A stretch of 32,000 nt of DNA, taken from Dickeya solani IPO 2222 (lineage in GTDB: Bacteria > Pseudomonadota > Gammaproteobacteria > Enterobacterales > Enterobacteriaceae). The notes under the pieces were generated by a model that worked only from the letters and a program-made list of their open reading frames with translations, made no database searches and was not told where the DNA came from. Of this stretch, positions 1 to 32,000 are shown piece after piece. Numbering within the stretch: the first letter of the stretch is position 1; each line of letters begins with the position of its first letter. Location of the stretch: contig NZ_CP015137.1 in the NCBI RefSeq assembly GCF_001644705.1, forward strand, positions 30,001-62,000, in the 5' to 3' direction. Made by a program: the position numbers and the translations under genes.

Positions 1-752
1 GTCTGGTCGGCTTCGCCCTGTTGCTGGGCGGCCGCAAATTCGCCACCCAGTACGTCAATCTGGGCGGCATCAAGCAGTATCTGATGGCAATCTTCCCGCT
101 GGCGATACTGGTGCTGGTGTTTCCCGCCGCGTTGCCGGAAGGCAATTTCTCCGTGACGCAATCCATCATCATCGCGCTGATTTCCACCATGATGTACGGC
201 GTATTCCTGCTGATTCAGACCCGCACGCATCAGAATCTGTTTGTCTACGAGCACGAAGATGAAAGCGATGATGACAACCCGCACCACGGCAAACCCTCGG
301 CACACAGCTCCGCCTGGCATGCCATCTGGCTGTTGGTGCATTTGGTGGCGGTGATTGGCGTCACCAAAATGGATTCGCCGCAGTTGGAAGGGTTACTGGA
401 GGCGATGAATGCGCCGGCCCAGTTTACCGGTTTCCTGGTAGCGCTGCTGATCCTGTCGCCGGAAGGGCTGGGCGCCATCACCGCCGTACTGCGCAATCAG
501 GTACAACGCGCCATGAACCTGTTCTTCGGGTCGGTGCTGGCTACTATTTCGCTGACGGTACCCGCCGTGACGTTGATCGCCACCCTCACCGGCCGCTCCC
601 TACAGTTTTCGCTCGATCTGCCGCACATTGTGGTGATGCTGTCGGTGCTGGTGCTGTGCCATATTTCCTTTTCCACCGGTCGCACCAACGTCCTCAACGG
701 CAGCGCGCACCTGGCGCTATTCGCCGCTTACCTGATGACCATCATGCTGTAA
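1..752 (+). CDS. chaA: Ca2+/H+ antiporter ChaA, 3' portion (the gene starts upstream of the window)
   Basis: The frame is open from position 3; the track ORF at 21 only begins at an internal TTG. The translation [21 protein letters not shown]...[23 protein letters not shown]...[19 protein letters not shown]...[26 protein letters not shown] matches my memory of E. coli ChaA almost residue for residue, including the acidic loop. Confidence 0.9.
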
Positions 753-761
753 GCGCCGCCG

Positions 762-787
762 CCGGTATCGCCGTTTTGCGATACCGG
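762..787 (+). terminator. Hairpin just after the chaA stop (possible terminator)
   Basis: CCGGTATCGC / CGTTTT loop / GCGATACCGG forms a perfect 10-bp stem 10 nt after the stop. The downstream tail is only moderately T-rich (CATCATGCTACTTATTCTT). Confidence 0.45.
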
Positions 788-1098
788 CATCATGCTACTT
801 ATTCTTGTCTACTCCTTATCGGTCTACCCTTTCCTGCCTGCGACTTCCTCCGCGTATCGGTAACGCAGCGGTTTATACGACGAGATCCTCTTCTTGTCCG
901 GAAAAATCCTTTCCATTGATTTACCGCTGGATCTGCGTCAAAAAACAGGCGTATGGTATCGGCTTTGGACTGTGTCCCACCGCGGCGGCTGCGCTTTTTA
1001 TTTTCACTTCTCCGGCAACCACCATAGGCGGCACATGCCCTGGCCGTGACGGGCCGCTATCGACCCGCCTGTTTTTCATTGTTTGGTTCTTGTTTTCC

Positions 1099-2814
1099 AT
1101 GAAATCACACCGAATTAACGGTATCAGACCGTTCAGCGCGCTGATTGAAGCCTGCTGGCGAGAAACGTACACACTGTCGCGTTTTACTCATGATGTTATT
1201 GCCGGGATTACCGTTGGGATCATCGCCATCCCGCTGGCGATGGCGCTGGCTATCGCCAGCGGCGTGCCCCCGCAGTATGGACTCTACACGTCGGCGATCG
1301 CCGGACTGGTGATCGCGCTGTGCGGCGGTTCTCGCTACAGCGTCTCCGGCCCTACCGCTGCATTTGTGGTTATCCTTCATCCCGTGTCCCAGCAGTTCGG
1401 CATCTCCGGCCTGCTGGTCGCCACCTTGCTCTCCGGCGTGTTTTTGCTGCTGATGGGCCTGTGTCGGCTGGGCCGGCTGATTGAATACATTCCTCTGCCG
1501 GTGACGCTCGGATTTACCTCCGGCATCGCCATCACTATCGCCACCATGCAGGTAAAAGATTTTTTCGGCCTGACCATGACCACGGTGCCGGAGCACTACG
1601 TTGAAAAAGCGACGGCGCTGGTACAGGCGCTGCCGACGCTGAACATCGGCGATACGCTGGTTGGCGCAACCACGCTGCTGGTGCTGGTAGTCTGGCCGAG
1701 GCTGGGTATTCGCCTGCCGGGTCATCTCCCCGCGCTGTTGATGGGTACCGCCGTGATGGGCGTGTTGTCACGGTTTCATATGGACGTGGCGACCATCGGC
1801 TCGCGTTTCAGCTATCTGCTGGCCGACGGCAGCCACGGTCAGGGGATCCCGGCGATTCTGCCGCAGTTTTTACTGCCGTGGAACATTCCCGCGCCGGACG
1901 GCCACACCATGACGCTGAGCTGGAAAAGCCTGTCCGATCTGTTGCCCGCCGCGTTTTCTATGGCGATGCTCGGCGCCATCGAGTCGCTGTTGTGCGCAGT
2001 GGTGCTGGACGGCATGACCGGACGCAAGCACCATCCCAGCAGCGAATTGATCGGCCAGGGCATCGGCAACATGGTGGCGCCGTTCTTCGGCGGCATCACC
2101 GCCACCGCCGCCATCGCCCGCTCCGCCGCTAACGTGCGGGCGGGCGCGACCTCGCCCGTCGCGGCGGTGATCCACGCCGGTCTGGTGCTGTTGTCCCTGC
2201 TGATGCTGGCGCCCTGGCTCTCTTATCTGCCGCTGTCGGCGATGGCTTCCCTGCTGTTGTTGGTGGCGTGGAACATGAGCGAGGCGCATAAGGTCGTCTA
2301 CCTGCTGCGCCACGCGCCGCGGGACGATATTCTGGTGTTGGTGCTGTGTATGGCATTAACCGTACTGTTCGATATGGTGATTGCCATTACGGTGGGAATT
2401 GTGCTGGCGTCGTTGCTGTTTATGGGCAATGTGGCTCGCATGACACGGCTGAGCGAACTGCCGGGCACCATCGCGAATCGGCGGCTGGTGCTGCGCATTA
2501 ACGGGCCGCTGTTTTTCGCCGCGGCGGAGCGCCTGTTCAATGAACTGATGGAGCGCGCCCAGCCTTACCCGACGGTTATCCTGCAGTGGGACGCCGTGTC
2601 GGTGCTGGATGCCGGCGGCCTTAACGCTTTCCGCCATTTTGTGGAATTGCTGCCGCCGGAAAAACAGCTGATCATTACCGATATCCCGTTCCAGCCGCTC
2701 AAAACACTGGCCCGGGCTAAGGTTACGCCGATCGCCAACCGGCTGGTTTTCTACGCGACGCTGGAACAGGCGCTGGCGGAAACCACGCCCCACCCTGACG
2801 CCCTCGAATCCTGA
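1099..2814 (+). CDS. dauA: SulP-family C4-dicarboxylate/anion transporter with C-terminal STAS domain (DauA/YchM)
   Basis: From the ATG at 1099 the protein [64 protein letters not shown]... aligns by eye with E. coli DauA ([52 protein letters not shown]...) along its whole length. The 805..1098 part of the track ORF has no counterpart. Confidence 0.9.
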
Positions 2815-2869
2815 CCTCTCGCCGGCTTCCGCATTGCGCGGGGGCCGGCAACACCCTGCCGCAAGGAGT

Positions 2870-3310
2870 TCAACAGAACAGCCCGGCCGATGTCGTCGGC
2901 GTCGCAGCGCGCACCGACAGGCACTCCGCATGCTGGCTCAACGCCAGTTCATGATCGCGGCAAGCCTGCCCTATCGCCTGCAACTGCTCGCCGGACAGCG
3001 CATACGGCAATCGGATGTCCAGCTCCATGACCCCTTGCTGGCGCGCCAGTGTAATCAGACGGGAAAGATTGGTTTCATCGCTGGCCTGGGTAGACAACAC
3101 CTGCATCGCCAGTTCCAGCAGTTTATCCTTACCAGCGCTCCCGACAACCACGGGTGACTTGGTCACCATGCCGAAAATCGGCATCACACCGTACAGCGCG
3201 TCGATAAAGCGCCAGCGCTTACGGCACAGCGCGCCAAGGTACGCGGTATAATCAATGCACATTCGTTCACTTTCAGAGGAGCCCGCAGGCCCGGAATGAG
3301 CCTCTTCCAT
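2870..3310 (-). CDS. Hypothetical 146-aa cytoplasmic protein, divergent from rstA
   Basis: ORF on the minus strand. The ATG at 3310 is preceded by AAGGAG 7 nt upstream (minus-strand reading ...GGAAAGGAGAAAAAGGATGGAAGAG). There is no signal peptide or TM segment, and I do not recognise the family (MEEAHSGPAGSSESERMCIDYTAYLGALCRKRWRFIDALYGVMPIFGMVTKSPVVVGSAGKDKLLELA...). Confidence 0.5.
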   Translation of the reverse strand: MEEAHSGPAGSSESERMCIDYTAYLGALCRKRWRFIDALYGVMPIFGMVTKSPVVVGSAGKDKLLELAMQVLSTQASDETNLSRLITLARQQGVMELDIRLPYALSGEQLQAIGQACRDHELALSQHAECLSVRAATPTTSAGLFC

Positions 3311-3549
3311 CCTTTTTCTCCTTTCCGTCAACCGACCGTTGGCGTCACGCCATTTCACTCAACCATTACAACGTAAAAAGGATTAATAAGGTATAGTATC
3401 TCCAATAATTGTAGAGCTATTAGGCAAAAGCAGGGACTTTTCTGCTGGCAATGCGATCCAGCGCACCCTACGCTTGCGTCGTAGCCGCCCATGCCGTCAG
3501 ACAGCGTCGGCATGGGCCATAATACGCGTTCTGTTGTGAGTGGGATGTC

Positions 3550-4293
3550 ATGTATAAAGTTGTTTTTGTTGAAGATGATCCGGAAGTCGGCAAATTGATC
3601 GCAGCCTATCTGGGCAAACATGATATCGATGTGCGCATTGAGCCGCGCGGCGATAACGCGCTGGCATTCATCGAAGAACAACAGCCCGACCTGGTGTTGC
3701 TGGACATCATGCTGCCCGGCAAAGATGGTATGACGATTTGCCGGGAGCTGCGCCCCCGTTTCACCGGCCCGATCGTACTGCTCACCTCGCTCGACAGCGA
3801 CATGAACCACATCCTGTCGCTGGAAATGGGCGCCGATGACTATATTCTGAAAACCACGCCGCCGGCGGTGCTGCTGGCGCGCTTGCGCTTGCATTTCCGT
3901 CAGTACGCCGCCGCGCCGCAGCCGGCGGTAGAAAAAAGCGCGCCGGTGAAAACGCAGGTTCAGGTGCATAAATCGCTGCACTTTGGCCTGTTGTGCATCG
4001 ACCCGGTCAACCGCGACGTCACGCTGGCGGACGAGAATATCGCCCTCTCCACATCGGATTTCGACCTGCTGTGGCTGCTGGCCACCCACGCCGGGCAGAT
4101 CATGGACCGTGAAGCGCTGCTTAAAGCGCTGCGCGGCGTCAGTTACGACGGGATGGATCGCAGTATCGACGTCGCCATTTCCCGCCTGCGCAAAAAACTG
4201 TACGACAACGCGCTGGAACCGGTGCGTATCAAAACCATCCGCAACAAAGGCTACCTGTTCGCCCCTAATGCCTGGGAGACGCTTGCGCCATGA
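3550..4293 (+). CDS. rstA: OmpR-family response regulator RstA
   Basis: MYKVVFVEDDPEVGKLIAAYLGKHDIDV...LLDIMLPGKDGMTICRELR...LTSLDSDMNHILSLEMGADDYILKTTPPAVLLARLRLH...SYDGMDRSIDVAISRLRKKL...IRNKGYLFAP is near-identical in long stretches to E. coli RstA as I remember it. The stop overlaps the rstB start (ATGA at 4290-4293). Confidence 0.93.
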   Translation: MYKVVFVEDDPEVGKLIAAYLGKHDIDVRIEPRGDNALAFIEEQQPDLVLLDIMLPGKDGMTICRELRPRFTGPIVLLTSLDSDMNHILSLEMGADDYILKTTPPAVLLARLRLHFRQYAAAPQPAVEKSAPVKTQVQVHKSLHFGLLCIDPVNRDVTLADENIALSTSDFDLLWLLATHAGQIMDREALLKALRGVSYDGMDRSIDVAISRLRKKLYDNALEPVRIKTIRNKGYLFAPNAWETLAP

Positions 4294-5645
4294 AAAAACT
4301 GTTCATTCAGTTCTTTCTGTTGCTGTTCGCCAGCTTTTTGGTAATGACCCTGCTAGTGGGGCTGGTATACAAAGTCACGGCGGAACGGGCCGGGCGCCAG
4401 TCGATGGATGACCTGATGAAAAGCTCGCTGTATCTGATCCGCAACGAGCTGCGCTCCATTCCGCCACGAGAGTGGCACAAGACCATCAACCAGATGGACC
4501 TTAACCTGTCGTTCAAGTTGCACATTGAGCCAATCAGCAAGTACCGGCTTAGCACACAAGCGCAGCAGCGGCTGATTCAGGGGGAAATCGTCGCGCTGGA
4601 CGACGAGTACACCTTCATCCAGCGCATTCCGCGCAGTCACTATGTGCTGGCGGTCGGCCCGATTCCCTATTTGTTCTTCCTGCACGAAATCCGACTGGTC
4701 AACCTGCTGTTTTTGGCGTTGATCGGTCTGTCGCTGGCGCTGCCGGTGTTCCTGTGGATGCGCCCGCACTGGAAAGCGATGCTGCAACTGGAAAGCGCCG
4801 CGCAACGACTGGGAGACGGCCATCTGGAAGAACGCACCCACTTTGATAATACCTCCAGCCTGTTCCGACTCGGTGTGGCGTTCAACCGTATGGCTGACAA
4901 CCTCAACCAGTTGATTACCAGTAAAAAACAGCTGATCGACAATATCGCCCACGAGCTGCGTACGCCGCTGGTCCGGCTGCGCTACCGGCTGGCGATGAGC
5001 GACAACCTGACCGACGAAGAACAGGAAGCCATCAACCGCGATGTCGGCCAGTTGGAAGCGTTGATCGATGAGCTACTGACCTACGCCCGCCTTGACCGGC
5101 CGCAGGTAACGCTGCATCTGGAAGAGATCGACCTGTCGCAATGGCTGCAAAAGCGAATCGAGGATTTCCGGCTGGTGCACGACGATAAACAGATTGAGCT
5201 GGACGTCACCGGCGATAACGGCTTCGGCTATATGGACCTACGTCTGATGGAGCGGGTGTTAAACAATCTGGTCAATAACGGTTTGCGTTTCTGCCAGCAC
5301 CGCCTGCGGGTGGGGTTGACGCTCGACCAACATACCGCCTACCTGCAGGTGGAGGATGACGGGCCGGGCATCGCGCCGGAAGACCGCGCACATATCTTCG
5401 AACCCTTCATCCGGTTGGAAGCCGGCATCGAAAACAGCAGCGGCGGCTGCGGCCTGGGGCTGGCGATTGTTCACGCCATCGTCCGTGCATACAACGGCAC
5501 GATCGAAGTCGACAGCAGCCCGCTGGGCGGCGCCCGCTTCCTGTTCCGCTGGCCGATTATCGAGCATAAACCGTCGTCAAATTCTTCGTCTGCGAACCTT
5601 GTACAAACCGTTACACGCGGAAACCAAACACTCACAGATCGCTAG
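4290..5645 (+). CDS. rstB: Sensor histidine kinase RstB
   Basis: MKKLFIQFFLLLFASFLVMTLLVGLVYKVTAERAGRQS... matches the E. coli RstB N-terminus. It has two TM segments, the H-box IAHELRTPLVRLRYRL, and ATP-binding motifs DDGPGI and GGCGLGLAIV. It is translationally coupled to rstA. Confidence 0.93.
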   Translation: MKKLFIQFFLLLFASFLVMTLLVGLVYKVTAERAGRQSMDDLMKSSLYLIRNELRSIPPREWHKTINQMDLNLSFKLHIEPISKYRLSTQAQQRLIQGEIVALDDEYTFIQRIPRSHYVLAVGPIPYLFFLHEIRLVNLLFLALIGLSLALPVFLWMRPHWKAMLQLESAAQRLGDGHLEERTHFDNTSSLFRLGVAFNRMADNLNQLITSKKQLIDNIAHELRTPLVRLRYRLAMSDNLTDEEQEAINRDVGQLEALIDELLTYARLDRPQVTLHLEEIDLSQWLQKRIEDFRLVHDDKQIELDVTGDNGFGYMDLRLMERVLNNLVNNGLRFCQHRLRVGLTLDQHTAYLQVEDDGPGIAPEDRAHIFEPFIRLEAGIENSSGGCGLGLAIVHAIVRAYNGTIEVDSSPLGGARFLFRWPIIEHKPSSNSSSANLVQTVTRGNQTLTDR

Positions 5646-5720
5646 CTTATGTTCTCCTATGCTTCAGTCATCGGCCCACCCTGGGGTTCGAAACGTGAAC
5701 TGGATAATGAGGAATTTACG

Positions 5721-6347
5721 ATGAATAAATTTTTAGTGATGATCGCAGGTGCGGCTCTGGGTCTGTCCTCTGTAGCTTTCGCAGCGGGTACCACTGCTCC
5801 GGCAGCTGCTCCGGCCACTGCTACTACTACTGCTGCTCCGGCTAACACTGCTGATACGACCAAAAAACCGGTGAAGAAAAAAGTAGAGAAGAAAAAAGCA
5901 GCGCAGAAAGCTCAGGCAACTAAGAAGAAAGTGAAAAAGCCGGCTCAGAAAGCTCAGGCCACCAAGAAAAAAGTGAAAAAGCCGGCTCAGAAAGCTCAGG
6001 CCACCAAGAAAAAAGTGAAAAAACCGGCTCAGAAAGCTCAGGCCACTAAGAAAAAAGTGAAAAAACCGGCTCAGAAAGCTCAGGCCACTAAGAAAAAAGT
6101 GAAAAAACCGGCTCAGAAAGCTCAGGCCACCAAGAAAAAAGTGAAAAAACCGGCTCAGAAAGCTCAGGCCGCTAAGAAAAAAGTGAAAAAACCGGCTCAG
6201 AAAGCTCAGGCTGCCAAGAAAAAAGTGAAAAAACCGGCTCAGAAAGCTCAGGCTGCCAAGAAAAAAGTGAAAAAACCGGCTCAGAAAGCTCAGGCTGCCA
6301 AGAAAAAAGTGAAAAAAGCTAAGAAAGTCGCTACTCCGGCTGCTTAA
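5721..6347 (+). CDS. asr: Acid shock protein Asr, repeat-expanded (208 aa; periplasmic, Lys/Ala/Gln-rich)
   Basis: The ATG at 5721 has GAGGA 8 nt upstream. The signal peptide MNKFLVMIAGAALGLSSVAFA and the T/A/P-rich stretch followed by KKPAQKAQA(T/A)KKKV repeats resemble E. coli Asr (MKKVLALVVAAAMGLSSAAFAAETTTTPAPTATTT...AAPAQKAQAAKKHHK...EQKAQAAKKH...). Synteny with ydgD supports the call. Confidence 0.85.
   Translation: MNKFLVMIAGAALGLSSVAFAAGTTAPAAAPATATTTAAPANTADTTKKPVKKKVEKKKAAQKAQATKKKVKKPAQKAQATKKKVKKPAQKAQATKKKVKKPAQKAQATKKKVKKPAQKAQATKKKVKKPAQKAQATKKKVKKPAQKAQAAKKKVKKPAQKAQAAKKKVKKPAQKAQAAKKKVKKPAQKAQAAKKKVKKAKKVATPAA
5898..6317 (+). repeat. Ten tandem 42-bp (14-codon) units inside asr
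   Basis: CCGGCTCAG recurs at 5940, 5982, 6024, 6066, 6108, 6150, 6192, 6234 and 6276, an exact 42-bp period, and one degenerate unit starts at 5898. The first six units encode ...KAQAT...; the last four encode ...KAQAA.... Units differ by only 1-3 nt. Confidence 0.97.
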
Positions 6348-6404
6348 TTCACTCAAATGGTCATGAACACCGGTAACCACTACCGACATGATAATAGCGT
6401 TATC

Positions 6405-6433
6405 AAACACCCGGTTCGCCGGGTGTTTGTTTC
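6405..6433 (+). terminator. Rho-independent terminator of asr
   Basis: AAACACCCGG / TTCG / CCGGGTGTTT forms a perfect 10-bp stem with a tetraloop, followed by GTTTC. Confidence 0.8.
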
Positions 6434-6447
6434 ATGGGGACCGGATA

Positions 6448-6528
6448 ATGCTGCGACGCTACTCATTTGAAATCGTGCTGTCCTTCCTGCTTATCTGTGC
6501 GCTGGTCATCGTGGTGTTTTTCTTATAA
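6448..6528 (+). CDS. Small hydrophobic 26-aa protein (single TM), positioned like E. coli ydgU
   Basis: ATG at 6448 with GGGGA 7 nt upstream. The translation is MLRRYSFEIVLSFLLICALVIVVFFL, ending at TAA 6526-6528. It lies between asr and ydgD, where I recall the 27-aa small membrane protein YdgU sits in E. coli. It is too short for the ORF track. Confidence 0.45.
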   Translation: MLRRYSFEIVLSFLLICALVIVVFFL

Positions 6529-6682
6529 CTCGATTTCACTCTCACCTGCGTGCTCAAACCGGGTCATCCGATTCACCTGACCAACCAATCTGTCGTTTCC
6601 TGCCTGATTCCGGCATGCTACGTTTATAGTGGATTGATGACGGTTAATACGCTGAATTTCATCTTTAAAGGCTATTCATTAC

Positions 6683-7501
6683 ATGCGCATATCAGCCTGG
6701 TTGTTATGTTCATTAAGCGTGCTCGCCTCTTCCGCGTGGGCCGATAACGATCCGTCGGCCACGACGGAACAGCAAAAACAGACACTGTTCTTTAATCATG
6801 ATGATCGCGACAAAGTGCCGGACACCGCGCAATGGCCGTGGCAGGCCATTGGTCAACTGGAAACCGCCAGCGGCAACCTTTGCACCGCGACGCTGATCTC
6901 ACCGCATCTGGCGTTGACCGCCGGCCACTGCGTGGTAGCACCGCCCGGCGTACCGGATAAACCGGTGGCGCTGCGCTTTCTGGCAACGGAAAACGGCTGG
7001 CGCTACGAGACCGATAAAATTGAAGCGCTGACCAATAAAAAACTGGCCAGAATGCTAAAAGCAGACGGCGACGGCTGGATCGTCCCGCCTTCCGCCGCGC
7101 CGTGGGATTTCGCGCTGATCCGCCTCAAACAGACCCCGCCGGGTATTCGCCCATTGCCGATCTGGCAGGGAACGCAGGAAGAACTGAAGGCGGCGCTGGC
7201 AGCCGCGCAGCAGAAGGTCACCCAGGCCGGTTACCCGGAAGACCACCAGGACACGCTGTACCGCCATCAGGATTGTTTGATTACCGGCTGGGTCCATAAA
7301 GCAGTGATGGCGCATCGCTGTGACACTCTACCGGGCGACAGCGGTTCGCCGCTGATGCTGAAAACCGCCGGCAGTTGGGTGCTGATGGGCATTCAGAGTT
7401 CCGCGCCGGACGCCAGCAACCGCGACCTCGCCGACAACCGCGCCGTGGCAGTCACCGCCATCCGCCAGCAACTGGAAGCGATGTCTAAAGGGGAGCGTTG
7501 A
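6683..7501 (+). CDS. ydgD: Periplasmic trypsin-like (S1) serine protease YdgD
   Basis: Signal peptide MRISAWLLCSLSVLASSAWA. The catalytic triad motifs are LTAGHC (His), WDFALIRL (Asp) and GDSGSPL (Ser). The length (272 aa) and the position next to asr match E. coli YdgD. Confidence 0.85.
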   Translation: MRISAWLLCSLSVLASSAWADNDPSATTEQQKQTLFFNHDDRDKVPDTAQWPWQAIGQLETASGNLCTATLISPHLALTAGHCVVAPPGVPDKPVALRFLATENGWRYETDKIEALTNKKLARMLKADGDGWIVPPSAAPWDFALIRLKQTPPGIRPLPIWQGTQEELKAALAAAQQKVTQAGYPEDHQDTLYRHQDCLITGWVHKAVMAHRCDTLPGDSGSPLMLKTAGSWVLMGIQSSAPDASNRDLADNRAVAVTAIRQQLEAMSKGER

Positions 7502-7508
7502 TTTTGCC

Positions 7509-7536
7509 TGCCGGTATTTCAAATGGAATACCGGCA
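7509..7536 (+). terminator. Hairpin after ydgD (possible terminator, no U-tract)
   Basis: TGCCGGTATT / 8-nt loop / AATACCGGCA forms a perfect 10-bp stem 8 nt after the stop. No T-run follows, so its function is uncertain. Confidence 0.4.
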
Positions 7537-7815
7537 AACCTATAGCCGGTCATACGGTCATAACGCCCACAAACACAACCCCATCTTCACTGTCTGTGCG
7601 CCATCCCTTCCTTCCCGCTTTAACCATTAACGGATTGTTAATGACTTTAACCATCTCTAATACCTTGGGGTAACACGATTATACCTTTCATTGATAAGTT
7701 GAAACTTATCTTTCAGTGAAGCGATCCAGCCACCTGAATAACCCTCTTTATCTCTCTATAAACGAATACTCCAAGAAGGATATCAATAAGTTACATTTTT
7801 CTTTTAGGGAGCATC

Positions 7816-9366
7816 ATGTCCGAATACTTGCAATTCTCACTCGGTGTTTTACCACTCCTGATAATGATCATTTTGATTTTGAAAATCAAAATGCCAATTC
7901 ACCATTCCGTCCTGATCACACTGGTTATCACGGCCATACTGAGCGTCACCGTCTGGCACACGTCGCTGCAAACGCTAAGTTCGGCTATCGGGTATGGGGT
8001 GATAAAGGGCTTATGGCCCATCATTATTGTGATCCTGGGCGCGATTTACAGCTATAACCTAATGCAGGAGACACGCAGCATGGATGTACTGCGTGACGTC
8101 CTGGCCAGTATCAGCGATGACAGGCGTATTCAGGTACTGTTGATTTCCTGGTGCTTTGGCGGTTTTCTTGAAGCGGCCGCAGGCTATGGTACTGCCGTTG
8201 CTATTCCCATCGGTATTCTGATCGCCCTCGGTTTCAACCCGCTGAAAGCCGCCATCGCGTCTCTGGTGGCAAACACCGTCCCTACGGCATTTGGCGCTGT
8301 CGGTATTCCGGTCTCAATTTTGGCTGAACAGGTACACCTGCCAGTTACGACACTCGGGGGCACAATTATTCTGCAACTGGCGCTGTTTAACATCCTGCTG
8401 CCTTTCATCATTATCGCCATCATCGGTGACGGTGTGAAAGCTATCCGGGGTGTAGTGGGTATCACACTGGCGTGTGGGATTACCACACTGATTCCGCAGT
8501 ATTTCGTCGCCGTTCATCTTGGCGCAGAACTTCCCGCGTTTGCGGGCAGCCTTGTCAGTCTGATTGCGGTAGCAGCGATGGGACGAGCGCGTAAGGGAAG
8601 AACCGATCCACACTATCTTATTCGGAATAGCAAATCATCGGGCGCGCTGCCTTCAGGCCGTGATTTACTAAAAGCCAGTTCTATTTATATTCTTATTTTT
8701 ACGTTCATTCTGCTCTGCTCCCCATTATTCCCAGGAATAAAGCACATCGTTGCGCATGTGACGTCCACGCTGTATTTCCCCTTGCCGGAGGGAAAAGCCC
8801 TGTCGCTGAAAATCGACTGGATTGCCACACCGGGCGTTCTCATCATTATTGCCACATTACTTGGCGGCTTTATTCAGGGCGCATCGTTGGGAAAAATGTT
8901 GCGCGTACTGGCTAGCACGATTAAGCAGTTGAAAAACTCCATTATCGCTATCACCACCATCGTAGCAATGGCAACCATTATGGACGTCAGTGGATTAATC
9001 GCCACTCTGGCGCAAACCATGGTGAATGTAACGGGCGGTGCTTATGTCTTTATCGCTCCCATCATCGGTGCACTGGGCACCTTCGTAACGGGAAGTGATA
9101 CCAACTCGAACGTACTCTTCGGAAAACTGCAGACGGTAGCGGCAGAAAAACTCCATATTGACCCCATCTGGCTGGCGGCCGCAAACACCTCAGGAGCAAC
9201 CGGCGGAAAAATGATCTCCCCGCAGAGTATCGCCATTGCGGTATCCGCGACCCGGATGGATGGACAAGGCAGTGCCATCATGGCAGGTACACTGAAATAC
9301 TGTACCGCCTACATATTCATTCTCGGGTTAAAAGTAGGACTGATTTATTACCTGTTTCTTTCCTGA
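7816..9366 (+). CDS. lldP: L-lactate permease (LctP/LldP family)
   Basis: 516-aa polytopic membrane protein. The stretches GLWPIIIVILGAIYSYNLMQETR...ISWCFGGFLEAAAGYGTAVAIPIGILIALGF...ANTVPTAFGAVGIPV...GALGTFVTGSDTNSNVLFG are typical LctP-family blocks. AGGGA lies 5 nt upstream of the ATG. It sits immediately upstream of lutABC. Confidence 0.88.
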   Translation: MSEYLQFSLGVLPLLIMIILILKIKMPIHHSVLITLVITAILSVTVWHTSLQTLSSAIGYGVIKGLWPIIIVILGAIYSYNLMQETRSMDVLRDVLASISDDRRIQVLLISWCFGGFLEAAAGYGTAVAIPIGILIALGFNPLKAAIASLVANTVPTAFGAVGIPVSILAEQVHLPVTTLGGTIILQLALFNILLPFIIIAIIGDGVKAIRGVVGITLACGITTLIPQYFVAVHLGAELPAFAGSLVSLIAVAAMGRARKGRTDPHYLIRNSKSSGALPSGRDLLKASSIYILIFTFILLCSPLFPGIKHIVAHVTSTLYFPLPEGKALSLKIDWIATPGVLIIIATLLGGFIQGASLGKMLRVLASTIKQLKNSIIAITTIVAMATIMDVSGLIATLAQTMVNVTGGAYVFIAPIIGALGTFVTGSDTNSNVLFGKLQTVAAEKLHIDPIWLAAANTSGATGGKMISPQSIAIAVSATRMDGQGSAIMAGTLKYCTAYIFILGLKVGLIYYLFLS

Positions 9367-9400
9367 ACCTGTTTCTGTCCTGAACCTGTTTATTTTCCGA
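9351..9400. repeat. 17-bp tandem repeat x3 spanning the lldP stop codon
   Basis: CCTGTTTCTTTCCTGAA (9351-9367, contains the real TGA at 9364-9366), CCTGTTTCTGTCCTGAA (9368-9384), and CCTGTTTATTTTCCGA (9385-9400, degenerate). Confidence 0.9.
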
Positions 9401-9466
9401 CCAAAAGCGCCATGCCATAACGTCTAATCATAAAAACAATCTTGCCTACTGTACTGGAGGGGTGTC

Positions 9467-10186
9467 GTGAATGTTAATTTTTTTGTGACCTGCATAGGCG
9501 ATGCGCTTAAATCGCGTATGGCACGTGATTCCGTGTTGCTGCTGGAGCACTTAGGGTGTCAGGTGAATTTTCCTGAAAAACAAGGGTGTTGTGGTCAACC
9601 AGCACTCAACAGCGGTTATGTTAATGATGCGATTCCCGGGATGAAAAACCTGATTGTGGCGCTGGAGGAAAACGACGACCCGATCATCTCCCCTGCGGGT
9701 TCTTGCACCTACGCCATCAAAAGTTACGCCACCTGGCTTGCTGACGAACCGGAGTGGGCTCAGCGTGCCGGGAACGTCGCCGCACGCATGTACGATCTGA
9801 CCTCTTTTATCGTCAATACGCTGGGTGTCGTAGACGTGGGGGCCCGTTTACCCGGTAAGGCAGTTTACCATCCTTCCTGTAGCCTGTTTCGCAAAATGGG
9901 AGTGAAAGAAGAACCGCTGGCACTGCTGAAGCACGTTGATGATCTAACGCTGCTGCCATTTCAGGCGCCAGAAACCTGCTGCGGTTTCGGTGGCACGTTC
10001 TCGGTAAAAATGGCGGAGATTTCCGGTGAAATGGTGAAAGAAAAAGTCAGCCATATTATGGATGCCCGACCGGATTACCTCATCGGTGCCGATGTCAGTT
10101 GTCTGCTCAATATCGGCGGGCGTCTGCAACGCGAGGGACACCCCGTCAAGGTGATGCATATTGCCGAAGTGTTGATGAGCCGCTGA
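9467..10186 (+). CDS. lutA: Lactate utilisation protein A (YkgE; CCG-domain Fe-S oxidoreductase)
   Basis: GTG start with GGAGGGG upstream. MNVNFFVTCIGDALKSRMARDSVLLLEHLGCQVNFPEKQGCCGQP...CCGFGGTFSVKMAEISGEMVKEKV...IGADVSCLLNIGGRLQREG...VMHIAEVLMSR is near-identical to E. coli YkgE as I remember it. Confidence 0.93.
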   Translation: MNVNFFVTCIGDALKSRMARDSVLLLEHLGCQVNFPEKQGCCGQPALNSGYVNDAIPGMKNLIVALEENDDPIISPAGSCTYAIKSYATWLADEPEWAQRAGNVAARMYDLTSFIVNTLGVVDVGARLPGKAVYHPSCSLFRKMGVKEEPLALLKHVDDLTLLPFQAPETCCGFGGTFSVKMAEISGEMVKEKVSHIMDARPDYLIGADVSCLLNIGGRLQREGHPVKVMHIAEVLMSR

Positions 10187-10197
10187 GGAGGTCTGCA

Positions 10198-11619
10198 ATG
10201 TATTTAAAAACCAGCAACACTGCTTTCAAAGAGCGCATCAAACAACAGATTGATGATCCCATTATGCGTAACGCGGTCGCTAACGCGCAGGAGCGCATTG
10301 GCGCCAACCGCCAGAAAATGGTCGATGAACTGGGGCACTGGGAAGACTGGCGCGAACGCGCAAGCCAAATCCGCGAACATGTACTGGCAAATCTGGATGC
10401 CTATCTCTACCAGCTCTCAGAACGAGTCAGCGCCAACGGTGGCCACGTTTTTTTCGCCAAAACCAAAGAGGACGCTACCGATTATATCCTGCAAGTCGCC
10501 CGGTCGAAGCAGGCCAAAAAAGTGGTCAAAGCCAAATCGATGGTAACCGAAGAGATTGGGATGAACCATGTCCTGCAGGAAGCCGGTATCCAGGTGATTG
10601 AAACCGACCTTGGCGAGTACATTCTGCAACTCGACGGTGACCCGCCCTCACATATCGTCGTGCCGGCCATTCATAAAGATCGCCATCAGATTCAGCGCGT
10701 ATTGCGCGAAAAACTTGGCTATGACGGACCGGAAACCCCGGAAGCCATGACATTGTTCATCCGCCAAAAGATCCGTCAGGATTTCCTGAGTGCCGAGGTC
10801 GGTGTGACCGGCTGTAACTTCGCCGTGGCGGAAACAGGCTCGGTTTGTCTGGTGACCAATGAAGGCAACGCCCGTATGTGTACCACGCTACCGAAAACGC
10901 ATATCGCGGTAATGGGAATGGAGCGTATCGCCCCCACGTTTGAAGAGGTGGATGTACTCATCACCATGCTGGCCCGTAGTGCAGTCGGTGCTCGCCTGAC
11001 GGGGTACAATACCTGGCTCACCGGCCCCCGCGAAACGGGTAATGTGGATGGTCCGGAGGAGTTCCACCTGGTTATTGTCGATAACGGCCGTTCTACGGTA
11101 CTGGGCTCCCAATTTCAGGAAATATTGCGCTGTATTCGTTGTGGCGCCTGTATGAATACCTGCCCAGCCTACCGCCATATCGGTGGTCACGGATACGGTT
11201 CTATCTACCCCGGCCCTATCGGCGCAGTCATCTCCCCCCTGCTGGGCGGTTATGATGATTTTAAAGATCTGCCTTACGCCTGTTCGCTGTGTACTGCCTG
11301 TGACAGCGTATGTCCGGTAAAAATTCCGTTGTCCAGACTGATACTGGAGCACCGGCGTGTCATGGCGGAAGGGGGGCTCACGCCGAAAGGCGAGCAGAGA
11401 GCGATTAAGCTGTTCGCTTATGCCAACAGCCATCCGAGGTTATGGAAAGTCGGCATGATAGCGGGCGCGCATGCCGCCAGGTGGTTCATCAAGGATGGCA
11501 AAATACCACTCAATATTGGGGCGATCGGCGAATGGACGCAAGCGCGTGATTTGCCGCAAGCCGATGGTGAAAGTTTCCGCTCCTGGTTTAAAAAACACAA
11601 AGCGCAGGGAAATCAATGA
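10198..11619 (+). CDS. lutB: Lactate utilisation protein B (YkgF; 4Fe-4S ferredoxin-type)
   Basis: The ATG at 10198 is preceded by GAGGAGG. MYLKTSNTAFKERIKQQIDDPIMRNAVANAQERIGANRQKMVDELGHWEDWR... matches YkgF. There are two Cys clusters, CIRCGACMNTCP and CSLCTACDSVCP. The track start at 10099 would overlap lutA and is rejected. Confidence 0.93.
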   Translation: MYLKTSNTAFKERIKQQIDDPIMRNAVANAQERIGANRQKMVDELGHWEDWRERASQIREHVLANLDAYLYQLSERVSANGGHVFFAKTKEDATDYILQVARSKQAKKVVKAKSMVTEEIGMNHVLQEAGIQVIETDLGEYILQLDGDPPSHIVVPAIHKDRHQIQRVLREKLGYDGPETPEAMTLFIRQKIRQDFLSAEVGVTGCNFAVAETGSVCLVTNEGNARMCTTLPKTHIAVMGMERIAPTFEEVDVLITMLARSAVGARLTGYNTWLTGPRETGNVDGPEEFHLVIVDNGRSTVLGSQFQEILRCIRCGACMNTCPAYRHIGGHGYGSIYPGPIGAVISPLLGGYDDFKDLPYACSLCTACDSVCPVKIPLSRLILEHRRVMAEGGLTPKGEQRAIKLFAYANSHPRLWKVGMIAGAHAARWFIKDGKIPLNIGAIGEWTQARDLPQADGESFRSWFKKHKAQGNQ

Positions 11620-12314
11620 TGAATCACAGAGACGAATTTTTAGCTGACATCGCCAAAGCACTAGGCCGGGATGTTCGTCATATTCCCTCTCCGCCGCCGG
11701 TTCCGGTCAATGATTATGCCCACACTCGTCTGACTGAACTCGACGCACAGCAACGCTGCGACGCGTTCATTGAATTTGCCACCAACGTCATGCTGGTGCA
11801 CTGTGAATTGACCACCGACGTTGATGCGCCTGAGGCGACATTGCGTTTGTGCGAACGCTATGGACGCGAACCCGTGCTGATCAGCGGCGATGATCGACTG
11901 GCGGCATTGGGTATCACTGCCCGGCTACAGGAAGTCTGCGATGCGGTCGTCTGGGACTCAGCGCATGGCGAGGAGAATATCCGGCTGGCAGAGCAAGCCA
12001 AAGTAGGCGTGGTATACGCGGAATATGGCTTAACCGAGTCCGGAGGAGTGGTGTTGTTTTCTGCGCCGGAACGTGGCCGCGCGATCAGTTTACTGCCAGA
12101 ATCATCGATTTTTGTCCTGCGCAAAAGTACTATTTTGCCACGTGTGGCACAACTGGCGCGTCGACTGCATCAGATAGCCCAGCAGGGCACGCGAATGCCT
12201 TCCTGTATCAATCTGATCGGTGGCCCTAGCTCCACGGCCGACATTGAGCTTATCAAGGTGGTAGGGGTACACGGCCCAGTGAACGCAGCGTATCTGATCA
12301 TAGAAGACTGTTAA
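11616..12314 (+). CDS. lutC: Lactate utilisation protein C (YkgG; LUD domain)
   Basis: The start overlaps the lutB stop (ATGATG at 11616). ...QQRCDAFIEFATNVML...KVGVVYAEYGLTESGGVVLFSAPERGRAISLLPESSIFVLRKSTILPRVAQLA...MPSCINLIGGPSSTADIELIKVVGVHGPVNAAYLIIEDC matches E. coli YkgG. Confidence 0.92.
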   Translation: MMNHRDEFLADIAKALGRDVRHIPSPPPVPVNDYAHTRLTELDAQQRCDAFIEFATNVMLVHCELTTDVDAPEATLRLCERYGREPVLISGDDRLAALGITARLQEVCDAVVWDSAHGEENIRLAEQAKVGVVYAEYGLTESGGVVLFSAPERGRAISLLPESSIFVLRKSTILPRVAQLARRLHQIAQQGTRMPSCINLIGGPSSTADIELIKVVGVHGPVNAAYLIIEDC

Positions 12315-12414
12315 CAACCACAGGATGCCCCTTGCGCCGAAGCCGAATTAGCGTCGGACAAGGGGTCATAATAGCGGCGGGCCTGTCCGGTTTTAGCGCT
12401 ACGCCGCCAGCCGT

Positions 12415-15400
12415 TTATCCCTCAATCTGCGCCATCGCCTGCAAAATGCGTTTATCGGAAACCGGATAAGGCGTGCCGAGCTGCTGGGCGAAGTAGCTGA
12501 CGCGCAGTTCTTCGATCATCCAACGGATCGCTTTCACGTCGTCGTCTTCCCGTCGCTCCGGCGGCAGCTTGTTCAGCCACTGCTGCCAGGCCTGCTGCAC
12601 CTGCTCCACTTTCAGCATTTGCGCGCGATCGCGATGGACATCCTGCGCCAGTTTATCCAGCCGACGCTCGATGGCCTGCAGATAGCGCAGCACATCCGGC
12701 AGCCGTTTCCAGCCGTTGTCAGTCACGAAACCGCGGAACACCAGCCCGCTCATCTGGCTTTTGATGTCGCTCAAGGCCAACGCCAGCGCCATATCCACCC
12801 GACCTTTGAGCCGTTTGTTGATATTGAATACTGTGGTTAAAATCTGCTCCACCTGCCGGGCGATATCCACCACCGTATCGTTCAGTTCCGCCCGTACTCG
12901 CTCGTGCAACTGACGGAAGGCGTCTTCCTGCCACACCGGGCCGCCCGCTACCGCCATCAACTTGTCCACGCCGCAGGCGATGCAATCGTCGATCAGCTCC
13001 AGCACCTTGCCGTACGGATTGAAATACAGCCCCAGCTTGGCCTTGTTAGGCAGCTTTTCGTGCAGGTACTTGATGGGAGAAGGAATGTTCAGCAACAGCA
13101 GGCGGCGCTGACCGCGCCACATCATCTGTTGCTGCTGGTGCGGTGTATCGAACAGACGAATCGCCACGCTGTCTTTCTCATCCACCAGCGCCGGGTAGGC
13201 TTTTACCGCGTAGCCGCCGCGTTTCTGCTCGTAACGCTCCGGCAAATCGCCAAAACTCCAGATATGCAGATCACGCTGTTCGATGCCGTCATCCGCCACC
13301 GCCGACAGCGTTTGCTGCACCTTCTCCTGCAACTGATCTTTCAGCGCCCGCAGACTCTTGCCTTCCCGCAGCGCGCGGCTTTTCTCATCCAGCACCCGGA
13401 AGGTCATTTTCAGATGATCGGGCACCTGTTCCCACTGCCAGGCTTCGCGATCGACCGTCACGCCGGTCATCAGCCGCAGCTCGCGCTCCAGCGCTTCCAG
13501 CAACCCTTTCTCCAGCGGCGTCACCCGCGCCAGAAACGCTTCGGCATAGTTGGGCGCCGGCACGAAGTTGCGCCGTATCGGTTTGGGCAGCGATTTGATC
13601 AACGCCACCACCACCTCTCGACGCAGCCCCGGAATCTGCCATTCGAACCCGTCTTCTTTTACCTGATTCAACACCGGCAGCGGGATATGCACGGTGACGC
13701 CGTCGGCGTCCGCCCCCGGTTCGAACTGGTAGGTGAGACGCAAACGCAGCTCGCCCTGCTGCCAGTGGTTCGGATAGTCCAACGCGCTGACGCGCTCCGC
13801 CCCGTCTTTGATCAGCATTGCCTTCTCGAAATTCAGCTGCTCCGGGTCGGTTTTCGACGCCTGTTTCCACCAGTTGTCAAAATGGCGGCTCGATACCACA
13901 TCGTGAGGAAGGCGCTGCTCGTAGAACGCAAACAACATCTCGTCATCCACCAGAATATCGCGGCGGCGGGACTTGTTCTCCAGTTCCTCTACTTCCGATC
14001 GCAGTTTCTGATTGGCGCGGAAAAAAGCGTGCTGGGTCTGCCAGTCGCCTTCCACCAGCGCATGGCGAATGAACAGCTCGCGCGACACCACCGGGTCAAT
14101 GGCGCCGTAATTCACCTTGCGGGCCGCCACCAGCGGCAGACCGTACAGCGTGACCTTTTCCTGCGCCATCACCGCGCCCTGCGCTTTCTCCCAGTGCGGC
14201 TCGCTGTAGCTGCGTTTGATCAGATGCTGCGCCAGCGGTTCAACCCATTCCGGTTCGATGCGGGCGGCGATGCGTCCCCACAGGCGGCTGGTTTCCACCA
14301 GTTCCGCCACCATGGTCCACTTCGGCGGCTTTTTAAACAGCCCCGAGCCGGGAAAAATGGCGAAACGGGTGTTGCGTGCTCCGCTGAATTCCTGTTTTTC
14401 CACATCTTTTTGCCCGATGTGGGACAGCAACCCGGTCAGTAGCGCACCGTGCAGGCTACGGTAATCCGCCGGTTCGCTGTTGACCGGGAAGCCCAGTTCT
14501 TTTACCACCTGGCGCAACTGGGTGTAGATATCCTGCCATTCCCGCACCCGCAGGTAGTTGAGGTAATCGCTGCGGCACAGTCTGCGAAACTGGCTGGACG
14601 ACAGCGCTTTCTGCTGCTCTTGCAAGTAATCCCACAGGTTGACGAAGGCCAGAAAATCGGACTCTTTGTCGACGAAACGGCGGTGTTTCTCCTCCGCCGC
14701 CTGCTTTTTCTCCACCGGGCGCTCGCGTGGGTCCTGAATCGACAACGCCGCGGTGATGATCATCACTTCGCGCACGCAGCTGGTCTGGCGCGCTTCCAAC
14801 ACCATGCGCGCCAGTCGTGGGTCGATAGGCAACTGCGCCAGCTGGCGCCCCTGCGGCGTCAGCTGGTAATGGCCGTCCTCGCTGCTCTGGAGCGCGCTCA
14901 GTTCTTCCAGCAGCCGCACCCCATCCTGAATGTTGCGCTTGTCCGGAGCTTCAACAAACGGAAACGCCGCGATATCGCCCAGCCCCAACGCCGTCATCTG
15001 CAGAATGACCGACGCCAGATTGGTGCGCAAAATTTCCGGGTCGGTAAACGGCGGCCGGGAGAGGAAATCCTGCTCGGAATAGAGCCGAATGCAGATGCCT
15101 GCCGCCACACGGCCGCAACGCCCTTTGCGCTGGTTGGCGGAAGCCTGCGACACCGGTTCGATCGGCAACCGCTGCACCTTGGTGCGATAGCTGTAGCGGC
15201 TGATGCGTGCGGTGCCGGGGTCAATCACGTAACGAATGCCCGGCACCGTCAGCGAGGTTTCCGCCACGTTGGTCGCCAGCACGATGCGCCGCCCGTGGTG
15301 AGACTGGAACACCCGGTTCTGTTCCTGGTTGGAGAGCCGCGCGTACAGCGGCAAAATCTCGGTATGCGGCAAGTCCTGCTTGTTCAGCGCATCGGCGGTA

Positions 15401-16302
15401 TCGCGGATTTCCCGCTCGCCGCTCATGAACACCAGAATATCGCCCGGCCCTTCACGGCACAGCTCGTCCACCGCATCCAGAATCGCCTGCAACTGGTCAC
15501 GGTCGCTGTCCTGCGCCTCTTCCACCACCGGCCGGTAACGGACATCCACCGGATAGGTTCGTCCGGACACTTCAATAATCGGCGCATTGCCGAAATGGCG
15601 CGAAAAACGCTGCGGATCAATGGTGGCGGAGGTGATGATCACCTTGAGGTCCGGCCGTCTGGGCAGCAGTTGCTTGAGGTAACCGAGAATAAAGTCAATG
15701 TTGAGACTGCGTTCGTGCGCCTCGTCGATGATCAGCGTGTCGTACTGCATCAACAGCCTGTCCTGCTGAATCTCCGCCAGCAGAATACCGTCCGTCATCA
15801 GTTTGACCAGCGTGTTGTCGCCGACCTGATCGTTGAATCGCACCTTGTAACCCACCGTGCTGCCCAGCGATGTCTCCAGCTCCGCCGCAATGCGATCGGC
15901 CACGCTGCGGGCCGCCAGCCGACGAGGCTGAGTATGACCGATCAGCCCGGTGACGCCGCGGCCCAGTTCCAGACACATCTTTGGCAACTGGGTGGTTTTG
16001 CCGGAACCGGTTTCCCCGGCCACGATCACCACCTGATGATCACGGATGGCGCTGAGGATGGCCTCACGTTTCTGGCTGACCGGCAATGCTTCCGGGTAGC
16101 TTATCGCCGGCAACGATGCCCTGCGCTGCTCCACCCGCAGGCGCGCGGCGTCGATCTCCTGGCTGATGTCCTGCGCAATCGAAACCTGTGCCTGTGGATT
16201 TCCCACTTTCATCGCGCCTTGCAGACGGCGACGCAGGCGTTGCCGGTCGCGCAGCATTAGCGCATTAAGCTGAGGTTCTAACGCATGGAGAGGTGATGTC
16301 AC
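12415..16302 (-). CDS. hrpA: ATP-dependent DEAH-box RNA helicase HrpA
   Basis: 1295 aa. Helicase motifs are GETGSGKTTQLPK, LIIDEAHERSLNIDF, ITSATID, TNVAETSLTVPGIRYVIDPG and QRKGRCGRV. The N-terminus ...LNALMLRDRQRLRRRLQG... parallels E. coli HrpA. It is divergent from azoR, as in E. coli. Confidence 0.95.
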   Translation of the reverse strand: MTSPLHALEPQLNALMLRDRQRLRRRLQGAMKVGNPQAQVSIAQDISQEIDAARLRVEQRRASLPAISYPEALPVSQKREAILSAIRDHQVVIVAGETGSGKTTQLPKMCLELGRGVTGLIGHTQPRRLAARSVADRIAAELETSLGSTVGYKVRFNDQVGDNTLVKLMTDGILLAEIQQDRLLMQYDTLIIDEAHERSLNIDFILGYLKQLLPRRPDLKVIITSATIDPQRFSRHFGNAPIIEVSGRTYPVDVRYRPVVEEAQDSDRDQLQAILDAVDELCREGPGDILVFMSGEREIRDTADALNKQDLPHTEILPLYARLSNQEQNRVFQSHHGRRIVLATNVAETSLTVPGIRYVIDPGTARISRYSYRTKVQRLPIEPVSQASANQRKGRCGRVAAGICIRLYSEQDFLSRPPFTDPEILRTNLASVILQMTALGLGDIAAFPFVEAPDKRNIQDGVRLLEELSALQSSEDGHYQLTPQGRQLAQLPIDPRLARMVLEARQTSCVREVMIITAALSIQDPRERPVEKKQAAEEKHRRFVDKESDFLAFVNLWDYLQEQQKALSSSQFRRLCRSDYLNYLRVREWQDIYTQLRQVVKELGFPVNSEPADYRSLHGALLTGLLSHIGQKDVEKQEFSGARNTRFAIFPGSGLFKKPPKWTMVAELVETSRLWGRIAARIEPEWVEPLAQHLIKRSYSEPHWEKAQGAVMAQEKVTLYGLPLVAARKVNYGAIDPVVSRELFIRHALVEGDWQTQHAFFRANQKLRSEVEELENKSRRRDILVDDEMLFAFYEQRLPHDVVSSRHFDNWWKQASKTDPEQLNFEKAMLIKDGAERVSALDYPNHWQQGELRLRLTYQFEPGADADGVTVHIPLPVLNQVKEDGFEWQIPGLRREVVVALIKSLPKPIRRNFVPAPNYAEAFLARVTPLEKGLLEALERELRLMTGVTVDREAWQWEQVPDHLKMTFRVLDEKSRALREGKSLRALKDQLQEKVQQTLSAVADDGIEQRDLHIWSFGDLPERYEQKRGGYAVKAYPALVDEKDSVAIRLFDTPHQQQQMMWRGQRRLLLLNIPSPIKYLHEKLPNKAKLGLYFNPYGKVLELIDDCIACGVDKLMAVAGGPVWQEDAFRQLHERVRAELNDTVVDIARQVEQILTTVFNINKRLKGRVDMALALALSDIKSQMSGLVFRGFVTDNGWKRLPDVLRYLQAIERRLDKLAQDVHRDRAQMLKVEQVQQAWQQWLNKLPPERREDDDVKAIRWMIEELRVSYFAQQLGTPYPVSDKRILQAMAQIEG

Positions 16303-16372
16303 GGTGCAATTCCTTACTGTCTGATTCCGGGTACGGTTGAACCAGGTCGATCAACGGTCCGGCGCCCTGCTC

Positions 16373-16438
16373 GTACTGTGGGTATAACCTGCTTGTACTG
16401 TGGGTATAACCTGCTTGTACTGTGGGTATAACCTGATT
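16373..16438. repeat. 22-bp tandem repeat x3 in the hrpA-azoR intergenic region
   Basis: GTACTGTGGGTATAACCTGCTT occurs at 16373 and 16395 (identical copies) and at 16417 (one mismatch). Confidence 0.95.
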
Positions 16439-16447
16439 GTATTTCAG

Positions 16448-16519
16448 GCATAAATTGTATTGCCGGCATAAATTGTACTGCCAGCATAAATTGTACTGCC
16501 GGCATAAATAGTGCGGCGG
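16448..16519. repeat. 18-bp tandem repeat x4, immediately following the 22-bp array
   Basis: GCATAAATTGTA(C/T)TGCC(G/A) occurs at 16448, 16466 and 16484; a degenerate copy GCATAAATAGTGCGGCGG starts at 16502. Confidence 0.95.
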
Positions 16520-16590
16520 GCATGGTATCACATTGACCGCGCAGGCTATACGCCATCAGGCGGGATTCCGTCGCACGTGCTGTGGTCTGA

Positions 16591-17322
<732 letters not shown>

Positions 17323-17418
17323 CGGTTACGACTTAACTACCCTCATACTCGCCGCCGTGTTGCCTTGACAGCAACGTTGATCTAACAACGGACATCGTGC
17401 CACTGCACACGGCGGATT

Positions 17419-17676
17419 TCAGTCTTCCTGTTTCTTATCTTGCAATCTGGCTTTTTCTTGCGCGTCTGTCGGCGCGCTTTTCTTTATTTGATCGCCCATG
17501 CGGTTCTCCGACTTCTCCAGCAGTTGCACCGTCTCTTTATCCGTGCGGATGCGAATGTCGTGCTCAATGCGCACATTCATGTTGATGGTGATCGGTTCTT
17601 TCGGCGCCGCCACCTCAATGCGCGGGGTGCAACCGGCCAGCAACACGGCAGCTATCGCGGCACAGGCTGTTTTCAT
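17419..17676 (-). CDS. ynbE: YnbE-family lipoprotein with an extra charged C-terminal tail
   Basis: The ATG at 17676 is preceded by GGGGGA. MKTACAAIAAVLLAGCTPRIEVAAPKEPITINMNVRIEHDIRIR... has the lipobox LLAGC and the conserved YnbE core. It lies directly downstream of ydbH, as in E. coli. It is 85 aa, against about 61 aa recalled for E. coli. Confidence 0.8.
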   Translation of the reverse strand: MKTACAAIAAVLLAGCTPRIEVAAPKEPITINMNVRIEHDIRIRTDKETVQLLEKSENRMGDQIKKSAPTDAQEKARLQDKKQED

Positions 17677-17691
17677 TTCATCCCCCTTCTT

Positions 17692-17742
17692 CATAGTGAG
17701 TTACTTCGCATAGTGAATTACTTCGCATAGTGAGTTACTCCG
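17692..17742. repeat. 17-bp tandem repeat x3 spanning the ydbH stop codon and filling the ydbH-ynbE junction
   Basis: Plus-strand units are CATAGTGAGTTACTTCG (17692), CATAGTGAATTACTTCG (17709) and CATAGTGAGTTACTCCG (17726). The last unit contains the ydbH TAA (minus strand ...GCG GAG TAA). Confidence 0.95.
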
Positions 17743-20338
17743 CGACCTGCTGTTCCAGCGATGCCTTCAGGTTATCGCCAAAGCGCAGGCTGTGCCACAG
17801 CTGGAAAATATTCTCCTGCTGGCGGTAATTCAGCACAATGTCGCGCCGTGACTGGTCATCCATCACGCTGTGGCCGGTGATGCGCGACACCAACGACAAC
17901 TCGCCGCGCTGGCTGAGATCCAGCGTTACCCAGGAACGCCCAATCTCCATATAGCGCAGCCAGGCTACCGCCGCGGCGTTGGCGACGCTGTTTTGCGCCA
18001 GTTGGTCCGCCAGTTGTGGGTCCAGTTGTACGGTCAGCGGTGTATCATTCGTCAGTTTGCCGTCCTGCACCAGCATTGAAGAATGACTGAAATTCAGTGG
18101 CAACACCCCACTAACCCGGCCGGACATCGCCAGCTTTTTCGCCTTTAAGCCGGCCATCAGTTCGCCGAGATCGATACCCTGTAGCCGCAATACCGCGGCG
18201 TCATGCGCGGGCAAACGCAGCGGCGACAACGACAGGTGGCCGTCCAGCACGTCCAAATCCAGTTGCGCCAGCGTCAGCGGATGACGCTCGCTGTAGGGAT
18301 AGGCGCCGTACACCTGCACGTCGATATTCCGTATCGGGAACAAGCTATCCAGCCGGTTGATGCGTAATGTCACCGGCTGGGAAATCCCCAGTTGCCAGCG
18401 GTGGTTTTCAAACCGGTACGGCAGCACAAAATTTACCCCGCTGACCTCGCCATCCTCCAGCCAGGCGCCGCCATTTTTCACCACCCAATGACCGCCGGCG
18501 CGGAATCCCTGCCCGCGAGCAGCGGAAAACGCGGCCTGCGCGTAAAACTGACCGGTACGGATCGCCAGTTTCCAGGCCGGCGGCAGCAACGTCTGGAACA
18601 CCCGTAACGGCTGAGGCGACCACCAACCGTTGCCGCGCAGGCGTTTCCCGTCCCAGCGACCGCTGAGCTGGATCGGACCAACCGGATCCGCCTGCAACTG
18701 ACCACGCCACTGGAAGTCTTGAGGATTGCGCCCGCGAATAGCAACCGTCAGTTCGGTAGCAGGCAACATGCCGGCCCCTTGCAAATTCACCTGTTTCGCC
18801 GCCAGTCTTAATGCACCCTGCAGCGATGTCGCCGCCGGGTCGCGTCGCCAGCGCAGCGGTTCGGTCAGCGTCAGCCGCGGCTGGTCGACCGTCACCACAC
18901 CGTAACGTAGCTGGTTAAGGCCGCTGGATAAGGACTCGACCTCAATCAGGTCATCCTGCCAGCGGCCATGCCCGGCAATGTCCCAGCTCCCTTGCAACGG
19001 CGGCAGATGCCCTTCGCCCCAGTAACGCCAGCGCCAGTCGCCGCTATCGGGCCAGAACTGTTGCGCCTTGCCATCCAGATGCAGTCGGAAACGCCCCCAA
19101 TAGCTATCGCGTATTTTCACAATCGCCTGCAACCGGCCGCTGACGCCCTGCCGGGTGACCTGAATGCCGGCCAGCGGCCAGCGCGCCTCTTCCAGCGTCA
19201 CCGTCGGGCGCGGCGCTCCCCAGGCCCGTAATAGCGAACCGGGCAACAGCACCACGGTGGGATCCAGCACGGCGCCTTTTACCGTTCCCGGTAACGACGC
19301 GAAAATCGACAAATCGGGCAGATTCGCCTGCCCGGTAAGCTGAAAACGGATATCGCTGTCGGTCAGCCCCAACTGGCCGGGCCCCAGCGACAACACCGCG
19401 TTGGCGCGACCGTTGTGCCCTTGCGTCAGGACATTAAGCCGCGCCTCCAGCCGCACCGGATCGTGCAAACTCAGCACGTCATACAGCGTCAACGCGATGC
19501 CGCCTGTCAGCGGCTGGCTGGCGTACGGCCAGCGCCAGCGGCCATCGTGGATGCGAAGGTTGCCGTCGCTCACCTGCCACGGCAACGTCAGCAATGGCTC
19601 CGCCATCGATGCCACGCCGACCGTCAGTTCGCCCTGATTGCCATGCCAGCGCAATGTGGCGCTGGCCGGTTCCGGTAACCACAGCGGCAGCTGTTGCCCC
19701 TGCACTTCGCCCTGCTCCGGCAGGCGGTTGAGCGCCGGCGCCAGTTGCATCGCGCCGTTGATCTGCAGCGGCGGATGCTCCGTCGTGGCGCGCATCTGAC
19801 CTTGTTGCAGCGTCAGTTCGGCGCCGTGCAGTTCAGCCTGCACCTGTAGCTGGTCACTCTGAATTCGGAGTTGCTGACGCGACGGGTCAGTAGAGAGTTG
19901 CAGGCTGCCGGCCTGCGTCAGCCAGGGCGTGATCGCAACACGATGCAGAATCAGCTCGGCTTGCGGCAGCCGTTGCTGCCACTGGGCCAGCAACGGAGTC
20001 GTCATGTTGGAAGAAACCGGCCACTGTTGCAGGCAGACGGCATCCAGCGTCAGCGACTCCGCCTCCAGCTGCCAGCGCCCTTCGTGATGGCGAACCAGCA
20101 GGCCCGACAGCGTGACCGGTTGGCACTGCGCCAAGCGTAGTTGCACATCCGGCAGCCAGAATCCACCTTGCCGCCAGCCGGGCGACGCCTGCAACGCGAG
20201 GCTGACCCCGACGGGCAGATAGGGCCGCAGCAACACCGGCAGCCAGCGCGGCATGGTCCAGCAGGCGGTCGCTACCCCCAGCGACAGCGCGAACGCCAGC
20301 GCAGCCAGCCAGCCTGCATAGCGCATTAACTTCAGCAT
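17735..20338 (-). CDS. ydbH: AsmA-like intermembrane lipid-transport protein YdbH
   Basis: 867 aa with an N-terminal membrane anchor (MLKLMRYAGWLAALAFALSLGVATACW). The rest is long and predicted beta-rich. The size, the downstream ynbE and the neighbouring ldhA reproduce the E. coli ydbH locus. Confidence 0.85.
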   Translation of the reverse strand: MLKLMRYAGWLAALAFALSLGVATACWTMPRWLPVLLRPYLPVGVSLALQASPGWRQGGFWLPDVQLRLAQCQPVTLSGLLVRHHEGRWQLEAESLTLDAVCLQQWPVSSNMTTPLLAQWQQRLPQAELILHRVAITPWLTQAGSLQLSTDPSRQQLRIQSDQLQVQAELHGAELTLQQGQMRATTEHPPLQINGAMQLAPALNRLPEQGEVQGQQLPLWLPEPASATLRWHGNQGELTVGVASMAEPLLTLPWQVSDGNLRIHDGRWRWPYASQPLTGGIALTLYDVLSLHDPVRLEARLNVLTQGHNGRANAVLSLGPGQLGLTDSDIRFQLTGQANLPDLSIFASLPGTVKGAVLDPTVVLLPGSLLRAWGAPRPTVTLEEARWPLAGIQVTRQGVSGRLQAIVKIRDSYWGRFRLHLDGKAQQFWPDSGDWRWRYWGEGHLPPLQGSWDIAGHGRWQDDLIEVESLSSGLNQLRYGVVTVDQPRLTLTEPLRWRRDPAATSLQGALRLAAKQVNLQGAGMLPATELTVAIRGRNPQDFQWRGQLQADPVGPIQLSGRWDGKRLRGNGWWSPQPLRVFQTLLPPAWKLAIRTGQFYAQAAFSAARGQGFRAGGHWVVKNGGAWLEDGEVSGVNFVLPYRFENHRWQLGISQPVTLRINRLDSLFPIRNIDVQVYGAYPYSERHPLTLAQLDLDVLDGHLSLSPLRLPAHDAAVLRLQGIDLGELMAGLKAKKLAMSGRVSGVLPLNFSHSSMLVQDGKLTNDTPLTVQLDPQLADQLAQNSVANAAAVAWLRYMEIGRSWVTLDLSQRGELSLVSRITGHSVMDDQSRRDIVLNYRQQENIFQLWHSLRFGDNLKASLEQQVAE

Positions 20339-20506
20339 GGGTTATGTTTCAGGGTTATTCCGGTCGTCATTATTTTGTCATTCAGTACGAATCGTTACGG
20401 TTTATGAACCAAAAGTCACCATTCAGTTCACATTCCCCCGCAAAATCCGTACATGTCAATTACCTGATTGTGATAAAATTTTTACATAAGCGCAATATCT
20501 GACTAC

Positions 20507-20536
20507 ACAATGTACCGGTTAACAATGTGCCGGTTA
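20507..20536. repeat. 15-bp tandem duplication in the ydbH / aer intergenic region
   Basis: ACAATGTACCGGTTA (20507) is followed by ACAATGTGCCGGTTA (20522). Confidence 0.85.
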
Positions 20537-20659
20537 CAGGCTCGGTGACGCCGTGGCGCGAGCGTCAATCCTGCCCGGATTATACATTCATCAATATTGT
20601 TGCTTATTCAAATAATACGGACCTGCTTCACCCTTCAATATCGCAAAAAGGGATGCTCC

Positions 20660-22213
20660 ATGCGTAAAAATTATCCAGTCAGTCAACGTCAGTATCCGCT
20701 GGATGCCAGGATCAAACTGATGTCGGTCACCACCCCTGACAGCCACATTACCTACGCCAACGCCGATTTCATCGAAGTCAGCGGCTACGAGCCGGAAGAA
20801 CTGATGAATCAGCCGCATAATATTATCCGCCACCCTGATATGCCACCTTCCGCCTTCGCGGATATGTGGAATACCCTAAAAGCCGGAAAAATCTGGACCG
20901 GCGTGGTCAAGAACCGTCGCAAAAACGGTGATCACTACTGGGTACGCTCCAGCACCACGCCCCTGAAGCGGGACGGTAAGCTGATGGGCTACATGTCGGT
21001 ACGCACCGCGGCGACGGCGGAGGAAATCAGCCAGGCCGAAACGCTCTACGCGCAGGTGAATCAAGGCATGTTAAAAAACCGCGCCTTCCATCACGGCCTG
21101 CTGGTTTACACCGGCCCGCTAAAATGGCTGAGCCTGTTCAAAACCATGCCGCTGCGCTGGCGCATCCGCAGCTACTTTGGCCTGTTGGGGTTGCTGCCGT
21201 TGGTCGTCGCGTTCGCGTTGCTGCCCAAAACGGCGCTGGTCTGGGAGCTGTTTGCGGCATTGATCGCGTTCGCCGGCCTGTTTTGCGAACTGCTGGTGAA
21301 ACACGTCGCCAGGCCGGTAGAACAGATTCTCGAACAGGCGATGCGCTCCGCGGCCGGCCAGGCCAATAGCCTGGCCCAACTCAATCGCGCCGATGAAATC
21401 GGTATGCTGATGCGCGCCGTCAATCAATCCGGCATGAACTTCCGCACCTTTGTCGATGACGTCAGCAGCAACCTGCAGGAACTGAAAATCGCCTGCGGCG
21501 AAATCGCGCAGGGCAACCACATTCTGGCGGAGTGCTGTGAGAAAACCGAAGAGAGCCTGCAGCAAACCGCCGCGTCGGTGGAACAACTGACGGCCACCAT
21601 CAAGAGCAATGCCGATGCCTCATTACGCGCATCGCAGTATGCGGAAGACGTCAATCAGGTGGTGAATGTGGGCGAACAGGCCGTCTCGGAGGTCGCCAAT
21701 ACCATGGAGGCGATCACCAGCGCCAGCGAACGTATCACCAATATCATCGGCGTACTGGACAACCTGGCGTTCCAGACCAACATTCTGGCGGTCAACGCCG
21801 CGGTGGAAGCCGCCCATGCCGGGGAACAGGGCAAGAGCTTTGCGGTGGTAGCCAGCGAAGTGCGCTCGCTGGCGCAGCGCAGCGCCGCTTCCGCCAAAGA
21901 CATCGCCGCGCTTATCGACAACACCTTGTCCAGCATCCGCGCCGGCGATCAGCAGGTTGCGCATACCAATCGCTCGATGAACAACATTCTGGTCAAAGTG
22001 CAGGACGTCACCCATCTGATGAACGATATCAGCCTGGCGACCAAAGAGCAGTCGCAGGGCTTGCAGCAGATCAACGACGCGGTCAACCGTATCGATGCAC
22101 TGACCCATCAGAACACGGCGCTGGCCAGCCAGTCCAACTCCGCCACCGGACACCTGCAACAGCAGATCGCCAGCATGGCGCAGGCGGTTTCCGTATTCGG
22201 CGCGTCAAAATAA
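20660..22213 (+). CDS. aer: Aer-type aerotaxis/energy-taxis receptor (N-terminal PAS, membrane hairpin, HAMP, MCP signalling domain)
   Basis: The ATG at 20660 has AAAAAGGGA upstream. ...LMSVTTPDSHITYANADFIEVSGYEPEELMNQPHNIIRHPDMPPSAFADMWNTLKAGKIWTGVVKNRRKNGDHYWVRS... parallels E. coli Aer. The signalling hairpin is [40 protein letters not shown]. Confidence 0.85.
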   Translation: MRKNYPVSQRQYPLDARIKLMSVTTPDSHITYANADFIEVSGYEPEELMNQPHNIIRHPDMPPSAFADMWNTLKAGKIWTGVVKNRRKNGDHYWVRSSTTPLKRDGKLMGYMSVRTAATAEEISQAETLYAQVNQGMLKNRAFHHGLLVYTGPLKWLSLFKTMPLRWRIRSYFGLLGLLPLVVAFALLPKTALVWELFAALIAFAGLFCELLVKHVARPVEQILEQAMRSAAGQANSLAQLNRADEIGMLMRAVNQSGMNFRTFVDDVSSNLQELKIACGEIAQGNHILAECCEKTEESLQQTAASVEQLTATIKSNADASLRASQYAEDVNQVVNVGEQAVSEVANTMEAITSASERITNIIGVLDNLAFQTNILAVNAAVEAAHAGEQGKSFAVVASEVRSLAQRSAASAKDIAALIDNTLSSIRAGDQQVAHTNRSMNNILVKVQDVTHLMNDISLATKEQSQGLQQINDAVNRIDALTHQNTALASQSNSATGHLQQQIASMAQAVSVFGASK

Positions 22214-22229
22214 GCGACGCCATCTATCC

Positions 22230-22256
22230 AGGAGGGGGACGCCCTTCCTTTTATTT
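22230..22256 (+). terminator. Rho-independent terminator of aer
   Basis: AGGAGGGG / GACG / CCCTTCCT forms an 8-bp stem (one G-U pair), followed by TTTATTT. Confidence 0.6.
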
Positions 22257-22407
22257 CTCCCACTGACTCCCCTATTAAGACCTTTTCGGGTCGTTATCAT
22301 GACAAGGGCAACAGTTTGTCTGTTCATGGTTTTCTGCTAGCTTACTCTGGCTGCCTCCGTCACCATGCATGACGGCGCGGCTGACAATACCCTGTGGAGA
22401 AACAATC

Positions 22408-23400
22408 ATGAAACTGGCGATTTACAGTACCAAACAGTATGACCGCAAATACCTTGAGCAGGTGAATCAGCAGTTCGGGTATACGCTGGAATTTTTCGAT
22501 TTCATGCTCAGCCCGCGCACCGTCAAAATGGCCGCCGGCTGCGATGCCGTCTGCATCTTCGTCAACGACGAAGCCGGGCGCGAGGTGCTGACGGAACTGG
22601 CGAACACCGGCATCAACATACTGGCACTGCGCTGCGCCGGTTTTAACAACGTCGATCTGGACGCTGCCCGCGAGCTGGGGATCCAGGTGGTGCGCGTGCC
22701 GGCCTACTCGCCGGAAGCGGTGGCGGAACACGCGGTAGGCATGATGATGAGCCTGAACCGCCGCATTCACCGCGCCTATCAGCGCACCCGCGACGCCAAT
22801 TTCTCGCTGGAAGGGCTGATTGGCTTCAACATGTATCAACGCACCGCCGGGGTGATCGGTACCGGCAAAATCGGCATCGCCACCCTGCGCATCCTCAAAG
22901 GATTCGGCATGACGCTGCTGGCGCACGACCCTTACCCGAATCCGCAGGCGCTGGAACTGGGCGCGGAGTATGTCGATCTCGATACCCTGTACGCCCGGTC
23001 CGACGTGATTTCGCTGCACTGCCCGCTGACGCCGGAGAATCACCACCTGCTCGACCGCGACGCGTTTGCGCGCATGAAAAACGGGGTGATGATCATCAAC
23101 ACCAGCCGCGGAGGGTTGATTGACTCGCAGGCGGCGATCGACGCGCTGAAACAGCAGAAAATCGGTTCGCTGGGCATGGACGTCTATGAAAACGAGCGCG
23201 ATCTGTTCTTTACCGACAAATCCAACGACGTGATTCAGGACGATGTGTTCCGCCGGCTTTCCGCCTGTCATAACGTGCTGTTTACCGGCCATCAGGCCTT
23301 TTTGACCGAAGAAGCGCTGACCAGCATCTCCGAAACCACGCTGCACAATATTAAACAGCTTCGCGAAGGCACGCCGTGCCCTAATCGGGTCAATCCCTGA
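22408..23400 (+). CDS. ldhA: Fermentative D-lactate dehydrogenase (2-hydroxyacid dehydrogenase family)
   Basis: The ATG at 22408 has GGAGA upstream. MKLAIYSTKQYDRKYLEQVNQQFGYTLEFFDFML...GVIGTGKIGIATLRILKGFGM...SLHCPLTPENHHLL...INTSRGGLIDS...GMDVYENERDLFF... matches E. coli LdhA closely. Confidence 0.93.
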   Translation: MKLAIYSTKQYDRKYLEQVNQQFGYTLEFFDFMLSPRTVKMAAGCDAVCIFVNDEAGREVLTELANTGINILALRCAGFNNVDLDAARELGIQVVRVPAYSPEAVAEHAVGMMMSLNRRIHRAYQRTRDANFSLEGLIGFNMYQRTAGVIGTGKIGIATLRILKGFGMTLLAHDPYPNPQALELGAEYVDLDTLYARSDVISLHCPLTPENHHLLDRDAFARMKNGVMIINTSRGGLIDSQAAIDALKQQKIGSLGMDVYENERDLFFTDKSNDVIQDDVFRRLSACHNVLFTGHQAFLTEEALTSISETTLHNIKQLREGTPCPNRVNP

Positions 23401-23408
23401 TCGTTCAG

Positions 23409-23429
23409 CCGGTGGCGCCATGCCGCCGG
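23409..23429. terminator. Hairpin between the convergent ldhA and DUF333 genes
   Basis: CCGGTGGC / GCCAT / GCCGCCGG forms an 8-bp stem including one G-U pair. There is no clear U-tract on either strand. Confidence 0.35.
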
Positions 23430-23446
23430 TTACCAGCTAATCCGGC

Positions 23447-23725
23447 TTAGCCCGCCGGGCAGCTGCCGCTCATCAGCGCCGCTTCGGAGCAACGCTTGCC
23501 ATTGGCCAGCAAACAGGTGCCGATGCTCGCCCCGCTCAGTTGACGCGAAACCCCCATGCGCCCGCCCGCTAGCGTACAGTTCACCTCCGCCGGTGTGCCC
23601 TGCCCTTGCCACACCGCGCGCTGCGGCGCTACCGCTTCCTGAACCTGCGCCGACTCTGTTTGTCCGCCACTGCACGCCACCAGCATCAGGGTGGCGCCCG
23701 CCACCAGCCATTGCGGCATATTCAT
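23447..23725 (-). CDS. DUF333-family small lipoprotein (family often annotated 'putative hemolysin')
   Basis: The ATG at 23725 has AGGAG 9 nt upstream. MNMPQWLVAGATLMLVACSG carries a lipobox. The Cys pattern in the C-terminal half (NCTLAGGRMGV...GTCLLANGKRCSEAALMSGSCP) fits my memory of the DUF333 signature C..GG...G.C....G..C.E.A...G.C. Confidence 0.65.
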   Translation of the reverse strand: MNMPQWLVAGATLMLVACSGGQTESAQVQEAVAPQRAVWQGQGTPAEVNCTLAGGRMGVSRQLSGASIGTCLLANGKRCSEAALMSGSCPAG

Positions 23726-23805
23726 GTTTTTGTCGACTCCTGTGTCGTGAATATGAGAGGTCATCGGCCAATTTTGCCGCCACCGCGGCAGAATTCGGCC
23801 TAATC

Positions 23806-23840
23806 CTATTTACCCTATTTCTTTACCCCACTTCTTTACC
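23806..23840. repeat. Degenerate short direct repeats in the promoter region of the 24042 MCP
   Basis: The sequence reads CTATTTACC / CTATTTCTTTACC / CCACTTCTTTACC. TTCTTTACC recurs at 23819 and 23832 (13-bp period). Confidence 0.5.
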
Positions 23841-24041
23841 ACATTTTTGCGGTGTGAGCAGCAACGGTTCATCACCGGTTTTCACCTCTCATGTTTTTAC
23901 GCACGGTAAGTAACAAATACAATTATTTTCAGGGAGATAAATTATATGATCTTATTTTTCAGACACTAAAGGCAGCAGAACGTTGGTCGATTAATGGTTA
24001 GGCTGATAAGCAATCAGCGCCATCGCCAACGGGAGTAGATA

Positions 24042-26006
24042 ATGGCACCTGCAAGAAAACGCTTTTTTGACATGCATGTCGCAACCAAGCTGTACCTGGG
24101 TTTTGCAACGATTTTATTTTTAGTGGTTCTTTCCTCAGCGCTGAGTATCCACCGTTTTTCGACCATCAAGGCGTACTACGGCAAGACCGACCTGATGCAC
24201 ACCGTCATCATGGATATTTTTCAGGTCAAAATCGCCAGAACAAAATATTTGGTCAGCAATGACAATGAGCCTTACGACACCATGCTCAGCTACAACAATG
24301 ATCTGGCTAAAAATCTTGAGCAAGGTAGCCAGCTCTATACCGAAAGCGAATTCAGGGATCCGCTGGCCCGCATGCAGAAACACCAGGCCGCACTACAACA
24401 ATCCATCAACGAAATGGCCCGCGCCAGGCAGGCGCTTACCGACGCCAGCGCCCGGTTTAACCGCATCCAGGTCGACGCCGCGATCTCCCGCTTTCGCAGC
24501 AGCCTGACGGCCACCGCTTTTGCCTCCGACAGCGACCGGGACAAAGCGACGGCGTTGACCCTGGCGCTGGCGTCTTATAAAGCGACAGCCGACGCCGTGG
24601 TGATTGAACGCACTCCCGCCGCGCTTAGCACCCTGCAAAGCCGTTTCAGCGATATCGAGAAAAGTTACCGCGACCTGTCCGCGCTGCTCCCGGCCGATCA
24701 GAAAACAGCGCTGGATGAATTCTGGGGAAACATCGTTAGTCTGAAAACGGGCGCGGAAAGCTACCTGAACGCTTACAAGGCGTTGTCGGGCGCAGAAGCA
24801 GCGGTGAAAACCGACGGCGATAATGTCAGCAATATCGCTAAAACAGTCATCAGCCGCCTGAGCGAAATCAACACCACGCTCACCAGCGACGCCATCACCG
24901 GCGCCACCGCATTCACCTTGCTGGCGTTGGTGTTCGGCCTGTTGATATCGCGTTATATCACCCGCCAGATTACGGCGCCGGTGTCCCACAATCTGGCGCT
25001 GGCGGAACGTATTGCCAACGGCGACCTGACCGCCAACATCGAAACGGATCGTCACGATGAACTGGGTCAGTTGACCTCCGCTATGGCGGGCATGAACGAA
25101 CGGTTACGTCAGATGATCGGCAATATCCGCGACAGCGTTGGCAGCGTGGCGGCATCCGCGGCGCAAATCGCCCACGGCAACCATGAACTGTCATCGCGCA
25201 CCGAGCAGCAATCCGCCGCCGTCGTTCAGACCGCCGCTAGCATGGAACAGCTCACCTCAACGGTGAAAAACAACGCCGACAACGCCCGCCATGCCAGCCA
25301 GATCGCGGCAGAAGCGTCCAGAGACGCGCACACGGGCGGCGGCGTGGTGCAAAACGTGGTCAATACCATGAATGACATCGCCGTCAGTTCGAAAAAAATC
25401 TCCGATATCACCGATGTGATCAACAGCATCGCCTTTCAAACCAACATCCTGGCGCTTAACGCCGCGGTGGAAGCCGCGCGCGCCGGCGAACAAGGGCGTG
25501 GCTTCGCGGTGGTCGCCGGAGAGGTGCGTAATCTGGCACAGCGCAGCGCTCTGGCCGCCCGTGAAATCGCCAGCCTGATCGCCGAGTCCGTTACTCGCAT
25601 CAATACCGGCTCCGTACTGGCAGCGGAAGCCGGCGACGCCATGCAGAAAATCCTGCTTTCGGTCTCTCGCGTCAACGACATCATCGGTGAAATCGCCTCG
25701 GCATCCGATGAACAGCGTCGCGGCATCGAGCAGATCGCCAGCGCAGTCGGCGAACTGGACTCCACCACCCAGCAAAACGCGTCGCTGGTGACGGCATCCG
25801 CCTCGTCCGCCAGTTCGCTGGAAGAACAATCGATACAACTGGAAACGCTGGTAAGTCATTTCCGGCTGGCGCAGGATAACCCGCCCCAATTGCCCCGGCA
25901 CACGGCGCTGCCCGCCGACCGCGCAGCTGCTCCCGTGCTGAGCCAGGCCCGGCTAACCCTCAATGACAAAAGCCGCCAGAGTCAGCAGAATTGGGAAAAT
26001 TTCTGA
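24042..26006 (+). CDS. Methyl-accepting chemotaxis protein with a large (~255 aa) all-helical periplasmic sensor domain, HAMP and signalling domain
   Basis: The ATG at 24042 has GGGAG 7 nt upstream. TM1 is [18 protein letters not shown] and TM2 is [19 protein letters not shown], followed by a HAMP domain ([18 protein letters not shown]). The signalling hairpin is [40 protein letters not shown]. The ligand cannot be called. Confidence 0.88.
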
Positions 26007-26027
26007 TAAAGCGTTTCTGATAACCAG
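26000..26027. repeat. 14-bp tandem duplication spanning the MCP stop codon
   Basis: TTTCTGATAAAGCG (26000, contains the TGA at 26004-26006) is followed by TTTCTGATAACCAG (26014). Confidence 0.8.
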
Positions 26028-26037
26028 CGATTAAAAG

Positions 26038-26060
26038 AAAACCGGCAAGGATGCCGGTTT
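26038..26060. terminator. Bidirectional rho-independent terminator between the MCP gene and the minus-strand lipoprotein gene
   Basis: AAACCGGCA / AGGA / TGCCGGTTT forms a perfect 9-bp stem. On the minus strand it is followed by TTCTTTT; on the plus strand by AAT. Confidence 0.7.
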
Positions 26061-26115
26061 AATGATGGGAATCATAGTCAATCGCCACAGCCTTTATATT
26101 GCCGCGTTTGTTCGG

Positions 26116-26613
26116 TTAGCGATCCTCGATCGAATGCGTCTCGACTTTCTCCGTCAGCGAGACTTCAACCTTAATGTCATCCGTCAAGGTCAGCATCGCC
26201 TTCTTATCCGGGCCCACCACCGCGGTGCGCTGCGGAATGATGAACTGGCGCACGCTCTCGCCCTCAATCATATCCTTGCCGTTTTCAACGCCATGCCGCG
26301 CCGACAGCAGATAATTCACCATGCCGTTATAGGTAATCTGATAATCACTACCGGACGACTCAACCCGGTAATTTAAGGTGATTTTTGGCAGCGCCGCTCT
26401 ATAGGTGCCGCGAATCTCATCCCAGCGCGCCGGGTTACCCGTCAGATAGACGGAATCCACCCAGTTGGTATTGTTCTGCAGCACATGGGCGGTGGTGTAG
26501 GAAAAGTAATAAGGCGAGACAAACGTACTGTTCAGGCTCGTTGTTTTCGTGCTGAACACAGAACATCCTGACAGCATCGCCGTGGCCGCCACGGCCAGGA
26601 ACAGTTTCTTCAT
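26116..26613 (-). CDS. Unknown 165-aa lipoprotein, divergent from the 692-aa hydrolase gene
   Basis: The ATG at 26613 gives a canonical lipoprotein signal MKKLFLAVAATAMLSGC. The mature part looks beta-rich (...YYFSYTTAHVLQNNTNWVDSVYLTG...ITLNYRVESSGSDYQITYNGMVNYLL...). I do not recognise the family. The longer track ORF up to 26850 is not credible. Confidence 0.7.
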   Translation of the reverse strand: MKKLFLAVAATAMLSGCSVFSTKTTSLNSTFVSPYYFSYTTAHVLQNNTNWVDSVYLTGNPARWDEIRGTYRAALPKITLNYRVESSGSDYQITYNGMVNYLLSARHGVENGKDMIEGESVRQFIIPQRTAVVGPDKKAMLTLTDDIKVEVSLTEKVETHSIEDR

Positions 26614-27019
26614 GGGTATTTTTCTCTTTTTGCCAACAGTTTCACCCCGAACAGGGGCCGGGCCGGTTTTCCTGTTATGACCTGCCAGACAAACACACAC
26701 GCAGGCAACGGGTTGCGCCCATAGAATAGCAGTGATTCTGCGGGTTGATGGAGTGAAAAAGGGGCAAGTGGAGGGATATTTATCCGCATCGACCACCACC
26801 GGCCCGCGTCTGAAATCCATCCGTCTGTTTGCTGAGCCGTCACCCAACACGCCTGAATAGTTTAATCAGCCACACACGATAATATAACGCCATCGTTCTT
26901 CTGCATGACGCTGAAATATACCCGACTTCAGTTCGTAATAATACTGAAGCGGCCTCCCATTCATCCTATTGGCGTTAATTTTCATGATTGACGTCAAATA
27001 ATATTGTTATTAAACGCCC

Positions 27020-29098
27020 ATGAAAAAAAATAACACCACCCGGAAACAACTCGTCGTCGTGATAAAAAAAACGCGCTCTTTTGCGAAGAAAACAGAAATA
27101 ACGACCCAATCCCGTCAAAATACCACAGCCGCCAACAGCACGGCAGCGAATTACCCCAACGCCCCGTCCACCGGGTTGGACAATATCCGCTTGTCCGCAC
27201 CGGAACCCGGCCAGTCTGGCGCGCCTGCACCTGCCGCCAGCCAGCCGACGCCGCCAGCCGCACCGCTGGCGACAACCGTTCCGCCGCTGCCAAAATTTAA
27301 TGCGCCGCGCGCTGAAACAGCCACGCCGCCGTCCGTGCCGCCGGTACAACCCTCAACATCCAGCACGCCGCAACCCAGCCTGCCGTCTCCAGCGCCGGCA
27401 CCGATTGCCGCCGCTTCCGTAGCAGAACCCCCGGCAGCCCAGGAACCGGCTACCCCACCGTTTGCGCCTGACTATGCAGCAGTTGGAAATCAGTTGAATA
27501 AGCTGATGTCCGGCATGGCGGCGCCGCTGTCGCGGCTGGCGGGCACCGTACCGGGATTACTCTCTTCCGCGTCTAAATCCATAGCGCAGGCAGCCAAAGA
27601 CAAGCCAAGCGTAGCCGCTGCCAAGCCGACTCCGGTTGAATCCAAAGCCACAGTGCCAACAGTTAACACCGCGGAAGCCAAGCCCATTGAGGTTAAGCCG
27701 ATCGAGGTTGATGTTAAAGTCAACGCGGTTACACCGGCGTCTTCGTCTGCCGCATCAACGCCTACTGCGGTGCCATTATCAGGCAGTTCAACAGCGTCGG
27801 CACCTAAACCTATCGCAACGGTAACCTGGAATCCTGCGACCACTCTCAGCTCACTGCAACGCAATGCCAAAAAGGAATCTATAGGTTATTGTGCAAGAGC
27901 CGTTGTAGATGCTATCCAGGCTGGTGGAACAAAAATAGAAAGAGTTCCTGCTGCGAAGGAGCTGGGCTCAAAACTTATTGCCGCCGGTTTTACCGCCGTA
28001 TTTTCCATGCCAAGGCCGTCCAGAGAATATGACCGCAGCAAACTCTTGCCTGGCGATATAGTTGTATTAGAAGGATTTAATAAAGACGAACGCAAAGGGA
28101 TAAAAAAAGACCATACTTTTGGCCATGCCGCCATGTACGACGGCAGCAAATGGATTTCTGACTTTACACAATCTGGGTTCTATCCAGGTCCGGATTACCG
28201 AAAGGCACTGCCTGGCTACACCATTTATCGAATGGTTGCCACGCAGGCTCAGATTAATGCCATCAACGCTTCTCAGAGGGGCGAATCGGCACCCCAAACG
28301 CCGGTAGCCGTGCCTTCTATGCCGGTAACGCGTCCGGCCCCTCAGACAGCGCAGCCATCAGCACCTGTAACGCGTTCTTCAACTCAGACGACACAACCGT
28401 CTGTACCGGTATCGCGCCCTGCGCATCAAACAGCGCGCCCTTCTGCACCTGTGTCACGCTCCACCGCATCTGGTTCTATTCCGTCGGGAAATAAGCCGAT
28501 ATCATCCGACCAAGACTTCCTTAATGAATTTAATATAGATATATCTTTTTTAAGGGTGTCTGAAGGCATGAGAAATGATGGGTATGTTCCTTTAAATAAG
28601 GATGGAACTCCAGTTGAAAATTCGGGAGTAACCATAGGAATGGGGATTGACTTAGGTCAGCGAGAAGCAAAAGACTTAATACGTGATGGTGTCCCCAGTA
28701 GCATTGTAGAAAAACTTAAACCCTACATGAAACTCAAGAAAGCGAATGCGTTACAAAAAATACGAGAAATGCCATTAAGATTAACATCCAATGAAGTCAG
28801 TATACTGTCAAACATATATATTCAAAAATCAATACAGTCTTTAGAAACTGAATTTGATAATGAAAGTAAAAGCGTAAAATTCTCGCAATTACCTGCCAAT
28901 ACACGGACCATGATCCTGGACCTGGCACATCAGTATGGAAATTTAAAATTGAAAACACCCAAAGCATGGGGATTCATAATAAATCAACAATGGGAAGAGC
29001 TTGTTAGAGAGTTAAATAATTTCCACGATAAATACCCAACCAGAAGAGGAAGAGAGGCCCAATTAATAGAGGATGACCTTAAGAACGGAAGAATATAA
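27020..29098 (+). CDS. 692-aa mosaic protein: Pro/Ala/Ser-rich N-terminal region, NlpC/P60-CHAP-like Cys-His amidase domain, and pesticin/T4-lysozyme-like muramidase domain
   Basis: This is the only possible start, because an in-frame TAA lies at 27011. There is no signal peptide. The central block SIGYC(291)ARAVVDAIQAGG...LPGDIVVLEG...FGH(369)AAMYDGSKWISDF has the papain-fold amidase signature. The C-terminal block FLRVSE(515)GMRNDGYVPLNKDGTPVENSGVT(538)IGMGID(544)LGQ has the lysozyme E/T/D arrangement. Family names come from motif recognition only. Confidence 0.8.
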   Translation: MKKNNTTRKQLVVVIKKTRSFAKKTEITTQSRQNTTAANSTAANYPNAPSTGLDNIRLSAPEPGQSGAPAPAASQPTPPAAPLATTVPPLPKFNAPRAETATPPSVPPVQPSTSSTPQPSLPSPAPAPIAAASVAEPPAAQEPATPPFAPDYAAVGNQLNKLMSGMAAPLSRLAGTVPGLLSSASKSIAQAAKDKPSVAAAKPTPVESKATVPTVNTAEAKPIEVKPIEVDVKVNAVTPASSSAASTPTAVPLSGSSTASAPKPIATVTWNPATTLSSLQRNAKKESIGYCARAVVDAIQAGGTKIERVPAAKELGSKLIAAGFTAVFSMPRPSREYDRSKLLPGDIVVLEGFNKDERKGIKKDHTFGHAAMYDGSKWISDFTQSGFYPGPDYRKALPGYTIYRMVATQAQINAINASQRGESAPQTPVAVPSMPVTRPAPQTAQPSAPVTRSSTQTTQPSVPVSRPAHQTARPSAPVSRSTASGSIPSGNKPISSDQDFLNEFNIDISFLRVSEGMRNDGYVPLNKDGTPVENSGVTIGMGIDLGQREAKDLIRDGVPSSIVEKLKPYMKLKKANALQKIREMPLRLTSNEVSILSNIYIQKSIQSLETEFDNESKSVKFSQLPANTRTMILDLAHQYGNLKLKTPKAWGFIINQQWEELVRELNNFHDKYPTRRGREAQLIEDDLKNGRI
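28322..28489 (+). repeat. Four degenerate 42-bp (14-aa) tandem units forming the inter-domain linker of the 692-aa protein
   Basis: PVTRPAPQTAQPSA (28322), PVTRSSTQTTQPSV (28364), PVSRPAHQTARPSA (28406) and PVSRSTASGSIPSG (28448). Confidence 0.8.
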
Positions 29099-29111
29099 CT
29101 CTGTCCCGATG

Positions 29112-29137
29112 CAGGCGGTCGCTTAAACGGCCGCCTG
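29112..29137 (+). terminator. Terminator-like hairpin after the 692-aa ORF
   Basis: CAGGCGGTCG / CTTAAA / CGGCCGCCTG forms a 10-bp stem with one G-U pair, starting 14 nt after the stop. The tail is TTATCATCATCAGTTTTAT. Confidence 0.55.
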
Positions 29138-29247
29138 TTATCATCATCAGTTTTATCCCCCCACCAGCCCCCTACCACGCACTTAATGGTACACTTAGCC
29201 CCCAGCAATGCTGGACCACCGGCCCCATGAACACGAGTTACCGTTAA

Positions 29248-30189
29248 ATGTCAGAAAATCAATCTGTTACACCCAAAGAGCAGTACAACCTTAATAAGCT
29301 GCAAAAGCGCCTGCGTCGCAACGTGGGCGAAGCGATCGCCGATTTCAATATGATCGAAGACGGCGATCGGATTATGGTGTGTCTGTCCGGTGGCAAAGAC
29401 AGCTACACCATGCTGGAGATTCTGCGCAATCTGCAGCAAAGCGCGCCGGTGAATTTCTCGCTGGTGGCGGTGAATCTGGACCAGAAGCAGCCAGGGTTCC
29501 CGGAGCATGTGCTGCCGCAGTATCTGGACAGCATCGGCGTCGAATACAAGATTGTGGAAGAGAACACCTACGGCATCGTCAAAGAGAAGATTCCGGAAGG
29601 TAAGACTACTTGCTCGCTGTGCTCGCGCCTGCGTCGCGGCATTCTGTACCGCACCGCTACCGAACTGGGCGCCACTAAGATCGCCCTCGGCCATCACCGC
29701 GACGACATCCTGCAAACGCTGTTTCTGAACATGTTCTACGGCGGCAAATTGAAAGGCATGCCGCCGAAACTGGTGAGCGACGACGGCAAGCATGTGGTAA
29801 TCCGCCCGCTGGCGTACTGCCGTGAAAAAGACATTGAGCATTTTGCCGACGCGCGCCAGTTCCCGATTATCCCATGTAATCTGTGCGGCTCGCAGCCTAA
29901 CCTGCAACGTCAGGTAATCAAGGACATGCTGCGCGACTGGGACAAACGCCACCCCGGCCGCATCGAAACCATGTTCAGCGCCATGCAGAATGCAGTGCCG
30001 TCGCATCTGTGCGACACCAACCTGTTCGATTTCAAATCGATTCGTCAGGGCAGCGAGGTAGTGGACGGCGGCGATCTGGCGTTCGACCGTGAAGACATGC
30101 CATTACAGCCGGTAGGCTGGCAGCCGGATGAGGATGACGAAGACAACGCTCGCCCGCTGGAACGACTGAACGTACTGGAAATCCGTTAA
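29248..30189 (+). CDS. ttcA: tRNA-cytidine(32) 2-sulfurtransferase TtcA
   Basis: [67 protein letters not shown]... is near-identical to E. coli TtcA. It has the PP-loop SGGKDS and the Cys motifs [10 protein letters not shown] and CNLCGSQ. Confidence 0.95.
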
Positions 30190-30195
30190 TTCATC

Positions 30196-30213
30196 GGCGG
30201 CCCTGCGGCCGCC
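30196..30213 (+). terminator. Terminator hairpin of ttcA
   Basis: GGCGGCC / CTGC / GGCCGCC forms a perfect 7-bp GC stem 6 nt after the stop, followed by the pyrimidine-rich AACGTTCTCTCTTTCC. Confidence 0.6.
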
Positions 30214-30334
30214 AACGTTCTCTCTTTCCGTTATGCTGTCTTTCCTGATAAAAACGGGTGTTCAGACCAAGCACCCGCATCCACAAACACCCCATAGGCA
30301 CAGGTTCAAGAATGCCGCGCGCTAAATCGCGGGC

Positions 30335-30359
30335 AAAAAAAAGCCGACAAAACGTCGGC
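30335..30359 (-). terminator. Rho-independent terminator on the minus strand, ~210 nt downstream of the zntB stop
   Basis: The minus strand reads GCCGAC GTTTT GTCGGC TTTTTTTT: a 6-bp stem, a 5-nt loop and an 8-T tract. Confidence 0.75.
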
Positions 30360-30570
30360 ATGGTGTGAATTAATTGTGCTATGCAGTAATTCAAAAAAGG
30401 AAGTAAGACAATATGGAGCGCAACGCCCATCGCTTGACGTTGCATTCACCTGCGAGAGGGATAGTGCCGCAGGCGTAGACCAAAAATGTTGATATTGCTC
30501 AATATTGACCACGGTTTTTATCATCGTCGACGGTTGTGTGATACCCCACGCAATAATTTTGCCATGCCAC

Positions 30571-31557
30571 TCACAGCCATTTACTGCGTTTTAACCACCA
30601 GGCAACGCCACCAACCAACAACACCAACATCAGGCAGAATACGCCAAATCCGATGCCGCTATTGGCTCCCGGCATACCGCCCAGATTGACGCCAAACAAC
30701 CCGGTCAGAAACGTAGTCGGCAGGAAAACCATCGCCAGCAACGACATGGTATACGTACGCCGGTTCATGGCGTCGGTCATCAGCGTGGTGATTTCGTCGG
30801 CAATCACGGTCGTACGGGCGATGCTGGCGTCCAGATCTTCCAGACCCCGGCCGAGACGTTCGGCAATCTCCTGCATGCGGCGACGGTCGTCATCCTGCAT
30901 CCAGCCAAACTTCTCGCCGGACAAGCGCGAGAAAATATCGCGCTGCGGCGTCATGTAGCGACGTAACACAATCAGCTGTTTACGAATCAGCGCCAGTTCG
31001 CCGCGCGGCGGGATGCGCTGCTCCAGCAATGCATCTTCCAGATCGATGATTTTCTCATGCAGCTCATCAATGAACTCACTGGTATGATCGGTTAACGCCT
31101 CCGCGATAGACACCATCCAGTCTCCGCTGTTGGCAGGACCGTTACCCTCTTTCAGATCGCCCATCACCTCATCGATCGCCGCCACTTTACGGCGCCGAGT
31201 CGAGACAATCAGGCGATCGGTGATAAAGACCCGAATCGCCACCAGCTCATCCGGCCGGGCATTAGGGTTATAATTGATGCTGCGCAGGGTCACTAGCGTG
31301 CCTTCGCCAAGCCGTACTACGCGAGGGCGGGCGCTTTCTCCCGCCAGCGCATTGCGTACGCTATCCGGCAGCAGCGTGGTTTCATGCAGCCAGCGCACGC
31401 TGGCAGGTTGCGTCGAGTCAAGATGCAGCCAGGCAGGCAGAACCGCCTCCTCGCTCAGGCCACTCTCCACCAGCGGCAGAATGCCTCCCCTGCCGTCCAG
31501 TTGACAGGTAAAGACGGCGCCGGTGTGTCGGATAGTTTTATTTTCAGTCACTTCCAC
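30571..31557 (-). CDS. zntB: CorA-family zinc transporter ZntB
   Basis: 328 aa. The C-terminal part ...[29 protein letters not shown]...WWLKRSKWL carries the GxN motif in the ZntB form (GVN). The N-terminal soluble domain and the adjacency to ttcA match the E. coli ydaN/ydaO region. Confidence 0.9.
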
Positions 31558-31697
31558 ACGTTATCTCCCACTATGCACACGGTTTCCATCTTACTGTCTA
31601 CATCAATGACTGCAATCGGAAAGGGATGCATCCTCCGCCACCTGCGCCGCACCAGGGCGGAGGCGCGTGCGTAACATGATGGTATGGCTATCCGCCA

Positions 31698-31773
31698 GTC
31701 AGTGTTTCAGAATCGAGTAAGTGTTTCAGAATCGAGTCAGTGCTTCAGAATCGAGTCAGTGCTTCAGGATATA
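31698..31773. repeat. 19-bp tandem repeat x4 spanning the stop codon of the OppA-like gene
   Basis: Plus-strand units are GTCAGTGTTTCAGAATCGA (31698), GTAAGTGTTTCAGAATCGA (31717), GTCAGTGCTTCAGAATCGA (31736) and GTCAGTGCTTCAGGATATA (31755). The last unit is the authentic gene end (minus strand ...ATC CTG AAG CAC TGA). Confidence 0.95.
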
Positions 31774-32000
31774 GAGCGTCTGGCTGTAGGCGACATCCTC
31801 AGGATTGGTGATGGGATACCCTTTCACCCAAGGTTTAATCAACCGGCCGTTGGTGTACTGGTAAATCGGCGCGATCGGCGCCTGCTCCGCCAGGATCTGC
31901 TCGGCGCGGTTGTAATCCTCGTTCAGCACTTTTCGGTCGGTCTGCCCGGCGGTATCCGCCATCAGTCGATCATAATCGGCGTTGCTGAAACGGGCGATAT
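31756..32000 (-). CDS. Periplasmic oligopeptide/murein-peptide binding protein (OppA/MppA family), 3' end only
   Basis: The frame is open to the window edge. ...FSNADYDRLMADTAGQTDRKVLNEDYNRAEQILAEQAPIAPIYQYTNGRLIKPWVKGYPITNPEDVAYSQTLYILKH parallels the E. coli OppA C-terminus (...VPVYYYVNARLVKPWVGGYTGKDPLDNIYVKNLYIIKH). Confidence 0.85.
   Translation of the reverse strand, partial: IARFSNADYDRLMADTAGQTDRKVLNEDYNRAEQILAEQAPIAPIYQYTNGRLIKPWVKGYPITNPEDVAYSQTLYILKH

Follow-up and report, generated by a model that had tools for sequence, protein, structure and literature searches.

A polymorphic gene confined to Dickeya probably encodes an antibacterial peptidoglycan toxin with exchangeable enzymes behind a conserved N-terminal module

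What is a protein with two cell wall-degrading domains for when it carries no signal peptide, and how could it leave the cell that makes it? The question is raised by a gene of Dickeya solani IPO 2222, analyzed here within a window of 32,000 nucleotides (contig NZ_CP015137.1, positions 30,001 to 62,000; features in Table 1). A first-pass annotation had read the gene as an antibacterial lytic toxin, and comparison with related genomes supports that reading through the swapping of its enzymes, the occurrence of DUF1311 genes and their remnants, and foreign codon usage. The gene is probably a Dickeya-specific polymorphic toxin against bacterial peptidoglycan, in which a disordered delivery module would precede exchangeable cargo.

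Table 1. Features of the toxin locus (positions in the window).
Feature	Position	Strand	Basis or remark
Promoter and 5' leader of the toxin cassette	26805..27019 (left boundary approximate)	+	Absent together with the gene in D. lacustris
Candidate sigma-28 (FliA) type promoter, AATAGTTT-N11-CACGATAA	26856..26882	+	Weak lead only
Toxin gene	27020..29098 (stop codon included)	+	ATG start, 692 aa
Conserved N-terminal module, residues 1-175, presumed delivery module	27020..27544	+	Near-invariance across cargo types
Variable Pro/Ala/Ser/Thr spacer, residues 176-280	27545..27859	+	Alignment, composition; predicted disordered (AlphaFold2)
Tae3-like papain-fold peptidoglycan amidase/endopeptidase domain, residues 281-404	27860..28231	+	PDB, Foldseek
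Catalytic C291	27890-27892	+	Aligned to Tae3 C23
Catalytic H369	28124-28126	+	Aligned to Tae3 H81
Pro/Ser/Thr/Gln-rich linker, residues 405-489	28232..28486	+	Alignment, composition; predicted disordered (AlphaFold2)
Pesticin/T4-lysozyme-like muramidase domain, residues 490-692	28487..29095	+	Pfam PF16754, PDB, Foldseek
Catalytic E515; T538; D544	28562-28564; 28631-28633; 28649-28651	+	Aligned to pesticin triad
Hairpin after the toxin stop codon	29112..29137	+	dG -23.8 kcal/mol, z -4.8

The protein is identical to an NCBI entry named 'pesticin C-terminus-like muramidase [Dickeya solani]', which is present on 41 contigs. Its reading frame is intact in seven species, and every indel in the alignment is in frame. 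The highest 19-residue Kyte-Doolittle window in residues 1-60 scores 0.15, indicating that there is no signal peptide; because the maximum over the whole protein is only 0.92, a membrane segment is likewise lacking. Residues 40-280 are 61% Pro, Ala, Ser, and Thr (19% Pro, 20% Ala) and contain a KPIEVKPIEV repeat that begins at residue 221 and reflects a 15-nt tandem duplication (27680-27709) inside the variable spacer. The linker between the enzymes is built of loosely repeated PxxPVxRxxxQT units and differs in length among alleles. In the AlphaFold2 model, the two enzyme domains are the sole folded regions; because only 12 sequences fed its shallow alignment, 'disordered' should be taken as a soft call. 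MCP genes flank the gene, and Pfam scans of the main open reading frames found no secretion-system, phage, or lysis genes in the window.

Profile-HMM and structure comparisons identify both enzymes. The first-pass annotation had recognized the open reading frame, its missing signal peptide, and its low-complexity region with an amphipathic stretch; it had also guessed a papain-like Cys-His fold of the type VI amidase kind and a pesticin-type muramidase with catalytic spacings of 23 and 6 residues. All of these observations hold, and the amidase can now be specified as Tae3-like. Residues 281-404 match the T6SS amidase effector Tae3 (PDB 4hz9_A; E=2.7e-19), and a Foldseek search with the AlphaFold2 model returns Tae3 at E=7.7e-6 and TM 0.77; no Pfam model matches the domain. 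Its catalytic C291 is the only cysteine of the toxin. The second domain matches the Pfam family Pesticin across all 156 profile positions (residues 505-659; E=2e-44; 151.7 bits against a cut-off of 25.8), a PDB pesticin entry at E=2.6e-33, and, in Foldseek, pesticin 4aqn at E=9e-16. E515, T538, and D544 align without gaps, at an offset of 337, to pesticin E178, T201, and D207, and the PDB entry titles describe E178A, T201A, and D207A as inactive mutants. All five catalytic residues of the two domains are invariant in 12 family members.

Tae3 cuts the peptide cross-links of peptidoglycan, and by homology the Cys-His peptidase of the Dickeya toxin would do the same, while the muramidase would cut the glycan strands. 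Together, the two enzymes could dismantle a target cell wall from the periplasmic side. In the proposed arrangement, residues 1-175 would act as the delivery module and the flexible spacer behind them would carry the enzymes as exchangeable cargo.

A survey of related genomes at the junction with ttcA, which the first-pass annotation had proposed, reveals a slot that is shared across Dickeya, filled with swapped cargo, and empty in D. lacustris. The family is confined to Dickeya and always lies in the order lipoprotein gene, toxin, ttcA, occupying the same slot in all 10 toxin-bearing loci examined (the window and nine others). Four cargo types occur there: a Tae3-like domain with Pesticin type 1, with Pesticin type 2, or with a glucosaminidase (PF01832), and another module with the glucosaminidase. 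Cargo differs within D. solani, D. dadantii, D. zeae, and D. fangzhongdai. Codon usage points the same way: GC3 is 0.32-0.40 in the cargo (0.40 in the Tae3-like domain and 0.32 in the Pesticin domain, with a sharp drop in GC near 28490) against 0.68-0.76 in neighboring genes, and 0.63, near the host genes, in the N-terminal module. By this foreign codon usage the cargo is evidently acquired, and the alignments indicate that at least four cargo combinations have been exchanged in one slot by recombination. The family thereby shows what characterizes polymorphic toxins, a conserved N-terminal region joined in close relatives to unrelated alternative C-terminal toxin domains. Since related strains swap enzymes at the same chromosomal site, the toxin looks like an antibacterial weapon, and we infer from these patterns that the protein leaves the producing cell and kills other bacteria.

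The same locus could be read as a housekeeping or machine-associated wall-remodeling enzyme or autolysin, with the cargo variation amounting to a swap of equivalent hydrolases. Its fixed chromosomal position between core genes, its vertical inheritance, the strongly conserved regulatory region upstream, and the absence of an immunity gene from most alleles are consistent with such a role. However, the cargo is radically unlike inside a single species and has foreign codon usage, immunity-family genes come and go along with it, and the gene is dispensable, being cleanly missing from D. lacustris. Furthermore, the domains belong to effector and bacteriocin families rather than to families of housekeeping hydrolases, and a protein without a signal peptide has no obvious reach to the producer's own wall. 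A housekeeping function is consequently very improbable.

Residues 1-175 are almost invariant in all 15 aligned members, whichever cargo they carry, and the breakpoint falls directly after LSRLAG175. The module opens with a basic, beta-prone head that is invariant (residues 1-27), followed by a Pro-rich stretch and a conserved helix motif, FAPDYAAVGxQLxKLMSGMAAPLSRLAG. It is predicted to be intrinsically disordered (pLDDT <50 in AlphaFold2), in agreement with the earlier reading of the N-terminus; within the amphipathic stretch (residues 151-195) lies the only helix modeled in the first 270 residues (152-174, low confidence). Residues 136-180 are under purifying selection at the protein level. 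Codons 1-15, in contrast, are conserved at synonymous sites too, so that conservation there is not purely protein-level. With residues 1-200 as the query, phmmer retrieved the Dickeya family only from 1.84 billion representative proteins, a single-sequence search that very remote homologs could escape, and no Pfam match was found at E<=10. Neither search showed homology to the PIX, MIX, FIX, or RIX delivery domains. From its conservation across cargo types, we infer that the module may be an export or loading signal.

In D. fangzhongdai, the type-2 Pesticin allele is followed by genes for two signal-peptide proteins of the DUF1311/LprI family, and the pair is missing from loci of this species with other cargo. 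Truncated or fused DUF1311 remnants persist in a second D. solani strain and in D. undicola, which now carry other cargo. This family provides T6SS immunity against lysozyme-like effectors (PMC12135965). Intact DUF1311 genes were found at one of the 10 toxin-bearing loci; type-2 alleles at two loci (L008 and L011) have no gene of this type, nor do any of the type-1 or glucosaminidase alleles. The window allele is without a recognizable immunity gene: the plus strand has no open reading frame between the toxin stop codon and ttcA, as had been remarked at the outset, and tblastn found no DUF1311 or Pim-like match in the 32 kb. No Tai3 (DUF3828)-like gene was annotated or noticed beside the Tae3-bearing alleles at the loci examined. 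The adjoining lipoprotein has no Pfam or PDB match, and the same lipoprotein occurs without the toxin in D. lacustris. For a T6SS effector, or for a bacteriocin able to reach sister cells, such a lack is unusual.

Among the possible routes, we tentatively favor loading onto the Dickeya T6SS, with the toxin as an orphan cargo effector. The Tae3 family consists of T6SS effectors, and the combination of a Tae3-like domain with Pesticin or glucosaminidase and DUF1311 is the toolkit of WHIX subclass II effectors in Enterobacterales (PMC12135965). PIX effectors provide a precedent for orphan effectors defined by N-terminal delivery domains, and the strains of the D. zeae complex and D. fangzhongdai analyzed in published work all have a T6SS. 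Against this route, the module is predicted to be disordered, whereas published descriptions of PIX and WHIX are of folded domains; none of the family members has a vgrG, hcp, PAAR, or adaptor gene nearby; and the scarcity of immunity genes described above would be unusual. Export by the Hrp T3SS or a T4SS is unlikely, since D. zeae PL65 lacks both and yet keeps an intact member (FGI21_01905).

A soluble bacteriocin of the colicin or pyocin type, freed by lysis or leakage and taken up by TonB-type import, would use the N-terminus differently. The disordered segment would thread an outer-membrane receptor of a related strain, QLVVVI (residues 10-15) would serve as a TonB-box-like strand, and the enzymes would lyse the target from its periplasm. 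Colicin and pyocin translocation domains are typically long and disordered, with short motifs, and the Dickeya toxin has a long disordered N-terminus with short invariant motifs. As in those families, the head is conserved and the killing domains are swappable; a genus-limited head suits receptor specificity, and producers lacking the receptor would need no immunity gene. The closest annotated relatives of the Pesticin domain are also pesticin-type bacteriocins (about 45% identity by tblastn/BLASTP), proteins of ~330 aa on Klebsiella and Serratia plasmids that start with a TonB-box-like ETMTVTA and are each paired with a convergent gene for a 141-aa signal-peptide protein. However, no folded receptor-binding domain and nothing like the N-terminal half of pesticin was found, and neither a lysis gene nor a LexA box was seen by eye upstream. 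QLVVVI does not begin with the acidic/Thr residues typical of classical TonB boxes and lies within the invariant segment whose conservation is partly at the nucleotide level. We know of Tae3 domains from T6SS effectors only. A bacteriocin is therefore unlikely, and the colicin-like mechanism favored by the first-pass annotation is not established. A pesticin-type bacteriocin as a whole system was rejected, because alignments reach the C-terminal domain only and a Pim-like gene is absent (neither the window nor the Dickeya loci give a tblastn match to the 141-aa plasmid neighbors, E>1).

The region upstream of the gene bears on a further route. The intergenic region between the lipoprotein and toxin genes (26614-27019) has a mean identity of 88% over six Dickeya loci. 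D. lacustris keeps the lipoprotein gene and about 190 adjoining nt, which are joined directly to the block upstream of ttcA; this junction shows that the leader segment and the toxin gene are missing together. The leader contains conserved inverted repeats (CTTCAG..CTGAAG, and GGCGTTAAT..ATTAAACGCC adjoining the ATG) and is foldable, but covariation is absent. A promoter scan found no good sigma-70 promoter on the toxin strand. The sigma-28-like site matches 12 of 16 positions of the consensus TAAAGTTT-N11-GCCGATAA, which was benchmarked on E. coli promoters. Its core, AGTTT-N13-CGATAA, occurs once in the window, and interspecies differences are confined to the spacer, sparing both elements. 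At the 3' end, the hairpin that had been taken for a terminator is real and is kept in D. zeae, where a compensatory change turns a C:G pair into T:A; it has no clear U-tract and is not listed by the terminator scan. It is probably the 3' end of the toxin transcript.

These features allow for a flagellar type III export substrate, transcribed from a sigma-28 promoter together with the neighboring chemoreceptor genes, whose disordered N-terminus would be the export signal, as in FlgJ. The enzyme would be freed into the surroundings or the periplasm and attack exposed peptidoglycan, e.g., of Gram-positive competitors; a producer would then need no immunity gene, which would account for most alleles lacking one. 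Such a route would likewise account for the absent signal peptide and for the location next to chemoreceptor genes. The conserved site outscores all E. coli control regions (9-11 of 16), one of the flanking MCP genes has an upstream site of similar quality, no signal peptide is present, and about 270 N-terminal residues are disordered. Glucosaminidase PF01832, carried by some alleles, is the C-terminus of FlgJ. In contrast, the four E. coli sigma-28 promoters tested score 14-16 of 16 and all start with TAAA, which the Dickeya site lacks, and sites of 12 of 16 are expected by chance 1.67 times per shuffled window. The periplasmic DUF1311 genes of one allele argue for a toxin that reaches the periplasm, expression data in favor of the route were not found, and no polymorphic antibacterial toxin delivered by flagellar export is known to us. 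This route is accordingly improbable, more so than bacteriocin release, and T6SS loading remains the preferred reading.

Polymorphic toxins are usually recognized through their delivery domains, and MIX, FIX, RIX, PIX, and WHIX each brought to light both new effectors and a new loading mechanism. The Dickeya family adds a compact example that spans a genus and involves an important crop pathogen. As a T6SS loading signal, its head would be unusual in being made of short linear motifs; if it instead drives TonB-dependent import or flagellar export, it would represent a new route for a two-enzyme wall toxin. The absence of an immunity gene from most alleles is a testable puzzle. The locus also marks, at the level of strains, how antagonistic Dickeya may be toward one another in mixed soft-rot infections, and the cargo-swap boundary suggests a natural chassis for engineered lysins.

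Among known systems, the closest counterparts are the WHIX 'double-blade' T6SS effectors published in 2025, which combine Tae3-like domains with Pesticin or glucosaminidase and have DUF1311 and Tai3 immunity; subclass II occurs mainly in Enterobacterales, Pseudomonadales, and Aeromonadales, with Awe1 of Aeromonas jandaei as an example (PMC12135965). Both groups are polymorphic, lack a signal peptide, and bear two peptidoglycan-targeting domains of the same families, and DUF1311/LprI genes accompany WHIX effectors as well as the D. fangzhongdai allele. WHIX itself is folded and bipartite, spans about 450-550 aa, contains a WHxxxH motif, and caps the VgrG tail (PMC12135965). It sits between its two toxic domains, whereas the Dickeya enzymes lie in tandem, C-terminal to a 175-aa module; WHIX effectors have flanking immunity genes, and the window allele has none, DUF1311 included. 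Membership in the WHIX class was rejected, as the toxin contains no 'WH' dipeptide and has no room for the domain.

Pesticin of Yersinia pestis shares the muramidase domain over its full length (35% identity, Foldseek) with the same E/T/D positions, and neither protein has a signal peptide. The Dickeya toxin differs in its additional Tae3-like enzyme, its chromosomal location, and a length about twice as great, and it has no counterpart to the translocation and receptor-binding half of pesticin (residues 1-167). With Tae3-Tai3 of Ralstonia pickettii (4hz9), it has in common the papain fold, the Cys-His dyad, and a DGS-WISDF motif. Tae3, however, was crystallized with Tai3 as a single-domain chain of ~119 residues, whereas the Dickeya domain is longer by ~20 residues in the alignment and forms one part of a 692-aa multidomain protein.

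Like the PIX effectors of Pantoea (and MIX, FIX, and RIX), the Dickeya family joins a conserved N-terminal region to diverse C-terminal toxins, and PIX genes likewise lie away from the T6SS cluster and are restricted in taxonomic range. PIX is a folded 140-aa domain whose effectors are often near mobile elements, in contrast to the predicted disordered Dickeya module in its one core-genome slot. Tae17 and Tse4 of Acinetobacter baumannii also unite glycan- and peptide-cleaving domains in one effector, and the amidase domain of Tae17, like that of Dickeya, resembles Tae3. Their glycan-cleaving domains are lytic transglycosylases, unlike the Dickeya muramidase, and folded Ig-like and LysM domains at the N-terminus of Tae17 bind a cognate VgrG encoded alongside, an arrangement that the Dickeya toxin does not share. 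Given these precedents and the WHIX effectors, the novelty first claimed for an amidase joined to a muramidase was overstated; the new elements are the N-terminal module and the placement of both enzymes in tandem behind it.

The toxin gene encodes two peptidoglycan-degrading enzymes in one protein, and the first-pass annotation assigned both correctly. Its C-terminal domain matches the Pfam Pesticin profile over the whole profile (residues 505-659, E=2e-44), as anticipated for a T4-lysozyme/pesticin-type muramidase, and PDB pesticin aligns with residues 506-690 (E=2.6e-33), free of gaps across the catalytic region. In this alignment, E515, T538 and D544 fall on pesticin E178, T201 and D207, the positions named in that annotation; E178A, T201A and D207A pesticin are named as inactive mutants in PDB entry titles. 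The middle domain, which had been read as a cell-wall amidase, matches no Pfam model and is identified by PDB 4hz9 chain A (E=2.7e-19). This structure is Tae3, a type VI secretion (T6SS) amidase effector of Ralstonia pickettii with the catalytic residues C23 and H81 (bioRxiv 10.1101/2024.06.29.601107; PMC10318531). The Tae3 dyad aligns with C291 and H369 of the toxin, C291 being the sole cysteine of the protein, and all five catalytic residues are invariant in the 12 family members compared. An AlphaFold2 model built from 12 family members is confident for the Pesticin domain (pLDDT 80-93), moderately confident for the Tae3 domain, and below pLDDT 50 for residues 1-270 and 409-498. Fold comparison of this model with Foldseek returns pesticin (9e-16) and Tae3 (7.7e-6, TM 0.77). 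A protein search of a phage collection matched the Pesticin domain alone, at 35-39% identity (Vibrio, Pseudoalteromonas and other phages), and some of the matching genes are annotated as lysozymes. Nothing indicates that the toxin gene belongs to a prophage.

The reading frame starts with ATG and runs for 692 aa, as originally called. An identical protein is listed in NCBI on 41 contigs as 'pesticin C-terminus-like muramidase'. Annotation of the D. solani gene is inconsistent: within the cluster of protein entry P0002, it is called at the full 692 aa, as a 527-530-aa product that begins at an internal Met, or under a 152-aa 'hypothetical protein' entry of its own. Many D. dadantii entries are fragments of 182-468 aa, and some strains may carry frameshifts or pseudogenes. 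Judged by comparison among relatives, the 692-aa long form is the correct gene call, because its frame is uninterrupted in seven species, residues 1-175 hardly vary, and residues 136-180 are constrained at the protein level. The last point follows from the family comparison, in which synonymous change exceeds nonsynonymous change at residues 136-180. Several sequence features noted at the outset were also recovered. The toxin has no signal peptide (best 19-residue hydropathy window within the first 60 residues, 0.15) and no membrane segment (best 19-residue window of the whole protein, 0.92). P, A, S and T make up 61% of residues 40-280, and the KPIEVKPIEV repeat is a 15-nt tandem duplication in the gene.

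An alignment of 15 members shows almost no variation over residues 1-175, from MKKNNTTRKQLxVVIKKTRSFxKKTEI through FAPDYAAVGxQLxKLMSGMAAPLSRLAG. This N-terminal module has no Pfam match, and a phmmer search of 1.84 billion representative proteins, with residues 1-200 as the query, returned the toxin's Dickeya family alone. Disorder is predicted throughout the module except at residues 152-174, where a weak helix is modelled. Its conservation is uneven: the protein sequence of the helix motif is maintained, the Pro-rich stretch varies freely, and in codons 1-15 even synonymous sites change little (0.05 vs ~0.25 elsewhere), in continuation of a highly conserved leader. This nucleotide-level conservation across species, together with inverted repeats, suggests that the leader and early codons may mediate post-transcriptional control, with no covariation seen. 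Leader CATGACG could pair at long range with CGTCGTG of codons 12-14. A structured RNA was considered and set aside: the leader is foldable, with change on both sides in 1 of 38 predicted pairs and no Rfam match.

Homologs of the toxin are confined to Dickeya; a single entry labelled 'Erwinia sp. AG740' has the same lipoprotein sequence as D. zeae. Behind the common N-terminal module, the alignment distinguishes four types of enzymatic cargo. A Tae3-like domain with type-1 Pesticin occurs in the window, D. zeae, D. parazeae and D. chrysanthemi; with a divergent type-2 Pesticin in D. fangzhongdai and D. poaceiphila; and with a glucosaminidase (PF01832) in D. dadantii and D. fangzhongdai. Another module followed by a glucosaminidase or GH73-like domain is found in D. 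solani, D. dadantii, D. zeae and D. undicola. One species can hold several cargo types. The site itself is constant: at every toxin-bearing locus examined (the window and nine others), the toxin gene is flanked by the gene for a 165-aa lipoprotein on one side and by ttcA on the other. D. lacustris retains the lipoprotein and lacks both the toxin and its ~215-bp promoter/leader at a clean junction, which indicates that gene and leader behave as a cassette.

Codon usage in the toxin is a mosaic: neighbouring genes have a GC3 of 0.68-0.76 and the N-terminal module reaches 0.63, but the Tae3 domain has 0.40 and the Pesticin domain 0.32, and GC drops sharply at ~28490. The locus has a polymorphic-toxin architecture, in which a resident, presumed delivery region is recombined with imported warheads. 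The module standing in place of Tae3 in some alleles (P0027-type, residues ~230-430) has long stretches that are invariant in 9/9 aligned members. It returned no match in Pfam and PDB sequence searches, and its AlphaFold2 model (mean pLDDT 38.9) is too poor for a fold search. Its 'ATESAGG...GYLGRYQAG' motif, judged by eye only, is suggestive of lytic transglycosylases.

Coordinates of features in the window and, where named, in other loci
Feature	Location	Strand	Remarks
2-hydroxyacid dehydrogenase ORF	22369-23400	+	Called in related loci
Antisense overlap of two nearly full-length ORFs	22360-23421		- strand ORF: no Pfam match; probably spurious
Sigma-28-like site before MCP gene	23960-24000	+	TAAAGGCA-N11-GTCGATTA; ~55 nt upstream of the MCP gene at 24042; 11/16 consensus positions
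Lipoprotein gene, 165 aa	26116-26613	-	Lipobox LSGC; restricted to Dickeya
Sigma-28-like site before toxin gene	26856-26882		Conserved
5' leader and first ~15 codons	26885-27065	+	
Toxin gene	27020-29098	+	692 aa
FnrS (fumarate/nitrate reductase regulator) sRNA gene	30339-30453	-	Between ttcA and zntB; Rfam 123.9 bits, full-length model
P0027-type module (example)	L002 10690-11290		
DUF1311/LprI remnant	L002 12373-12854		Downstream of toxin allele
DUF1311/LprI remnant	L001 12016-12117		Downstream of toxin allele
Plasmid pesticin-type bacteriocin gene	L012 4563-6119		~330-aa bacteriocin, followed by the convergent gene
Plasmid pesticin-type bacteriocin gene	L013 4566-6031		~330-aa bacteriocin, followed by the convergent gene

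Immunity-type genes also bear on cargo exchange. Downstream of the type-2 Pesticin allele of D. fangzhongdai lie two DUF1311/LprI genes (lysozyme-inhibitor family), both with signal peptides; the same pair appears uninterpreted in PMC6329079. These genes are absent from D. fangzhongdai strains with other cargo. Decayed remnants persist in D. solani strain 2 and D. undicola, both of which now carry different cargo. One remnant retains 85% identity over 121 aa, lacks the signal peptide and is joined to the last 44 aa of the second gene; the other consists of the last 34 aa alone. The remnants record past cargo replacement at the toxin locus. Taken together, the intact pair, its absence beside other cargo and the remnants show that genes of the immunity type accompany one cargo type and decay once it is replaced. 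T6SS immunity proteins against lysozyme-like effectors are known from the DUF1311/LprI family (PMC12135965).

The allele of the window has no recognised immunity gene, in line with the initial reading: DUF1311 and Pim-like homologs are absent throughout the 32 kb, and the stretch from the stop codon to ttcA contains no + strand ORF. The 3' hairpin noted there is strong (dG -23.8 kcal/mol, z -4.8) and shows a compensatory change in D. zeae. DUF1311 genes are also absent at two other type-2 alleles, and no Tai3-like gene was annotated or noticed beside any Tae3-bearing allele. The upstream lipoprotein was considered as the missing immunity gene and rejected. Its sequence is the same in D. solani strains whose cargo differs, it matches nothing in Pfam or PDB (Tai3 included), and it occurs without the toxin in D. 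lacustris; overall, it is conserved at 79-96%.

The first-pass statement that the window lacks secretion, phage and lysis genes is borne out by Pfam scans of its main ORFs. Its genes are housekeeping only: sulfate permease, a two-component system, asr, a trypsin-like protease, lactate permease with lutABC, hrpA helicase, azoR, ydbH, two MCPs, ttcA and zntB. Literature on the Dickeya secretome, T6SS effectors and the FliA regulon yielded nothing specific to the toxin gene. Delivery by the Hrp T3SS or a T4SS is disfavoured, because an intact toxin gene is present in D. zeae PL65, a strain with neither system. Inspection of the conserved upstream region, by eye rather than by formal scan, showed no hrp box or LexA box.

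The toxin could plausibly be imported in the manner of a colicin or pyocin. Among annotated proteins, its Pesticin domain is closest to true bacteriocins encoded on plasmids, which have pim-like partners and TonB-box-like sequences at the N-terminus; however, a receptor-binding domain, lysis gene and SOS box are not evident for the toxin. These pesticin-type bacteriocin genes lie on plasmids of Klebsiella pneumoniae (~54 kb) and Serratia ureilytica. Their products start with a TonB-box-like ETMTVTA and are annotated only generically, and each gene is followed by a convergent one for a 141-aa signal-peptide protein, presumably a pim-type immunity protein. Flagellar control and export is a further possibility, raised by the conserved sigma-28-like site upstream of the toxin and the neighbouring MCP genes. 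However, this site matches 12/16 positions, intermediate between 14-16 in real E. coli promoters and 9-11 in controls, and the putative promoter is only a lead. The similar site before the MCP gene at 24042 would fit flagellar control of this chemoreceptor as a class-3 gene.

On balance, the T6SS appears to be the single most likely of the candidate delivery routes. Tae3 is a T6SS family, and orphan effectors with N-terminal delivery domains, such as PIX, have precedent. The disordered head of the toxin and its general lack of immunity genes are, however, atypical of T6SS cargo. A close known parallel is WHIX subclass II, whose 'double-blade' effectors use precisely the same set of parts, a Tae3-like domain joined to Pesticin or a glucosaminidase, with DUF1311 proteins for immunity (PMC12135965). 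Cargo and immunity types are alike in the two groups, but the toxin is rejected as a WHIX member: it lacks the WHxxxH motif and has no room for a folded domain of ~450 aa.

This comparison also adjusts the original interpretation. The enzyme assignments stand, and the reading as a two-enzyme antibacterial toxin gains independent comparative support from cargo exchange, decay of immunity-type genes and mosaic GC3. The pairing of amidase and muramidase, offered in the first-pass annotation as not known to be described, is already known in T6SS effectors. What is new relative to these systems is the Dickeya-restricted, disordered and presumed delivery module behind which both enzymes are placed in tandem, and the allelic exchange of cargo, with immunity genes frequently absent, at one core-genome locus.
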